A DNA stretch of 64,000 bases from Methanobacteriota archaeon (GTDB taxonomy: Archaea; Methanobacteriota; Methanobacteria; Methanobacteriales; Methanobacteriaceae): assembly GCA_963787255.1 (NCBI GenBank), contig CAWBCJ010000025.1, positions 32,001 through 96,000 on the forward strand, in the 5' to 3' direction. The translations under genes and the position numbers were made by a program. The notes beneath the pieces are model-generated. The model had not been told where the DNA came from and did not search any database. It saw only the letters and a program-made list of their open reading frames with translations. The first letter of the stretch is position 1. Each line of letters starts with the position of its first letter. Positions 1 to 64,000 of the stretch are shown in pieces.

Positions 1-2730
1 GGCATAAAGAACTCCATATCTCCATCTGCTGATGAGTTAAAAGTTTCAAACGAAGATTTACAAGCTACAAATAAGAAGCTTCAACAGCAGGTAGATGAAC
101 TGGTAAAAGTCAATAAAGCTCTACGGGAAAGTGAAGAGCGTACGCGCCAAGCAATGGTTAAGGAACGCGAAAACGACGCTTTGAAGAGTTCTCCGGCATC
201 AGTCGAAGATACACGGCTTAATGAATCCCTGCAAACCATTCAGGAGCGCCCATGGTTGAATTTGGCGTTGCGCTACAGTGCAGCCATCCTAGTGGTGATA
301 ATTGCATTCTGGCTGTACGAAGGGATGACAGCGTGGCTTGGCCCAGGGCTACCGACATACATCCTGTTCTATCCTGCAATCATAATCGTGGCTTTCCTAC
401 TCGGCTTCGGACCAGGCTTGCTGGCCACATTTATAGCGGTAATGATAGCAGTAATCTGGATTATACCACCAATCGGACAATTTGCAATCGACTCGCCCGT
501 AGAACGATTTGGAGTAGTAATCTTTAGCAGTATGGGAGTACTGCTGAGCAGTGTGGCAGAACTTTACCGCCGAAACCGAATTAAAGCCGCCGCATATGAC
601 AAGGAAACAGCCCTGCGTGAAACACGACAAGAGAAGGAATTTCTGGCCAACATCCTCGAACATGCCTCCCAGCCCTTTGCTGTAGGCTACCTCGACGGAA
701 GATTGGGACGATTCAATCATGCCTTCGAGCAACTTACTGGATACACTGTTGAAGAGCTGCACACCATCGACTGGTCAGCTACCCTCACACCCAGAGAGTG
801 GAGGGATATGGAAACGCAAAAATTAGACGAACTCCGTCGCACCGGTCAGCCCGTCCGCTACGAAAAGGAATACATTCGCAAGGACGGCTCCCGAGTGCCC
901 ATCGAGCTGCTGGTCCATATGGTGTCAGATGAGAAGGGCAACCCTGAATATTACTATTCCTTCATTACTAATATTACCGAGCGTAAGAGGGCTGAAGAAG
1001 CATTAAGAGAGAGTAAAGAGCGATTAGATCTGGCGCAGAAGGTGTCAAATGTAGGTATATTCGAGTGGAACATTCAAACAGGAGTAAACACATGGACACC
1101 AGAACTAGAAGCCATATATGGACTTCAAGAAGGTGAATTCCCAGGGACACAGGAAGCGTGGGAAGAACTAGTTCACCCTGAAGACATGCAGGAAGCCGTA
1201 CGCGGTGTTGACATTGCATTAGAAACTGGAGAGCCAGGTGAAGGTGAATGGCGAGTTATATGGCCTGATGGCAGCATACGTTGGTTACTTGGACGTTGGC
1301 AAGTATTCAGTGACGATGTTGGGAAGCCTCTGAAGCTAATCGGGGTCAATGTTGATATTACTGAGCATAAAAATGCAGAAGAGCAAATTAGAATCTTGTT
1401 AGAAAAAACACAACAATTAAATGAAGAATTAGAAGTATCCAATGAAGAATTGCAAGCCACTACTGAGGAACTTCATGTTTCTAATGAAGAGCTCAGAGAA
1501 CAAGGCGATGAGCTGTTAAAAATTAATCGTTCTCTTAGTGAAAGTGAGGAGCGTTTCCGTAATCTTGCTGATAATATTCCTAATTTGGCTTGGATGGCAG
1601 ATGCAGATGGATGGATATTCTGGTATAATAAACAGTGGTATGATTATACTGGTACAACATTGGAGGAGATGCAGGGTTGGGGTTGGCAGAAGGTTCATCA
1701 CCCTGATTATGTTGAGTCAGTGACAGAAGAATGGTCCACAAGTATCAAAGAGGGAAAACCATACGATAATGTATTCCCATTGAAGGGTAAGGATGGTAAC
1801 TATCGCTGGTTCCTTACAAGAGTCACACCTATTAAAGACAATCAGGGTAAAATTCAACGCTGGTTCGGAACTAATACAGACATTACAGTGCGCAAAAAGT
1901 TAGAAGAAGAGTTAAGAGAATCTCGTGATAATCTTGAAGATAAGGTTAAAGAGCGTACTGTTGAGATTGAGGAAGCGTATAGTCTTGTGAAGGAAAATGA
2001 GTTTAAGCTTAAAGAGGTTATAACTGAGTTAGAGCGTTCTAACCGGGAATTGGAGAGTTTTGCTTATATTACTAGTCATGATTTACAGGAACCGCTTCGG
2101 AGTATTGCTAGTTATGCTCAGCTTATTGAGAGACGTTATAAAGGTCAATTGGATGATGATGCTGATGAATTCATTGATTTCATGGTTATTGGTGCTAAAA
2201 GAATGAAAGATATGATTCAAGGATTATTGGAGTATTCTCGTGTGGGTACACAAGGGGAAGAATTTAAAGATTTTAGTGCTGAAGATGCCTTGAATAATGC
2301 ATTATCTAACTTAAAATCGTCAATAGAAGAATGTGATGTGGAAGTAACTCATGATTCCTTGCCGGTTGTTTTTGGGGATGAAACTCAAATTATAAGTGTA
2401 TTCCAGAATTTAATAGGGAATGCTATTAAGTTTAAAAAGCCCGATGAACCTCCAAGAATCCATATTTCAGCACGAAAAGAAGGTAATGAGCATATTTTTA
2501 GCGTACAGGATAATGGAATAGGGATGGAAGAACAATATTCTGACCGTATTTTTGAAGTTTTCAAGCGTTTACATCCCATTGGGGAATATCAAGGTACTGG
2601 AATAGGATTAGCCATTGTTAAAAGGATTGTTGAACGTCATGGTGGTCGTGTTTGGTTGGAGTCCTCGTTGGGTGAAGGTTCTACTTTTTATTTTACTATT
2701 CCTTTATTAGAAGTGAAATCTAGTTTTTAA
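1..2730 (+). CDS. Membrane-bound multi-PAS sensor histidine kinase (TM sensor region, 3 PAS/PAC, HisKA, HATPase); probably 5'-truncated by the window
   Basis: ORF 154..2730, but the frame is open back to base 1 (GIKNSISPSADELKVSNEDLQATN...). Motifs: [13 protein letters not shown] (phospho-His), [26 protein letters not shown]; three PAS/PAC blocks. Confidence 0.92.
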   Translation, partial: GIKNSISPSADELKVSNEDLQATNKKLQQQVDELVKVNKALRESEERTRQAMVKERENDALKSSPASVEDTRLNESLQTIQERPWLNLALRYSAAILVVIIAFWLYEGMTAWLGPGLPTYILFYPAIIIVAFLLGFGPGLLATFIAVMIAVIWIIPPIGQFAIDSPVERFGVVIFSSMGVLLSSVAELYRRNRIKAAAYDKETALRETRQEKEFLANILEHASQPFAVGYLDGRLGRFNHAFEQLTGYTVEELHTIDWSATLTPREWRDMETQKLDELRRTGQPVRYEKEYIRKDGSRVPIELLVHMVSDEKGNPEYYYSFITNITERKRAEEALRESKERLDLAQKVSNVGIFEWNIQTGVNTWTPELEAIYGLQEGEFPGTQEAWEELVHPEDMQEAVRGVDIALETGEPGEGEWRVIWPDGSIRWLLGRWQVFSDDVGKPLKLIGVNVDITEHKNAEEQIRILLEKTQQLNEELEVSNEELQATTEELHVSNEELREQGDELLKINRSLSESEERFRNLADNIPNLAWMADADGWIFWYNKQWYDYTGTTLEEMQGWGWQKVHHPDYVESVTEEWSTSIKEGKPYDNVFPLKGKDGNYRWFLTRVTPIKDNQGKIQRWFGTNTDITVRKKLEEELRESRDNLEDKVKERTVEIEEAYSLVKENEFKLKEVITELERSNRELESFAYITSHDLQEPLRSIASYAQLIERRYKGQLDDDADEFIDFMVIGAKRMKDMIQGLLEYSRVGTQGEEFKDFSAEDALNNALSNLKSSIEECDVEVTHDSLPVVFGDETQIISVFQNLIGNAIKFKKPDEPPRIHISARKEGNEHIFSVQDNGIGMEEQYSDRIFEVFKRLHPIGEYQGTGIGLAIVKRIVERHGGRVWLESSLGEGSTFYFTIPLLEVKSSF

Positions 2731-2827
2731 AATGTGTTTAATCAATATTTTTTTTATATCATGGTTGGTTTCTTTTTTTTGGTAAAGCAGTTAAATTAAA
2801 GGTGTAACTGGTTATGGGACCATAACA

Positions 2828-2859
2828 TTTATATGGTCATATGCACACTATACATATGA
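2828..2859 (+). promoter_or_regulatory. TATA box and putative ArsR/CadC operator overlapping the start of cadC
   Basis: TTTATATG at 2828-2835, then the inverted repeat TCATATG-cacactata-CATATGA (2837-2859), whose right arm contains the ATG at 2856. Confidence 0.6.
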
Positions 2860-3214
2860 AAGCATGATGTTTGTGAAATCGAATGTACCAACGAAAAAAC
2901 AGTAAAACAAGTTAAATCCAAAATGCTGGATGAAAACAGTTCTTTTAGAAGTAGCAGATAATTTTAAAATATTCGGCGACCTTACAAGACTAAAAATCTT
3001 ACAAGCACTATACCAAAGAGAACTATGCGTATGCGATTTAGCTGCAGTGCTTGAAGCAAATCAATCCACAATATCCCACCAATTACGCGTTTTAAGAAGT
3101 AAAAACTTAGTGAAATTCCGAAAAGAGGGTAAAATGGCTTTTTATTCCCTTGCAGATGAACATGTAGTTAAAATAATTGAAATGGGAGTTGAACATGCCA
3201 CAGAAAAACGATAA
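2856..3214 (+). CDS. cadC: ArsR/SmtB (CadC-like) metal-responsive repressor; N-terminus frameshifted
   Basis: ORF 2930..3214 has [25 protein letters not shown]. Another frame upstream reads [23 protein letters not shown] (CadC-type Cys N-terminus). Joining needs two +1 corrections. Confidence 0.8.
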
Positions 3215-5140
3215 TTACAATGAAGAGACAATGGGAACATGTAAATTCTGCGAAGCCAATCCATATGAAGAAAAGGAAAAGAAAAAAGAAAAAGTCAAGC
3301 CCATCTACATTATAATAGTATCCGCTGTAATCTTAGCAGCTGGTTTGTATCTTAACTTCTTTACAGACCAGAAATTATTAGCAGAAATTCTATTTCTTGC
3401 AGTTGCTGTAGTTTCAGGATTTGAAATAGTACCTCATGGAATAAGGTCTTTATTTAAAGGAAAATTCAGCATAAGTTTTTTAATAACCGTTGCTGCTATT
3501 GGAGCATTTTTAATAGGTGAAGGAGCCGAAGGTGCATCAGTAATATTCTTATTCTTTATTGCAGAGTATTTAGAAGACTATGCTGGAGCTAGAGCTCGAA
3601 GGTCAATGGGAGCGCTTATAAAACTCACCCCCGAAACTGCCGTTGTTAAAAGAGAAGGTGGTGAAAATATTGAATTACACGCTCATGCAGTCAATATTGA
3701 TGAAATTGTGGTTGTTAAGCCTGGAGATAAAATTCCATTAGACGGAATAGTAGATTAAACGGTACTTCATCAGTTGATCAAGCTGCAATAACTGGAGAAA
3801 GCATACCTGTAACCAAAATGGAAGGAGATATGGTTTTTGCAGGTACCATAAATGAAGAAGGATACCTTGAAGTAAAAGTAACAAGAAGATCAGATGAAAC
3901 AGTATTATCTAAGATCATAGAACTTGTTAAAGCTTCACAGCAAAAGAAGTCAAAAACAGAAGCATTTATAGACCGATTTTCCAATTATTACACTCCTGCA
4001 GTAATAGGACTTGCAGTAATTGTTGCAACAGTACCAGCATTTATTTTTGGCTTAAATTTTGACACTTGGTTTTATAGAGCTTTAGTATTGCTTGTAGTTT
4101 CCTGCCCATGCGCATTAGCTATATCAACCCCTGTTTCAATGGTTTCTGGAATAACTGCAGGTACCAAAAACGGGGTGTTAATTAAAGGGGGTGAATATGT
4201 TGAAGAGATGCAAAAAATCAAAACAATGGTATTTGATAAAACTGGAACTCTTACAGAAGGAAAATTAGAAGTAACAGATGTTATCAGGTTAAACAATTAT
4301 TCTGAAAGTGAGATTCTTCAAATAGCAGGTTCGTTGGAATTTAAATCTAAACATCCGCTTGCAGAAGCGGTTATACGATACATGGGAAAATCAGGTATGG
4401 ACTTTAAAGAAGTGTATAATTTTGAATCAGTTACCGGAAAAGGTATTAAAGGCCGGATCAATAAAAAAATGTTCTATATTGGTAAAAAAAGTCTATTTAA
4501 AGGTGATACTGAATTTCTTGATGAATTATTGCATAAACTTCAAAATGAGGGTAAAACTGTTGTTATTGTTGGTAATGATAAACATATTATTGGTTTAATC
4601 GGATTAATGGATAAAATCAGACCACTTTCAAGAAGCACCATCCGGGAACTTAAAGAAAAAGATATTAGAACTGTTATGCTTACTGGGGATAATGAAGGCA
4701 CAGCAAAAGCCGTATCCTCCAAAATAGGTATTGACGAATACTATGCTGGTCTTTTACCTGAAGATAAGGTTAAAATTATTGATGAATTACTTGGAAATGA
4801 TGTGCATGTTGCTATGGTGGGTGATGGTGTAAATGATGCTCCTGCACTTGCAAGGTCTAATGTGGGTATTGCGATGGGTACTGCAGGTTCAGATGTGGCA
4901 ATAGAAACTGCAGATGTAGCATTAATGCATGATGACATCTCTAAAGTCAATTACCTCATAGATTTAAGTAAAAAGACAATGACTGTAGTTAAACAAAATG
5001 TTTCATTATCTATTTTAGTTAAAGGTTCATTTGCATTTTTTGCAGTGCTTGGATTTGTTTCATTATGGATGGCAGTAGCATTTGGAGACATGGGATTAAC
5101 TCTTGCTGTAATATTAAATGCTCTTAGAATTGGAAAATAG
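3195..5140 (+). CDS. cadA: P1B-type heavy-metal (Cd/Zn/Co) translocating ATPase, split by a frameshift near 3755
   Basis: ORFs 3177..3758 and 3818..5140. Motifs: [10 protein letters not shown], (A)ITGESIPV in the bridging frame, [23 protein letters not shown]; N-terminal CxxC. Confidence 0.92.
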
Positions 5141-5470
5141 CAAATAAAAGTATTTTTAAAAAGGTAGGCATGTTTTTTACTATGATTTTTTTAGTAAGGA
5201 ATTTCACCATTTTTTTTTAGTATTAAATTATCTAATATGCAAGACTTAGGAATCCATAAAAAAAAGGGGAAAGTTTTTATTTTCAACTAACAAATAGGAG
5301 TTTAAAAGAATATTGATGAATGATGACTAAATCATAATGTATCATAAATGTAGGGGATGCAAATGGAGCTAGTAATATTATATGAGGATGATTGTTTACT
5401 AGTTGCAGAAAATATTCTGCATGATTTATATTTGGCTAAAAAAGAATTATCATCATTTAAAGAGGCATAA

Positions 5471-7050
5471 ATGAATAAGAATCATTCTGATAAGTATGGA
5501 CTAGAAGTTATTTCAGAATATTTAAGCATTATCCTTGTTATAGCTGGTTTATTAATTATTATTGGATGGATATTCAACATTGCTGTATTAAAAAGTTTTT
5601 CCCCACCATTAAAGCCCATTAGTCCCATAAGTGCAATTCTTTTTGTTTTATTAGGTATTTCAATATGGTTAATGCAAAATAAGAGAATAAACAAGTTAAA
5701 TACCTTAATTACAAGATTTTTATTGTTTATTGTTGCATTTACGAGTTTTATTATTCTTTTAGAATACATATTAGGCCTTAATTTAGGTGTTAATAGTATA
5801 AATAACATTAATTTTGCTCTCATGTCCTTTATTTCAGCATTAAATTTCCTACTTACCAGTATTGCTCTTTTTATTTTGGACCTAGAAATAGATGATAAAT
5901 ACCCTGCTCAGTATATAATGCTCATTGTTGCATTCCTCACTCTTTTCACGATTGCAGGTTATATATATGGTGTTTCAGAGATATATCAGCTTTATTTTTA
6001 TATTTCAATATCTGTTTTTTCAATTATATTGTTTGTTTTAACGATTGCAGCGGTTTTAGGGGCACGTCCAGATAATGGTTTGGTTAAAACTTTAACTAGT
6101 GATTTATTAGGAAGCGCTTTTGCACGTAGAATACTTCCTTCAGTAATTTTCATTCCTTTACTTTTAGGTTTATTAGCATTTATAGGTCAAAGATTTGGTT
6201 TTTATGATATAGCATATGCAACAGCTATCATGGTTATTTTAACCATCGTATTTTTGGTAATTCTAGTTTGGAGCAGTATGAAATCTATTAACGATGCCGA
6301 TTATCAACGACTAAAAACAAAAGAGGATCTCAGAAAATTGGTGGCTGAATTAAAGCACTCTAACCGGGAATTAGAGAGTTTTGCTTATATCACCAGTCAT
6401 GACTTGCAAGAACCGCTTCGGAGTATCATTAGTTATGCTCAGCTTATTGAAATGCGTTATAAAGGCCAATTAGACAGTGATGCTGATGAATTTATTGATT
6501 TTATGGTTGGTGGAGCTTTACGGATGAAGGATATGATTCAAGGACTATTGGATTATTCACGTGTGGACACGCAAGGAGGGGAATTCAAAGATTTTAGAGC
6601 TGAAGAAGTTTTAAACGTTGTTTCTTATAATTTAAAAGTTTCTATTGAGGAATGTCGTGCGGAAATAACCCATGATCCTCTTCCAGTAATTTTTGCTGAT
6701 GAAAGTCAAATTACACGCGTATTCCAAAATTTAATATGGAACGCATTAAAATTCCGTAAAGAAGGAATACCTCCCGAAATTCATGTTTCAGCACGAAAAG
6801 AGGAATAATGAATACATTTTCAGTGTTAGTGATAATGGGATAGGACTAGAAGAACAATATTTTGACCGTATATTTGAAGTATTCAAGAGGTTACATACAA
6901 TTGATGAGTATAAAGGGGCGGGAATAGGATTAGCCATTGTTAAAGAGGATTATGGATCGTCATGGTGGTCGTGTTTGGGTGGAATCCTCGTTGGGTGTGG
7001 GTTCTACTTTTTATTTTACTATTCCTGTTGGGGTTAAATTTGGGGTTTAA
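5471..7050 (+). CDS. Polytopic membrane sensor histidine kinase, with two frameshifts near 6805 and 6945
   Basis: About 8 hydrophobic segments, SHDLQEPLR. The HATPase continues in other frames ([25 protein letters not shown]...STFYFTIP) to TAA at 7050. Confidence 0.85.
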
Positions 7051-7189
7051 ATATTATTTGGTGATAATAATGAGTTTTTCATTTTTTTTGCGTAAAATTT
7101 AACTTAAATGATCTACAAAAAAAGATAATTAATACTATTTTAATAATAGTTCATACTATATTGGGATTGAATCACAAAGTGAAAAATTA

Positions 7190-8617
7190 ATGAACAAAAT
7201 TCCAAGAAACAACATTAATAGGCAACGAACTAGGCTAAAAACAGGAAAAAGCTCTCTTAAAGAAGATATAGTTAATTTAAACCTTGTTGAAATCATTGAT
7301 GTGCAAGTTATTCAATCACTTATGGATAATTTTAACAATCTTACTCATATTCCCATGAGCATCAATGATAATGATGGTAACGTACTTGTGGGCATAGGAT
7401 GGCAAGACATTTGCACCAAATTCCATAGAGCACATCCTAAAACTTGCAAAAATTGCATAGAAAGCGATACACAACTTACTACCGGTATTTCGAAAGGAGA
7501 ATTTAAGTTATACAAATGTAAAAATAACATGTGGGATATTGCCACTCCAATCATTGTAGCAGGCAAAAAGTTAGGAAATCTCATTTCAGGACAATTTTTC
7601 TTTGAAGATGAGGAGCCAGATTATGAATTTTTCCGAAAACAAGCACAAAAATACGGCTTTAACGAAGAAAAATATATTAAAGCACTTGATGATACTCCAC
7701 GTCTTAACATGCAAACTGTAAATGAAAGTATGGATTTCTTTATGAAATTTGCTGATATTATCTCTCAAATGAGTTATAATAACATTAGACTCAATAAGTC
7801 ATTAACTGAAAGTGAACAGTTAATGAACTCATTACAAAAAAGTGAAAAAAAATATCGAACACTTGCAGATAACCTTGAAGAAAAAGTAAATAAACGAACA
7901 AAAGAACTTAACGAAGCAGTTATAAACTTAAAAGGGTCCAACGCTGAACTACAACATTTTGCTTATGTGGCTTCTCATGACTTACAAGAACCTTTACGTA
8001 CTATTTCAAGTTTCACACAACTATTAGAGCGCAGATACAAAGATAAACTAGATAAAGATGCTGATGAGTTTATAGGATATATAATAAATGCTTCAAGCAG
8101 AATGCAACAGTTAATTAAAGATTTACTTGAATATTCAAGGGTTACATCCCAAGGAGAAGAATTTAAATTAACAAGTACAGAAGAAATTATAGAAGAGATA
8201 ATATCTGACCTTCAAATAACTATTGAAGAGAATAATGTAGAAATAACTTATGATTCCCTACCTGAAATATGGACCGATAAAATATTATTAACCCAAGTGT
8301 TCCAGAATCTAATATTCAACCCGGTTAAATACCGGAAACCTGATGAACCTCCAAAGATTCATATCTCAGCAAGAAAAGAAGAAAACCAGTATGTCTTTTC
8401 AGTTAGTGATAATGGAATTGGGATAGAAAAGCAATATTTTGACCGTATTTTTATGATATTCCAACGATTACACACACAAGAAGCATATCAAGGAACTGGA
8501 ATTGGACTTGCCATTGTAAAAAAAATTATTGACAATCATGGCGGCCGTATTTGGGTGGAATCCAAGTTGGGTGAAGGTTCTACTTTTTATTTTACAATAC
8601 CCGTTGATGGGGATTAA
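7190..8617 (+). CDS. Cytoplasmic sensor histidine kinase with PocR ligand-binding domain
   Basis: N-terminal WQDICTKFHR...C..SD, YKCKNNMWDIATPI, GQFF (PocR pattern); [10 protein letters not shown] and HATPase boxes. Confidence 0.9.
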   Translation: MNKIPRNNINRQRTRLKTGKSSLKEDIVNLNLVEIIDVQVIQSLMDNFNNLTHIPMSINDNDGNVLVGIGWQDICTKFHRAHPKTCKNCIESDTQLTTGISKGEFKLYKCKNNMWDIATPIIVAGKKLGNLISGQFFFEDEEPDYEFFRKQAQKYGFNEEKYIKALDDTPRLNMQTVNESMDFFMKFADIISQMSYNNIRLNKSLTESEQLMNSLQKSEKKYRTLADNLEEKVNKRTKELNEAVINLKGSNAELQHFAYVASHDLQEPLRTISSFTQLLERRYKDKLDKDADEFIGYIINASSRMQQLIKDLLEYSRVTSQGEEFKLTSTEEIIEEIISDLQITIEENNVEITYDSLPEIWTDKILLTQVFQNLIFNPVKYRKPDEPPKIHISARKEENQYVFSVSDNGIGIEKQYFDRIFMIFQRLHTQEAYQGTGIGLAIVKKIIDNHGGRIWVESKLGEGSTFYFTIPVDGD

Positions 8618-8861
8618 AAAATTAAATTTTATTTATACTACATTTTTACGCAAAAAGATTATATCCTTTTAAAATAAATATTGTTATTATATAACAGTTT
8701 AATAGGGATATATTATTTAAGGATCATTTTTTAACAGATACTATGATTTTATGATTATAATCTTATTGCACTATTTTGATTAAATTATATTATTTTTTAT
8801 ATAATTTTTTTCATGAATTACATTGATTTAAATAATATTATAAAAGGATAAAAGTGATTAA

Positions 8862-9857
8862 ATGTTTATACCAACAGTACCAACGCCTGAAGAAATATTA
8901 GATAAAAGCTTTAGCAGGGCTAAAAAGGCGGCAAATAAAGTAAGAACCTCTAAAATACCCCGATATAAAAAGGCAAAACAAACAGAAGAGGCCAGAATAA
9001 AAACAGCATTTCAAGTTACAAGAGACACTCTAAATAATTTACTAGACAAGACACCACAAGTTGAAAGCTTGCACATGTTTCACCAAGACTATATCGATGT
9101 TATGGTGGGTGTAGATGAGCTTAAAAAGTCTCTTGGAGCTTTAAACTGGGCAGTAGGATTGATGACAAAATTAGAAAATGAATTTGTTTTTAAAGTAAGG
9201 CGTTCAAGACCAGAAAATGCAGCTAATGTCAGGAAAGCAGCATTTGGTAGAATATCATCGATAGTAAACCAGATAAGAGATGAACTTGATTTTTTAAATT
9301 ATGTAAAAGGAAAATTAAGGAACATGCCCACAATTGATTTTGAAGCTTTCACAATAGTTATTGCAGGATTTCCAAATGTGGGAAAATCCACTGTCCTTCG
9401 GCAAATTACACCAGCCGAGCCTAAAGTAGCAGACTATCCCTTTACCACCCATGGAATTCAAATAGGACATTTTGAGAAAAGATGGAAAAAATACCAGATA
9501 ATAGACACTCCCGGACTTCTAGATAGACCTATTATGGACATGAACAATATTGAATTACGTGCAATGGTTGCGCTGGAACACCTTGCAGACGTTATTTTAT
9601 ACATTTTCGACGCATCAGAAACATCAGGTTATCCGCTTGACTCTCAAATGCGCCTTCACGAAGAAATAGAACATGTTTTTAAAACTCCCATCATCAACGT
9701 TTTTAACAAAATGGATTTGGTAGAAAATAATAAGTATTTGGAAAAATATATTAGTAAAATAGATGAGCCTCTAATGATTTCAGCTTCAGAAGGTTCTGGT
9801 GTAGAATTGATAATTAAGGAACTGGAGGAATTTAATAATGGAAAAAAAGGTAATTAA
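8862..9857 (+). CDS. NOG1-family GTP-binding protein
   Basis: [25 protein letters not shown]; N-terminal [11 protein letters not shown]. Confidence 0.93.
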
Positions 9858-10422
9858 GACCAAAAAAGAATTAGAAATGGAAAAAGGCGGAGAAAAAGAA
9901 GTTAAAATGGAAAAAGAGGTCAAAACGGAAGGGGAAGAAGTTCCAGTTGAAACAGAAGAAACCACTGAGACCGAACCAATGGAAAAAAGACTAGAAAAAG
10001 GTAAAAATACCGCCCAAAAAGTATTTGATGATATGATAGCCACTTTCCGTGATAAACAGGGCGATTTTGAAAAGGCAATGTCAGAATACACCACAACAAG
10101 CACTGGTAAAATTGCAATGGATGTAATTGAAACTGAAGATAATATAATAGTGAAAACAGATCTTCCCGGTGTAAAAAAAGAGGATATAGTTATAGATCTC
10201 TCTGAAGATGCACTTGAAGTAATGGCCATTTTTGAAGATGAATCTGAATTTGAAGGTGCCAATTTCATCAAAAAAGAAAGAAGATACGGCGAAGCTAAAA
10301 GAAGCGTAAGTATAACTCAACCTATTAAAATCGACGAATCAACCGCTAAATTTGATGACGGTGTTTTAACAGTTACTATTCCTAAAGAAGCGAAGAAAAG
10401 ACATCAATTATCCGTAGAATAA
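9838..10422 (+). CDS. Hsp20/alpha-crystallin small heat-shock protein
   Basis: [29 protein letters not shown]; charged low-complexity N-terminus; overlaps the NOG1 stop. Confidence 0.92.
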
Positions 10423-10573
10423 AAAAAATTTTCTCTTAAAAAAATTACATAACTAATTCATTATATTACTTTTTTTAATCTACCCACAAAAAGAAAGGAA
10501 ATGACATTTTTTTTTTAGTGCCACTTTTTCCTTTATCTATTTTTTTTATTTAAAAAGAATTAAAGACTATTAT

Positions 10574-11600
10574 TTAATATCTTACTTTTCCTATGTGCCT
10601 TGTAGCGCCTGGATCTTCACCATTGAAGTGTGCAAGATAATAAATAAACCATTCAAGTGGAACTACCAGTGCAAATGGTGACATTAAATTATTCATATTC
10701 GAATAATCTTTTAAGTTGTAAATAATTGGTTTAACACCAATTTTTTCTCCAAATTCAATGGATTTATGAGTCATTTCATCTCCAGGATAATCGGCATTTA
10801 AAAACACTATAGGAACACCCTCTTCGGCTCTTTCAATTAAACCATGCCTGAACTCACCCAGAATACAAAGGACAGGCGTGTTTTAAGGCACCTTCCATGA
10901 ACATAGTCATAGCCAATTTGTAGGCAAGTCCATAGTTGGGCCCGCTGCCCATACAATAAAATATGTCATCATCCCGGCATTTTTCAGCTATTTCCCTGCC
11001 TTCATCTTCAGTTTTTTTAATTAAATCCTCAGTAATTGCCGGAAGTCTTTCAATATCACTTAGAACATCCATTTTAATTTTCCCAGCTTCGTTTTCATCT
11101 TCTAATCCTTGCATGCTGAATAAGATATTGTAAAGGCTCATTAGCTGGGTCATGTAGGTTTTGGTTCCGAGTATGGCGCTTTCAGTCCCGCCTCTTGTAA
11201 TTACGGTGTCATCAGCTTCTTGAATCATTGTGCATTGCCCTTCATTGGTTATTGCAACAGTATAAACGTCTTTTTCCTGGGCACGATTTAATGCAGCAAC
11301 AGTATCTGCTGTTTCACCGGATTGCGAAGTTAAAATGGCTCCGGCATTTTCATATCCCGTTTTTTTGTTGTAAAAAAACTCATAACCAGTATAAACTTCT
11401 ATATTTCTATCTGAAATAAAATCAAGGGCACTTTTAGCAGAGTAACATGTTGAAAGTGAACTGCCGCAGCCTAGAAGATAAATCTTATCAAATTCTTCAA
11501 ACTTCGCTGCAATTTCTTTCATATGCGACTTTTCTTCCTTTAAAGTATCTTTTAAAGCTTTCGGTTGCTGTAAGATTTCTTCATACATCTTATATTTCAT
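10574..11600 (-). CDS. Two-SIS-domain sugar-phosphate protein (GlmS-isomerase/FrlB deglycase-like), one frameshift near 10857
   Basis: [21 protein letters not shown]. Removing one G joins [27 protein letters not shown] with ORF 10574..10807. No glutaminase domain. Confidence 0.85.
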
Positions 11601-11652
11601 TATTTTTTCCTCAAAAAAATTATTTTTAAGATCATAAAAACTTATAATATAT

Positions 11653-12687
11653 TTATTTTAGGATTTCAATTTTATCCATATAATCAGCTTTAGTTTGGTC
11701 TAAACTTCCTTTAATAACTCGTGTATTCGCTGTTGTTCCCATAAAGCCGGATTCAAACTTAAATCTAGGCACTAGATGCACATGCACATGTGATATACGC
11801 TGTCCAGCTACTTCACCTAGATTAATTCCAATATTTATACCATCAGGTTTTATAACTTCTTTTATAAGTTTAGTAGCACGTTGTACGGTGTTAAATAAAT
11901 TAGTAAGAGTTTCTGGATCTATATCTTCAAAAAGGGTGTAATGTTTCACTGGAACGACTAAAAGATGTCCCCGGGTAAAAGGATAAGCGTTTAGTATTAC
12001 CATGGTATCCCCATCATTGTATAAAACATTCTTTGAGATGTTTTCTTTGCCTTTTGCCATTTGGCAGAATATACATGGCATTTCAGGATTAATATAATCT
12101 TCTTTAAGAGATGGTGGAGTAAATATTACGTTATAACCGGGGATGTTGTTGTAAAGTTTTGAGATGCAAACTGCCATTTTTGCAACTTCAACTGCATTTG
12201 TACCAATTAAAGAAATTGAAGGCTCTTTTCCCCACGCTCCCATGTGGTATATAACATCTGGAACACCGTTAATCTTTTTAATTGCTGTTTCAACTCCCCA
12301 AGGTATAGTACCGCCTTCAACTTTTTGGATTAATTCTGGTTCGTCTTTTCGGTCATAAAAAGAGATTTTAAGGCCTAGTTTTTTGCAAATTTCTATTATT
12401 TGGTTGTTGTAAATGATATTCATGGCGCTTCTTTTGGTAGGGTCGTGTTTCATTATGCTTAGCACTAGACGGGCCATGTGTGATGATACGCCGTATTCAG
12501 GTTTCATAAAAGCTCGGGGTTTGCCGTGTATAGTTGTGATTCTTCCGGGAATCCCTGCTACATCTTTTACATCCCTGGCGTTTTCTTTTGCCATTACAAT
12601 GTTACTTCTTACTTCGGGAATAAATTCAGTAAATTCATCGCAGTTTTGTAGAATTTCAACGGCTTTTTCTAGATTCTCTATTTCCAT
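11653..12687 (-). CDS. Fusion of a ThiN-type thiamine-phosphate synthase domain and a HIT-family nucleotide hydrolase domain
   Basis: N-half: [36 protein letters not shown] (ThiN). C-half: [42 protein letters not shown] (HIT). One uninterrupted ORF. Confidence 0.88.
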
Positions 12688-13146
12688 GACTATAATATGT
12701 ATTTAACTAGATATAAAGGGTTAGGATTAAAAGGAGAACATGTACTATCCTTTAAATAGAATGTGTTTAAAACTCATTCTATGACATTTAAATATATTTT
12801 TTTTTTGATTTAATCAAACCGTTAACAAAGATATGATAACAATTTTTTTTTATGAAAGAGATGTTATCCAAATTAAAACAACCCCCTTTTTTTAGATATA
12901 AAAAGATGAAATTAATTTATAAAGATTTAAATAATAGCTAATTAAAATTTTATTAGATAATTGTTAGTGTTTAAACACAGGGGAGCCAAATAACACTGGA
13001 AGACTAAATAATAATACTGACAATATGAATTTAAATATATAATTAATTTATACGGGTTTATAATGCAGTTAAAAAGATGCTCAAATAAAATTAATTCCAC
13101 TTTCATTTAATATGATGAAGAAAAAAAAATGGAGGTATAAAAAAAA

Positions 13147-13743
13147 ATGGTAGATGAAGTTGCAACTATAACTATAGATGGAATGAAATTATCAAAACAT
13201 ACCCCTGCAAATCCTGCACCTTTGGGATTTATAGCAGTAGGAATGACAATTGTTTTATATGGTTTTTATGCTGCGGGCTTTTATGGGCTAAACAGTATGA
13301 TATTTACTTTAGGATTAGTTTATGGAGGTATAACCCTATTAATTGTAAGCGCAATGGAATATAAAAATGGTAACACCTTTGGAACCGTCGCCTTTGGATT
13401 ATATGGGATATACTGGATTTCTGATATATTGATGTTAATATTTGCACAAATAGGTTGGGGAATAGCTCCAGACGTAAATTCAATCACAATATTTTATCTC
13501 ATGTGGGGACTATTCACAGTAGGAATATTTATAGGAACACTCAAATTAAGCCGAATTATACAATTCTTTTTCCTAACCCTCGCCATACTATTCTTCCTAT
13601 TAACCGCCGCTACATACACTGGAAACCCTACACTAACATTAATAGCAGGTTATGAAGCAATATTATGCGGTGCAAGCGGCATATACATAGGCCTAGCAGA
13701 GATACTAAACGACTTATACGAAAGTAAAGTTTTACCAGTCTAG
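13147..13743 (+). CDS. satP: Acetate uptake channel, GPR1/FUN34/YaaH (SatP) family
   Basis: ANPAPLG signature, GNTFG, 6 TM segments; RBS GGAGGT upstream. Confidence 0.9.
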   Translation: MVDEVATITIDGMKLSKHTPANPAPLGFIAVGMTIVLYGFYAAGFYGLNSMIFTLGLVYGGITLLIVSAMEYKNGNTFGTVAFGLYGIYWISDILMLIFAQIGWGIAPDVNSITIFYLMWGLFTVGIFIGTLKLSRIIQFFFLTLAILFFLLTAATYTGNPTLTLIAGYEAILCGASGIYIGLAEILNDLYESKVLPV

Positions 13744-14043
13744 CTATAAAGAAAAGGAAAAATAATATTCTTATTTTCTTTTACCAATTTTTTTTTAGAA
13801 ACTAATTTTTATTTTTATCTTCGAATCTTCTTATCAACTAATATCAATTATATTTCTATAAATTTACGTCCCCTTGTATTTATCACATCTAGTTTTTTTA
13901 ACACTGTTAATCTACTAAGTGGTATTACTTTTAATGGGTTTAATGCAAGAGCATTTAAAAACTAATAATTAAGTATTTCTATTTATATTAGATAGTAAAT
14001 AATAAACTTAGATAAAATAAACATAAATTTTTATAGAAGGGAG

Positions 14044-17000
14044 GTGAATAAAATCAGAAAACGATTAATAATGCTAATTTCTTTCATATTTCTTTTAATT
14101 ATTTTCACTAATACTGTTTCTGCTGATCAATCAATTATCTATGTAAATGATTCAGGGGGAAACGATAGCTGGACTGGTGAAACAGCAATATGGGATGGAT
14201 CAACCCTACTTGGACCTAAAAAGTCTATTAAAAATGCCACAGGAACTGTAACTGATGGTGGGACAGTAAACATTGCAAACGGCCAATATACAGGAACAGA
14301 CAACACTAACATCACCATAGATAAAAATATGGCTATTATTGGGCAAAGCAGGGAAAATACCATAATAAATGGAACTAATAATACTGGAATATTCCTGATT
14401 CAAAATGGTGTAAATGTTTTAATCCAGAATTTAACACTTGCAAATGGAAATGCGGATTCCGGCGGTGCAATCCTAAATTCTGGAAATCTAACTGTTTTTG
14501 ACAGTAATTTCATAAATAACACTGCAACTGCTGGTGGTGCTATCCGAAGTATTGGGGGTACTTTGAATGTTAGTCAGTTGTAATTTAACAGATAACGTGG
14601 CATCAGATGGTGGTGCTATCAGTAGTTTAGGAAATTTAAACATTATTAATAGTATTTTCACCAAGAATGGTGCTAGTGAAATATTATATTACAATGATGC
14701 ATTAGGTGGTGCTATTTATTGTGCAGGAATCTAACCGTTCTTAACAGTACTTTCATAAATAACCGTGTTACCAATTGTGGTGGTGCAATTGTAAATGGTG
14801 GAAATTCCATCATTCTTAATAGTACTTTTATAAATACTTCAACTTTTAATAGTGGTGCTATTTGCAATTATGGTAGATTTAACTGTTGGAAATAGCACTT
14901 TCATTAATAACACTGCAGACAGTGGTGGTGCGATTTATAATGGGGGTATTTCAACTGATTTGGGCACTTTTAATAATGGGGGTACGTTAATAGTTGAGGC
15001 TTGTGATTTCATAAGTAGTACTTCAGGATTTAAAGGTGGTTATATTACCAATACAGGTACTTGTTTTATAACTAACAGTAATTTTAGTAATAGTACGGCA
15101 ACAAATGGTGGGGCTATTTGGAATTCTGGAGGTGATTTAACTATTACTGATGTTACTTTCACAAATAACACTGCTTGGGAGGGAGGAGGTGTTATTTTGA
15201 ATGATGGTATTTTGAGTGTCAATAACGTTATTTTCAATGGTAACACTGCACTTGGTGGTGGAGCAATTAGTAATGCTGGTAGTTGATTATTAGTGATAGT
15301 ATTTTCATTGATAACACTTCAGGAGCGGGTGCAATTTCCAGTAATTGCAGGGTGATTTAACTGTTTTTAACAGTAATTTCACAGGTAACACTGCAACTTC
15401 TGGTGGTGGCGCTATCTGCTAATAATGGAGGTACTTTGAATGTAATAATTGTAATTTCACAGATAACTCTGCAACCAATAAAGGGTGGTGCTATTTATAG
15501 TAGTAGTGATCCTCCAGATGTAGCCGTAAACATTATATTTGGCAGTACTTTCACTGGTAACACTGCAACTATGAATGGTGGTGCTATTTACAATGAGTGG
15601 TGAATATTGGGTATGGTACTGGTCAACTTGTCAGTGGAGATAGCTTATTAATTATGAATTTCTGTCAGATTGTAGGATAACAGTCCTGAAGATATATACA
15701 ATCACTAATAGAATTTCAGCAGATCTTAAATATAATTGGTGGGGTTCAAATAATGGTCCAGCATCTGGAAGAGTTACAGGTAGTGCAATTGTCACTCCTT
15801 GGCTTGTTTTAACTGTAACTGCAAATCCTAGCAGTATTGGTGTTAATGGGACATCAACTATAACAGCAGACTTAACACATGACCAGAATGGTGTTTATTA
15901 TGATCCTGCAGATGGTTATGTTCCCGATGGAATTCCAGTGAATTTTACCACAACTTTAGGAAATATAACTAATCCAGTATCTACAGTTAATGGGACCGCA
16001 CAATCAACTTTAAATGGCGGATCAGTGGATGGTGTTGCTAATGTTTCAGTTAAAGTTGACAGTCAAACTGTACAAAAATCAATTCCCGTACAAATAACTT
16101 TCACTATAACTCAAATAAAACAAGCAGCATCAACAGTAAGAAATCACATTGAAACTTATCACCAACTACCTAGTACCGTGGATATCAATGGAACTAATGT
16201 TACTATGTCCCAGTTCTTGGAATTGTTAACCAGTGCTTTACTGCAAATTAACAGTGGAAAAAATAATCCTATACTTTAAGAAATTTCACTGCCCCTACAA
16301 ATCCAAAGGACAATATTCGTGCAGGAAATATTCCTAAAGCAGAATACATGAAACTAGCAGGAGATATTAAAAACTACATGGACAGTAGCGGTAAAACACC
16401 AGACTACGCGTACGGAACAAGTCTGGGAACATGTCTAGGATTTGAAAACCTGGTTTACATGTACACTATGATCCTGGATTACTACAACACCAGCGGTAGG
16501 GTGGCTGATTGGGCAGGGATGGAGCCTTGGAGTGTTATAGTTTCTAAACCTTTTGTGGATCCCAATGCACCAAAATTTAGTGTGGAGCAGATTGAAGATG
16601 CAGCATCTACACTGAGGGCTTATGTTGAGTCTAGTCATAAGTTAATGAGTAAAGTCACAATTAATGGAACAGATGTAACAATGTCACAGTTCCTTGAATT
16701 ACTAACTACAGCATTACTTCAAATAAACAAGGGAAACAGTAATTTAATACCATTAAGAAACATTACAGCACCTACCAAACCATTAGAAAACATACATGCC
16801 GGCAATATTCCCCGAGCAGAATACATGAAACTAGCAAGTGAAATCAAAAACTACATGGACAGTAGCGGTAAAGCACCTGACTACGCTTACGGAACATGTC
16901 TGGGAAATTATATGTGTTTCCAAAACCTGGTTTACATGTACACTATGATCCTAGATTACCATAATTCAAGCGGGAAAATGGCTGACTGGGCAGGGATGGA

Positions 17001-18265
17001 ACCGTGGAGCGTTATAGTATCTAGACCTGTTTTGGATCCAAATGCACCTAAATTCAGTATAGATCAGATTAAAGCTGCTGCATCAATTGTAAGATTATCT
17101 ATAGAAACAAATGGTAAACTGCCGGATTATGTGGAAATAGGATCCAGTCAAGTTACAATGCCCCAATTCCTGGAATTATTAACCAGTGCTTTACTACAAA
17201 TTAACAGTGGAAAAGATAGTCCTATACCTTTAATGAATTTCACTGCCCCAACATGCCCAAAGGATAATATTCGTGCAGGAAATATCCTTAAAGCAGAGTA
17301 TTTAAAGATTGCAAGTGAAATCAAAAACTACATGGACAATACAGGTAAAACGCCAGACTACGCTTATGGGACAAGCTTGGGAACATGTCTTGGATTTGAG
17401 AACCTGGTTTATATGTACACTATGATTTTGGATTACTATAATAGTAGTGGTAAGGTGGCTGATTGGGCAGAAATGAAACCGTGGGGAGTGCGTGGTTACT
17501 GGATGTTGGCATCAAGTGCGCATAGCTTCAATCCATGGACTTTAAAAAATTCGGGAATTACAGATATATTCCTTCTAACTAGATCTGTAACTGGAAACGT
17601 ATACCTTAATGAATTACAATACGTAATAGATGTTTGTAAAGATCCAGGAATACGTGTTCACGCGTGGATTGTATGTTTTAAGGATAATAATGCATTTGTT
17701 AACCCTATTACGCCCGGATACAAAGAAAGTTTACTTAATCTAATTAGTAACATTGCAAATAATTATGCTGTAAATGGAATTCACTTAGATTATGTAAGAT
17801 ACTCTGGTGTTGGGAATAATGCGGCTTCAGCACAGCTGGGAGGTACTTCTGCAGCAGTTGCTACCATAACTGGTTTTGTACACAGTGTTTATGATTTAGT
17901 GAAGGGAATCAATACAAAAAATAGCAGTTTCAGCAGCAGTGATGCCTGAAGGAGCAAACAATCCAGGTCTTTATGGGCAGGATTACAGTCAACTTGCAGA
18001 CTATGTTGACTTCTTTTTACCTATGACCTATGAAGGAAACTACAATGCAAATAATGCATGGATAACAAGCGCTACACAGTATATAGTTGATCATGCCAAA
18101 GGTAAACCGGTATATGCTGGTTTAACAACCTATTGGTCTGACAGTAACACAAGAGCATTAACTCAATCTGAATTAAATGAAGATGCAAACTCAGCTAGAC
18201 TTGGTGGTGCATCAGGTTATGTATTATTCAGATTTGGCTATGGAAGTTCCGCAATACCATGTTAA
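14044..18265 (+). pseudogene. Large secreted adhesin-like protein (signal peptide, GGAI beta-helix repeats, Ig-like segment, three pseudomurein-binding units, C-terminal GH-like TIM barrel), broken by many frameshifts
   Basis: Fragments 14044-14583, 14852-15286, 15403-15603, 15938-16279, 16348-17949 and 17939-18265 are colinear. Motifs: F..N.A..GGAI repeats, NWWGSN, MSQFLELL/FENLVYMY repeats, HAWIVCF, GIHLDYVRY, YGQDY. May be intact in vivo. Confidence 0.8.
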
Positions 18266-21060
18266 ACATGGAAATTAGTCTGTAAATTACCAAAAAAGTT
18301 TTACTCTCCACTATATATATTTTTGGAGAGTCACTTCCTTCTTTCTTTTTTAGTGAATTAAAGTTTATTTCAATACACCCCTGGAGAAGTTAAATGTTAA
18401 TAGGGAGATTATCACATTTTTATTCTGTTTTTGAAGGTTTTAAATCCAAAAAGGAGCATTATTTTACGTTGTTTTTAAATATTTAAATCAAAAAATTTAT
18501 ATGCTTCAAACGACCATAATTCTATGTCAATAACTCCAAATCGGTGTAAATGACATCTGGAAAAACTGGGAGGCTATATTAATGAAGCGACTATTGTTGC
18601 TAGTAATGCTTCTACTTTTAGGTGGAGCATTGCTTAATGTAACAGATATATATGCCACCACAGAAAATTCACAGACTCCAGATAACACCATTAAACAAAC
18701 AATAGCTCTAAATAATACAACAGAACTTGAAAACAACTTGAATATTCAAAATTCGGCAGGAAATGCAGCGAATGAATCTGCAAACCCTGCAAGTGATTCA
18801 GTAACAAATAACCTACAAATTACAGAAAATACATCCAATTCAAGCGTTAACAATGGATTAAACAATTCTATCAGTAACATAACTAACGTTCAAAATTCTA
18901 CTGACGCCGCCGGAGATGATAACTATCAAAATGTTCGTGGCATTTGGCTAAAAGCTGAAGACGTGGGCATTTTAAATTTAGATGAAATTGAAAAAGCAGG
19001 AATTACAGATATATTCATTAAATCAAATTTAATAAACACTCCTACATATCAAAACGTGCTAACAGCACTTTTAAACAAACTCAAAGACACGGACATACGA
19101 ATTCACGCATGGATAACATGCTTCAAGGATTCCAACGGTAACTGGGTTGACCCCGCAAATACCACACAACGTGCATTTCTGCTTGATGAAATAAACAACA
19201 TAGTGAGGAATTATAATATAGATGGAATACATTTAGATTACGTCAGATACTCTGGCGTAGGAAATAATGCAGCATATAACCATCCAAATGCAACAGCTAC
19301 AATAACATCATTTGTAAAAGATGTTTATAACCTTGTAAAATCAATTAATGCAAAAACAGCAGTTTCTGCAGCTATAATGCCCGAAGGACCTGTTAATGGG
19401 TACTACTACGGACAGGATTACAGTCAACTAGCAGATTATCTTGATTTCCTTGTTCCAATGATTTACAAAGGAAATTATGGAAAAGATACAGCCTGGATCG
19501 GCACAACAACCAAATACATAGTAGAGCAATCAAAAGGAAAACCAGTTATAAGTGGACTTCAAACCTATCGATCTGATAATGATATGACCGAAGTACCTGC
19601 TGCTGAATTAAAAAACGATATACAATCCGCAATAGATAACGGAGCATCAGGCTATGCTTTGTTTAGATATGGATTAATCGATAATGACTTCTTCAATGTC
19701 CAAAACTTAGAACCAGCAAATTTCAGTATAAATCAAATTAAAGATGCAGCATCAAGAATTAGAACTTATATTGAAAACAATCACAAATTACCTAATTACG
19801 TAGAAATCGCATCAAACCAGGTTAGCATGTCACAATTCCTGGAATTATTAACCAGTGCTTTACTACAAATTAACAATGGAAACAGCAAATACAATAGCTT
19901 TAGAAATCTTCAGCGCACCTACAAATCCACAAGACAATATACATGCAGGAAATATTCCTAAAGCAGAATACTTAAAAATTGCAAGTGATGTGAAGAATTA
20001 CATGGACACTAGTGGTAAAACACCAGACTATGCTTATGGCACAAGTCTGGGAACATGTCTAGGATTTGAAAACCTCGTTTACATGTACAGTATGATCTTG
20101 GATTATCATAATGCGAGTGGTAAGATGGCAGATTTCGCAATGATGAAACCATGGTCTGTAATATCCAATGGAAATACAGATCCTAATACCAATACTTTCA
20201 GTATAAATCAAATTAAGGATGCAGCATCAAGAGTAAGAGATTATGTTGAAAACAATCACAAATTACCAAGCTACGTACAAATATCAACATATCAAATTAA
20301 CATGCCTCAATTCTTGGAAATGTTAACTACAGCATTATTACAGATTAAAAGTGGAAACACAAATGCAGTGACTTTGAAATCGTTCAGCGCGCCTATAAGT
20401 CCAAAGGACAATATTCGTGCAGGAAATATTCCTAAATCAGAATATTTAAAAATTGCAAGTGATGTCAAAAACTATATGGACACTAATGGAAAAACACCAG
20501 ACTACGCATACAAAACAAGCCTAGGAACATACCTAGGATTTGAAAACCTAGTCTACATGTACACCATGATCCTAGATTACCACCAAACCAGTGGAAAAAT
20601 GGCAGATTTCGCAATGATGAAACCATGGTCTACCATATATGATCCTAATGCAGTGAATTTCAGTATAAGTCAAATTAACGATGCAGCATCAAGAGTCAAA
20701 TCTTATGTAGACAACAATCAAGATCTGCCCAACTACGTACAAATATCAACATATCAAATCAAAATGTCACAATTCCTAGAACTATTAACCACAACATTAC
20801 TACAAATTAACAGCGGAAACACAAACACAATAGCTTTAGAAATCGTTCAGCGCACCAACAAACCCACAAGACAACATACATGCAGGAAACATTCCTAAAA
20901 CAGAATACCTAAAAATAGCAAACGACATCAAAAACTACATGGACACTACCGGTAAAACACCAGACTACGCATACCAAACAAGCCTAGGAACATGCCTCGG
21001 ATTCCAAAACCTAGTTTACATGTATTCAAAAATATTGATCTTTCAAAATACAAATGATGC
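16120..21060 (+). repeat. Six similar ~450-480 bp pseudomurein-binding repeat units shared by the first two cell-wall genes
   Basis: Recurrent DNA strings such as GCAGGAAATATTCCTAAAGCAGAATAC, GGTAAAACACCAGACTACGC and GGAACATGTCTAGGATTTGAAAACCT, with variants, near 16.3, 16.8, 17.3, 19.95, 20.4 and 20.9 kb. Confidence 0.8.
18496..18573 (+). promoter_or_regulatory. Promoter, structured 5' leader and RBS of the second cell-wall gene
   Basis: A-run then TTTATATG (18496), ATGTCA...TGACAT inverted repeat (18524-18556), GGGAGG (18568). Confidence 0.55.
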
Positions 21061-21568
21061 ACTACCTCTCTATGTTACACTAAGTCCTTGGAATGAAAAC
21101 CCAATACCTTCAGACATGCAACAGTACCTTCAACCGACAGCAAATTGCCAATCTAATGATTACCGCATTAAAGCACTTGAGTCCTCACTAACTAATGGTG
21201 TAAGTTCAACCTATGATAAAGGTGTGAAAATCTTTAACTGGGTAAGGGATAACTTAATCTATTCCTTTTACTACAATACCGAAAACGGGGCGGTAAACAC
21301 TTACCTAAATAAAGAAGGAAATTGTGTTGACCACTCACATTTGTTGATAGCACTAGCAAGAGCAGCGAAAATTCCAGCAAGATACATGCATGGAACTTGT
21401 ACCTTTACAAGTGGCAACGTGTACGGACACGTCTGGGCACAGCTTTATATAAACGGAAAATGGTATGACGCAGACGCAATAAGTTCTAGAAATACATTTG
21501 GCACAATAAACAATTGGGACGAGAATACAGTGATTATGAAGGGAATCTATTCTGAATTACCCTTCTAA
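18582..21568 (+). CDS. Secreted protein: GH-like TIM barrel, pseudomurein-binding repeats, transglutaminase-like peptidase; two frameshifts near 19885 and 20845
   Basis: ORFs 18582-19961, 19855-20898, 20939-21568. Signal peptide; GIHLDYVRY; PMBR units; GNCVD...YGHVWAQ...WYDADA catalytic triad. Confidence 0.85.
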
Positions 21569-21624
21569 TACCCTCTTTTTTTTAAAGTTCATCTAACTTT
21601 TTTTTTGATATTAATAAAAATTAT

Positions 21625-21752
21625 GCATATATGGTCACGTGAAGGCTCAAATAGGAACAGATGGTACATAGTTCTATGAACAGCTTTGGTGCTGCTATAA
21701 ATTGGGAATTTGGCTACAATTTGGGGGTATTTATAAGTTTTTACTGTTTTAA
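21625..21752 (+). pseudogene. Degenerate remnant of a transglutaminase-domain C-terminus
   Basis: Reads piecewise YGHV..AQ...NRWY...NSFGAAINW...GIY..LF*, colinear with the C-termini of the flanking genes (YGHVWAQ...KWY...NTFGTINNW...GIYSELPF*). Confidence 0.65.
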
Positions 21753-22300
21753 TTATCTTAAATTTTTTATTTTTTTAAATATTTTTTTTGGCAGTATTAC
21801 TTGAAATAAATTATTATTTTTGATTATTTTATTACTTAATTGGTTTTTTGCTTATTTTAATACAAATTATTACACGTTTATGACATAAATCGAGTTTTAT
21901 GGTTAAAATTAGCTTATTTTAGATAATAGACTTTAACTTATTGTCTAATTAATTTTAAAAAGTATTTAAGGAATATGAAATTAAAATAGGTGAATGTAGT
22001 CACAATAGAGCTAAATCATAAAGCAATTTTCTGTCTTAAATATTTTAAATAGCTAATAATTTTCATTATTTTAAATTTAAAGCCTAAACCATTTGAGAAA
22101 TCATTCTAATCTCTTAAATAAAAGGATAAATATTAAGAAATAGCATTATTTATTATAATTGAGTTTAAGATTATTTTAGATATAACGAAGAGTTGAGCGT
22201 GACCATCATCACCTATTCAAGTTATTGAAAAGCATTTAAAATGTTTTAAATCCTAAAAAAAGCTAAATAAGCTCTTTATTTTTGATTTTAGACCAAAAGA

Positions 22301-22383
22301 TTTATAAGCTATAGATCACTATCCCCAATTGTAATAACCTCAAATTGAGGTTATTTTTACACAATTTGGATTAAATAGGAGGC
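22301..22383 (+). promoter_or_regulatory. Promoter with a perfect 11-bp inverted repeat and RBS of the third cell-wall gene
   Basis: TTTATAAG at 22301; AATAACCTCAA-A-TTGAGGTTATT at 22333-22355; GGAGG at 22378. Confidence 0.65.
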
Positions 22384-22389
22384 GGTATA

Positions 22390-24996
22390 ATCAAGCGACA
22401 CTCGTTGCTTGTAATGCTACTAATTTGTTTAATGGCAATGTCTACCATCGGCAGCTCATTCGCATTAACAAATAGTCAGCAAACAGCGGAAAACATCGTA
22501 AATCCCGCATTAGTTGATCAAAACACAGTAAACAGCCAAAACTCGACTGAAACTGTAAAAAGTAGCACAACAGAAACACAAAATCCAGTACAAAATACTG
22601 AGAGTACGACTCAAACAACAGAGAGTACAACAATTAAAAATAATACAACTCAAACTACAGATGATACAACCACTAATAAACAGGAAAACACACAAAACTC
22701 CGCTCCAACTGCAGATGTTAACAATCAAAATTCAGCAAACACATCTTCAACAAATACTGTAAATTCGAACATTCAAAATACAGTTAATACTCAAGAAGAA
22801 CCACAAGCTGCAGCAGGAGACAATTACACAAATATTAACGGTATCTGGCTAAAAGCCGAAGATGCAGGTAATATTACAGTTAGTGAACTTAAGAATGCAA
22901 ATATCACAGACATATTCGTAAAAACAAACTTAATTTCAGCCCCAACTTATCAAACTGTACTGGGAAGTATAATTACTAAATTCCAGAATTCAGGAATACG
23001 AATCCACGCATGGATTACATGCTTTAAAGATGCTAATGGTAACTGGATTGACCCAGCAAACACCACACAACGTACTTTATTGCTTAATTCAATCACAAAC
23101 ATTGTGAAAAATTATAATATAAATGGTATATTCCTGGATTATGTTAGATACTCTGGAGTTGGAAACAACGCAGCTTACAACACACCCAACGCAACAGCTA
23201 CAATAACATCATTTGTAAGTGATGTAAAAAAAGCAATACAAGCAAATAAACCAAAAACAGCCCTTTCAGCCGCTTTAATGCCCGAAGGAACAAACAATGC
23301 ATACTACTACGGACAAGACTATGGACAACTAGCAAACTATCTTGATTTCCTTGTTCCAATGATATATAAAGGAAATTATGGAAAAGATACAGCCTGGATC
23401 GGTACAACAACTAAATACATTGTTGATCATGCAGGTGGAAAACCAGTAATAGCAGGACTCCAAACATACATCTCAGACTACGACACAACAAAAATAAGTG
23501 CAAATGAACTAAACCAAGACATAAAATCAGCAACAAACAATGGAGCATCTGGATATGTATTATTCAGATATGGAATGATCAGTCAAGAATTTTTAAAGCC
23601 ACCAAGCTTTACTCTAAGTGAAATCAAGGATGCATCAGCAAGAATCAAAGCATACATAGAAACCAATAAAATAGTGCCAAGCTTTGTAACCATAGGTACT
23701 ACTCAAGTAAAAATGTCTGATTTCCTTAAATTAATGACAACCAGCTTACTACAGTTAAACAGCGGAAAAACTACCCCATTAACACTTAAAAATGTTAATG
23801 CTCCACAAGATTCCATAGAATCATATACAAGTGGAAACATCGACAAAGCAGGATACTTAGATATTGCAAACAGAATCAATGCATTTATTGATGCTAATGG
23901 TAAAGCACCAGGCTCTGCTACAACAACACTAGGAAAAATTTCCTATGAATCTTTAGTTTACATGTACGCAAAGATCCTGAACTTCAGTAACACAAACAAC
24001 GCACTACCAACCTATGTTTCAATGAATCCAACAATGAAAATCGCACCACCAAAAGTAAGCACACCTACAACAACCACATTCAGTTTGGATCAAATTAAAA
24101 AAGCAGCATCCAATGTCAAAACATACATTGAAACCAATAAAGCACTACCCAACTTTGTAACCGTAGGTACCGTACAAGTCAAAATGACTGACTTCTTAAG
24201 ATTAGTACTTATAGGTACAATTGAAGCAAAAGACGGTGTAAAAGCACCAGTATCACTTAAAACAGTAAAAGGACCAGCGACACCAAGTGAAAGCATTAAA
24301 AGCGGAACTATCAATCAAGCAGATTACATGGACCTTGCAAAAAGAGTCAAAGCATTCATAGATGCCAACGATGCAATACCAAATCATGCAACAACTACGC
24401 TAGGTGAAATCAAATTAGAATCTTTAATTTACATGTATTCAAAGATTCTTGGCTTCTACAACACAAACAACGCACTACCAACCTATGTTTCAATGAAACC
24501 ATGGAGCGAAGTCGCACCATCAGCAGCACCAGTACCAGCAGAACTACAGCAATACCTTGCAGCAACAGCGAACTGTCAGGTAAACAACGCACAAATCCAA
24601 GCACTTGCATACTCATTAACCAAAGGTAAAACATCAGCATACGATAAGGCAGTAGCAATTTTCAACTATGTTAGAGATAATATAGGATATTCCTTCTATT
24701 ACAACACCAAATATGGTGCAGTAGGAACTATAAATGCAGATACTGGTAACTGTGTAGATACAGCTCACCTCGTAATAGCTCTTTCTAGAGCAGCGGGATT
24801 ACCAGCAAAATACGTGCACGGTACTTGTCAGTTTACAAGCGGAAACTGGTACGGACACGTCTGGGCCCGAATATGGGTGGACGGTAAATGGTACGCAGCA
24901 GATGCAACAAGTTCTAGAAACACATTTGGTGTAGTAAATAACTGGAATACAGGGACTTACACATTAAGAGGCATATATACTTCATTACCGTTCTAA
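22390..24996 (+). CDS. Intact secreted protein: S/T/N/Q-rich stalk, GH-like TIM barrel, pseudomurein-binding repeats, transglutaminase-like Cys peptidase
   Basis: ORF 22405..24996, start probably at ATC 22390 by alignment with the paralog. GIFLDYVRY, MPEG, YGQDY, PMIYKGNY; YESLVYMY repeats; GNCVD, GHVW, WYAADA. Confidence 0.9.
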   Translation: MKRHSLLVMLLICLMAMSTIGSSFALTNSQQTAENIVNPALVDQNTVNSQNSTETVKSSTTETQNPVQNTESTTQTTESTTIKNNTTQTTDDTTTNKQENTQNSAPTADVNNQNSANTSSTNTVNSNIQNTVNTQEEPQAAAGDNYTNINGIWLKAEDAGNITVSELKNANITDIFVKTNLISAPTYQTVLGSIITKFQNSGIRIHAWITCFKDANGNWIDPANTTQRTLLLNSITNIVKNYNINGIFLDYVRYSGVGNNAAYNTPNATATITSFVSDVKKAIQANKPKTALSAALMPEGTNNAYYYGQDYGQLANYLDFLVPMIYKGNYGKDTAWIGTTTKYIVDHAGGKPVIAGLQTYISDYDTTKISANELNQDIKSATNNGASGYVLFRYGMISQEFLKPPSFTLSEIKDASARIKAYIETNKIVPSFVTIGTTQVKMSDFLKLMTTSLLQLNSGKTTPLTLKNVNAPQDSIESYTSGNIDKAGYLDIANRINAFIDANGKAPGSATTTLGKISYESLVYMYAKILNFSNTNNALPTYVSMNPTMKIAPPKVSTPTTTTFSLDQIKKAASNVKTYIETNKALPNFVTVGTVQVKMTDFLRLVLIGTIEAKDGVKAPVSLKTVKGPATPSESIKSGTINQADYMDLAKRVKAFIDANDAIPNHATTTLGEIKLESLIYMYSKILGFYNTNNALPTYVSMKPWSEVAPSAAPVPAELQQYLAATANCQVNNAQIQALAYSLTKGKTSAYDKAVAIFNYVRDNIGYSFYYNTKYGAVGTINADTGNCVDTAHLVIALSRAAGLPAKYVHGTCQFTSGNWYGHVWARIWVDGKWYAADATSSRNTFGVVNNWNTGTYTLRGIYTSLPF

Positions 24997-25033
24997 AGGT
25001 AGATAAGTATATAAACTTTTTTTTCTTTTTTTT
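24974..25033 (+). terminator. Stem-loop over the stop codon followed by a T-tract
   Basis: TATATACTT (24974) and AAGTATATA (25005) arms enclosing TACC/GGTA, then TTTTTTTTCTTTTTTT. Confidence 0.5.
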
Positions 25034-25063
25034 AGGATTATAATTATATATAAATTTGAATTA

Positions 25064-27178
25064 TTAAAAATCAGTATCTAATTCTTTATTTTGGAATTTA
25101 ATTATAAATTGTGTCCCATTATTTCTAGTAATTTCCATAGCACCTTCAAGCTGATTTACCAGCGCATTAACCAGCTTTAACCCAAGTGAATCTATATTTT
25201 CAATATCTATATTTGAGGGTAAGCCAATTCCATCGTCTTTAACCGACAAAATATAATTATTACCTCTTCTAGAAAATTTTACATTAATATTTCCTTTTTC
25301 ACTTTCATTAAAGGCATGTTTAATGATATTAGATATAAGTTCATTTATAATCAAACCGCAAGGAATTGCAGTGTTAATATCTAAATAAACATCCTCAACA
25401 TTAATGTTGGTTTTAATAAGCGTTTTATCCATATGATAGGAGCCTTCAAGTTGCTTCATTAAACTTTTAATGTAATCTTCAAAATTGATATTATCAAAGT
25501 TTTTAGACTGATATAATTGCTCATGAACCATTGCCATAGCTTTGATACGCCCCTGACTTTCATTTAAAACATTTAAAGTTTTTTCTTCGTCAATATGTCT
25601 TGATTGAAGGCTTAAAAGACTGGAAATTATCTGCATGTTATTTTTAACTCTGTGGTGGATTTCCTGCAAAAGAACATTTTTTTCCTCTAATGATTTCTTT
25701 ATTTTTTCTTCAGCTTCTTTTGTATCAGTTATATCTGTTATAAACCCTTCCAAAGCCATTAAATCGCCTTTTTTAGAGAAAATACCTCTTCCTTGCTCCC
25801 ATACATACTTTTCTTTTGAATCTGCCGTGTTTATTCTATAAACTAGTTTAAAAGCTTTATTTTCTTTTAAAGCTTCCTGAATACAGTCCCATACTTGTTC
25901 ACGATCATCTTGATGTATTATATCGCTATATGAAATTTTATTATTCATTATCAAGTCCTCAGGCATATATCCAGTTAGTTCCATGCAACCCTCACTTACA
26001 AATTCCATTGTCCATTTAGGATTATTAAGGCACTTGTAAGCAACCCCTGGTAAATTACTTATTAGAGTTTTTAAAGTCCTTTCTTTTTCTTTTAAGGCAA
26101 ATTCAGACTTTTTACGTTTATCAACATCCGTAATTATGATTAGCTGCCCACATAACTTGTTTTCATTACAGTATAACGGTGTTCTTTGAACTTCCACCCA
26201 TTTTTCCACGGGATTATTTAAAATAATTTCTTCCTTATTAGAATCTAGATCATAATAAAATGATTTAAATTCATCCCATTTACCGAATATATCCCTAAAA
26301 TTTCCCCCTACACTTTTTGAATCTGTTTTAAGCATCTTTTGGGCAGCAATATTTATTTCCAATAAATGATCATTTTTATCAAATATTAAAAATCCGTTAT
26401 TCATATTCTTAAAGAGTTTATTATATGCAACAGGTATTATATCCAGTAACTGAAACTTAAACACACCTAATGCAGCTAATAATCCAGTTATAGCAAATGC
26501 AAGGGGTGTTAAATCAACAGGGTTATCTGAAAGTCCAAATAAGTAGATTATATTGAAAACAAATGGAAAAGCAATGGCTATTAATAAAATTGTTAACTGT
26601 AATCTATATATTTTAGAAGAATTGATAAAGTGATATGCTAGCAGTACTATTCCTAGGGATAATAACGAATAAGCATAAAAAAGGTTGATCCAGACAGCTA
26701 ATCCATGATCATAGACCGGAATTACCAAACCACTGGTAAAAATTAGGTTAATATTTTCCCATATTAAACCGTTCCACTCATTTGTAAATGCTAAAAATGT
26801 AATGATAATAGGCAATATCATTAAAAAGATCACATATATGTTTTTTAATTGTTTTTCATTTCTTATGTAACTAATAACAAATAAAAATAAAAATGGGGCG
26901 ATAGTTGTAATTCCAATATAACTAATTTTAGCCCAAAAGATTTTTAATCCAATTTCAGGCGATATAAATTCCATTAAAGAACAAAATGACCATATTGCTA
27001 TGGAAAACATGGAAAGAATAAAATAGGTATGTAATCTGCTGGATCGCTTTTTTAGACCATATAACATTAGAAAAAATGCTATTAAGAACGTTGTTGTAAA
27101 TCCTGCAGCATAAAAAAAGTATGCTTCATTCATAGAATAACCCGCCAGTGTTTTACTAACATCACTAATAAATATCAT
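25064..27178 (-). CDS. 7TM (HisKA_7TM) + PAS sensor histidine kinase of the HisKA_2/HWE-like type
   Basis: 7 TM N-terminus ending DLTPLAF; PAS domains; [13 protein letters not shown]; INELISN; DDGIG; SLGLKLV. Confidence 0.92.
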
Positions 27179-27217
27179 TGCTGTTATTAATTATTATCTA
27201 TTATCATAAAAATTAAG

Positions 27218-27679
27218 CTATTTTAAACATTTTTTAAATATTTTTTCATCAAATTCCATATTCTTAATCTTATATATTATTTTACATGAACTATCAAGGG
27301 GCGAATTTTTGTATTCAGTAACCTTGATAACGTCTGCATCAATATTTCTTATTTTAAGGTCTGCCTTAAGCTTAGGAATGTCAAATTTTTGATCGGGACC
27401 AATTGCAATTATATCAGGATTTATTTCTTTAACGATCTGGAACATATCTCCTTCATATCCTAAATAAGCTTCATTTACAGGTTTTAACATCTTCACAACT
27501 TCAAGACGCTGTTTTTCATTTATTACGGGAACTCTTTTTCTAGCTTTTACTGTGGAATCTCTTGCAATCACTACGATAAGTCTTGCATCTTCTCCACCGA
27601 GTTTTTTTGCCTCTTCAAGATATAATCCATGCCCGGGATGTATAATGTCAAATGTTCCTGTAGCCATCACTGTTTTCAT
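27218..27679 (-). CDS. ribL: Archaeal FAD synthase (cytidylyltransferase fold)
   Basis: [25 protein letters not shown]. Confidence 0.85.
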
Positions 27680-27822
27680 TTGTTCACCTTGTTTTAAAAA
27701 TATAATAAAATAGAAAAAATGGATTAAACTATTTAGTTTACTATTATTTATCTGTGTATTATGATTCTCTTTTTTTATAAAAGTAAATATATTTCTTTAA
27801 TAAATTAGATAAAAGTATTATT

Positions 27823-29062
27823 ATGAAATTGTTGAAGGGAATTGGAACCAGTTCTTACATCGGTGTGGGAAAAGTTAGAAAAATAGAAAATGATGAGGAT
27901 ATTTTTAAAATTAAAGAAGGAGAAATAGTAGTAGTTTCCAGAGGCATCAAGAGACATGCTTTTACACCTTCAAAAGGCGGGCGGTGTTGTAACAGATTAT
28001 GGGGGAATAACAAGCCATGTAGCTATTGTACTTAGGGAATTAAGAGTTCCCTGTATTGTTGGAACCCTAAATGGAACGGAAGTTCTAGAAAACGGTATGA
28101 TTGTCACTGTTGATGGAAGAACAGGTAATGTTTATCTGGGATTCATGGAATTTGAAGGTGAAAAAGAGCTTTTGGAAGTATACAATCCTGCAACAAAAAT
28201 AAAAGTGAATTTGAACGTTCCTGAAATTGCAGAAAGTGCAGAACCATTTTCTGACGGTGTTGGATCAATAAGAATTGAAAACATGATTGTAAGGACATTG
28301 AAACACCCTGATTTACTTTTAAAGGAAGAAATATTAACTGATACTATATCTGACGGCGTAAGAAAAATTGCAGACGCGTTTTACCCAAAACCTGTCTGGT
28401 TTAGAACATTTGATATACCTACAGATGAGCTAAAACGTTTAAAAGGGAGTGATGCTGAACCTTATGAGTCCAATCCTCTTTTGGGGCTTAGAGGAATACA
28501 TAAAGATTTGAAAAATATATCTATATTAAAAGCAGAATTCAAGGCAGTTAAATATCTTATAGAAGAGGGATATGATAATTTAGGCATTAAAATTCCATTT
28601 TCAAGAGATATTTGCGAATACATTTTATTTAAGAAAATTTTAAGGGAATGCGGATTAAAACCACATAAAGACATCGACATTGGTGTTTCTGTAGAAACTC
28701 CTTCAGTGGTTCTTACTTTTGATGAGTTTATAAAGGAAGGAATGGATTTCATGACTCTGGGAATGAGTGATCTGGCCATGTGCGCTTTAGCAATAGATAG
28801 AAGGAGTGTTAAGGTGGCTAAACATTTTAACTTATCACATCCTGCAGTTTTAAGGATGGCCGAGATTGTAATTAGAAAATGCAATCAAAATGGGATAGAA
28901 AGTTGTATCTGCGGACATGCCGGTGGAGATCCAGAAATAGTAAAAAAACTGGTTGAAATGGGAATAAGCTGTATTTCAACAAATCCCGATCAGATATTAA
29001 AAATACGAAAAACAGTTTATAATACAGAAGATAAGATCATAATGGATGGATTTACCCGTTAA
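27823..29062 (+). CDS. PEP-utilising enzyme (phosphohistidine swivel + PEP/pyruvate-binding barrel, no nucleotide-binding domain); frameshift near 27942
   Basis: ORFs 27823-28035 and 27956-29062. GGITSHVAIVLREL, VTVDG, ESNPLLGLRG, VETPS, ICG. Confidence 0.85.
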
Positions 29063-29188
29063 TATAGTAATCAATATCTTTTAAAAGATAAAAGGAATTT
29101 TAATATTATTATTTGTTTATAAATGAGAAAATTATATTCAATTATTTATTTTTAGGTAAAGGCTTTCAAAATTTCATTATAATGGCTC

Positions 29189-29938
29189 TCATTCGTATTT
29201 AAGGGCTTCTTCAAAACTTATCTTGCCTTTATATAACGCTGAACCTACTACAACTCCTGCAGCGTCTGTTTCACTGACTTTTTTAATATCTTCAATTGAA
29301 GTAATTCCTCCCGAATAAATAACAGGTATATCTACTGCATTTAATAATTCAAGAAGCGGATCAACGTCAAATCCTTTTAAAAGACCTTCATAATCAACAT
29401 TTGTAAATAATATGCCTCCAGCTCCATGTTCTTCAAATATTTTTCCATATTCCGGTGCACTTTTAGACGTTTTTTCAGTCCATCCTTTTACAACTACCAT
29501 AGAATCTTTACTATCTAGTGCAACAATGATACGTTCACTTCCAAACTCACTTGACAGTTCTTGGACAATTTCAGGGCTTTCTATGGCTATAGTGCCTAAA
29601 ATCACTTTATGAACACCCATTTCAAGTAATCTTACAGCATCTTCTTTTGTTCTTATGCCTCCCCCCATCTGCACAGGAACAGTTACTTGGCTGATTATTT
29701 TCTTTATTACCTCTACATTCTTTTTATTATCTCCAAATGCCCCATCCAAGTCAATTACGTGTAATATGCGCGCACCCCGATTTTCCCAATCCATTGCAAC
29801 TTCATGAGGATTTTCAATAACAACCTGCTCGGTACCAGGCTCCCCTTGAACTAACTGAACGCATTTACCGTTTTTAATATCGACTGCAGGAATAATTAAT
29901 GTAGATAAATTTGAATGTGGATTTTTAATGCTTGTCAT
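29189..29938 (-). CDS. hisA: ProFAR isomerase
   Basis: [42 protein letters not shown]. Confidence 0.96.
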
Positions 29939-30048
29939 GATACCATTCCATTAATACCTTTTTATAATATATAATAGTGGTTTTTATCCAAAATATAAAT
30001 ATATCATTATGAAATAATCTAAAAAAAAATTTTATAAAAAAAAGTATA

Positions 30049-30477
30049 TTATGGTAATTTTAACATATTGAACCAGTAATCTTCAAGATTTTTCATAGTT
30101 TCAATAAAACGACCAACATTAGCGGGCTTAACTATATAAGAGTTAGCATGATGAGCATAAGTTTCGTGGATATCCTCTTCAGTGCTTGAAGTAGTTAAAA
30201 TAACTACAGGGATGTGTTTTAAATCATTGTCATTTTTAATTTCTTTTAGAACTTCCCTTCCATCTTTACGGGGTAAATTTAAGTCAAGTAAAATTAGATC
30301 AGGAACAGGAACATCTTTATAATTTTCCCCATGTTTTAAAAATTCCATGGCATCTACACCGTCTTTAACTACATTTAGTTCTGTATTTATTTCTGATTCT
30401 TTAAAAGCCTCTTCTACTAAACGGATATCAGCCGGATTATCTTCTATAAGCAAAATTATAAATGTTCTAACTAACAT
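30049..30477 (-). CDS. Stand-alone response regulator (Rcp1-like receiver)
   Basis: LLIEDNPAD, DLILLDLNLP, ILTTS, ANSYIVKP, DYWF. Confidence 0.93.
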   Translation of the reverse strand: MLVRTFIILLIEDNPADIRLVEEAFKESEINTELNVVKDGVDAMEFLKHGENYKDVPVPDLILLDLNLPRKDGREVLKEIKNDNDLKHIPVVILTTSSTEEDIHETYAHHANSYIVKPANVGRFIETMKNLEDYWFNMLKLP

Positions 30478-30569
30478 GATTCTATTTTATATATTTATCA
30501 ATTATTAGTTAATAAATCTTTTATTCAAAAAAAATATATATAATCGTTTAAAAAAAATCCAATAAGACT

Positions 30570-30692
30570 TATGATTTTCCATCTCTTCGGTATTTATATC
30601 CAAAATAGTTCAAGCATTGATGGATTAAAATCCTGAAATTTGTAGTCAATGAGGGTAAATAGATTGCATCAGTTAATTCTTCAAATATTAAT
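30570..30692 (-). pseudogene. PAS-domain gene remnant
   Basis: The minus strand reads across frameshifts LIFEELTDAIY / KFQDFNPSMLELF / GY / TEEMEN, a typical PAS N-terminal pattern. Confidence 0.5.
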
Positions 30693-30852
30693 ATCCATAT
30701 TTTTTAAAAAATAATAATTAAATGTCAGATTAATTACTGATATTAGTATAATATTTTAAAATAAGGAATCATAAATCTTAATCAATATAAAAAAAATTCA
30801 TGCGTTAAACTTTTCAAGGCTTTGTTTTTTCCTTTGAAGTGGAAATTGCTTT

Positions 30853-31071
30853 TTATTTACTATTTTTCAATGCAATTTTACTGGTAACCATGGTTTTAGC
30901 AGATAAGAGATATCTGTCTTTTCCATCATTTTTTTCAATCTTTAATTCTATTTTTTGAAGTAAAGACTCTAAATCTTCAACTTTGCAATTGTTTATTTCG
31001 TCTATTAAATCATCATATAAATTATCATTTTTCTTACTTTTTTGAGTATTTTGGTTTCTAAACAATCCCAT
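30853..31071 (-). CDS. Small hypothetical protein
   Basis: 72-aa ORF with GAGGT RBS upstream; charged helical composition. Confidence 0.7.
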   Translation of the reverse strand: MGLFRNQNTQKSKKNDNLYDDLIDEINNCKVEDLESLLQKIELKIEKNDGKDRYLLSAKTMVTSKIALKNSK

Positions 31072-31378
31072 TTAATTCATACCTCTAAAATTTTTTTACT
31101 ATACCCTATATTATACCATTAAGTATTTAGTTTTTTTTATTGCAGTACATAATTATTTTTTAATTAGATAATAGCAAAATATTTACAATTAAATCAAAAA
31201 AATACGGAATTTCCAAATCTTTATTTTTTTTATAATAATACATTTCTTGTTTAATGAAATTTAATAAAAAACATTATAATGTACAATATATTTTTATCAT
31301 TTTATCATCATAATATAAAATCAGAAAAAGTCATCTTCTTTTAAGAAGATATTATCTATCAATCTGTGAGGGAAAAAT

Positions 31379-31798
31379 ATGAAATCTTTAGAAATAACTG
31401 GAAATATGGATTCTAGAAGAAAATTACTAATGAGTTTATTTTGGACCAACAGGAAAAGTGTAAGAACTGAGGGCTGTTCACCCTTTTTAATAGAAAAGAT
31501 AACTACAGATGATAACACTTACACTGCAAAAAAAGATGAATTCCTTAAATTATCTGGTGATATTCTAGACGAAGTTTTAAGTAAAATAGAAAATAAAAAA
31601 TCAGTAGAATTCCAAATAAAACTTGGAGAAGAAGATATTAAGGCTTCTTTTAAAGATAACGTATTTTCTGTAGAAACAACTAAAACTAAAGAATTAGAAG
31701 ATGAAATAATTGAAAAATTGAAGCAGGAAGAAAAAAGAAAATATCCAAACATCTGCTTTTCCTTCCCCCCAAGAGTGGGAATTCGTAAATATCCTTAA
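31379..31798 (+). CDS. Conserved hypothetical protein
   Basis: 139-aa ORF, GAGGG RBS, host-like codon use; LFWTNRKSVRTEGCSPF motif. Confidence 0.75.
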   Translation: MKSLEITGNMDSRRKLLMSLFWTNRKSVRTEGCSPFLIEKITTDDNTYTAKKDEFLKLSGDILDEVLSKIENKKSVEFQIKLGEEDIKASFKDNVFSVETTKTKELEDEIIEKLKQEEKRKYPNICFSFPPRVGIRKYP

Positions 31799-31915
31799 AA
31801 TACTACTCTATTTCTTTTTTTATATAAAGATCAAATTCAATAAATTCCTAAGTAGCGGCAAAACATATCTATTAATAACTATTTATATCCAGAACCATTT
31901 CAGGTGAACAGTAAA

Positions 31916-32722
31916 ATGAGAAAAGTGGCTTTAAAAATAGCTTACATAGGAACAGATTTTCACGGATTTCAAAGACAACCCCACCATAAAACCGTAGAAG
32001 GCGAGCTAATATCGGCATTACAGGCATCTGGCTTAATAAATGATTTAAAGGACTGTGGATATGCAATTGCCGGTAGAACTGATAAGGGTGTCCATGCTCT
32101 AGGAAATGTTATTTCTTTTAGAACAGAAGAAGAGGTAAAGATTAATCATATTAACGATTTACTGCCTAATAGTATACGTATTTTAGCATTAGCCGGAGTT
32201 CCATTTGGATTCAAACCAAGATATGCAAAAAACAGACATTACAGGTACGTAATTGCTAATGGAACAGATTTAGATTTAAAAAAAATCAAATTAGCTTCAG
32301 AAATGATTCATGGTACTCATGATTTCTCTAATTTCTCAAAAAGAAGCGAAAGGAATCCTTTAAGAACTGTAGAAAGCATAGAAACCTTCGTAGAGGGGGA
32401 TGTTTTAATAATTGATGTTATAGGGGAGAGCTTTCTGTGGAATATGGTCAGAAAAATTGCTACAGCCTTATTTATGGTAGGATCAAATCAATTAGAGATT
32501 GATGAGATTAAAAAATTCTTAAATCCTTCAATTCATGCTGCAATTGCCCCTATGGCTCCAGAAGGCCTTATTCTTGTAGATACTATCTACGAAGGAATTA
32601 AATTTAAATACGATGAATATGCTAGGAAAAAGTTCTTATCAATTATGGAGGAGGAATACTTATATAACCAGACAATTGCGGCTGCAAAAAAAGCAATGAT
32701 TAATAATTTAAGCTTTTTTTGA
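31916..32722 (+). CDS. truA: tRNA pseudouridine(38-40) synthase
   Basis: YIGTDFHGFQRQP, AGRTDKGVHA, GTHDFSNF, SFLWNMVR; ATG 31916 follows AGGTGA. Confidence 0.95.
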   Translation: MRKVALKIAYIGTDFHGFQRQPHHKTVEGELISALQASGLINDLKDCGYAIAGRTDKGVHALGNVISFRTEEEVKINHINDLLPNSIRILALAGVPFGFKPRYAKNRHYRYVIANGTDLDLKKIKLASEMIHGTHDFSNFSKRSERNPLRTVESIETFVEGDVLIIDVIGESFLWNMVRKIATALFMVGSNQLEIDEIKKFLNPSIHAAIAPMAPEGLILVDTIYEGIKFKYDEYARKKFLSIMEEEYLYNQTIAAAKKAMINNLSFF

Positions 32723-33235
32723 TTATATAAATAATCAAATTTCTAAATATTACCAGTTATGGACTATATATGATTTAACAGCCTTTTTGATCATCTAAAT
32801 GATTATATTTACAAATTTTATTGTATAAAATTCCTTTTTTTTGTGATTAAAATAGTTTCTATTTCTATATTTGTTTGGTCACTTTATAGTTAAGTTATTA
32901 CTTGTAAATATATTTTTTCAAAATTTCTTTATAATCTAAAACCAATAATATAACGTTATAACATTATAACTAACCGTAATAACATTTTTTAATGGTTTTA
33001 TTTATTTAATTTATTTTCTTTTCTTTAATGGACATTAATATTAAATTATATGATGCAAAATTTAATTTATTAACGGTTTTTTTTATCATTAGAATAAGAT
33101 TAGAAAATAAGAAATTATATTAGCCTTTTAACTTAAAAAAGGAACATTTGCTTTTTAATTCTTTTTACGATAAATATTTAAGTGTTTGCAACCAAATAAT
33201 AATAATATTGCATACAATAATAAAAAGGTGATAAT

Positions 33236-34393
33236 ATAAAAACAATAATGATGGCCGGCGGAAAAGGGACGCGATTAAGACCTTTAACTCTAATTAGGCC
33301 CAAACCAATGATTCCATTAGTTAATAAACCCATAATGGAATACACAGTAGATAGATTAAAAAAATTTGGATTTAACGACATAATAATGACTTTAAACTAT
33401 ATGTCAACCACTATAAAGAACTACTTTAAAGATGGTTCAAAATTTGGTGTAGACATAAGATATTCTGTAGAAAAATGGCCTCTTGGAACAGGGGGAAGTG
33501 TAAAAAAAGCAGAAAGGTATATTGACGATACATTTATGGTTGTAAGTGGTGACGTTCTTACTGACGTTGACTTTAAAGATGTTTTAAAGTTTCACAAAGA
33601 GAAAGGTGCTTTAGTAACAATGGTATTGACTGAAGTTGAAGATCCCTCTCATTTTGGAATTGCAGTAATGGATAAAGAAAATAAAATAACAGAATATTTA
33701 GAAAAGCCATCTCCTGAAGAAGCTTTTAGTAATGTGGCTAATACTGGAATTTATATCTTCGAGCCCGAAATATTCGATTTCTTCCCAGAAGATGAAGAAG
33801 AGGTAGACTTTTCCAAGGATATATTCCCTGAAGTTATAAAAAAAGATGCAGGAATATATGGCTATATTTTCAATGGCTACTGGAACGATGTTGGACGGCC
33901 AGAAACATTTATGAAAGCAACTTATGACATACTGGACCAGAAAATGGAACAGAATTTCTACAAGTCAAAAATAGAAGAAGGTGTAGGAAAAATAGGAAAT
34001 ATTTGGGTTGGAGAGAATGTTTTAATTGATAAAAAGGTAAGAATAGAAGGACCTGTGGTAATTGGAAATAACTGTACCATTGAAAAAGGATGTAAAATAT
34101 CAAAAGGAAGCGTTATAGGAAATAATGTTTCAATAGGAAAAGATGTAAAAATTGATGGGGCAGTAATTCTCTCTGACAGTATTATAGAAGATAACTCATT
34201 CCTAACTGGATGCATAGTAGATACTAAATGCATTATTGATAAAAACACTGTTTTAGAAAGTGGTGTTGTTGCTGGAAGCCTGGTAGAAATAGGTGAAAAT
34301 AGTATTATTAGATCATCAAGGTCAATAACAAATAACATGAAGATTTTGCCCCATTCAATAATTGATTCTGACTATGAAATGGAGGCAAAATAA
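33236..34393 (+). CDS. NDP-sugar pyrophosphorylase (mannose-1-phosphate guanylyltransferase-like) with hexapeptide C-terminus
   Basis: AGGKGTRLRPLT..PKP, PLGTGG, SGD, YWNDVG; left-handed beta-helix repeats. Start may be ATA 33236; first ATG is 33248. Confidence 0.9.
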   Translation: MKTIMMAGGKGTRLRPLTLIRPKPMIPLVNKPIMEYTVDRLKKFGFNDIIMTLNYMSTTIKNYFKDGSKFGVDIRYSVEKWPLGTGGSVKKAERYIDDTFMVVSGDVLTDVDFKDVLKFHKEKGALVTMVLTEVEDPSHFGIAVMDKENKITEYLEKPSPEEAFSNVANTGIYIFEPEIFDFFPEDEEEVDFSKDIFPEVIKKDAGIYGYIFNGYWNDVGRPETFMKATYDILDQKMEQNFYKSKIEEGVGKIGNIWVGENVLIDKKVRIEGPVVIGNNCTIEKGCKISKGSVIGNNVSIGKDVKIDGAVILSDSIIEDNSFLTGCIVDTKCIIDKNTVLESGVVAGSLVEIGENSIIRSSRSITNNMKILPHSIIDSDYEMEAK

Positions 34394-34504
34394 CTGAAAA
34401 ATTTATAAAATTAAAAAAAAATAATTCATTATATAAATCCATTTATTCTATTTTAAAATATAAATATTCAAAAAAATATTTCTTTTAACCGGAGGTAAAT
34501 TTAA

Positions 34505-35800
34505 GTGTCCTTATATATTCAAGAAATTCGTGGAGTTGTAAATTCTGAAATAACCAACGAATTTGCTTCAAATCTTGGTAACATCATAGGTAATTATATG
34601 GGGCATGGAAAGAAGGTAATAGTTGGAAGAGATGTCAACGATTCCTCTCAAATGATAAAACGATCCATTACCGCCGGAATACTCGCATCAGGAATTAACG
34701 TAGTTGATTTTGGAGTTGCACCAATACCCACAGTACATTATGGAGCAGATCTTTATAATGCAGACGTTATAGTTACCATAACAGCATCCCATCTTCAACC
34801 AGAAGAAATTGACATAAGAATATTTAGTAATCATGAAATACCACTTACACAGCAGCATGCAGAAAAAGTATCTCCTGACAAAATAGGTAAACTTTCTTAT
34901 GTCCATGATTATGTTGATAAATATTTAAATGCTGTTTTAAATCATACTGAAAAGGATTTAATAAGTACCATGTCTCCAAAAGTTGTCTTAGACTGCGTAA
35001 ACGGCACTGTTGTGCCATTTTTACCCGAAATTTTAAGCAGACTAGGATCAGAAGCAATTCTTTTTGGATGCCAGCCTACAAATATAAGCGCCCAAAAATT
35101 TGCAGAACCCACCCCTGAAAGTATTTCCATGGTTTCAAGCATTGTAAACGCTGTGGGTGCAGATATGGGAATTGCAATGGATAACGATGGTGATAGAGTT
35201 GTTTTCATCGACGAAAAAGGAAATACAATAAGGGATCAAACTATAATGGCATTACTTGCAAGGGAATATCTAATTGAAAACCCGGGAGGAACAATAGTTA
35301 CTTCTGTTACTGCATCAATGTCTCTTGATGAAATAGTAAAAGATCATGATGGTAAACTCATAAAAGTTCCTTTAGATAATATTCTTGAAGAAATAGTAAA
35401 AAATAAAGCAGTATTTGGAGGAGATGACTCTGGAATGTACGTATTTCCCGAGTTTCAAAAATGCTTCGATGCCATCTTTGCAGCAGTTAAACTGCTCGAA
35501 ATTGTATGTAAACGCAACACAACACTTTCAGCAATGGTAAATGATATACCAGAATATCCAAGAACAGTATTTTCTGTTAAAGTTGAACACGAAAATAAAA
35601 ATAAGATATTAAAAAATTTAAAGGATAATTTAGTTGAAAATGGTGAAATTGACACCACAGAAGGAATAAAAGTTCAAGAAGAAGATTCATTTATATTAGT
35701 AAGACCTTCCAGATTTGAACCACTGATGAGAGTCTATGTTGAGGCCAAGTCTTCTGGAAAGCTGCAAAAATTAAGTCATGACATAAAAAAGATGATATAA
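34505..35800 (+). CDS. Phosphohexomutase (PMM/PGM family)
   Basis: GRD, ITASH phospho-Ser loop, DNDGDR metal loop, LVRPS..EP..RVYVEA; RBS GGAGGT before GTG. Confidence 0.9.
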   Translation: MSLYIQEIRGVVNSEITNEFASNLGNIIGNYMGHGKKVIVGRDVNDSSQMIKRSITAGILASGINVVDFGVAPIPTVHYGADLYNADVIVTITASHLQPEEIDIRIFSNHEIPLTQQHAEKVSPDKIGKLSYVHDYVDKYLNAVLNHTEKDLISTMSPKVVLDCVNGTVVPFLPEILSRLGSEAILFGCQPTNISAQKFAEPTPESISMVSSIVNAVGADMGIAMDNDGDRVVFIDEKGNTIRDQTIMALLAREYLIENPGGTIVTSVTASMSLDEIVKDHDGKLIKVPLDNILEEIVKNKAVFGGDDSGMYVFPEFQKCFDAIFAAVKLLEIVCKRNTTLSAMVNDIPEYPRTVFSVKVEHENKNKILKNLKDNLVENGEIDTTEGIKVQEEDSFILVRPSRFEPLMRVYVEAKSSGKLQKLSHDIKKMI

Positions 35801-35960
35801 TACACATTTTTTTTAATACGCTCATCTCCTCGATATAGTTCGTTGATTTAATATTATTTTTAGAGCTTTATTTATCCATTTAATGCCATTAAATGATGTA
35901 ATTTGTAAGTAAAATTTCACAAAAACTAAAATACAACTTTTGACATAAAAAAGAGAAATT

Positions 35961-36642
35961 ATGAAAAATATAGAATCTATACCCGTAAAATCACCATTAA
36001 AAGGAGAGTGGATGGTCCTGAATAGCCCGGGCACTAAAGTTCCAAGTCATGGTACGGATTATCTTGCACAAACATATGCTTTCGATCTTTTACAGGTTGA
36101 TTGGATCCAGAAACCCTTTAAATTCTACAAAAAAAGCATTTTAGATTATTTTCTGGGTAAAGTACATTTAAGTGATTGTTACTGCTACGGAAAACCTATT
36201 TATGCACCGATTTCCGGTACTGTGGTAGAAGCTCTTGATGGATACCCGGAACGCGACCCCGTTCAACCTTTCCGCGATATTTCAGTTGCTTTTAAGAATG
36301 CATGGTTTTTTGATCCGCAAAAACACAGCATCCAAGAAGTTGCAGGCAATTTTATTATCATTTATGGGGATGAAACCTGTGCAGTTCTTGCACATATGAA
36401 AAAAGGTTCCATAAAAGTTAAAAAGAGGTGATGAAATTAATTCTGGAGATTTAATTGGCAATATTGGCCATTCTGGTAATTCCACAGCACCCCATCTTCA
36501 TTTTCACCTCATGGATAGTCCTGATCCTATTACTGCTAAAGGTATTCCCTGCTGTTTTAAAGAATATGAATTATATCTTAATGGCAACTGGATTAAAATA
36601 AAAAATGGAATACCAAAAAATAAGGATAGAATTCACTTTTAG
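35961..36642 (+). CDS. M23-family metallopeptidase; frameshift near 36425
   Basis: HGT....YAFD, YAPISGTVV, GNFIII, LAHMKKGS. The next frame reads GDEINSGDLIGNIGHSGNSTAPHLHF (HxH) to TAG at 36642. Confidence 0.85.
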
Positions 36643-36804
36643 AAAACAAGAATTAAACATCGTTGAATCTGAGTTAGTTAAGTTCTACAGTTTATTTTTA
36701 CACCCATAATGATTAATAATGGATGCCTGACAACTGCCACCAATAGAATTAACTCATTTTTTTAAATTCTTCCGCAGCTCAAAAATATTTTATTTTGAGC
36801 AGGG

Positions 36805-37079
36805 ACTTATATTAATAAGGAAGGTACCATGGTGACAGTATTTCAGGTTCATCCTGATTCAGAATCAGCTGAATTCCACATGAAAGTGGCAGGTCCTGTA
36901 TTCTCTAATTTTGTGGATTCATTAATATGTTAGGAATAGACATCTATGGTAAGCCAAGTAAAAGTTTGATGGAGCGATTGTTACTCAAGGCTAAAATGTT
37001 AGGGAGCAGGAATGTAACTGTGCATGAACTCCATTCAGGTTTTAATCGGTATATAATTTCAGAAAAAAGCATGGAGTAA
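36805..37079 (+). pseudogene. 5'-truncated, frameshifted remnant of a dimeric alpha/beta-barrel (ABM-like) protein gene
   Basis: EGTMVTVFQVHPDSESAEFHMKVAGPVF / MLGIDIYGKPS...KAKMLG..VTVHELHSGF; no N-terminal half or start found. Confidence 0.5.
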
Positions 37080-37194
37080 TATATAAAATCCGACAATATG
37101 TTTCATTATGAGTAAAAATCGACCTAGAATACGTAAATATACTCAATCATCATATACATAATTTCATGAATAGAATAGGGAAGGGATATTAAGA

Positions 37195-37317
37195 ATGAGG
37201 AAAAATAAGCATTCTGAAACTAGAATCTGTAAGATATGTTGGAAGGGTTTTCAATATTATGATGGAAATAATGGTTTATGTAAAGATTGTAAAAGAGAAA
37301 AAAGAGGATGTACATAA
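37195..37317 (+). CDS. 40-aa CxxC...CxxC zinc-finger microprotein (not in the ORF track)
   Basis: MRKNKHSETRICKICWKGFQYYDGNNGLCKDCKREKRGCT*; purine-rich GGGAAGGGA upstream. Confidence 0.55.
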   Translation: MRKNKHSETRICKICWKGFQYYDGNNGLCKDCKREKRGCT

Positions 37318-37562
37318 TGAATAGTATTATAATTTGGTAATTGTTTTATATTTAGTATTGTTATAATATATTGTAAATATTAATACAATATTATGGATAT
37401 TGTGGTTTCTAAAAGTATTCATTGAATGTACGGATTTGTACGTTTTGAGGGTTCTAAAGTTGTCATTTATTCTAAAAAAAATGTATTAATTTAAATATTT
37501 AAATAAGAAAATCAGTATTTAAAGCAATACTGATACCTTTAATCTGTATTTAAAATGGAAGC

Positions 37563-38966
37563 ATGCAGTTAGGAGGAAATTACCTGGTTTATAATAATAT
37601 GGGCAAAATTGTAGAAACTGAAAACATGAATTTATTTTCAACTTCTAAAACAGAGGAAAGAAACCAAAAATGGATTATTGTGGGATTTGATCCTGGATTG
37701 ACCGTAGGAATAGCAATTTTAGATCTATCCGGAAATGTTATTTCTACAAGGAGTTTTAAAGAAATCAGTAGATCAGAAATAATAAAACACATTATAGGTT
37801 ATGGAAAAGCTGTTTTAGTTGCTACAGATGTATATCCGCCTCCAAAAATGGTTAAGAAGCTTGCATCAACTCTTAATTCTAAAATATATTCTCCAACCAA
37901 GACTTTTACAGTTAGTTCAAAGACAGAACTTGTTGATAGTTATTTAAATGAATTATCTTCTGCGAAATTCCCGGATAATGCTCATGAAAGGGATGCACTG
38001 GCTGCAGCAGTTAAAACCTACAAGCATTATCAAAGAAAACTGAATCAAATTGAAAGGAGATCAGAAAAGATTGGTTTATCTCCTGAAGAGATTGATGAGG
38101 TTAAAAGTATTGTAATAAAGGGACGCCCAATTAGTAAGGCCATTGATGATGTTTTAAAAATTCCGGAAAGTTCAGATCTGGAAACTCAAATTGTGGAAAT
38201 AGAAAATGACATAGATTCTATTGATGAAGAAAAACTTAAAAGGATTGAAGAAGCTGCCAGGAAACTTAAACTGAAAATAAAATCCCAGCAAAACCAGATT
38301 AAATATTTAAACCGTAAAAATAAGCGCCTAAAAAAAGAAATAAATAAATACGAGGATAAAAATGATGCTCTTGAAAAGAGAATTGAAAAACTTCATTATG
38401 ATTACTCTAAGGATATTTTAAGTAAAAAAGAGTTATCGGCAAAGATTTCCATCATAAAGGGTCTTCATGAGAAATATAATGAAGAGAAAAAGCGTAGGGA
38501 AGAACTTGAGGAAAATCTGCGTTCAATAAAGAATGTTCGGGTACAGGAATTATCTAAAAAGGCGGTTCCTGTAAAAATTATAGAGTCATTTACTAAAGAG
38601 GGGATAAGGGCTGCTTGTGATTATTGGAAGATTAAAAAGGGAGATGTAGTTTTGTTATCCAGTTCTGAAGGTGGGGGTTCGCAAACAGCTTCACTGCTTA
38701 TTAAAACTGGAATAGGCGCTGTAATTGTTATGGATAAAATGTCCCATCCTGCAGAAGAAGAATTTGAAAAGAATAATGTTCCTGTGTTGGATGCAAGCAA
38801 AATTAACATGAAAATGATTGGAGAGTTTGCAGTGATTGATAGGGATATTTTAAAGGAAGAAATTGGGAATTGGAATGTTAAAATTAAGGAGAAGCAGAAA
38901 ATAGAAGAGGAAAGGAAGCTTCTTGAAGTTATAGATGAATATCGTGCTCAAAGAAAGAGGTCATAA
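37563..38966 (+). CDS. DUF460-family protein (RNase H-like N-terminus + coiled coil)
   Basis: IVGFDPGLTVGIAILD, VATDV, HERDALAAA, long coiled coil; exact start uncertain. Confidence 0.85.
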   Translation: MQLGGNYLVYNNMGKIVETENMNLFSTSKTEERNQKWIIVGFDPGLTVGIAILDLSGNVISTRSFKEISRSEIIKHIIGYGKAVLVATDVYPPPKMVKKLASTLNSKIYSPTKTFTVSSKTELVDSYLNELSSAKFPDNAHERDALAAAVKTYKHYQRKLNQIERRSEKIGLSPEEIDEVKSIVIKGRPISKAIDDVLKIPESSDLETQIVEIENDIDSIDEEKLKRIEEAARKLKLKIKSQQNQIKYLNRKNKRLKKEINKYEDKNDALEKRIEKLHYDYSKDILSKKELSAKISIIKGLHEKYNEEKKRREELEENLRSIKNVRVQELSKKAVPVKIIESFTKEGIRAACDYWKIKKGDVVLLSSSEGGGSQTASLLIKTGIGAVIVMDKMSHPAEEEFEKNNVPVLDASKINMKMIGEFAVIDRDILKEEIGNWNVKIKEKQKIEEERKLLEVIDEYRAQRKRS

Positions 38967-39040
38967 TGTATTAACTTAATTTTTCCCTAATTTTTTTTGG
39001 AATTAAGTTTATAAAGTTTGAAAATATTAAGTTTTATTAT

Positions 39041-40363
39041 ATGTTATCTGTAAAAATTGCGGTTATAATAGGGACAAGGCCAGAAATTATTAAGATGGCT
39101 CCTGTAATTGATGAAATGGAAAAAAGGAATGTTCAGTATATTTTAATTCACACTGGACAGCATTATGATCATGAAATGTCTGATCAGTTTTTCATTGATT
39201 TAGAATTAAGAAAACCGGATTATAATATTGGTGTTGGATCTGGATCTCATGGGGAACAAACAGCCATTATGATTAAAGGTATAGAAGAGGTTTTATTAAA
39301 TGAAAAGCCTGATTTAGTTCTTGTTCAAGGAGATACAAATGCAGTTCTTTCTGGAGCAATAGTGGCAAGCAAGCTCCATATTCCTGTAGGGCATGTTGAA
39401 GCTGGTTTAAGGTCATATGATAAATCAATGCCCGAAGAAATAAATCGGGAAGTTGCAGATGTCTGTTCACGAATATTTTTTGTTCCTACAGAAGAATCAG
39501 CTCTTAACCTGCTTTTTGCTGGTATAACTCCTAAAGATATATTTATAACTGGAAATACCATAGTAGATGCCTGCATGAGAAATCTTAAAATTGCTAAAAA
39601 GAAATCTGAAATACCATTTGAAATAAATGATGATACAATATTAACTCTTACCATGCATAGGGCTGAAAACGTTGATAATCCTATAAGGCTTCAAAATATT
39701 GTGGATGCATTAATGGAACTTGATGACGTTACTATAATATTCCCGACTCATCCTAGAACTCTTAAAAATCTTAAAAAATATAATTTATTTGAAAAGATGG
39801 AAAATGCGGGCCATATTAAAATGATAAAGCCTGTTGGTTATTTTGATTTCCTTCTTCTCCTTTCAAAATCCAAATTTATAATGACAGATTCTGGAGGGAT
39901 ACAGGAAGAAGCAATTACTTTAAATATTCCGTGTGCAACGCTTAGATATAATACTGAACGTCCAGAAACAGTTGAAGCTGGTGGGAATGTGCTTGTAGGT
40001 GCAGAAACGGGTAAAATAGTGGATACAGTTAGAGAAATTTTAGATAATCCTGGAATTTATTCTAAAATGAGTGAAGCAGAAAATCCATATGGAAAAGGGG
40101 ATTCCTCTAAAAGAATTTTGAATGCTATTTTAAATCTTTTTGAAGAGAATAAACTCCAGATTACTGTTCCTGAAGATATTATGAAAATAAGAAATCGGCA
40201 AATAGTTGAAATTAGTGAAAATATCACAGTTAATGAATTTGAAAAGGAAAATATTGGTTCACAAATTAGGATGGTTTTTGAAAATGGAGATGTCATGTTT
40301 CCATACAGTGATCTTAATTTAATGGACAAAATGATACTTTTGGATAGCTTAAAAATAACTTAA
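39041..40363 (+). CDS. wecB: UDP-N-acetylglucosamine 2-epimerase (non-hydrolysing)
   Basis: [48 protein letters not shown]. Confidence 0.95.
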
Positions 40364-40430
40364 GCCTATATTTAAAGCAACTCAAAAATGTATATAAAAA
40401 AAATAATTCTATTTTTTTGGGGTTTATATT

Positions 40431-41432
40431 ATGAGAATACTTATTCTTGAATATGCGTCGGCTTTAGGACTTGATGATCCAGCCATATGTACTGAAGGGT
40501 ATGCAATGCTCAAAGGACTTACAGAAGATTTTAAATCCAAAAATACGGATTATTTAATATCTAAAAGTTCGCATTTTAATACTAAATACTGTAATTCTGT
40601 TGAGCTTGAAGGAGACTTGATGGGCTGGTTAGATGCAAATATTGCCATTTATGACCTGTGTCTTTTAATTGCTCCTGAAGAAGATTTTGTTTTGTATAAA
40701 TTAACTGAATTAATTGAAAAGAAAGATGTTAAAGTAATTGGATCCAGTTCAGAAGCCGTTTTTGTGTGTACTGATAAATTTAAAACGTATGAAGCTTTAA
40801 AAGATAAGGTTAATATCATAGAAACTGAAAGGATATTTTTCGATAAAATAGATGAGTATAAACCATTTTTTAGTGGGAAAAAAGTTATTAAACCTGCAGA
40901 TGGTGTTTCTTGTTCTGGAATAAATATTGTGAATTCATTAGATGAATTAAAGAAAGCAGCAAGTTCAATGCAAACTGTTCTTCCCTATTTTATAGTTCAA
41001 GATTTTGTAGAGGGAACATCAGCAAGCATCAGCTTACTATGTGATGGTAAAGAAGCAATTCCATTGAGTTTAAATTTGCAAGATATACAATTTAATAGTA
41101 ATGAGATAAATTATAATGGTGGAGAAGTCCCATTTGACCATGAATTGTCCCTTGAAGCAAAAAAAGCTGCTAAAAAAGCAGTTGAATCAATAAATGGTCT
41201 TAAAGGTTATGTTGGTGTTGATGTTATTTTGGGAGATACAGCTTATATTGTAGAGATTAATTCTAGAGTAACAACTCCTTATGTGGTTTTAAGAGATATT
41301 CTTGATTTCAACCTAGGAGAAGCAATATTTGATTCTATTTATGGTATTTTTCCTTCAAAAATTAATTTAAATGGAAAATTTTCCTTTTACAAAGAAAATA
41401 ATATTCTTAAAATGCATAAGTTAAAAGATTAA
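40431..41432 (+). CDS. mfnD: ATP-grasp ligase, tyramine--L-glutamate ligase-like (methanofuran biosynthesis)
   Basis: EGYAML, IAPE, KPADGVSC, GYVGVD, VEINSRVTT; adjacent to an mfnF-like gene. Confidence 0.75.
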   Translation: MRILILEYASALGLDDPAICTEGYAMLKGLTEDFKSKNTDYLISKSSHFNTKYCNSVELEGDLMGWLDANIAIYDLCLLIAPEEDFVLYKLTELIEKKDVKVIGSSSEAVFVCTDKFKTYEALKDKVNIIETERIFFDKIDEYKPFFSGKKVIKPADGVSCSGINIVNSLDELKKAASSMQTVLPYFIVQDFVEGTSASISLLCDGKEAIPLSLNLQDIQFNSNEINYNGGEVPFDHELSLEAKKAAKKAVESINGLKGYVGVDVILGDTAYIVEINSRVTTPYVVLRDILDFNLGEAIFDSIYGIFPSKINLNGKFSFYKENNILKMHKLKD

Positions 41433-41447
41433 TTAAAGAGCAACAGC

Positions 41448-42489
41448 GTGATTATTGTGAAAATAGCAGGATTTGACATAGGCGGTGCAAACACAGACCT
41501 TGCAGTGGTTAAATTTAACGATGAAGGAGAAATCTGCAGTATAAAAACAGATTTTTTATATTTTCCAATGTGGTTAAAAAAAGATGAACTGGGAAAAGCT
41601 CTTTTAGAGTTAGTCAAAAATGAAATAGAGGATATTGATGCTGTGGGAATATGCATGACTGCAGAACTGGTGGATGCATATAAAACTAAAAATGAAGGAG
41701 TAATAGACATTGCTACAAAGTCCCTGGAAGTATTTAGTGTCCCTGTAGGTTTCATTGGGCTTAATGGAGTTTTAAAATTTGATGATGTAGTTAAAAACCC
41801 TGATCAATTTGCAGCTGCAAACTGGATTGCCACTTCAAAAATAGCTGCTAAAATAGATCCTAACTGTATAATGATAGATACTGGAAGCACAACTACTGAT
41901 ATAATACCTATAAAAGAAGGATCAGAATGTGCCAGGGGTAAATCAGATCTTAGAAAGATTAAAAACAGGAGAACTAGTATATAGTGGGACTTTAAGGACT
42001 AATATTGCTGCATTAGTGGATAAAGTGCCTTTAAATGGTGAATTTGTAAGAGTATCTTCTGAACTTTTTGCAATCACTGCAGACGTCCAAATGGTACTTG
42101 GAAACATAAAAAAGGATGATTATTCATGTGATACACCAGATGGTGCAGGAAAATCTAAATTGGACTGTATGAGGCGACTATCAAGAATAATATGTGGAGA
42201 TCTTAACATGTTAAGTGAATCTGACATAGATGAGATGGCGATGTATATCTACAAAAAACAAGTTGAAAAGGTAGCTTCAGCGCTTCTTGAAGTTTCTAAA
42301 AGGGAAAATCTGGATTTAGTAGTGACAACTGGGCTTGGAATGGACATTATAGGTGCTAAAGCTGCAGAATTTGCAAAACTTGATTCAAAATGTATGAATA
42401 AAATCCTTAAAAAAGATGAATGTGTTGTTGCGCCTGCAGTTGGTACCGCACTTATGATGAGAGAGTTTATTGAAAACAAAAGTAAATAA
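41448..42489 (+). CDS. mfnF: Hydantoinase/oxoprolinase-like MfnF (methanofuran biosynthesis); frameshift near 41952
   Basis: [33 protein letters not shown]; second part [30 protein letters not shown]. Confidence 0.8.
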
Positions 42490-42620
42490 GTAATGTGGGA
42501 ATTCATTTTTTTTTATAGATTATATTTAAATATAAACAGATTGTATATAAGAACTTTAAAACATTAGACCAAACTTTTTCAAAAAAAATATGGATGAAAA
42601 TATAATTTCAAGTTGATTCA

Positions 42621-43295
42621 ATGAAATCTTACATCAAAATACTATTACTACTGGTAATACTAGTGGCAGGATTATTTTTTGTATATAATTCTGCGGATCA
42701 TTCGATCATAGGCTCTAATAGCAATGGATTTGTAACTAAAGATGTTTATTCTCATTATGGTTCGCATGAATCTAAAATAGCTGTTATAACAGGCATGCAC
42801 CCTCGTGAAGATCTTTCTAAAACTACAGTACCATCTGTTATAAAATTCTACGCATTAACACATAACCTGGAGATTGTAAATTACCATGTAACTGTTACTA
42901 ACAATCCTGATGCCTTTACTGAAAGTCGTAATAACGGTGAAGGTCTTGTTGCTCAATACATCATTCCGGACATCAAAAAATCAGATTATAAGCTGGTTAT
43001 CATCTGTCATGACCATGAACAAGGATATGGAGACGGATATTACATTGCAACACCAAGTATGGATGTTAAATCTGTAACACTAGCTGAAGCAGTTCATTCA
43101 CTTATACCAGCATTCAATTATTATAAAAGAGATACTGAAAAAAGAGCACATAGTTCTTCTATTGTTAAAGTGGACAATCCTATAACAGAATCAGGAACAC
43201 CGGTATTTGTATATGAAATGCCGGAATGGAATGGAAATATTGAAGCGTTTTTGAATTCTTACAGGTTAATTGATTCATCATCTAAGGTTCTTTGA
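42621..43295 (+). CDS. Secreted or membrane-anchored hypothetical protein with an HxxE motif (M14-like fold suspected)
   Basis: N-terminal hydrophobic anchor; IAVITGMHPRE; IICHDH; VYEMP. Paralog of the next gene. Confidence 0.75.
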   Translation: MKSYIKILLLLVILVAGLFFVYNSADHSIIGSNSNGFVTKDVYSHYGSHESKIAVITGMHPREDLSKTTVPSVIKFYALTHNLEIVNYHVTVTNNPDAFTESRNNGEGLVAQYIIPDIKKSDYKLVIICHDHEQGYGDGYYIATPSMDVKSVTLAEAVHSLIPAFNYYKRDTEKRAHSSSIVKVDNPITESGTPVFVYEMPEWNGNIEAFLNSYRLIDSSSKVL

Positions 43296-43393
43296 GTTAT
43301 TAATTACTAATTTTTTATTATTTTTTAAAAATTTTTCATAAAAGTATTTATATTTCCAAATCAAATCATTTTAAGATTTGAGGGAAAAATTAT

Positions 43394-44080
43394 ATGATGA
43401 AAAAATCTCTAATTATTGTTATTGCCGGTCTTATTATAATCTCAGTATCAGCGGGATCCCTGGATTCGGGTATTCAGGTTAAAAATTCTTCTTTAGGCTC
43501 AGATAGCACTGGAAATGTTACAAAAATAGTTTATTCTAATAAAAACGTGCATGATCGTAAAATAGCTGTTATTTCGGGAATGCATCCTCGAGAAAAAGTT
43601 TCAATTAACGTTTCAGAAGATGCAGTAAAGAATTACGCACGATCAAATAAAGTGAACATTGTAAATTACGTTGTTGATGTGCATGAAAATATTGAGTATG
43701 TATCTTCTGGAAGAAAGAAAGGAGAAGAACTTGTAGCTAATTATATTGTTCCAGATATTGTAAAATCTGGTTACGATGTTGTAATTATATGTCACGACCA
43801 TAAAAAAGGTTATGGGGATGGATATTATGTTGCAATTCCCACTATGGACTCTAAATCATTAGCATTGGCTGAAGAGTTCCGTAAAATAAGCCCAGAATAT
43901 AAATATTATCAAAGAGACCCTGATAAGAAAGCTAAAAGCAAATCTATATTGAGGGTTGACACTCCAATTGCGGGATCGGGAACTCCTTTATTTGTTTATG
44001 AAATCCCTGAATGGGCGGGACATGATGAAGCTTATGATATAACCTATAAATTGATTGATACAGCCTATAAAATTCCTTAA
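43394..44080 (+). CDS. Tandem paralog of the preceding secreted protein
   Basis: Signal peptide; IAVISGMHPRE; IICHDH..GYGDGYY; VYEIPEW. Confidence 0.75.
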   Translation: MMKKSLIIVIAGLIIISVSAGSLDSGIQVKNSSLGSDSTGNVTKIVYSNKNVHDRKIAVISGMHPREKVSINVSEDAVKNYARSNKVNIVNYVVDVHENIEYVSSGRKKGEELVANYIVPDIVKSGYDVVIICHDHKKGYGDGYYVAIPTMDSKSLALAEEFRKISPEYKYYQRDPDKKAKSKSILRVDTPIAGSGTPLFVYEIPEWAGHDEAYDITYKLIDTAYKIP

Positions 44081-44119
44081 TTATTCAACTAATTTAATTT
44101 TTTTATGAAAGTTAATATT

Positions 44120-44359
44120 TTAAAAATAAAAAATACGGTATATAAATATCCCAATGGCTATGAAAGGAAGTATTACGTTAACTAGAATTAGAACTTCTCT
44201 TCTATCGAATTTTTTAGGAGTATATGCCCCTAAAAACATTGTAACAGTTAGTAATAACCATCCTAAAGCAGTTAAATACTCTTCAATGTTTAAGAAATAC
44301 AAAAACAATACAAAAAACAAGCACCCTATTATCAAGCTAATTCTATCATTTCGTTTCAT
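44120..44359 (-). CDS. Small 3-TM membrane protein
   Basis: 79 aa, three hydrophobic segments, AGGAG RBS upstream. Confidence 0.7.
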   Translation of the reverse strand: MKRNDRISLIIGCLFFVLFLYFLNIEEYLTALGWLLLTVTMFLGAYTPKKFDRREVLILVNVILPFIAIGIFIYRIFYF

Positions 44360-44851
44360 ATACTAATTTCTCCTGCTTTTATTACATTTTGTTAAATGTT
44401 TAATTTATATACTTTGAAATTAAGGATAAAAAATGAATCAACAATAAGAATACTTATTATGGTAGTTACAGTACCAAATGGCGATTTTTTCTTAAATAAC
44501 CAAGCTTTAGTCTTTATAGTTATTTTAATAGTTAAATTCATGGAAGTAAAAATCGATGAAGACGGCACCATGCTTTTAAAAGGTTCTCACATCACTATAA
44601 GATTATAATTCATCACAATCAAAATTTACGGAAAAGACATACTTGGAAGCACCGGGCTTGAAATAAATCTTTTAACTTCAATCTTTCTAATGTATTATAC
44701 GAGGTGCCATGATTTCGCGCTATTCATTTATTTACTGGAAATATGCACAATTTAAAAAAAGAAATAGCAATAAAAGCAAAATAACCCCAATCTAAAAAAA
44801 AGGGATATGGAAAGCAACAAATAATAAATTATTTGAAGGTTTAAAGGAGAT

Positions 44852-45370
44852 TTAGTACCAAACTTTTTTAATTCCAAGAAGATAAGCAATAATATTAGCT
44901 GAAAGATGTAAAATAATACTAATTATAAGTATCAATATGATCATATAAAATGGTAAAACTACAACAATTGAAGCGAATAATAATGCACCAACAACAAAAT
45001 CAAGCTGATCTAGAAATGGTGTGGGCCGACCCCTTTCAATCTTCATCCTTCTTTTAACGAAGCTTCCACAAGCGTCACCTATTAAAGCACCGCCACCTAG
45101 AAAGAATCCCAATAATATGCCTTGTAAGATATTTCCAGATATTATTCCTTGTATTAATCCAATTAAAGTTCCAATTCCCGTACCTATAAGCGTCCCGCGC
45201 CACGTAACACCATCACCGAATATTCTACGTCCATCTGTGAAATTCCGGCCAGAATCCAATGGTGGACCTCCGCCGAATGCCAGTGCTGCACTGTTTGCAA
45301 GATATGCCGGCAACATAAAGTATATTAAATATGCTAACATATTTAAAACACTGATAATAATTGTATCCAT
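44852..45370 (-). CDS. carS: CDP-archaeol synthase
   Basis: PAYLANS, PLDSG, GDGVTWRG, GDACGSFVKRR, LDQLDF, LGIKKVWY. Confidence 0.93.
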   Translation of the reverse strand: MDTIIISVLNMLAYLIYFMLPAYLANSAALAFGGGPPLDSGRNFTDGRRIFGDGVTWRGTLIGTGIGTLIGLIQGIISGNILQGILLGFFLGGGALIGDACGSFVKRRMKIERGRPTPFLDQLDFVVGALLFASIVVVLPFYMIILILIISIILHLSANIIAYLLGIKKVWY

Positions 45371-45442
45371 AGTTTTCCTCCTAATTAAAACAAGATAATA
45401 GTAATGTTATCGATTGAACTAATAAATAACTTTAATGGTGAG

Positions 45443-46975
45443 ATGATGGTCATAAAGAGAACCAAAAGCCTATGTCCAGAATGTCTTTCAGTTATAGATG
45501 CTGAAGTTTATGAAGACAAAGAAAAGATAATGATTAAAAAAGAATGCAAAGAACACGGTAATTTCAATAGTACTTATTGGGGAAGTAATGAACTCTACAA
45601 AAAAGCTTCAGAAAGCGAATTTAAAGGAGAAGGAATTGATAATCCCCAGACCCCTTCAGCAGATGATTGTCCATTAAATTGTGGAATGTGTGATGAACAT
45701 GAAAGCCAGACCATTCTGGGACTTATTGATGTAACAAATAGATGTAATTTAAAATGTCCCATTTGTTTTGCAAATGCAGCAGTTTCTAAAAAATTATACG
45801 AACCAAGTTATGAACAGATAAGAAAAATGCTCCAGAATTTAAGAGGCAATGAGCCTGTTCCTGCACCTGCAATTCAATACGCTGGTGGAGAACCCACAGT
45901 AAGAAAAGATATAGTAGATTTAGTCAAACTAGCCAAAGAAGAAGGATTTTCACACACACAAATTGCTACAAATGGGTTAAGACTCGCAAGAAATCCTGAA
46001 TTAGCCCTTGAATTAAAAGAAGCAGAATTAAACACAGTTTATCTTCAATTTGATGGAGTAACTGAAGAACCCTATCTTAAAATAAGAAATAAAAATATAC
46101 TCGAAACTAAAATAAAAGCAATAGAAAACTGCCGAAAAGCAGATTTAGGCGTAGTTCTAGTTCCTACAATTGTTAAAGGAATTAATGATCATCAAATAGG
46201 AGATATAATAAGATTTGCAGTTGATAATATTGATGTAATACGTGGAGTGAACTTCCAGCCTGTTTCATTTGCAGGCAGAACTCCTTCTAATGAAGTTGAA
46301 AAGCAGCGCATAACAATTCCTGATTTTGAAAATCTTGTAGAAAAACAAACAAATAGTAATATTAAAGTGGCAGACTTCCATCCTGCTTCATCTGTCTCCC
46401 CAATTTCAGAGTTTATAGAGGCCGTTGAAGGCGAAAAACAGGTTACATTCACATGTCATCATCATTGTGGTGTAGCTACTTACATATTTATTGAAGATGG
46501 AGAAATTATCCCCATTACCCAGTTTGTTGACGTTGATAGATTCTTTAATCTTCTCTCGAAGAGCGCAGAAGATATAAAAGATGGAGGAATTACAGGAAAA
46601 GCCAAAACCGTAGCTAGGGCAACAATGGAACTTCCAAGAACAATAGATAGATCAAAAGCACCAGATTCAGTTGACATTAAAAATATATTGACTTCAGTAT
46701 TCCGAGAAAGATCTTACACATCACTTGGAGATTTCCATCACAAAACACTGCTTATTGCATGCATGCACTTTATGGACCCTTGGAATTTCGACCAGGATAG
46801 AGTAAGAAGATGCGTAATTCACTATGCAGTACCTGATGGAAGAATAATACCCTTCTGTTCTATGAACACACTCTACAGGGAAGAAATAGAGAATAAATTT
46901 GCTGTACCTCTAAAAAAAGAAGAAATTACGCAAAGTAACCGTTTTGAGCCTTTAAATAAAAGTAAAGAATATTAA
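45443..46975 (+). CDS. tes: Tetraether lipid synthase (GDGT-MAS/MJ0619-type radical SAM)
   Basis: SLCPEC...C.EHG N-terminus, CPLNCGMC..H, CNLKCPIC (CxxxCxxC), FMDPWNFD..RV.RCVIHY, IPFC; ATG 45443 after GGTGA. Confidence 0.9.
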   Translation: MMVIKRTKSLCPECLSVIDAEVYEDKEKIMIKKECKEHGNFNSTYWGSNELYKKASESEFKGEGIDNPQTPSADDCPLNCGMCDEHESQTILGLIDVTNRCNLKCPICFANAAVSKKLYEPSYEQIRKMLQNLRGNEPVPAPAIQYAGGEPTVRKDIVDLVKLAKEEGFSHTQIATNGLRLARNPELALELKEAELNTVYLQFDGVTEEPYLKIRNKNILETKIKAIENCRKADLGVVLVPTIVKGINDHQIGDIIRFAVDNIDVIRGVNFQPVSFAGRTPSNEVEKQRITIPDFENLVEKQTNSNIKVADFHPASSVSPISEFIEAVEGEKQVTFTCHHHCGVATYIFIEDGEIIPITQFVDVDRFFNLLSKSAEDIKDGGITGKAKTVARATMELPRTIDRSKAPDSVDIKNILTSVFRERSYTSLGDFHHKTLLIACMHFMDPWNFDQDRVRRCVIHYAVPDGRIIPFCSMNTLYREEIENKFAVPLKKEEITQSNRFEPLNKSKEY

Positions 46976-47071
46976 TTACTATACATATCCTATTTAATTT
47001 ATTTTAAATACGTAAAAATTATTTCAGACACTGATTCCAGTCTTTAAAATAGATCAAAGGTTTTTATAAAA

Positions 47072-48058
47072 ATGATCATCAAAACTCCATCAAGGCTTCA
47101 TTTAACTTTAATTGATCTTAATGGGGCTCTTGGCAGAATCGATGGCGGAGTGGGATTAACTATTGAAAACCCAAGCCTTACTCTCCAGGCAGAGTCTGGA
47201 AATAATGGTATTGAAATCATTTTTGAAGATAAAAGCCATAGCAAAAAATTAATGAACGATTACAGGGAGAAAATAGAAAATTCAGCAAAAAAAATGCTTG
47301 AATTTCTGAAAATCAATTCTGGATTCAAATTTAATGTAAAAGAAACCTATCCTGCTCATTCAGGTCTGGGATCAGGTACTCAAATTTCTCTTGCAGTTGG
47401 AAAGATTATCTTAAAGCTTAATAATATGGATATGACCGCTCCTGAGATAGCTAAAATTGTAGGAAGGGGTGGAACTTCCGGTATTGGTGTTAGAGCATTT
47501 GATCATGGGGGATTTATTATTGATGGCGGACATAGAATTGATGAGAAACCTGATTTTTTACCCTCATCGGCTTCTAAAGCTTTACCCGCACCATTAATTA
47601 CAAGATATGATTTTCCAGAAGATTGGAATATTATACTTGCAATACCCAATGTTCCGGCGGGTGCATCAGGGCCTAAAGAAGTTAATATATTCCAAAAATA
47701 CTGTCCAATTCCTCTAGAAGAAGTACAGAAATTATCTCATATTTTGCTTATGAAAATGATGCCTGCAGTGGTTGAGGCTGATATAAGTTCATTTGGAGAT
47801 TCAATTAACCAGATTCAAAATACTGGATTTAAAAAAGTAGAATTGGAGCTTCAACATCCTTTAATCACTACTTTAATTAAAAATATGAGATATGCAGGTG
47901 CAGTAGGTGTGGGTATGAGTTCATTTGGACCTACAGTATATGCAATCACTGATAATAATTCAAAAGAGATATCCAAAGTCGCTCAAGATACCATAAAAGA
48001 AGTAGGCGGTAAATTAATCGTTACAAAAGCGCAAAATAGCGGTGCTATTATCCAATAA
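47072..48058 (+). CDS. mptG: Beta-ribofuranosylaminobenzene 5'-phosphate synthase (methanopterin biosynthesis)
   Basis: TPSRLH, HSGLGSGTQ, GRGGTSGIG, FLPSSAS, GMSSFGP. Confidence 0.9.
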   Translation: MIIKTPSRLHLTLIDLNGALGRIDGGVGLTIENPSLTLQAESGNNGIEIIFEDKSHSKKLMNDYREKIENSAKKMLEFLKINSGFKFNVKETYPAHSGLGSGTQISLAVGKIILKLNNMDMTAPEIAKIVGRGGTSGIGVRAFDHGGFIIDGGHRIDEKPDFLPSSASKALPAPLITRYDFPEDWNIILAIPNVPAGASGPKEVNIFQKYCPIPLEEVQKLSHILLMKMMPAVVEADISSFGDSINQIQNTGFKKVELELQHPLITTLIKNMRYAGAVGVGMSSFGPTVYAITDNNSKEISKVAQDTIKEVGGKLIVTKAQNSGAIIQ

Positions 48059-48180
48059 TTTATTATAAAAAATGGACAGATTAAATTTATGAATAATTTA
48101 TAATGGTACAGTGATAAATAATAGTTAGTGTTATTTAGATAAAGTTATAATTTTTTTTGTAGTTAACTAAAGATCTAATA

Positions 48181-48678
48181 ATGATTCATATGATGGAAAA
48201 AATACAAGGAAAAGTATGGAAATTTGGAGATAATATTGATACTGACGTTATAATTCCTGGAAGGTATCTTAGAACATTTAGTTTAGATGATCTTGCTGCA
48301 CATGTAATGGAAGGAGTGGATCCTGATTTTGCAGAGAATGTGGAAAATGGAGACATTATAGTAGCTCGCGAGAATTTTGGATGTGGATCGTCAAGAGAAC
48401 AGGCTCCTGTGGCTTTAAAACATGCGGGAGTTTCTGCAATAGTTGCAAAGTCATTTGCCAGAATATTTTATCGTAACGCTGTAAATATTGGATTACCAGT
48501 TATCGTTGCACAAATAAATGCTACAAGTGGTGATGTTTTAAAAATCGATCTTGAAAAAGGCATTATAATTAATGTTACAACAAATGAAAGTTTTAAGATT
48601 GAACCATTTAAAAAATTCATGTTAGATATCTTAAAAGAGGGTGGACTTGTAAACCATTACCTTGAAAAGAAAGAATGA
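48181..48678 (+). CDS. hacB: Homoaconitase/isopropylmalate isomerase small subunit (YLRT loop suggests homoaconitase, coenzyme B pathway)
   Basis: DNIDTDVIIPGRYLRT, NFGCGSSREQA, SFARIFYRN. Confidence 0.8.
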   Translation: MIHMMEKIQGKVWKFGDNIDTDVIIPGRYLRTFSLDDLAAHVMEGVDPDFAENVENGDIIVARENFGCGSSREQAPVALKHAGVSAIVAKSFARIFYRNAVNIGLPVIVAQINATSGDVLKIDLEKGIIINVTTNESFKIEPFKKFMLDILKEGGLVNHYLEKKE

Positions 48679-48801
48679 TAGCTTTTTAATCTTATTGAAT
48701 TTCTAATTTTTTTAAATTAATAAATTACTAAAAATTACTTAATAAATAGAAAACAAAAAATAAAATATTAAATAATATTTATATTAATAGAGGAAAAATA
48801 A

Positions 48802-49440
48802 ATGAAATGCCCTGTTTGTGAATCTGAATCCTTTGAAGTGTTAAAATCCAAAGGAAAACATTCAAAAGATCTTCTTTTGCAATGTAATGAATGTAGTAAT
48901 GTTTACAGAGAAATTATAAGTAGAGAAAAACCTGTAGATATCAGAATAGTTATTAGTGAATTTGAATCTTCAAAAAAAGAATATGTTAAGCTCTATCCTG
49001 ACGAAGAACTGCAGGTAGATGATATTCTTGAAATTGGTGATAAAGAGGTGGCAATAACCTCAATCGAAACCAAAAAAGGTGGAAGGATATACCATAGTCA
49101 AGTATCTGATATAGAAACTATTTGGGCTTCATCACTGGATATTCCGGCAAGAGTGGGAATTTCTGTGGATTTTGGAGGAAGAATAATTTCTAAAAAGGTG
49201 CATATGGATAGAGATTTTGAATTTCATGTGGGAGATGTAATTAAACTTGGGAATCTTATTTTCAAAGTAAACTCCATTAAAACTTTGGAGAGGAAAGTTA
49301 GAAAAGGCTTTGCAAAAGCAGATGTAACTAAAAGAGTATATGGAAAGCCTTTAGATAACAATGAGAGGTATAAATACGATTTAAGCTCGAATGTAGTAGA
49401 AGTTATTAATGTAGAAGAAAGTACTAATGTGGTAGAATGA
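48802..49440 (+). CDS. HVO_0476-family zinc-finger protein
   Basis: CPVC...CNEC N-terminus; overlaps the pcm start. Confidence 0.8.
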   Translation: MKCPVCESESFEVLKSKGKHSKDLLLQCNECSNVYREIISREKPVDIRIVISEFESSKKEYVKLYPDEELQVDDILEIGDKEVAITSIETKKGGRIYHSQVSDIETIWASSLDIPARVGISVDFGGRIISKKVHMDRDFEFHVGDVIKLGNLIFKVNSIKTLERKVRKGFAKADVTKRVYGKPLDNNERYKYDLSSNVVEVINVEESTNVVE

Positions 49441-50093
49441 TAAATGAAAGGAAAGAACTAGTTAGAAGACTTTCAAAAAGCGGTTATATAAAAACAGAAA
49501 AAGTAAGAAAGGCTATGGGAACTGTTCCCAGAGAGGAATTTTTACCTGCTTCAAACAGGCCTTATGCATACGTTGATCAACCATTACCTATAGGTAAAGG
49601 TCAGACAATATCAGCACCCCATATGGTGGCCATGATATGTGAAATACTCGAGCTTGAAGAAGGTATGAAAGTATTGGAGATAGGTACGGGTTTTGGATAT
49701 AATGCAGCTGTTGTTGCACAGATCATTGGTGAAAAAGGCCAGTTATATAGTATAGAACGTATAGATTCGCTTGCAGAACTTGCAAAAGATAATCTTAAGC
49801 GAACAGGCCTTGGAGATAATGTGACAATTATTGTTGGGGATGGAACAAAAGGATATAAAGAAGAAGCTCCTTTTGATAGAATTTATGGTACAGCAAGTGC
49901 TCCTTCGGTACCAGAACCGCTCAAAGAGCAGTTAAGAATTGGTGGAATTATGTTAATTCCAGTAGGGGAGCAGCAGTATTTCCAGGATCTTGTTTACATT
50001 AAAAGAGAATCAGAAGACAAATATGAAAGGAAAAGTATAGGTGGAGTTGCTTTTGTTCCTATGATAGGGGAACATGGCTGGCCTGAAAAGTAA
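49437..50093 (+). CDS. pcm: Protein-L-isoaspartate O-methyltransferase
   Basis: GQTISAPHMV, LEIGTGFGY, APFDRI, VAFVPMIG. Confidence 0.95.
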   Translation: MINERKELVRRLSKSGYIKTEKVRKAMGTVPREEFLPASNRPYAYVDQPLPIGKGQTISAPHMVAMICEILELEEGMKVLEIGTGFGYNAAVVAQIIGEKGQLYSIERIDSLAELAKDNLKRTGLGDNVTIIVGDGTKGYKEEAPFDRIYGTASAPSVPEPLKEQLRIGGIMLIPVGEQQYFQDLVYIKRESEDKYERKSIGGVAFVPMIGEHGWPEK

Positions 50094-50206
50094 TTTCAAT
50101 AATATATTTAAATAGAATTAACTTATTTTATAGAACTGATTTTTAGATATTAATTATAATTTATCAAATTAAATAACATGTTTTTAAATTCAGGATTCAT
50201 GATAAT

Positions 50207-51499
50207 ATGAAGGTTTACATTGAAACATTCGGCTGCACATTTAACCAGGGCGATTCGCAGATAATGGCTGGACTTTTAAAGGAAAATAATGCTGAAATAG
50301 TGGAAGAAGCTGAAGATGCGGATGTAATAATAGTAAATACGTGCTATGTTAAGCATCCGACAGAACAGAAGGTTTTAAATAGAATTCAAGGTGTTCAAAG
50401 GGAATTTCCTGATAAAAAATTAATTATTTCTGGATGTATGGTGGAGATCGATTCTGAAAAACTTAAAAAAGCTGCACCATCTGCTGGGTGGATTGGTCCA
50501 CGTCAAATTAAATCAACTGTGGATGTTGTAGAATCATGTCTTGATGGTGAGAGTGCGAGAATTATTGGGCATGGGACTGATATTAAAGCAGGACTTCCAA
50601 AGGTACGTTTTAATCCAAAGATACATATAGTTCAAATATGTGAGGGATGCACAGGTAAGTGCACTTACTGCTGCACCCGATTTGCAAGAGGCACACTACA
50701 GAGTTATCCGGTTAATATCATTATAAAGGAAGTAGAAGATGCAGTAAAGGATGGATGCGTTGAGATTCAGCTTACAGCACAGGATACCGCCGCATACGGA
50801 AAGGATATTGGGAAAACATTAGCCGAGCTTATAAACGAAATTACCAGTATTCCTGGCGAATTTAGAATTAGAATTGGAATGCTACACCCAAAAAGCATAA
50901 TTGGGAACATTGAAAAATTAGTTGAAGCTTTCAATCATGAAAATGTTTACAAATTCCTGCATATTCCCATTCAAAGTGGAAACGACTCCGTATTAAATGA
51001 TATGAACCGCGGACACACAGTAGCACAATTTAAAGAAATAATATCAAAATTTAGAGAAGAAATACCTGAAATTTCAATTGCTACCGATATTATTGTAGGT
51101 TATCCAACAGAAACTGATGAAGCTTTTGAGGATACTTTAAATATAATCCGGGAAACTAAGCCAGATTTTATACACATTTCAAAATACAGGCACAGACCAA
51201 TGACAGAATCATCAATTCTGCCAGAAATTAAGCATAATGCAATGAAAAAACGTTCTAAAGCATTAAATGAGTTAAAAACTGATATTCTTTATGAAAATAA
51301 TCTTAAAATAATTGGAGAAGAACGTAAAATATTAATTACAGAAAAAGGAAGTAAAGGGGGATACATTGGAAGAACCAATTCTTACAAGCCAGTAATTGTA
51401 CCTGAAGGTCAAATTGGAAGCTTTGTAAAAGTAAAAATAGAAGAAGCCACCAGTACATATTTAAAAGGCCATATTATCATGATTTTAAATAAATTATAA
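50207..51499 (+). CDS. tRNA t6A methylthiotransferase (archaeal/eukaryotic MtaB/CDKAL1 type)
   Basis: TFGCTFN, NTC.VK, SGCM, GCTGKCTYC, IQSGND, DIIVGYP, C-terminal TRAM domain. Confidence 0.9.
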   Translation: MKVYIETFGCTFNQGDSQIMAGLLKENNAEIVEEAEDADVIIVNTCYVKHPTEQKVLNRIQGVQREFPDKKLIISGCMVEIDSEKLKKAAPSAGWIGPRQIKSTVDVVESCLDGESARIIGHGTDIKAGLPKVRFNPKIHIVQICEGCTGKCTYCCTRFARGTLQSYPVNIIIKEVEDAVKDGCVEIQLTAQDTAAYGKDIGKTLAELINEITSIPGEFRIRIGMLHPKSIIGNIEKLVEAFNHENVYKFLHIPIQSGNDSVLNDMNRGHTVAQFKEIISKFREEIPEISIATDIIVGYPTETDEAFEDTLNIIRETKPDFIHISKYRHRPMTESSILPEIKHNAMKKRSKALNELKTDILYENNLKIIGEERKILITEKGSKGGYIGRTNSYKPVIVPEGQIGSFVKVKIEEATSTYLKGHIIMILNKL

Positions 51500-51501
51500 A
51501 C

Positions 51502-51705
51502 TTATCTTCTCCAAGAAAGCTTTTTTGAGATTTTATCCATCTTTCGAGCTTCTTTAATATTTTTTTCAATATTACCATCTTCTATAACAATAGAACCTTC
51601 GTATCCACAGTTTCTGCATTTCCATATACCAGTACCCTCATAACGATACTCATACTTTATTTTATTGGATTTACATTGGGGGCAGAAAGTTTTTTTAGCC
51701 ATCAT
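51502..51705 (-). CDS. Small zinc-ribbon protein
   Basis: CPQCKS...WKCRNCGY; GGTGA RBS upstream. Confidence 0.8.
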   Translation of the reverse strand: MMAKKTFCPQCKSNKIKYEYRYEGTGIWKCRNCGYEGSIVIEDGNIEKNIKEARKMDKISKKLSWRR

Positions 51706-51818
51706 TATTCACCAAAGTAATATTAGCTAATTAATATAAAATTTTTTGCTGATCAAATGAGGTTAGCTTGACTAAAATGTAGTATTATTATTGAAAATAA
51801 GGAATTTAGAATAATAGT

Positions 51819-51969
<151 letters not shown>

Positions 51970-52000
51970 GGAGTGCGTCTACCTTGAATATAGATGTATT

Positions 52001-52018
52001 CATATATAACCTTTTCCC
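52001..52018 (-). promoter_or_regulatory. BRE-TATA promoter of the tRNA pair
   Basis: Minus strand GGAAAAGGTTATATATG about 32 nt upstream of tRNA-Val. Confidence 0.7.
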
Positions 52019-52322
52019 TATTCCACTGAATTTATTAGTGAAATAGTAAAATAAAATAAATTATTCTGATTTTTTCCATTTATTTCTCATTAAACGTGCT
52101 TAAATTATTTACTGCAGCTTAATCAGGAGTGTTATACACAACTCTGCTTATTAATTTAAAATAAATAATTAATATATCTTTATAGATTAATTAAACAAAA
52201 TTAGCCCATATTATGGATATTAAGAGATAATAACGAACTATTTAATTAAAACACAAGACAGTAAATATAAATAGTAGTAAAGTAACCTATTATGTATATA
52301 AGTACGCTAAGAGGGTTAAAAT

Positions 52323-52730
52323 ATGGATGTAGAACCAATAAAAACAACAGTAGAAGAGCTTTTAAAGGTATTAGCCACTGATAATGTGATAGGAGAAACA
52401 ATAGAAACTGAGGATAAACTACTTATCCCGGTTACAAAATTTGGAATGGCTTTTGGTGCCGGAAGCGGTGAAGGTCAAGGTCCTGCAAATCAAGGAGGAG
52501 GTAAAGGCAGCGGAGCTGGTGGAGGAGCTGGTATTGAGCCCATAGCCATGATAGTTGTCTTCAAAGGAGTAGAAGGTCCAGAAGGTGTAAGAGTAATGCA
52601 TTTAACTCCACCTAACCCTATAGGCAGGGCTATATCTGAAGCAGTACCTGCAGTAATAGATCTCATGAAAGAGAGTAAGGAAACTGTTAAAGATTTAACA
52701 AAAGAGGAAAAGAAAGAAGAAACAGAATAA
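52323..52730 (+). CDS. GerW/YtfJ-family protein
   Basis: VIGETIE..D..LIPV...GMAFGAGSG...GGGAGIEPIA pattern. Confidence 0.85.
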   Translation: MDVEPIKTTVEELLKVLATDNVIGETIETEDKLLIPVTKFGMAFGAGSGEGQGPANQGGGKGSGAGGGAGIEPIAMIVVFKGVEGPEGVRVMHLTPPNPIGRAISEAVPAVIDLMKESKETVKDLTKEEKKEETE

Positions 52731-52778
52731 AAATTCACTTTCGCCTCTAATTTTTTTAAATAAAAGAGTGATCCTAAA

Positions 52779-53378
52779 TTGATCCTTGCAATTGCCATTA
52801 TACTAATTTTAATACTATTTTTAGTGTGTATTCTGGTGATTCCATTTAATATTTTTCTTAATTTGAATGTTAATGGTTTAAAGATCAATGGATATTTCAA
52901 ATTAACATGGATGAAAATTAAATTATTCCGAAGGGAATTTCCAGATAAAGAAATTAAAGAAAAGAAGAAAAAAAAGAAAGAAATTAAAGAGGAAGACAAA
53001 GAACAAAAATTTGATATTGGAAGGCTTCCCCGGATAATTTCACTCCTTTATGAATCTTCACCGCATTTAATGCGAATTTTCAACGCATTTTTGAAATCAA
53101 CCAATTTTCAAAAATTTTCCTTCAAATTAATACTAGGATTAGGTAGTCCTTATGATACAGCACTGATAAGTGGCTATTTATATGCTTTAATGCCTTTACT
53201 GAATTTAATACCGAAATCATGCTTCATTTTTGAACCTAATTTCCAAAAAGAAGGAGTAGAAGCAAATATAAATTTAAAGATTAGAATAAAGCTTTTATGG
53301 ATAGTAATTGAATCACTAAAGGTAATTACTAAAAAACCCGTCAGATCTCTTTTAAATGAACTTAGAAAAATGAGATGA
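52779..53378 (+). CDS. DUF2953 (YtfI-like) membrane-anchored protein
   Basis: N-terminal TM ending in IP; LGLGSPYDTALISG, EPNF; adjacent to gerW. Confidence 0.75.
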   Translation: MILAIAIILILILFLVCILVIPFNIFLNLNVNGLKINGYFKLTWMKIKLFRREFPDKEIKEKKKKKKEIKEEDKEQKFDIGRLPRIISLLYESSPHLMRIFNAFLKSTNFQKFSFKLILGLGSPYDTALISGYLYALMPLLNLIPKSCFIFEPNFQKEGVEANINLKIRIKLLWIVIESLKVITKKPVRSLLNELRKMR

Positions 53379-53384
53379 ACAATA

Positions 53385-53648
53385 ATGATGGAAATAAATT
53401 TATTTAAAGATTTAAATGTTGAAAAAAAGGTTTTAAAACCATTTCAAATTGAGGAACGGATTTTTTTCCCAGTAATTGAAATTATAACGATAGAAGGCGA
53501 AAACCATTTTAATTCTATAAATATTTCCCCAATCGCGTTTATAGTTGAAGAAAATGCTCATAAATATATTATTTCAATAAATAGAGATGAAATTGACGAA
53601 GATGAACTTTTTGAACTGTTATCACTTGCTCCACAATATAAAAAGTAA
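53385..53648 (+). CDS. Small hypothetical protein resembling a Gly-loop-less GerW core
   Basis: KPFQIEERIFFPV...ISPIAFIV parallels GerW (ETIETEDKLLIPV...IEPIAMIV). Confidence 0.65.
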   Translation: MMEINLFKDLNVEKKVLKPFQIEERIFFPVIEIITIEGENHFNSINISPIAFIVEENAHKYIISINRDEIDEDELFELLSLAPQYKK

Positions 53649-53866
53649 TTAGATTATATTTAATACTAGTATCATCCACTTAATGATTTCTAGAAGTATT
53701 AGATTTTAAAAATACAGATTCTTTAAGACTAACGCTTGTTAATAATTTAATTGAACAATTTGATGGTGAAATTAGATCTTAATATTAAAAAAGTGGGGGA
53801 CAAGATTACATTTAGTGAAACATATAAAAGCTAATTTAAAATAAAAAAAATAGGATTTAAGAATCT

Positions 53867-54358
53867 TTATTCTATTTTCTTAAATTCATGTTCAGGTGCA
53901 CCGCAAATTGGGCATATTTCAGGCGCTTCTTTTTCTACAGTGTTTCCACAGAAGTTGCAAACATAATAAATTGCTTCTACGTTGTTTCCAAGATTTCCAA
54001 GAGCGTTTGCATAAAGTCCTGCGTGAATTTCTTCTACCTGATTTGCAACATCAAAGGTCCAGACTGCAGCTTTGTTCTCTTCTTTCTTCGCTTCTTCTAT
54101 GAATGCGGGGTACATTTCTTTAAATTCTTCTACTTCCCCTTCTATTGCTTCTTTAAGGTTTTCTTCAGTGCTGTTAATGCCGTTCATTACTTTCAAGTGA
54201 TTGTGTGCATGTACGGTCTCTGCGTAAGCTGCAGCTCTAAATAATCGTGCAACCTGTAAAAATCCTTCTTTATCAGCTTTTTTAGCAAATGCAAGGTATT
54301 TTCGATTGGCTTGAGATTCACCAGCAAAAGCTTCCTTTAAATTTTCATCTGTACTCAT
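53867..54358 (-). CDS. rbr: Rubrerythrin
   Basis: AFAGESQANRKY, AETVHA, EEIHA, CNFCG...CPICG. Confidence 0.95.
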   Translation of the reverse strand: MSTDENLKEAFAGESQANRKYLAFAKKADKEGFLQVARLFRAAAYAETVHAHNHLKVMNGINSTEENLKEAIEGEVEEFKEMYPAFIEEAKKEENKAAVWTFDVANQVEEIHAGLYANALGNLGNNVEAIYYVCNFCGNTVEKEAPEICPICGAPEHEFKKIE

Positions 54359-54484
54359 AATTATATCACCTTTAAATATTTTATTAAAACATATTATATC
54401 AGAATAACTATTGTAAATTAATGAATATTAATCTTTTTATAGGGAACCATAACAAAAAAGTATCTAAAATAAAAAAGGAAAAAA

Positions 54485-54692
<208 letters not shown>

Positions 54693-54972
54693 ATTTCACC
54701 TCCTAATTTAACTTTACATATATAATATTTAAACTTATCGTTTTTCATAGGGTCTTGGGGTACCATAAACCCTCTACAGTTTCAGTGAAAGTGCATATTT
54801 CATATACAAAAATTTTACGATGACATAACTACAATGGAATATTTTGATCACCAAAATTTTGGTATATGAACTAACCTATTATGTGATATAACATTAGGGT
54901 AATTTTGAAGGGTTTCATATCATTTGTAATTAACCAAAACTTTTAAGGTATTGAAACTTTATAAGAGATTGC

Positions 54973-56088
54973 ATGTTTGACAAGCTGAACATTGACTCCC
55001 AAATAAATGAAATACTTGAAAACGCCATGGATCAAGAAATTTCCACTGAAGAAGCTGAAATATTGATGGGAACACAGGGAAAAGAGTTTCAAGCGCTTAT
55101 TATAGCTGCAGACATCCTCAGAGAAAAATTAGTTGGAGATGAAATTACATTTATCCAAAACTGGAACATTAACTTCACAGATATTTGTACCGGGACATGC
55201 GGTTTTTGCGCATTTAAAAAGAACGAAAATGATGAAGACGCATACTTTCTAGAAATTGAAGAAATAGTTAGAAGGACAAAAGAAGCATACAATGAAGGTG
55301 CAGTCGAAGTCTGTATTCAAGGAGGCCTTCATCAAGATATAGATGCTTATTTTTATGAAGATATTTTATTAAATGTTAAAGAAGAGGTTCCAAATATTCA
55401 TATTCACGCATTTTCACCAATGGAAATATTTTACGGGGCTTCGAAGGCAGAAATTACCGTTAAAGAAAATCTTAAGATGTTAAAGAAAGCAGGACTGGGG
55501 TCGATGCCAGGAACCGCTGCAGAAATCTTAAACGACGATATTAGGGATATTATATGTCCTGGAAAGCTTAAAACTTCGGAATGGATAGATGTTATTGAAA
55601 CGGCTCATAAAACAGGGGTTCCAACGACATGTACCATGATGTACGGCCATGTAGAGAATATAAGTCACAGAGTTGAACATCTTGAGATTTTAAGGGAAAT
55701 TCAAAAGAGGACAGGTGGTTTAACAGAATTTGTGCCTCTCTCATTCATGCATAAAAATGCTCCAATTTACAAAAAAGGAATTTCTAATGCAGGAACAACG
55801 GGTTCAGAGGATTTAAAGCTTTATGCAGTTTCAAGATTAATGTTCAGGGATTTAATAAAAAATATACAGGTTTCATGGGTGAAACTTGGCTTTAAATTCG
55901 CCCAAATTTGTCTCATGGCGGGTACAAACGATCTAGGCGGTACACTTGGTGAGGAAAATATTTCAAGGTCTGCTGGGGCAGCACATGGAGTTTATACACC
56001 TCCAACTGAATTAAAAAGAGTAATAAAAGATATAGGAAGAATTCCAGCTGAAAGAAACACGTTATATACCGAAATTAAAGAAGTGTAA
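54973..56088 (+). CDS. cofH: FO synthase subunit 2 (F420 biosynthesis, radical SAM)
   Basis: [54 protein letters not shown]. Confidence 0.93.
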
Positions 56089-56250
56089 ATTTTTGACTTA
56101 TTTTTTTTATGGTAAGACATTTAAGGAATTCATTTAATCTAAAATCTTTATTTTTATTAAAAAAAGAAATAAAAAGTTCAAATGCTTAATATCCATTTGA
56201 TTTCGGTAAAAAGAAATAAGTTGTATGACAAGAAGTATAAATTAAAAAGT

Positions 56251-56601
56251 TTATTTCTTTCTAATTATTATTTTATCTCCATTTTCAGCAGCTTTTAAAA
56301 CCTCTAAATTTTCTGTAACCTCACCAATGTGATTCACTTCTGATGCCGGCTGTGAATCACCATAAAAAACACAGAAAGCATTTCCTGGTGGCCAGTAGGA
56401 TATATCGCCGCATTTAGACTTTCCAGAAGGATTTTCATAATCTAAATCTAAGGTCATATCAAAATAGACTTCTTCAAAGTAAATATTTGCATTTCCTTTA
56501 ACTGGTAATTTTTCATAAATTTTACGAGCGGTTTCAGGGTTTCTTTCATCTAATTTTCCAACAGCTTTACCTTTTCCTACTACTTCTATCTCTATTTCCA
56601 T
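56251..56601 (-). CDS. Cyclophilin-like fold protein (TM1367/DUF369-like)
   Basis: PETARKI, EVYF, GDISYWPPGNAFCVFYG, VNHIG. Confidence 0.85.
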   Translation of the reverse strand: MEIEIEVVGKGKAVGKLDERNPETARKIYEKLPVKGNANIYFEEVYFDMTLDLDYENPSGKSKCGDISYWPPGNAFCVFYGDSQPASEVNHIGEVTENLEVLKAAENGDKIIIRKK

Positions 56602-56775
56602 TTATTTCACCTTTGAAAGTATATTGTCTTACATTGAAAATAATATATTATCTTTTAAATTAAAGGAAAAATCATTAATTAATAAAAATATAAAAACAAT
56701 TTAAAGAAAAACTAAATATATGCAAATTATATAATAGACTAATACAGTTTTTAATGATATGTTTAAGGTGATTTA

Positions 56776-57258
56776 GTGACCAATAAAGAAGCAGAGATGT
56801 TTTATAAGCAAGGTATGTCATTTTTAGGACAGGGTGAAACCCGAAAAGCACTAGAATTCTTTGATAAGGCATTAAAATTTGATGATAAATATTTTCCCGC
56901 ATGGAACAATAAAGGAGTGGCACTTCTGGAACTTAAAGATTATCATCAAGCCGCAGACAGTTTTCAAAATGTTATAAATATAAATGCTGCTGATAAAATG
57001 GCATTATACAATAAGGGATATGCTCTTTTAATGATGGAAGAATATCAACAATCTGTTGAAATTCTTGACTATTTTCTGGCTAACTGTTCAAGAAAGAATG
57101 ATTTTTTTAAATTTGGCCTATACCTGCAAGCTAAGGGATTTTACGGTCTTAAAGAATATGATAAAGCGATTTCATTATTAAATGACGCTATTAAAGTTGA
57201 TAAAAATTTTAAAGAAGCACAGGAACTCTTAAATCAAATTGTAAAAGAAAAAGAATAA
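56776..57258 (+). CDS. Tetratricopeptide-repeat protein
   Basis: AWNNKGVAL, ALYNKGYAL; about 4 TPR units. Confidence 0.9.
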   Translation: MTNKEAEMFYKQGMSFLGQGETRKALEFFDKALKFDDKYFPAWNNKGVALLELKDYHQAADSFQNVININAADKMALYNKGYALLMMEEYQQSVEILDYFLANCSRKNDFFKFGLYLQAKGFYGLKEYDKAISLLNDAIKVDKNFKEAQELLNQIVKEKE

Positions 57259-57271
57259 ATAAAATTCTTAA

Positions 57272-57964
57272 TTATATTTCTTTACTAGCGGATATCCTTA
57301 AAGCTTCCTCCATTATTTGAACACCTGAAGAAGTTCCTATCCGTGTTGCACCAGCTTTTATCATATCCAAAGCATTTTTTAAGTTTTTTATACCGCCGGA
57401 TGCCTTAATATTTAAAGAAGATCCCACTGTTTTTCTGATTAATTTAATATCTTCAACTGTAGCTCCAGAATAACCAAATCCTGTCGATGTTTTCACAAAA
57501 TCCGCTCCAGATTCTTTTATGATTTCACAGGCTTTTATTATTTCGTCTTCTTCAAGCAGGGCAGTTTCTATGATTACCTTGACAATTGCGTCCTTTGATC
57601 CAACTACAACACTTTTTATATCTTGTTTAACGTCTTCTTCAAAGCCGGATTTAAGCGCTCCAATATTCATAACCATGTCAAGCTCTGAAGCCCCAATTTC
57701 ATATGAATTACTCGCTTCAAAAAACTTTATTTTAGACGTGTTAGCACCTAACGGAAAACCGATAACAGTACATACATTAACATCTGTTTTTTCTAATAAG
57801 TGGACAGCATATTGAACATTTGCCGGATTAACACAAACTGAAGCAAAATTATACTTCTTTGCTTCATCACATAACTTTTCTATGTCTTTTAAAGTTGCAT
57901 CAGGTTTTAGATTGGTGTGATCAATCATTTTTGCCAGTTTTTCTGGAGATTCAAGCATTTTCAT
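57272..57964 (-). CDS. deoC: Deoxyribose-phosphate aldolase
   Basis: IDHTNLKP, VIGFPLG, KVIIET, FVKTSTGF, KASGGI, RIGTS. Confidence 0.95.
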   Translation of the reverse strand: MKMLESPEKLAKMIDHTNLKPDATLKDIEKLCDEAKKYNFASVCVNPANVQYAVHLLEKTDVNVCTVIGFPLGANTSKIKFFEASNSYEIGASELDMVMNIGALKSGFEEDVKQDIKSVVVGSKDAIVKVIIETALLEEDEIIKACEIIKESGADFVKTSTGFGYSGATVEDIKLIRKTVGSSLNIKASGGIKNLKNALDMIKAGATRIGTSSGVQIMEEALRISASKEI

Positions 57965-58000
57965 TTTACCATTCCTTGATTTTCTTTAAATAATTTATAT

Positions 58001-59650
58001 TTATAAATCTTTAGACATGTAAGGACCTAATTGTGAATATCCAAACTTTTTATAATAATTTCGAGCTCCTATTCCACTAATAACATTCATCCTGTTCTTT
58101 TCATAAACTTCTACAGCAATTTTTTCGGCCTCTTCAAGCAGACGTTCACCATAGCCCATGTGTTGCCATTGACCTATTTCTTTTTCACCTAACGGCATCA
58201 TTGAACCATAAACGTGCAACTCCCTTATAATAGCTGTTTTATCGTTTATTTCTGGCCTATGGGCTTTCTTGGAAGGAATTCTCATCCTTAAAAAACCGAT
58301 TAAAATATCCTTTTTAACATCCTCAAATGATAAAAAAATCTCGCGCCCTTCCCCTGCATTATATTCTTCTTTTAATAATTTAACATTCTCTATATTGGGA
58401 GTAATGCCTTGCGCTGCTTTATGACCAACTTCTCTACAGCGAATACATTTGCAATCATCACCCATTTCGTGGAGTTTTTTGTAAACAAGTTCGCCAAGAT
58501 TGGATTTTTTAACTCCTGCCTCAATTAGGGGTGAGGGTATGTCCCGCTGGATCCTCATGGTCCTAACCCATTTTGGAAGGATCTTTTTTATTTCTGCTAT
58601 TAAATCAATGGCTTCTTCGCTTGTATAAGGGTTATATTCTCCTTTTTGCCACATATCGTGAATCTTGGAACCTTTTGTTACAAGACAGGGATATATTTTC
58701 AACATGTCGGGTTTAAACCTTGAATCTGTGAATAATCTTTTAAATATTCTCATATCCCTTTCGAAATCTGCAAAAAGTCCGGGCATGAGATGCATTGCAA
58801 CTTTAATTCCAGAATCTCTGAGTATTCGCGCTGATTCTATGGTGTCTTCAACGGTGTGACCTCGTTCAATCCGCTTGTAAATGTAATTGTAAATGGTTTG
58901 GACTCCTAGCTCAACCCTTGTAACTCCCATGTTGAGCATCCTATCCACGTCAGGAATTTTACAGTAGTCTGGGCGCGTTTCAAATGTCATTCCCACACAT
59001 CTAACTGCTGAATTTTCATTTGCTTTTTGTACACTTTCTAGATAAATAAAATCCTTTGGAACATCAATATTATTTGGTTTAGAATTCTTTTCAAATTTAT
59101 CTTGTGAAAAACCATTTATTGAAGGATTTTTTACTCCAAAATCGTTCATGGCTTGAAGACATTTGCTTACAAACCATTCCTGGTAGCATAGGAAATATGA
59201 AGGGAATGTTCCGCCCATTATAATTAATTCAACCTTATCTAATGGATGTCCAATGCTTTCAAGCTGAAGAAGGCGGTTGTAAACCTGTAAATAAGGGTCA
59301 AAATTGAACATTCTTGCCCTTAAAGCTGCAGGCTCTTCTCCGGTGTAGCTTGGAGGTGCTATTTCACTTTCAGGGCAGTAAAGGCATCTTCCATGAGGGC
59401 ATTTATGTGGTTTACACATTACGGCAACTATTGCAACTCCGGAAATAGTCCGAGTAGGCTTTTTTCTTATGATGCCTGATATCTTCTTTCTATCTTCTGG
59501 AGATGCATATTCCAGTATTAGTGAGTTGCTCATGAATTTTTGAAGCTTATAATCCCTGCAGGCTTTTAACTTCACCTTTTCCAATTCTTTCTTATCTTTA
59601 ATATTGCCTTCAATAATTTCGCTGATTATAAATTCACACGCTTCTCTCAT
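58001..59650 (-). CDS. elp3: Elp3 tRNA uridine(34) acetyltransferase (radical SAM + GNAT)
   Basis: [45 protein letters not shown]; ATG 59650 favoured over TTG 59665. Confidence 0.95.
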
Positions 59651-59822
59651 CCCTGTTTTCTCCAAAAAAACGAATATATTACTTAAATTGTTAAAGATGT
59701 TTATTTTTTTTAATTTTTATCATAGATTAAAAATTCAAGTTATTTTTTTATATTTAGTAATGATTTTTATAATAGTTATGTAAATGGATTTATTTTTTTA
59801 ATTAAAAAAAAGAAATTTAGTA

Positions 59823-60911
59823 TTATCTGGCTGATTTGGTGTCAAGCATTTCTAAAACCTTCATTATGTCTGTTTTTGAGATAATTCCCACCAGTTTTTC
59901 ATTTTCAGTTACAGGGAGCCTTCCAATATTATTTCTACTTATTTTTTCAAATGTATTGAATACAGGTTCATTGGGGCTGGCTAATACAAGGTCTTTACTC
60001 ATAATATCTTTTACTGGAATGTTTCTTTCTCCTTCGGGCACTCGAGATATGTCGTCAAATGTTATAATCCCTACTAAATTGTCTTCATCAATAACTGGAT
60101 ATCCCATATGTCTTTGCGTGAACATTATATTCAACGCCTCTGAGACTGGAGTATCTGGATTCAATGTAGAAACGTTCCGGGTCATTATATCCTTTACCGA
60201 TAAACCTTCGAGCATTGATGAAACCATTATTGCCCTATATTCCTGATCTGCACCTATATAAATGAATATAGCTATTAAAATCAGGATGAAATTGAAAAAT
60301 ATTCCAAAAATGGCCATTAAAATGGCAAATTGTTTTCCAATTGTTGCCGCAGTTTTGGTAGCTTTAACATAACTCATTCTTCTTGCAAGAAATGCCCTTA
60401 AAACCCGCCCTCCATCCATAGGAAATGCTGGAAGAAGGTTAAAAATTCCAAGTACAAGATTTATTCCTAAAAAATTAGAAAGAAACAGATTTATATCTGC
60501 AGATGGAGTATTGGATATGAAAAATGAAGAAACACTTAAAGATCCAATTCCACCAGTAATAAAAAGTCCTACGAGGCAAAAAAGAGCTATAACAATATTT
60601 GTTAGAGGTCCTGCAACTGCTATTTTTAGTTCTTGACCAGGATCTTTGGGTATTTCACCCATTGCAGAAACACCTCCAATTGGAAGAAGAATAATCCTTT
60701 CAACAGAAACTCCATATCGTTTTGCAACATATGAGTGACTAAATTCATGTATAACTACTGTTACGAAGAGTAAAACAATTAAAAATGCCACATATAATGT
60801 AAATATTCCAAAAAAGGCTAAAGCAAAGATTATTATTATCAATAAAAGGAATGAAATATGTAATTCCACGGGAATTCCAGAAATACTGAATATTTTAAAG
60901 GAAGACTTCAT
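59823..60911 (-). CDS. Site-2 protease (M50) with two CBS domains
   Basis: HEFSH, AGPLTN, FNLLPAFPMDGGR; C-terminal CBS pair. Confidence 0.95.
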   Translation of the reverse strand: MKSSFKIFSISGIPVELHISFLLLIIIIFALAFFGIFTLYVAFLIVLLFVTVVIHEFSHSYVAKRYGVSVERIILLPIGGVSAMGEIPKDPGQELKIAVAGPLTNIVIALFCLVGLFITGGIGSLSVSSFFISNTPSADINLFLSNFLGINLVLGIFNLLPAFPMDGGRVLRAFLARRMSYVKATKTAATIGKQFAILMAIFGIFFNFILILIAIFIYIGADQEYRAIMVSSMLEGLSVKDIMTRNVSTLNPDTPVSEALNIMFTQRHMGYPVIDEDNLVGIITFDDISRVPEGERNIPVKDIMSKDLVLASPNEPVFNTFEKISRNNIGRLPVTENEKLVGIISKTDIMKVLEMLDTKSAR

Positions 60912-61126
60912 TTTTTTTCACCAAAGTTTAATATGGCTTAACATATTAATAAATTTTGTTTAAATGATAAGAACATTTATTAAAGCCCTAATAATAGTTT
61001 ATAAATCATTTCAAATGATTTAATTTCATTTAAATAGAATTAAGCACTAAAATATCCATATTTATTTAGTATTTGTAGTGATAAAAAATATAAGAGTAAA
61101 AAAACATACAAAAATGGGGTGTATAC

Positions 61127-61426
61127 ATGAAAGTGAGCGAATTTTTAGGTAAAAAAGTTATAGATAAAAACGCAACAGAAATTGGTAAAGTATCAGATGT
61201 CGATTTAATGCCTAAAGAAGGGCTAATTAATTCAATCACTGTTTCTACAGGAGATACGTGGCTTAGAAACAAAAAATTTGAGATTAAATCTGCAGATATA
61301 AACCAGATAGGGGATTACGTACTTTTAAATCTTGAAGGAACTTCAATAAAAGAAATTGTAGAAGAAAAAGAAGAGAAGGAAGAAAACCCTAAAAAAACAA
61401 GACTAGCTATTAATAAAGATGAATAA
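61127..61426 (+). CDS. PRC-barrel domain protein
   Basis: GKKVIDKNATEIGKVSD...I..IGDYVLL. Confidence 0.88.
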   Translation: MKVSEFLGKKVIDKNATEIGKVSDVDLMPKEGLINSITVSTGDTWLRNKKFEIKSADINQIGDYVLLNLEGTSIKEIVEEKEEKEENPKKTRLAINKDE

Positions 61427-61491
61427 TTAAATGCTTTTACAATAATTACAAAAAAAGGAAAATTTATTAAAAATTTTGGAATGGGGGTAGA

Positions 61492-61791
61492 TTGATGGAA
61501 GTTGTTGATGCATGCGGTAAATCAATAACAGAGGGATCCTATGTTACATATGAAGGAACAGGTACTACTGGTAAAGTCTCTGACATTAAAACAGTTGACG
61601 AAGACACATGGGCAAAAATTGACAGCACAGATCTCTGGTATAAAAGCAATACTCTTCAAGTTGTTGATAAAATTAATGAAAAACTCAAAAAAGTCTCAAA
61701 AGAAGATTTAAATGAAAAAGTCAAGAAGATGAAAAAAACAGTTGGCGAAGAAGTAGATATGTCCTCTGAACTATGTGACGGTGGAGGATAA
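61492..61791 (+). CDS. Conserved methanogen protein (DUF2098-like)
   Basis: GSYVTY.GTGT.G.V, LWY, C-terminal CDGGG. Confidence 0.75.
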   Translation: MMEVVDACGKSITEGSYVTYEGTGTTGKVSDIKTVDEDTWAKIDSTDLWYKSNTLQVVDKINEKLKKVSKEDLNEKVKKMKKTVGEEVDMSSELCDGGG

Positions 61792-61863
61792 CTCTCCATT
61801 AATTATTTTTTTAAAATTTTTTTCAACTTAGGAATAAAACTTTTAACTATAACTTTATTTTAC

Positions 61864-62292
61864 CTAAACTAACCTTACTTTATAATTTTTATAGACCAGG
61901 GACTTTAAATTCATCATTTTTCTTTCTATCAAGTGTCTTTCTTCCCTTGCCTGAGTATATAACTCCACATACTTCTCGTGATTTTCATTGACCTTCTGAT
62001 AATCTTTCTTCATCTTGGAATGCAGATTCATCAGACATTTTTTAATAATCATATCTTTTTCTTCAACCAATTTCTTTATATCTGCATTCTTATTAGATAT
62101 TTGGTCTTCTAGGGTGTTTAATTTATTTTCTTCAGTTTCAACATTCTTTTTTACAGAAGAATCATTGCCATTTTCAAGTTCTTCTTTTAAACTGACAATT
62201 TTTTTTACTAAAATTGCTTTTTTATCTTCTAAATCAGTTAATTTACCTTTATTAATAGCAATTTTTTCATCTATTTCATTTACTTCGTCCAT
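61864..62292 (-). CDS. Coiled-coil hypothetical protein
   Basis: 142-aa ORF with a heptad-like K/E/L pattern. Confidence 0.7.
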   Translation of the reverse strand: MDEVNEIDEKIAINKGKLTDLEDKKAILVKKIVSLKEELENGNDSSVKKNVETEENKLNTLEDQISNKNADIKKLVEEKDMIIKKCLMNLHSKMKKDYQKVNENHEKYVELYTQAREERHLIERKMMNLKSLVYKNYKVRLV

Positions 62293-62736
62293 TTTCCCGG
62301 CAGACTCTAAAAATGGGTTTAAAAATTCACTTATACTGCTAATTCTAACATCTCCTAAATTTGAAAGTAAATACTAAGATAAATTTTAAAAAATTCAACA
62401 TAAATTTACTTATATTTATAATTTTATATTGTACTTGCAGGGATATAATACTTAGCAAAATTTTTTCTAAATCTACTTAAAATTATTATTTTATCCAATA
62501 AATTTATGAAACATGACTATTATTATATTTAAGGCATTAAAAGCCCTTAATAAATCATTAAATCTCAAAATGATTTACTTTAACTCAAAAGTGTTTTTAT
62601 ATATAATTTATAATGGATTATCTAATAGATAAGAACATATTTAACAATAATATTATACTCTTTAAAAAAAATAAATATTATCTATCCCCTTATCCTATCG
62701 CATTTAGTTGAGGGATAAAATTTAAAAGGAAATAAA

Positions 62737-64000
62737 ATGAAATCTAAAATTGTAATGATCAGTATAATTATTCCAACCTATAATGAGGAAAGTTACATTC
62801 CTAAATTACTTAAAAGTATAAAAGATCAGAATTTCTCTGATTACGAGATTATTGTAGCAGACGCTGAATCCACTGATAATACACGGGAAATAGCAGAATC
62901 CTACGGATGTAAGGTTGTAAAAGGTGGATCTCCTGCGGTGGGGAGAAATAACGGTGCAAAAGTTGCTCGTGGAGAATATTTACTATTTTTAGATGCCGAC
63001 GTTATATTAACTGAAGGATATATTGAATCAGCTTTAAATGAGTTTATAGAAAACGAACAGGGCATTGGCATAACTCAATTGATACCCTTAAGTGACAGTA
63101 AAAAGGATAAAATGCTGCACGATTTCGCTAATTTTTTCATGAGAAGCGTGGAATCCATAAAACCTCATGGAGCAGGATGTTATGGCATTTTAACAACGAA
63201 AAAGCTTCACCAAGAGGTTGGTGGTTTTAACGAAACCTATGACTTTGGGGAAGATAGTAACTACATTGAAAGAATAGGAAAAATAAGCTCATTCAAGGTT
63301 TTAAGAGAACCTAAATTACTTATATCTACACGAAGACTTAAAAAGGAAGGGCTAAAAACTCTGGCCTTAATATATGCAAAAAGCACTTTATATGACTTTT
63401 TAGGAAAGCGCGTAACTGCAGGAGAACTTAATTACAATTTTGGATACGGTGAAAATAAAAGGAAAATATTATATTCGGTGTGCGGGGAAGGAATGGGCCA
63501 TGCAATACGCAGCTCTGTAATAATAAAACATCTTTTAAAGGATAATGAAGTAATTATTTTTGCAAGCGGCAGAGCATACGACTTTCTTTCCAAAAAATTT
63601 GAGAATGTATATTATATAGAAGGATTTAACACAGTTTACACAGAAAACAGTGCAAAATATAGATCCACATTCCTTGCTGGGATGAAAGACCTTCCTAAAA
63701 GCCTTAAAAAAAATATGAAAATACTTTATAATATTGCAAAGACCTTTCAGCCCAACATTATAATATCCGATTTTGAAGCTTATTCCAATCTTTTAAGTAA
63801 GATACTAGGGATTCCATTAATCAGCGTTGACAATATCCATGTTATTACACAGTGCAAGCTTGAACTACCTGAAAAATACTACTCTGAAAGGTTGGCAGCA
63901 CAAGGAGTGATTCTTTCATTTATCACACGGCCAAAAAGGTATCTGATAACCACTTTTTTCTATCCGGAGATTAAAAACGAAAAAAAAGTTTCATTGTATC
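62737..64000 (+). CDS. Bifunctional glycosyltransferase (GT2 domain fused to an MJ1255-like GT-B domain); runs off the window end
   Basis: ATG 62737: ISIIIPTYNEE, VADAESTD, GRNNG, FLDAD, GED; continues in frame into ILYSVCGEGMGHAIRS...IISDFE; no stop seen before 64000. Confidence 0.88.
   Translation, partial: MKSKIVMISIIIPTYNEESYIPKLLKSIKDQNFSDYEIIVADAESTDNTREIAESYGCKVVKGGSPAVGRNNGAKVARGEYLLFLDADVILTEGYIESALNEFIENEQGIGITQLIPLSDSKKDKMLHDFANFFMRSVESIKPHGAGCYGILTTKKLHQEVGGFNETYDFGEDSNYIERIGKISSFKVLREPKLLISTRRLKKEGLKTLALIYAKSTLYDFLGKRVTAGELNYNFGYGENKRKILYSVCGEGMGHAIRSSVIIKHLLKDNEVIIFASGRAYDFLSKKFENVYYIEGFNTVYTENSAKYRSTFLAGMKDLPKSLKKNMKILYNIAKTFQPNIIISDFEAYSNLLSKILGIPLISVDNIHVITQCKLELPEKYYSERLAAQGVILSFITRPKRYLITTFFYPEIKNEKKVSLY

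Follow-up and report, generated by a model that had tools for sequence, protein, structure and literature searches.

In the ThiDN proteins of archaea, exemplified by MJ0236 of M. jannaschii (2php) and its counterpart in P. furiosus (2pb9), a ThiN catalytic domain is joined to ThiD, an enzyme that supplies one of the substrates of ThiN. The protein considered here contains the same ThiN catalytic domain and would resemble ThiDN in this further respect also, that ThiN is joined to an enzyme supplying one of its substrates. However, the partner in ThiDN is an N-terminal ThiD, whereas here it is a C-terminal HIT domain and ThiD is encoded by a separate gene. ThiN domains have also been reused as sensors in the ThiR regulators of archaea, in which they follow an HTH domain. 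A ThiN-family domain is common to ThiR and to the present protein, but in the latter the HTH is missing, R49 and H70 are kept and the domain is the sole synthase candidate of its genome.

For the HIT half, the best matches are the Ap4A phosphorylases of mycobacteria (Rv2613c, 3ano/3wo5; M. avium, 6af2), and the similarity includes the C-terminal extension that follows the histidine triad. These are stand-alone enzymes, however, and are only ~30% identical to the fused HIT domain. Fhit and NitFhit (1fit, 1ems) share with it the HVHVH motif followed by PR, together with the chemistry of AMP-pp-X cleavage, and NitFhit provides a precedent for the fusion of a HIT domain to a metabolic enzyme, although the identity is 22-24% and both the partner and the kingdom differ. 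HIT enzymes of the Fhit and Ap4A phosphorylase type attack the α-phosphate of adenosine-5'-pyrophosphoryl-X compounds, proceed via an AMP-histidine intermediate and release phospho-X. ADP-thiazole (ADT) is itself an adenosine-5'-pyrophosphoryl-X compound. The Nudix ADP-sugar pyrophosphatases would be expected to yield the same products from ADT, AMP and thiazole phosphate, but are of unrelated fold.

The relevance of this chemistry is that all organisms that use Thi4, whether archaea, fungi or plants, must turn ADP-thiazole into thiazole phosphate. The available text of a 2014 paper (PMC4215014) describes the ADT-cleaving enzyme as unidentified, and that of a 2022 paper (PMC9544542) states that the step “remains to be characterized”; in both, a Nudix hydrolase is presumed to be responsible. 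The portion available of a more recent paper (PMC13325395, 2026) does not address the step. According to PMC8454699, an E. coli thiG mutant can be rescued by THI4 genes, and generic host enzymes can thus evidently process ADT. A literature search with most subscription journals outside its coverage found no paper on a ThiN-HIT fusion or on an identified ADT-cleaving enzyme.

Organization of the ThiN-HIT gene

The gene lies on the minus strand of the window, by which we mean the whole stretch of 64,000 nucleotides of archaeal DNA that was analysed. Its parts are as follows.

11653..12687, minus strand: ThiN-HIT gene, whole; 344 codons and a stop (list of open reading frames, translation)
12172..12675, minus strand: ThiN (thiamine-phosphate synthase) domain, residues 5-172 (PF10120, 211.5 bits)
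12082..12141, minus strand: inter-domain linker, residues 183-202 (AlphaFold2 pLDDT <50)
11656..12081, minus strand: HIT module, residues 203-344, including an N-terminal CxxC and a C-terminal extension (PF01230, 78.9 bits)
12064..12075, minus strand: CxxC motif, residues 205-208 (alignment of 56 fused homologues)
11758..12045, minus strand: Pfam core of the HIT domain, residues 215-310 (PF01230)
11776..11790, minus strand: histidine triad HVHVH, residues 300-304 (alignment of 56 fused homologues)

A preliminary description of this DNA had proposed a single open reading frame that joins a complete ThiN domain to a HIT domain with an intact HVHVH motif, and both Pfam and the translation bear this out. 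The frame runs uninterrupted from an ATG start to one terminal stop. The match to PF10120 covers profile positions 1-163 of 165 and that to PF01230 positions 2-97 of 98, their scores comparing with cut-offs of 25 and 21.5 bits, respectively. ThiN, HIT and DcpS_C are the only Pfam domains in the protein; the scan returned no HTH or other DNA-binding domain, and the architecture is therefore not that of a ThiR regulator. We conclude that this is a genuine, conserved and uncharacterised ThiN-HIT protein, which its domain content predicts to be bifunctional.

An AlphaFold2 model built on 56 sequences (mean pLDDT 83, pTM 0.56) contains two confident domains, with pLDDT mostly >85 in the ThiN domain, but no confident packing of one against the other. 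Confidence falls below a pLDDT of 50 in residues 183-202 and 312-326. The first of these segments is the linker, and the junction that had been placed near 12130 lies inside it. The 56 homologues differ in the distance separating residues 180 and 205, which is 24 residues at its shortest and 62 at its longest. With a linker that is disordered and differs in length between homologues, the channelling of product from HIT to ThiN suggested at the outset finds no support. The model is instead consistent with a flexible tether, one that can give proximity; there is no evidence in it for a fixed channel.

The ThiN domain and the thiamine pathway of the organism

The genome from which the window derives (2.47 Mb in 29 contigs, 95% complete) contains a single match to ThiN, namely the fusion gene, and across this 95%-complete assembly there was no match to ThiE (PF02581). 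Thi4 is present in two full-length copies (309 and 245 bits), ThiC likewise in two, and ThiD in one. The second copy of Thi4 is located between ThiI and a gene for a MOSC-domain protein, with NifU near. Besides the fusion, there are three divergent stand-alone HIT genes and three Nudix matches. No thiamine genes were found beside the three other HIT genes, nor was a HIT or Nudix gene found beside either copy of Thi4.

Sequence comparison of the ThiN domain with solved ThiN domains gave E values of 1e-39 for 2pb9 and 3e-31 for 2php. The modelled fold agrees with this, Foldseek returning TM scores of 0.86 for 2pb9 and 0.89-0.90, by target, for 2php, with an rmsd of 1.4-2.1. R49 and H70 are present in 56/56 fused homologues and are conserved in 2pb9 and 2php also. 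These residues are the putative counterpart of the Arg320/His341 pair, the spacing being 21 residues in both cases; this pair is reportedly essential in the ThiDN of Pyrobaculum. Stand-alone ThiN sequences from 23 sister genomes that have ThiN only were compared with the domain, and their identity to it was 52-80%. Given that it is the only ThiN of the genome, that ThiE was not found, that the pathway genes are present and that R49 and H70 are kept, the ThiN domain can with high confidence be predicted to serve the organism as its thiamine-phosphate synthase.

The HIT domain: catalytic residues, relatives and chemistry

In the alignment of fused homologues, H300, H302, C205, C208 and H249 are each found in 56/56 sequences and H304 in 55/56, such that the catalytic residues of the HIT domain are invariant across a sequence divergence of ~50%. 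The domain had been called a zinc-type HIT. The motif to which that name refers is indeed in place, with C205, C208, H249 and H300 all invariant, but the name is a putative one taken from the motif alone.

The solved structures closest in sequence are 6af2 and 3wo5/3ano, at E values of about 1e-18 to 1e-19, followed by HIT proteins and Fhit, and the alignment to 6af2 continues via the C-terminal extension as far as residue 333. A Foldseek search with the AlphaFold2 model produced the same ranking, headed by entries entitled diadenosine tetraphosphate phosphorylases of M. tuberculosis and M. avium, and matched many other HIT structures, placing the domain within the HIT superfamily. The top NCBIfam match is the actinobacterial ATP adenylyltransferase NF052622, but the score of 85.5 bits is far under the equivalog cut-off of 290, as is that of 106.3 bits for a HIT domain carried on a separate gene in a related genome (G136, see below). 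This match therefore indicates resemblance rather than membership. Scores for the Hint-type purine nucleoside phosphoramidases were also below their cut-offs (57.8 vs 130 for NF045834 and 28.6 vs 206 for NF007965).

By sequence and by fold, then, the HIT domain falls in the branch that acts on adenosine-5'-pyrophosphoryl-X compounds, in agreement with the cleavage at the α-phosphate that had been anticipated. We consider it strongly supported that the HIT half has retained its catalytic apparatus and is an enzyme that cleaves AMP-pp-X, with H302 as the middle, nucleophilic histidine on which the AMP intermediate would form. Its nearest relatives, the Ap4A phosphorylases and Fhit, break A-5'-pp-X, and because ADT is one such compound its cleavage by this domain is chemically plausible. 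The sequence does not reveal whether the fused domain works as a hydrolase or as a phosphorylase; at position 296, immediately ahead of the triad, the fused proteins vary (of 56, 22 have Q, 21 have A and 12 have S). At family level the motifs of the fused domain are the same as those of its free relatives, and hence there is no sign in them of a new specificity.

The company kept by this HIT subfamily was surveyed by a search of 1.84 billion representative sequences with the HIT domain, which gave 10,410 matches at E <= 0.001 and 9 at E <= 1e-30. The domain content of 42 of the best 150 relatives was scanned, these being all 36 longer than 225 aa and six from among the top short ones. The partners among the 42 were varied, comprising RNase HII, CYTH, a ClpX zinc finger, NUDIX, class II aldolase, an N-terminal piece of DNA ligase, a Phd antitoxin and a second HIT domain; ThiN was the only thiamine enzyme. 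The tendency of the subfamily to fuse with many unrelated partners weakens any Rosetta-stone argument for its function. Names given at source to the nearest free relatives include ATP adenylyltransferase and Ap4A hydrolase. At the one free-relative locus obtained from metagenomes (P0129 search), the neighbours were NT5C and a cytidylyltransferase-like gene and no thiamine genes were found, but this is a single case (n=1) of a distant relative, 32% identical to the query.

Distribution of the fusion

When 5.8 billion clustered proteins were searched, 220 relatives of the fusion protein were found, and the best 120 of these were examined for domains. Both PF10120 and PF01230 were found in 117 of these 120, at 48-92% identity and from several sources. 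Those relatives that are named belong mostly to Methanobacterium. They appear at NCBI as “thiamine-phosphate synthase family protein” and at JGI under a compound name that ends in diadenosine tetraphosphate hydrolase. The view that this architecture had not been described is thus correct to the extent that no paper on it was found, but databases already list it, under generic names.

The occurrence of the fusion within the order was assessed in 151 genomes sampled from the Methanobacteriales, including that of the window, of which 80 contained a match. These fell into the following categories.

Fused, single full-length match: 24 genomes
Fused with a longer linker (two matches, one open frame): 4 genomes
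ThiN and HIT adjacent and overlapping in different frames (G136): 1 genome
ThiN only: 49 genomes
Weak, distant HIT match only: 2 genomes

The one-frame fusion is consequently present in 28/151 genomes, distributed over six genus-level groups (g numbers are genus codes).

g1: 8/10 fused, including the genome of the window
g2: 4/4 fused
g7: 2/2 fused
g21: 1/1 fused
g9: 4/11 fused, plus the sole split case
g10: 9/12 fused

It was not found in g3, g4, g12, g15, g16, g19, g26 and g27 in the same survey. None of the 151 genomes carries the ThiN and HIT parts as unlinked genes, and across the order no free copy of the fused HIT paralogue was found, only copies attached or adjacent to ThiN. The 49 ThiN-only genomes gave no match to the HIT part at E <= 0.001 (0/49). 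When the threshold was relaxed to E <= 1 for five of them, two of which are of the same genus, there was again no real match (0/5). In 301 genomes of the class, other ThiN frames were of stand-alone size or fusion size only, besides a few truncated frames and two of unusual length: one of 380 aa (G009), in which no HIT domain was found, and one of 305 aa (G282). A search for loci in which the HIT domain alone served as the query yielded three, all of them fusions from uncultured Methanobacteriaceae. Among the genomes searched, the fusion is confined to a subclade of the Methanobacteriaceae.

The recurrence of the fusion in 117 of the best 120 relatives and in 28/151 genomes means that it is due neither to chance nor to mis-assembly, and the initial claim of a genuine fusion stands. 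An artefact of assembly or gene calling, a concern raised by the nearby frame breaks in this assembly (in an SIS gene and an adhesin-like gene), has for the same reason a negligible probability.

History of the fusion

A tree of ThiN domains was constructed for 45 of the 80 matching genomes, 22 with a linked HIT domain and 23 without, chosen so that every genus with ThiN was covered and 35 were omitted. All 22 HIT-linked ThiN domains group in one clade of 37 rows (support 99/96), which also includes 15 ThiN-only genes. The lineages outside this clade (g3, g12, g15, g19, g26 and g27) have no linked HIT. At least nine changes of HIT state are needed on the tree, five of which are forced by strongly supported branches. 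In the tree of HIT domains, the genus clades mirror those of the ThiN tree, and the fused HIT domains are 52-81% identical to that of the query, as compared with 38-46% for the nearest HIT domains that are not linked to ThiN. The simplest reading of these data is that a single fusion occurred at the base of the Methanobacteriaceae subclade and was followed by vertical descent and repeated loss.

A decayed relic of the HIT domain is preserved in one genome (G100), where a frameshifted, stop-ridden remnant of the N terminus of the HIT domain follows directly after the ThiN stop codon; no remnant was found at the other ThiN-only loci inspected. In the split case, G136, the ThiN and HIT genes remain adjacent and overlapping. 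Together, the changes of state on the ThiN tree and the relic in G100 indicate that the HIT domain has been repeatedly dispensable: to judge from the tree, the module was lost at least 5-9 times, with ThiN and Thi4 being retained. The fusion nonetheless persists in six genus-level groups. One HIT protein of 322 aa, P0124, the first 190 residues of which match no Pfam domain, was set aside, since it has a HIT domain of the g9 type and an N terminus that is probably mis-called.

Thi4 in genomes with and without the HIT domain

If the HIT domain were to act on ADT, Thi4 should accompany it. Scored at E <= 1e-40, full-length Thi4 was present in 29/29 genomes with the fused or the adjacent but split form, in line with the preliminary description. 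Thi4 was, however, also present in 48/49 ThiN-only genomes, in which the HIT part was not found; the exception was G137, where no Thi4 was detected at this threshold. The broader proposal, that the HIT domain is the missing ADT hydrolase in general, fails on this observation. Close relatives run the pathway from Thi4 to ThiN without the HIT part, which cannot, then, be an obligatory step. Judged by its distribution, the HIT domain is a lineage-specific accessory module. In the ThiN-only lineages, cleavage of ADT is presumably performed by generic ADP-X pyrophosphatases.

A complementary distribution of Nudix enzymes, absent from fusion genomes and present in ThiN-only ones, was considered and rejected, as Nudix genes occur in 151/151 genomes. 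Fewer Nudix matches in fused genomes (1 vs 2-3) were seen in g9 only; g1 and g10 show either no such pattern or the opposite one. Likewise, no consistent correlation was found between the fusion and the type of Thi4 paralogue (about 305-344 vs about 245-255 bits). The pattern of loss is one that would fit an accessory ADT-cleaving module and a redundant housekeeping enzyme alike.

Possible functions of the tethered HIT domain

The most economical guess as to the substrate of the HIT domain is ADP-thiazole, a reading that we favour tentatively and would place somewhat short of an even chance. Thi4 would produce ADT; the tethered HIT domain would cleave this, close to the active site of ThiN, to carboxy-thiazole phosphate and AMP (or ADP, were phosphate the acceptor); and the ThiN domain would join HMP-PP with thiazole phosphate to give thiamine phosphate. 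The tether would contribute proximity without a fixed channel. The HIT domain would, on this account, be an accessory of particular lineages, fused once, held under constraint in many of them and lost in others. Even if the ADT reading proved to be true, it would describe a lineage-specific addition in part of the Methanobacteriaceae and no general solution, generic enzymes evidently being sufficient elsewhere. Its interest lies in the conserved fusion, to the next enzyme of the pathway, of a domain whose chemistry is suited to cleaving the bond in question, which makes the ADT question testable with one recombinant protein.

A more specific and distinctly improbable form of the ADT reading has the HIT domain as a dedicated ADT cleaver that operates by phosphorolysis or pyrophosphorolysis instead of hydrolysis, as do the Ap4A phosphorylases to which it is closest among solved proteins. 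The AMP moiety would be passed to phosphate, or to the pyrophosphate released by ThiN, so that ADP or ATP would be regenerated and carboxy-thiazole phosphate handed to ThiN. Were this correct, the protein would be the first enzyme for the missing Thi4-dependent step and an energy-saving variant of it in an energy-limited methanogen.

The alternative that fares best, and that we place close behind the ADT reading, is that the HIT domain is a general housekeeping enzyme acting on dinucleoside polyphosphates or nucleotide adenylates, such as an Ap3A/Ap4A hydrolase or phosphorylase, which became joined to ThiN when a stop codon was lost within a compact operon and was kept because it was harmless and not through any link between the two activities. 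Much of what is described above is compatible with this: the top matches at the level of both family and structure are Ap4A phosphorylases, the free relatives have names of the same kind, the partners of the subfamily are diverse, and the domain has been lost repeatedly from lineages that retained ThiN and Thi4. The three additional HIT genes and three Nudix matches of the genome could provide redundancy, and the single locus of a free relative, distant as it is, lies among genes of nucleotide metabolism. Harmless retention does not, however, sit well with the maintenance of one open frame, with all catalytic residues invariant, in six genus-level groups. It is also at odds with the broken frame of G136, in which the two genes still overlap, and with the finding that within the order this HIT paralogue occurs only attached or adjacent to ThiN.

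Lower in probability, and in our estimation rather doubtful, is action on some other adenylated compound of thiamine metabolism, such as AThDP, AThTP or the Thi4 side products ADP-ribose and ADP-ribulose, in the service of salvage or damage control; the preliminary description had likewise mentioned adenylated thiamine species. This would involve the same class of chemistry and the same logic of fusion as does cleavage of ADT, and the dispensability of the HIT domain would suit a role in clean-up.

We think it very improbable that ThiN carries the HIT domain as a regulatory appendage, for nucleotide sensing or in some other non-catalytic role, or, conversely, that ThiN is a ligand sensor for HIT. 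The use of ThiN domains as sensors in ThiR is what recommends such an arrangement, but here the catalytic histidines are invariant, Pfam detects no HTH or DNA-binding domain, and the genome has no other candidate for its thiamine-phosphate synthase.

Neighbouring genes

The HIT module is situated between ThiN and a downstream gene of the SIS family.

10574..11600, minus strand: SIS gene, GlmS-isomerase-like, frameshifted (conserved in the loci of relatives)

In 7/7 loci of relatives that were inspected, the gene downstream of ThiN or ThiN-HIT is an SIS gene, with a product of 334-341 aa, and in three of the seven its start and stop codons overlap with those of its neighbour, making it a conserved operon partner. 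The SIS gene does not reach any NCBIfam equivalog cut-off. Its copy in the window is represented by two open reading frames, the split being due to one additional G within the GGG run near 10853-10855; the other frame break noted in the window is that of the adhesin-like gene. Beyond the SIS gene lie genes for Hsp20 and a NOG1-type GTPase.

Conservation of the ThiN(-HIT) and SIS gene pair

The gene for ThiN, the thiamine-phosphate synthase, whether alone or fused to a HIT domain, is followed by a gene for a GlmS-isomerase-like SIS-domain protein, and this pairing is kept in three families of the Methanobacteriales (window 10574-12687; loci L031-L037, extracted from relatives). In three of the seven loci the stop and start codons of the two genes overlap, as at 4072-4075 of L031. 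The SIS protein resembles the isomerase half of GlmS, FrlB and GlmD, and falls below all NCBIfam equivalog cut-offs. The surroundings of the fusion in the window are as follows.

10574-11600, (-): SIS-domain gene, downstream of ThiN-HIT, broken near 10853-10855
13147-13743, (+): membrane protein of the GPR1/FUN34/YaaH family, acetate- or succinate-channel type
14044-17949, (+): five consecutive adhesin-like ORFs with abundant Asn, Thr and Gly repeats

The GPR1/FUN34/YaaH-family gene lies upstream of ThiN-HIT and is divergent from it, the two being separated by a 459-base spacer.

Frame breaks in the window

A single surplus G within a GGG run divides the SIS gene of the window into ORFs of 248 and 77 amino acids, and undivided orthologues of 334-341 amino acids follow ThiN or ThiN-HIT in all of the relatives' loci inspected (7/7). 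The SIS gene is either a pseudogene here, or the assembly has a homopolymer error at this run. The five adhesin-like ORFs, which occupy frames 1, 2, 1, 2 and 1 in order, look like a single long gene cut by several frameshifts; taken together with the break in the SIS gene, these shifts hint that the assembly contains indel errors or that the genes are decaying.

Unusual ThiN frames in relatives

The fusion is naturally split in one relative.

L031 3036-4075 (genome G136): ThiN and HIT in separate frames

Here ThiN (185 amino acids) and HIT (173 amino acids) overlap by 40 bases, and the surrounding clade is otherwise made up of fused genes; the split is a recent frameshift, genuine or a sequencing error. 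In one genome of family f3 (G009), ThiN lies within an open frame of 380 amino acids (L043, G009:C20:137000-141500), in which no HIT domain was found.

A second Thi4 paralogue

The source genome of the window encodes a second, lower-scoring paralogue of the thiazole-forming enzyme Thi4.

L003 (G000:C29:711246-714926): second Thi4, 245 bits

It is flanked by the gene for ThiI on one side and a gene for a MOSC-domain protein on the other; NifU is close by, and these surroundings are a sulfur-handling cluster. Thi4 occurs in two types across the order, one scoring about 305-344 bits and the other about 245-255 bits, and some genomes contain only the latter.
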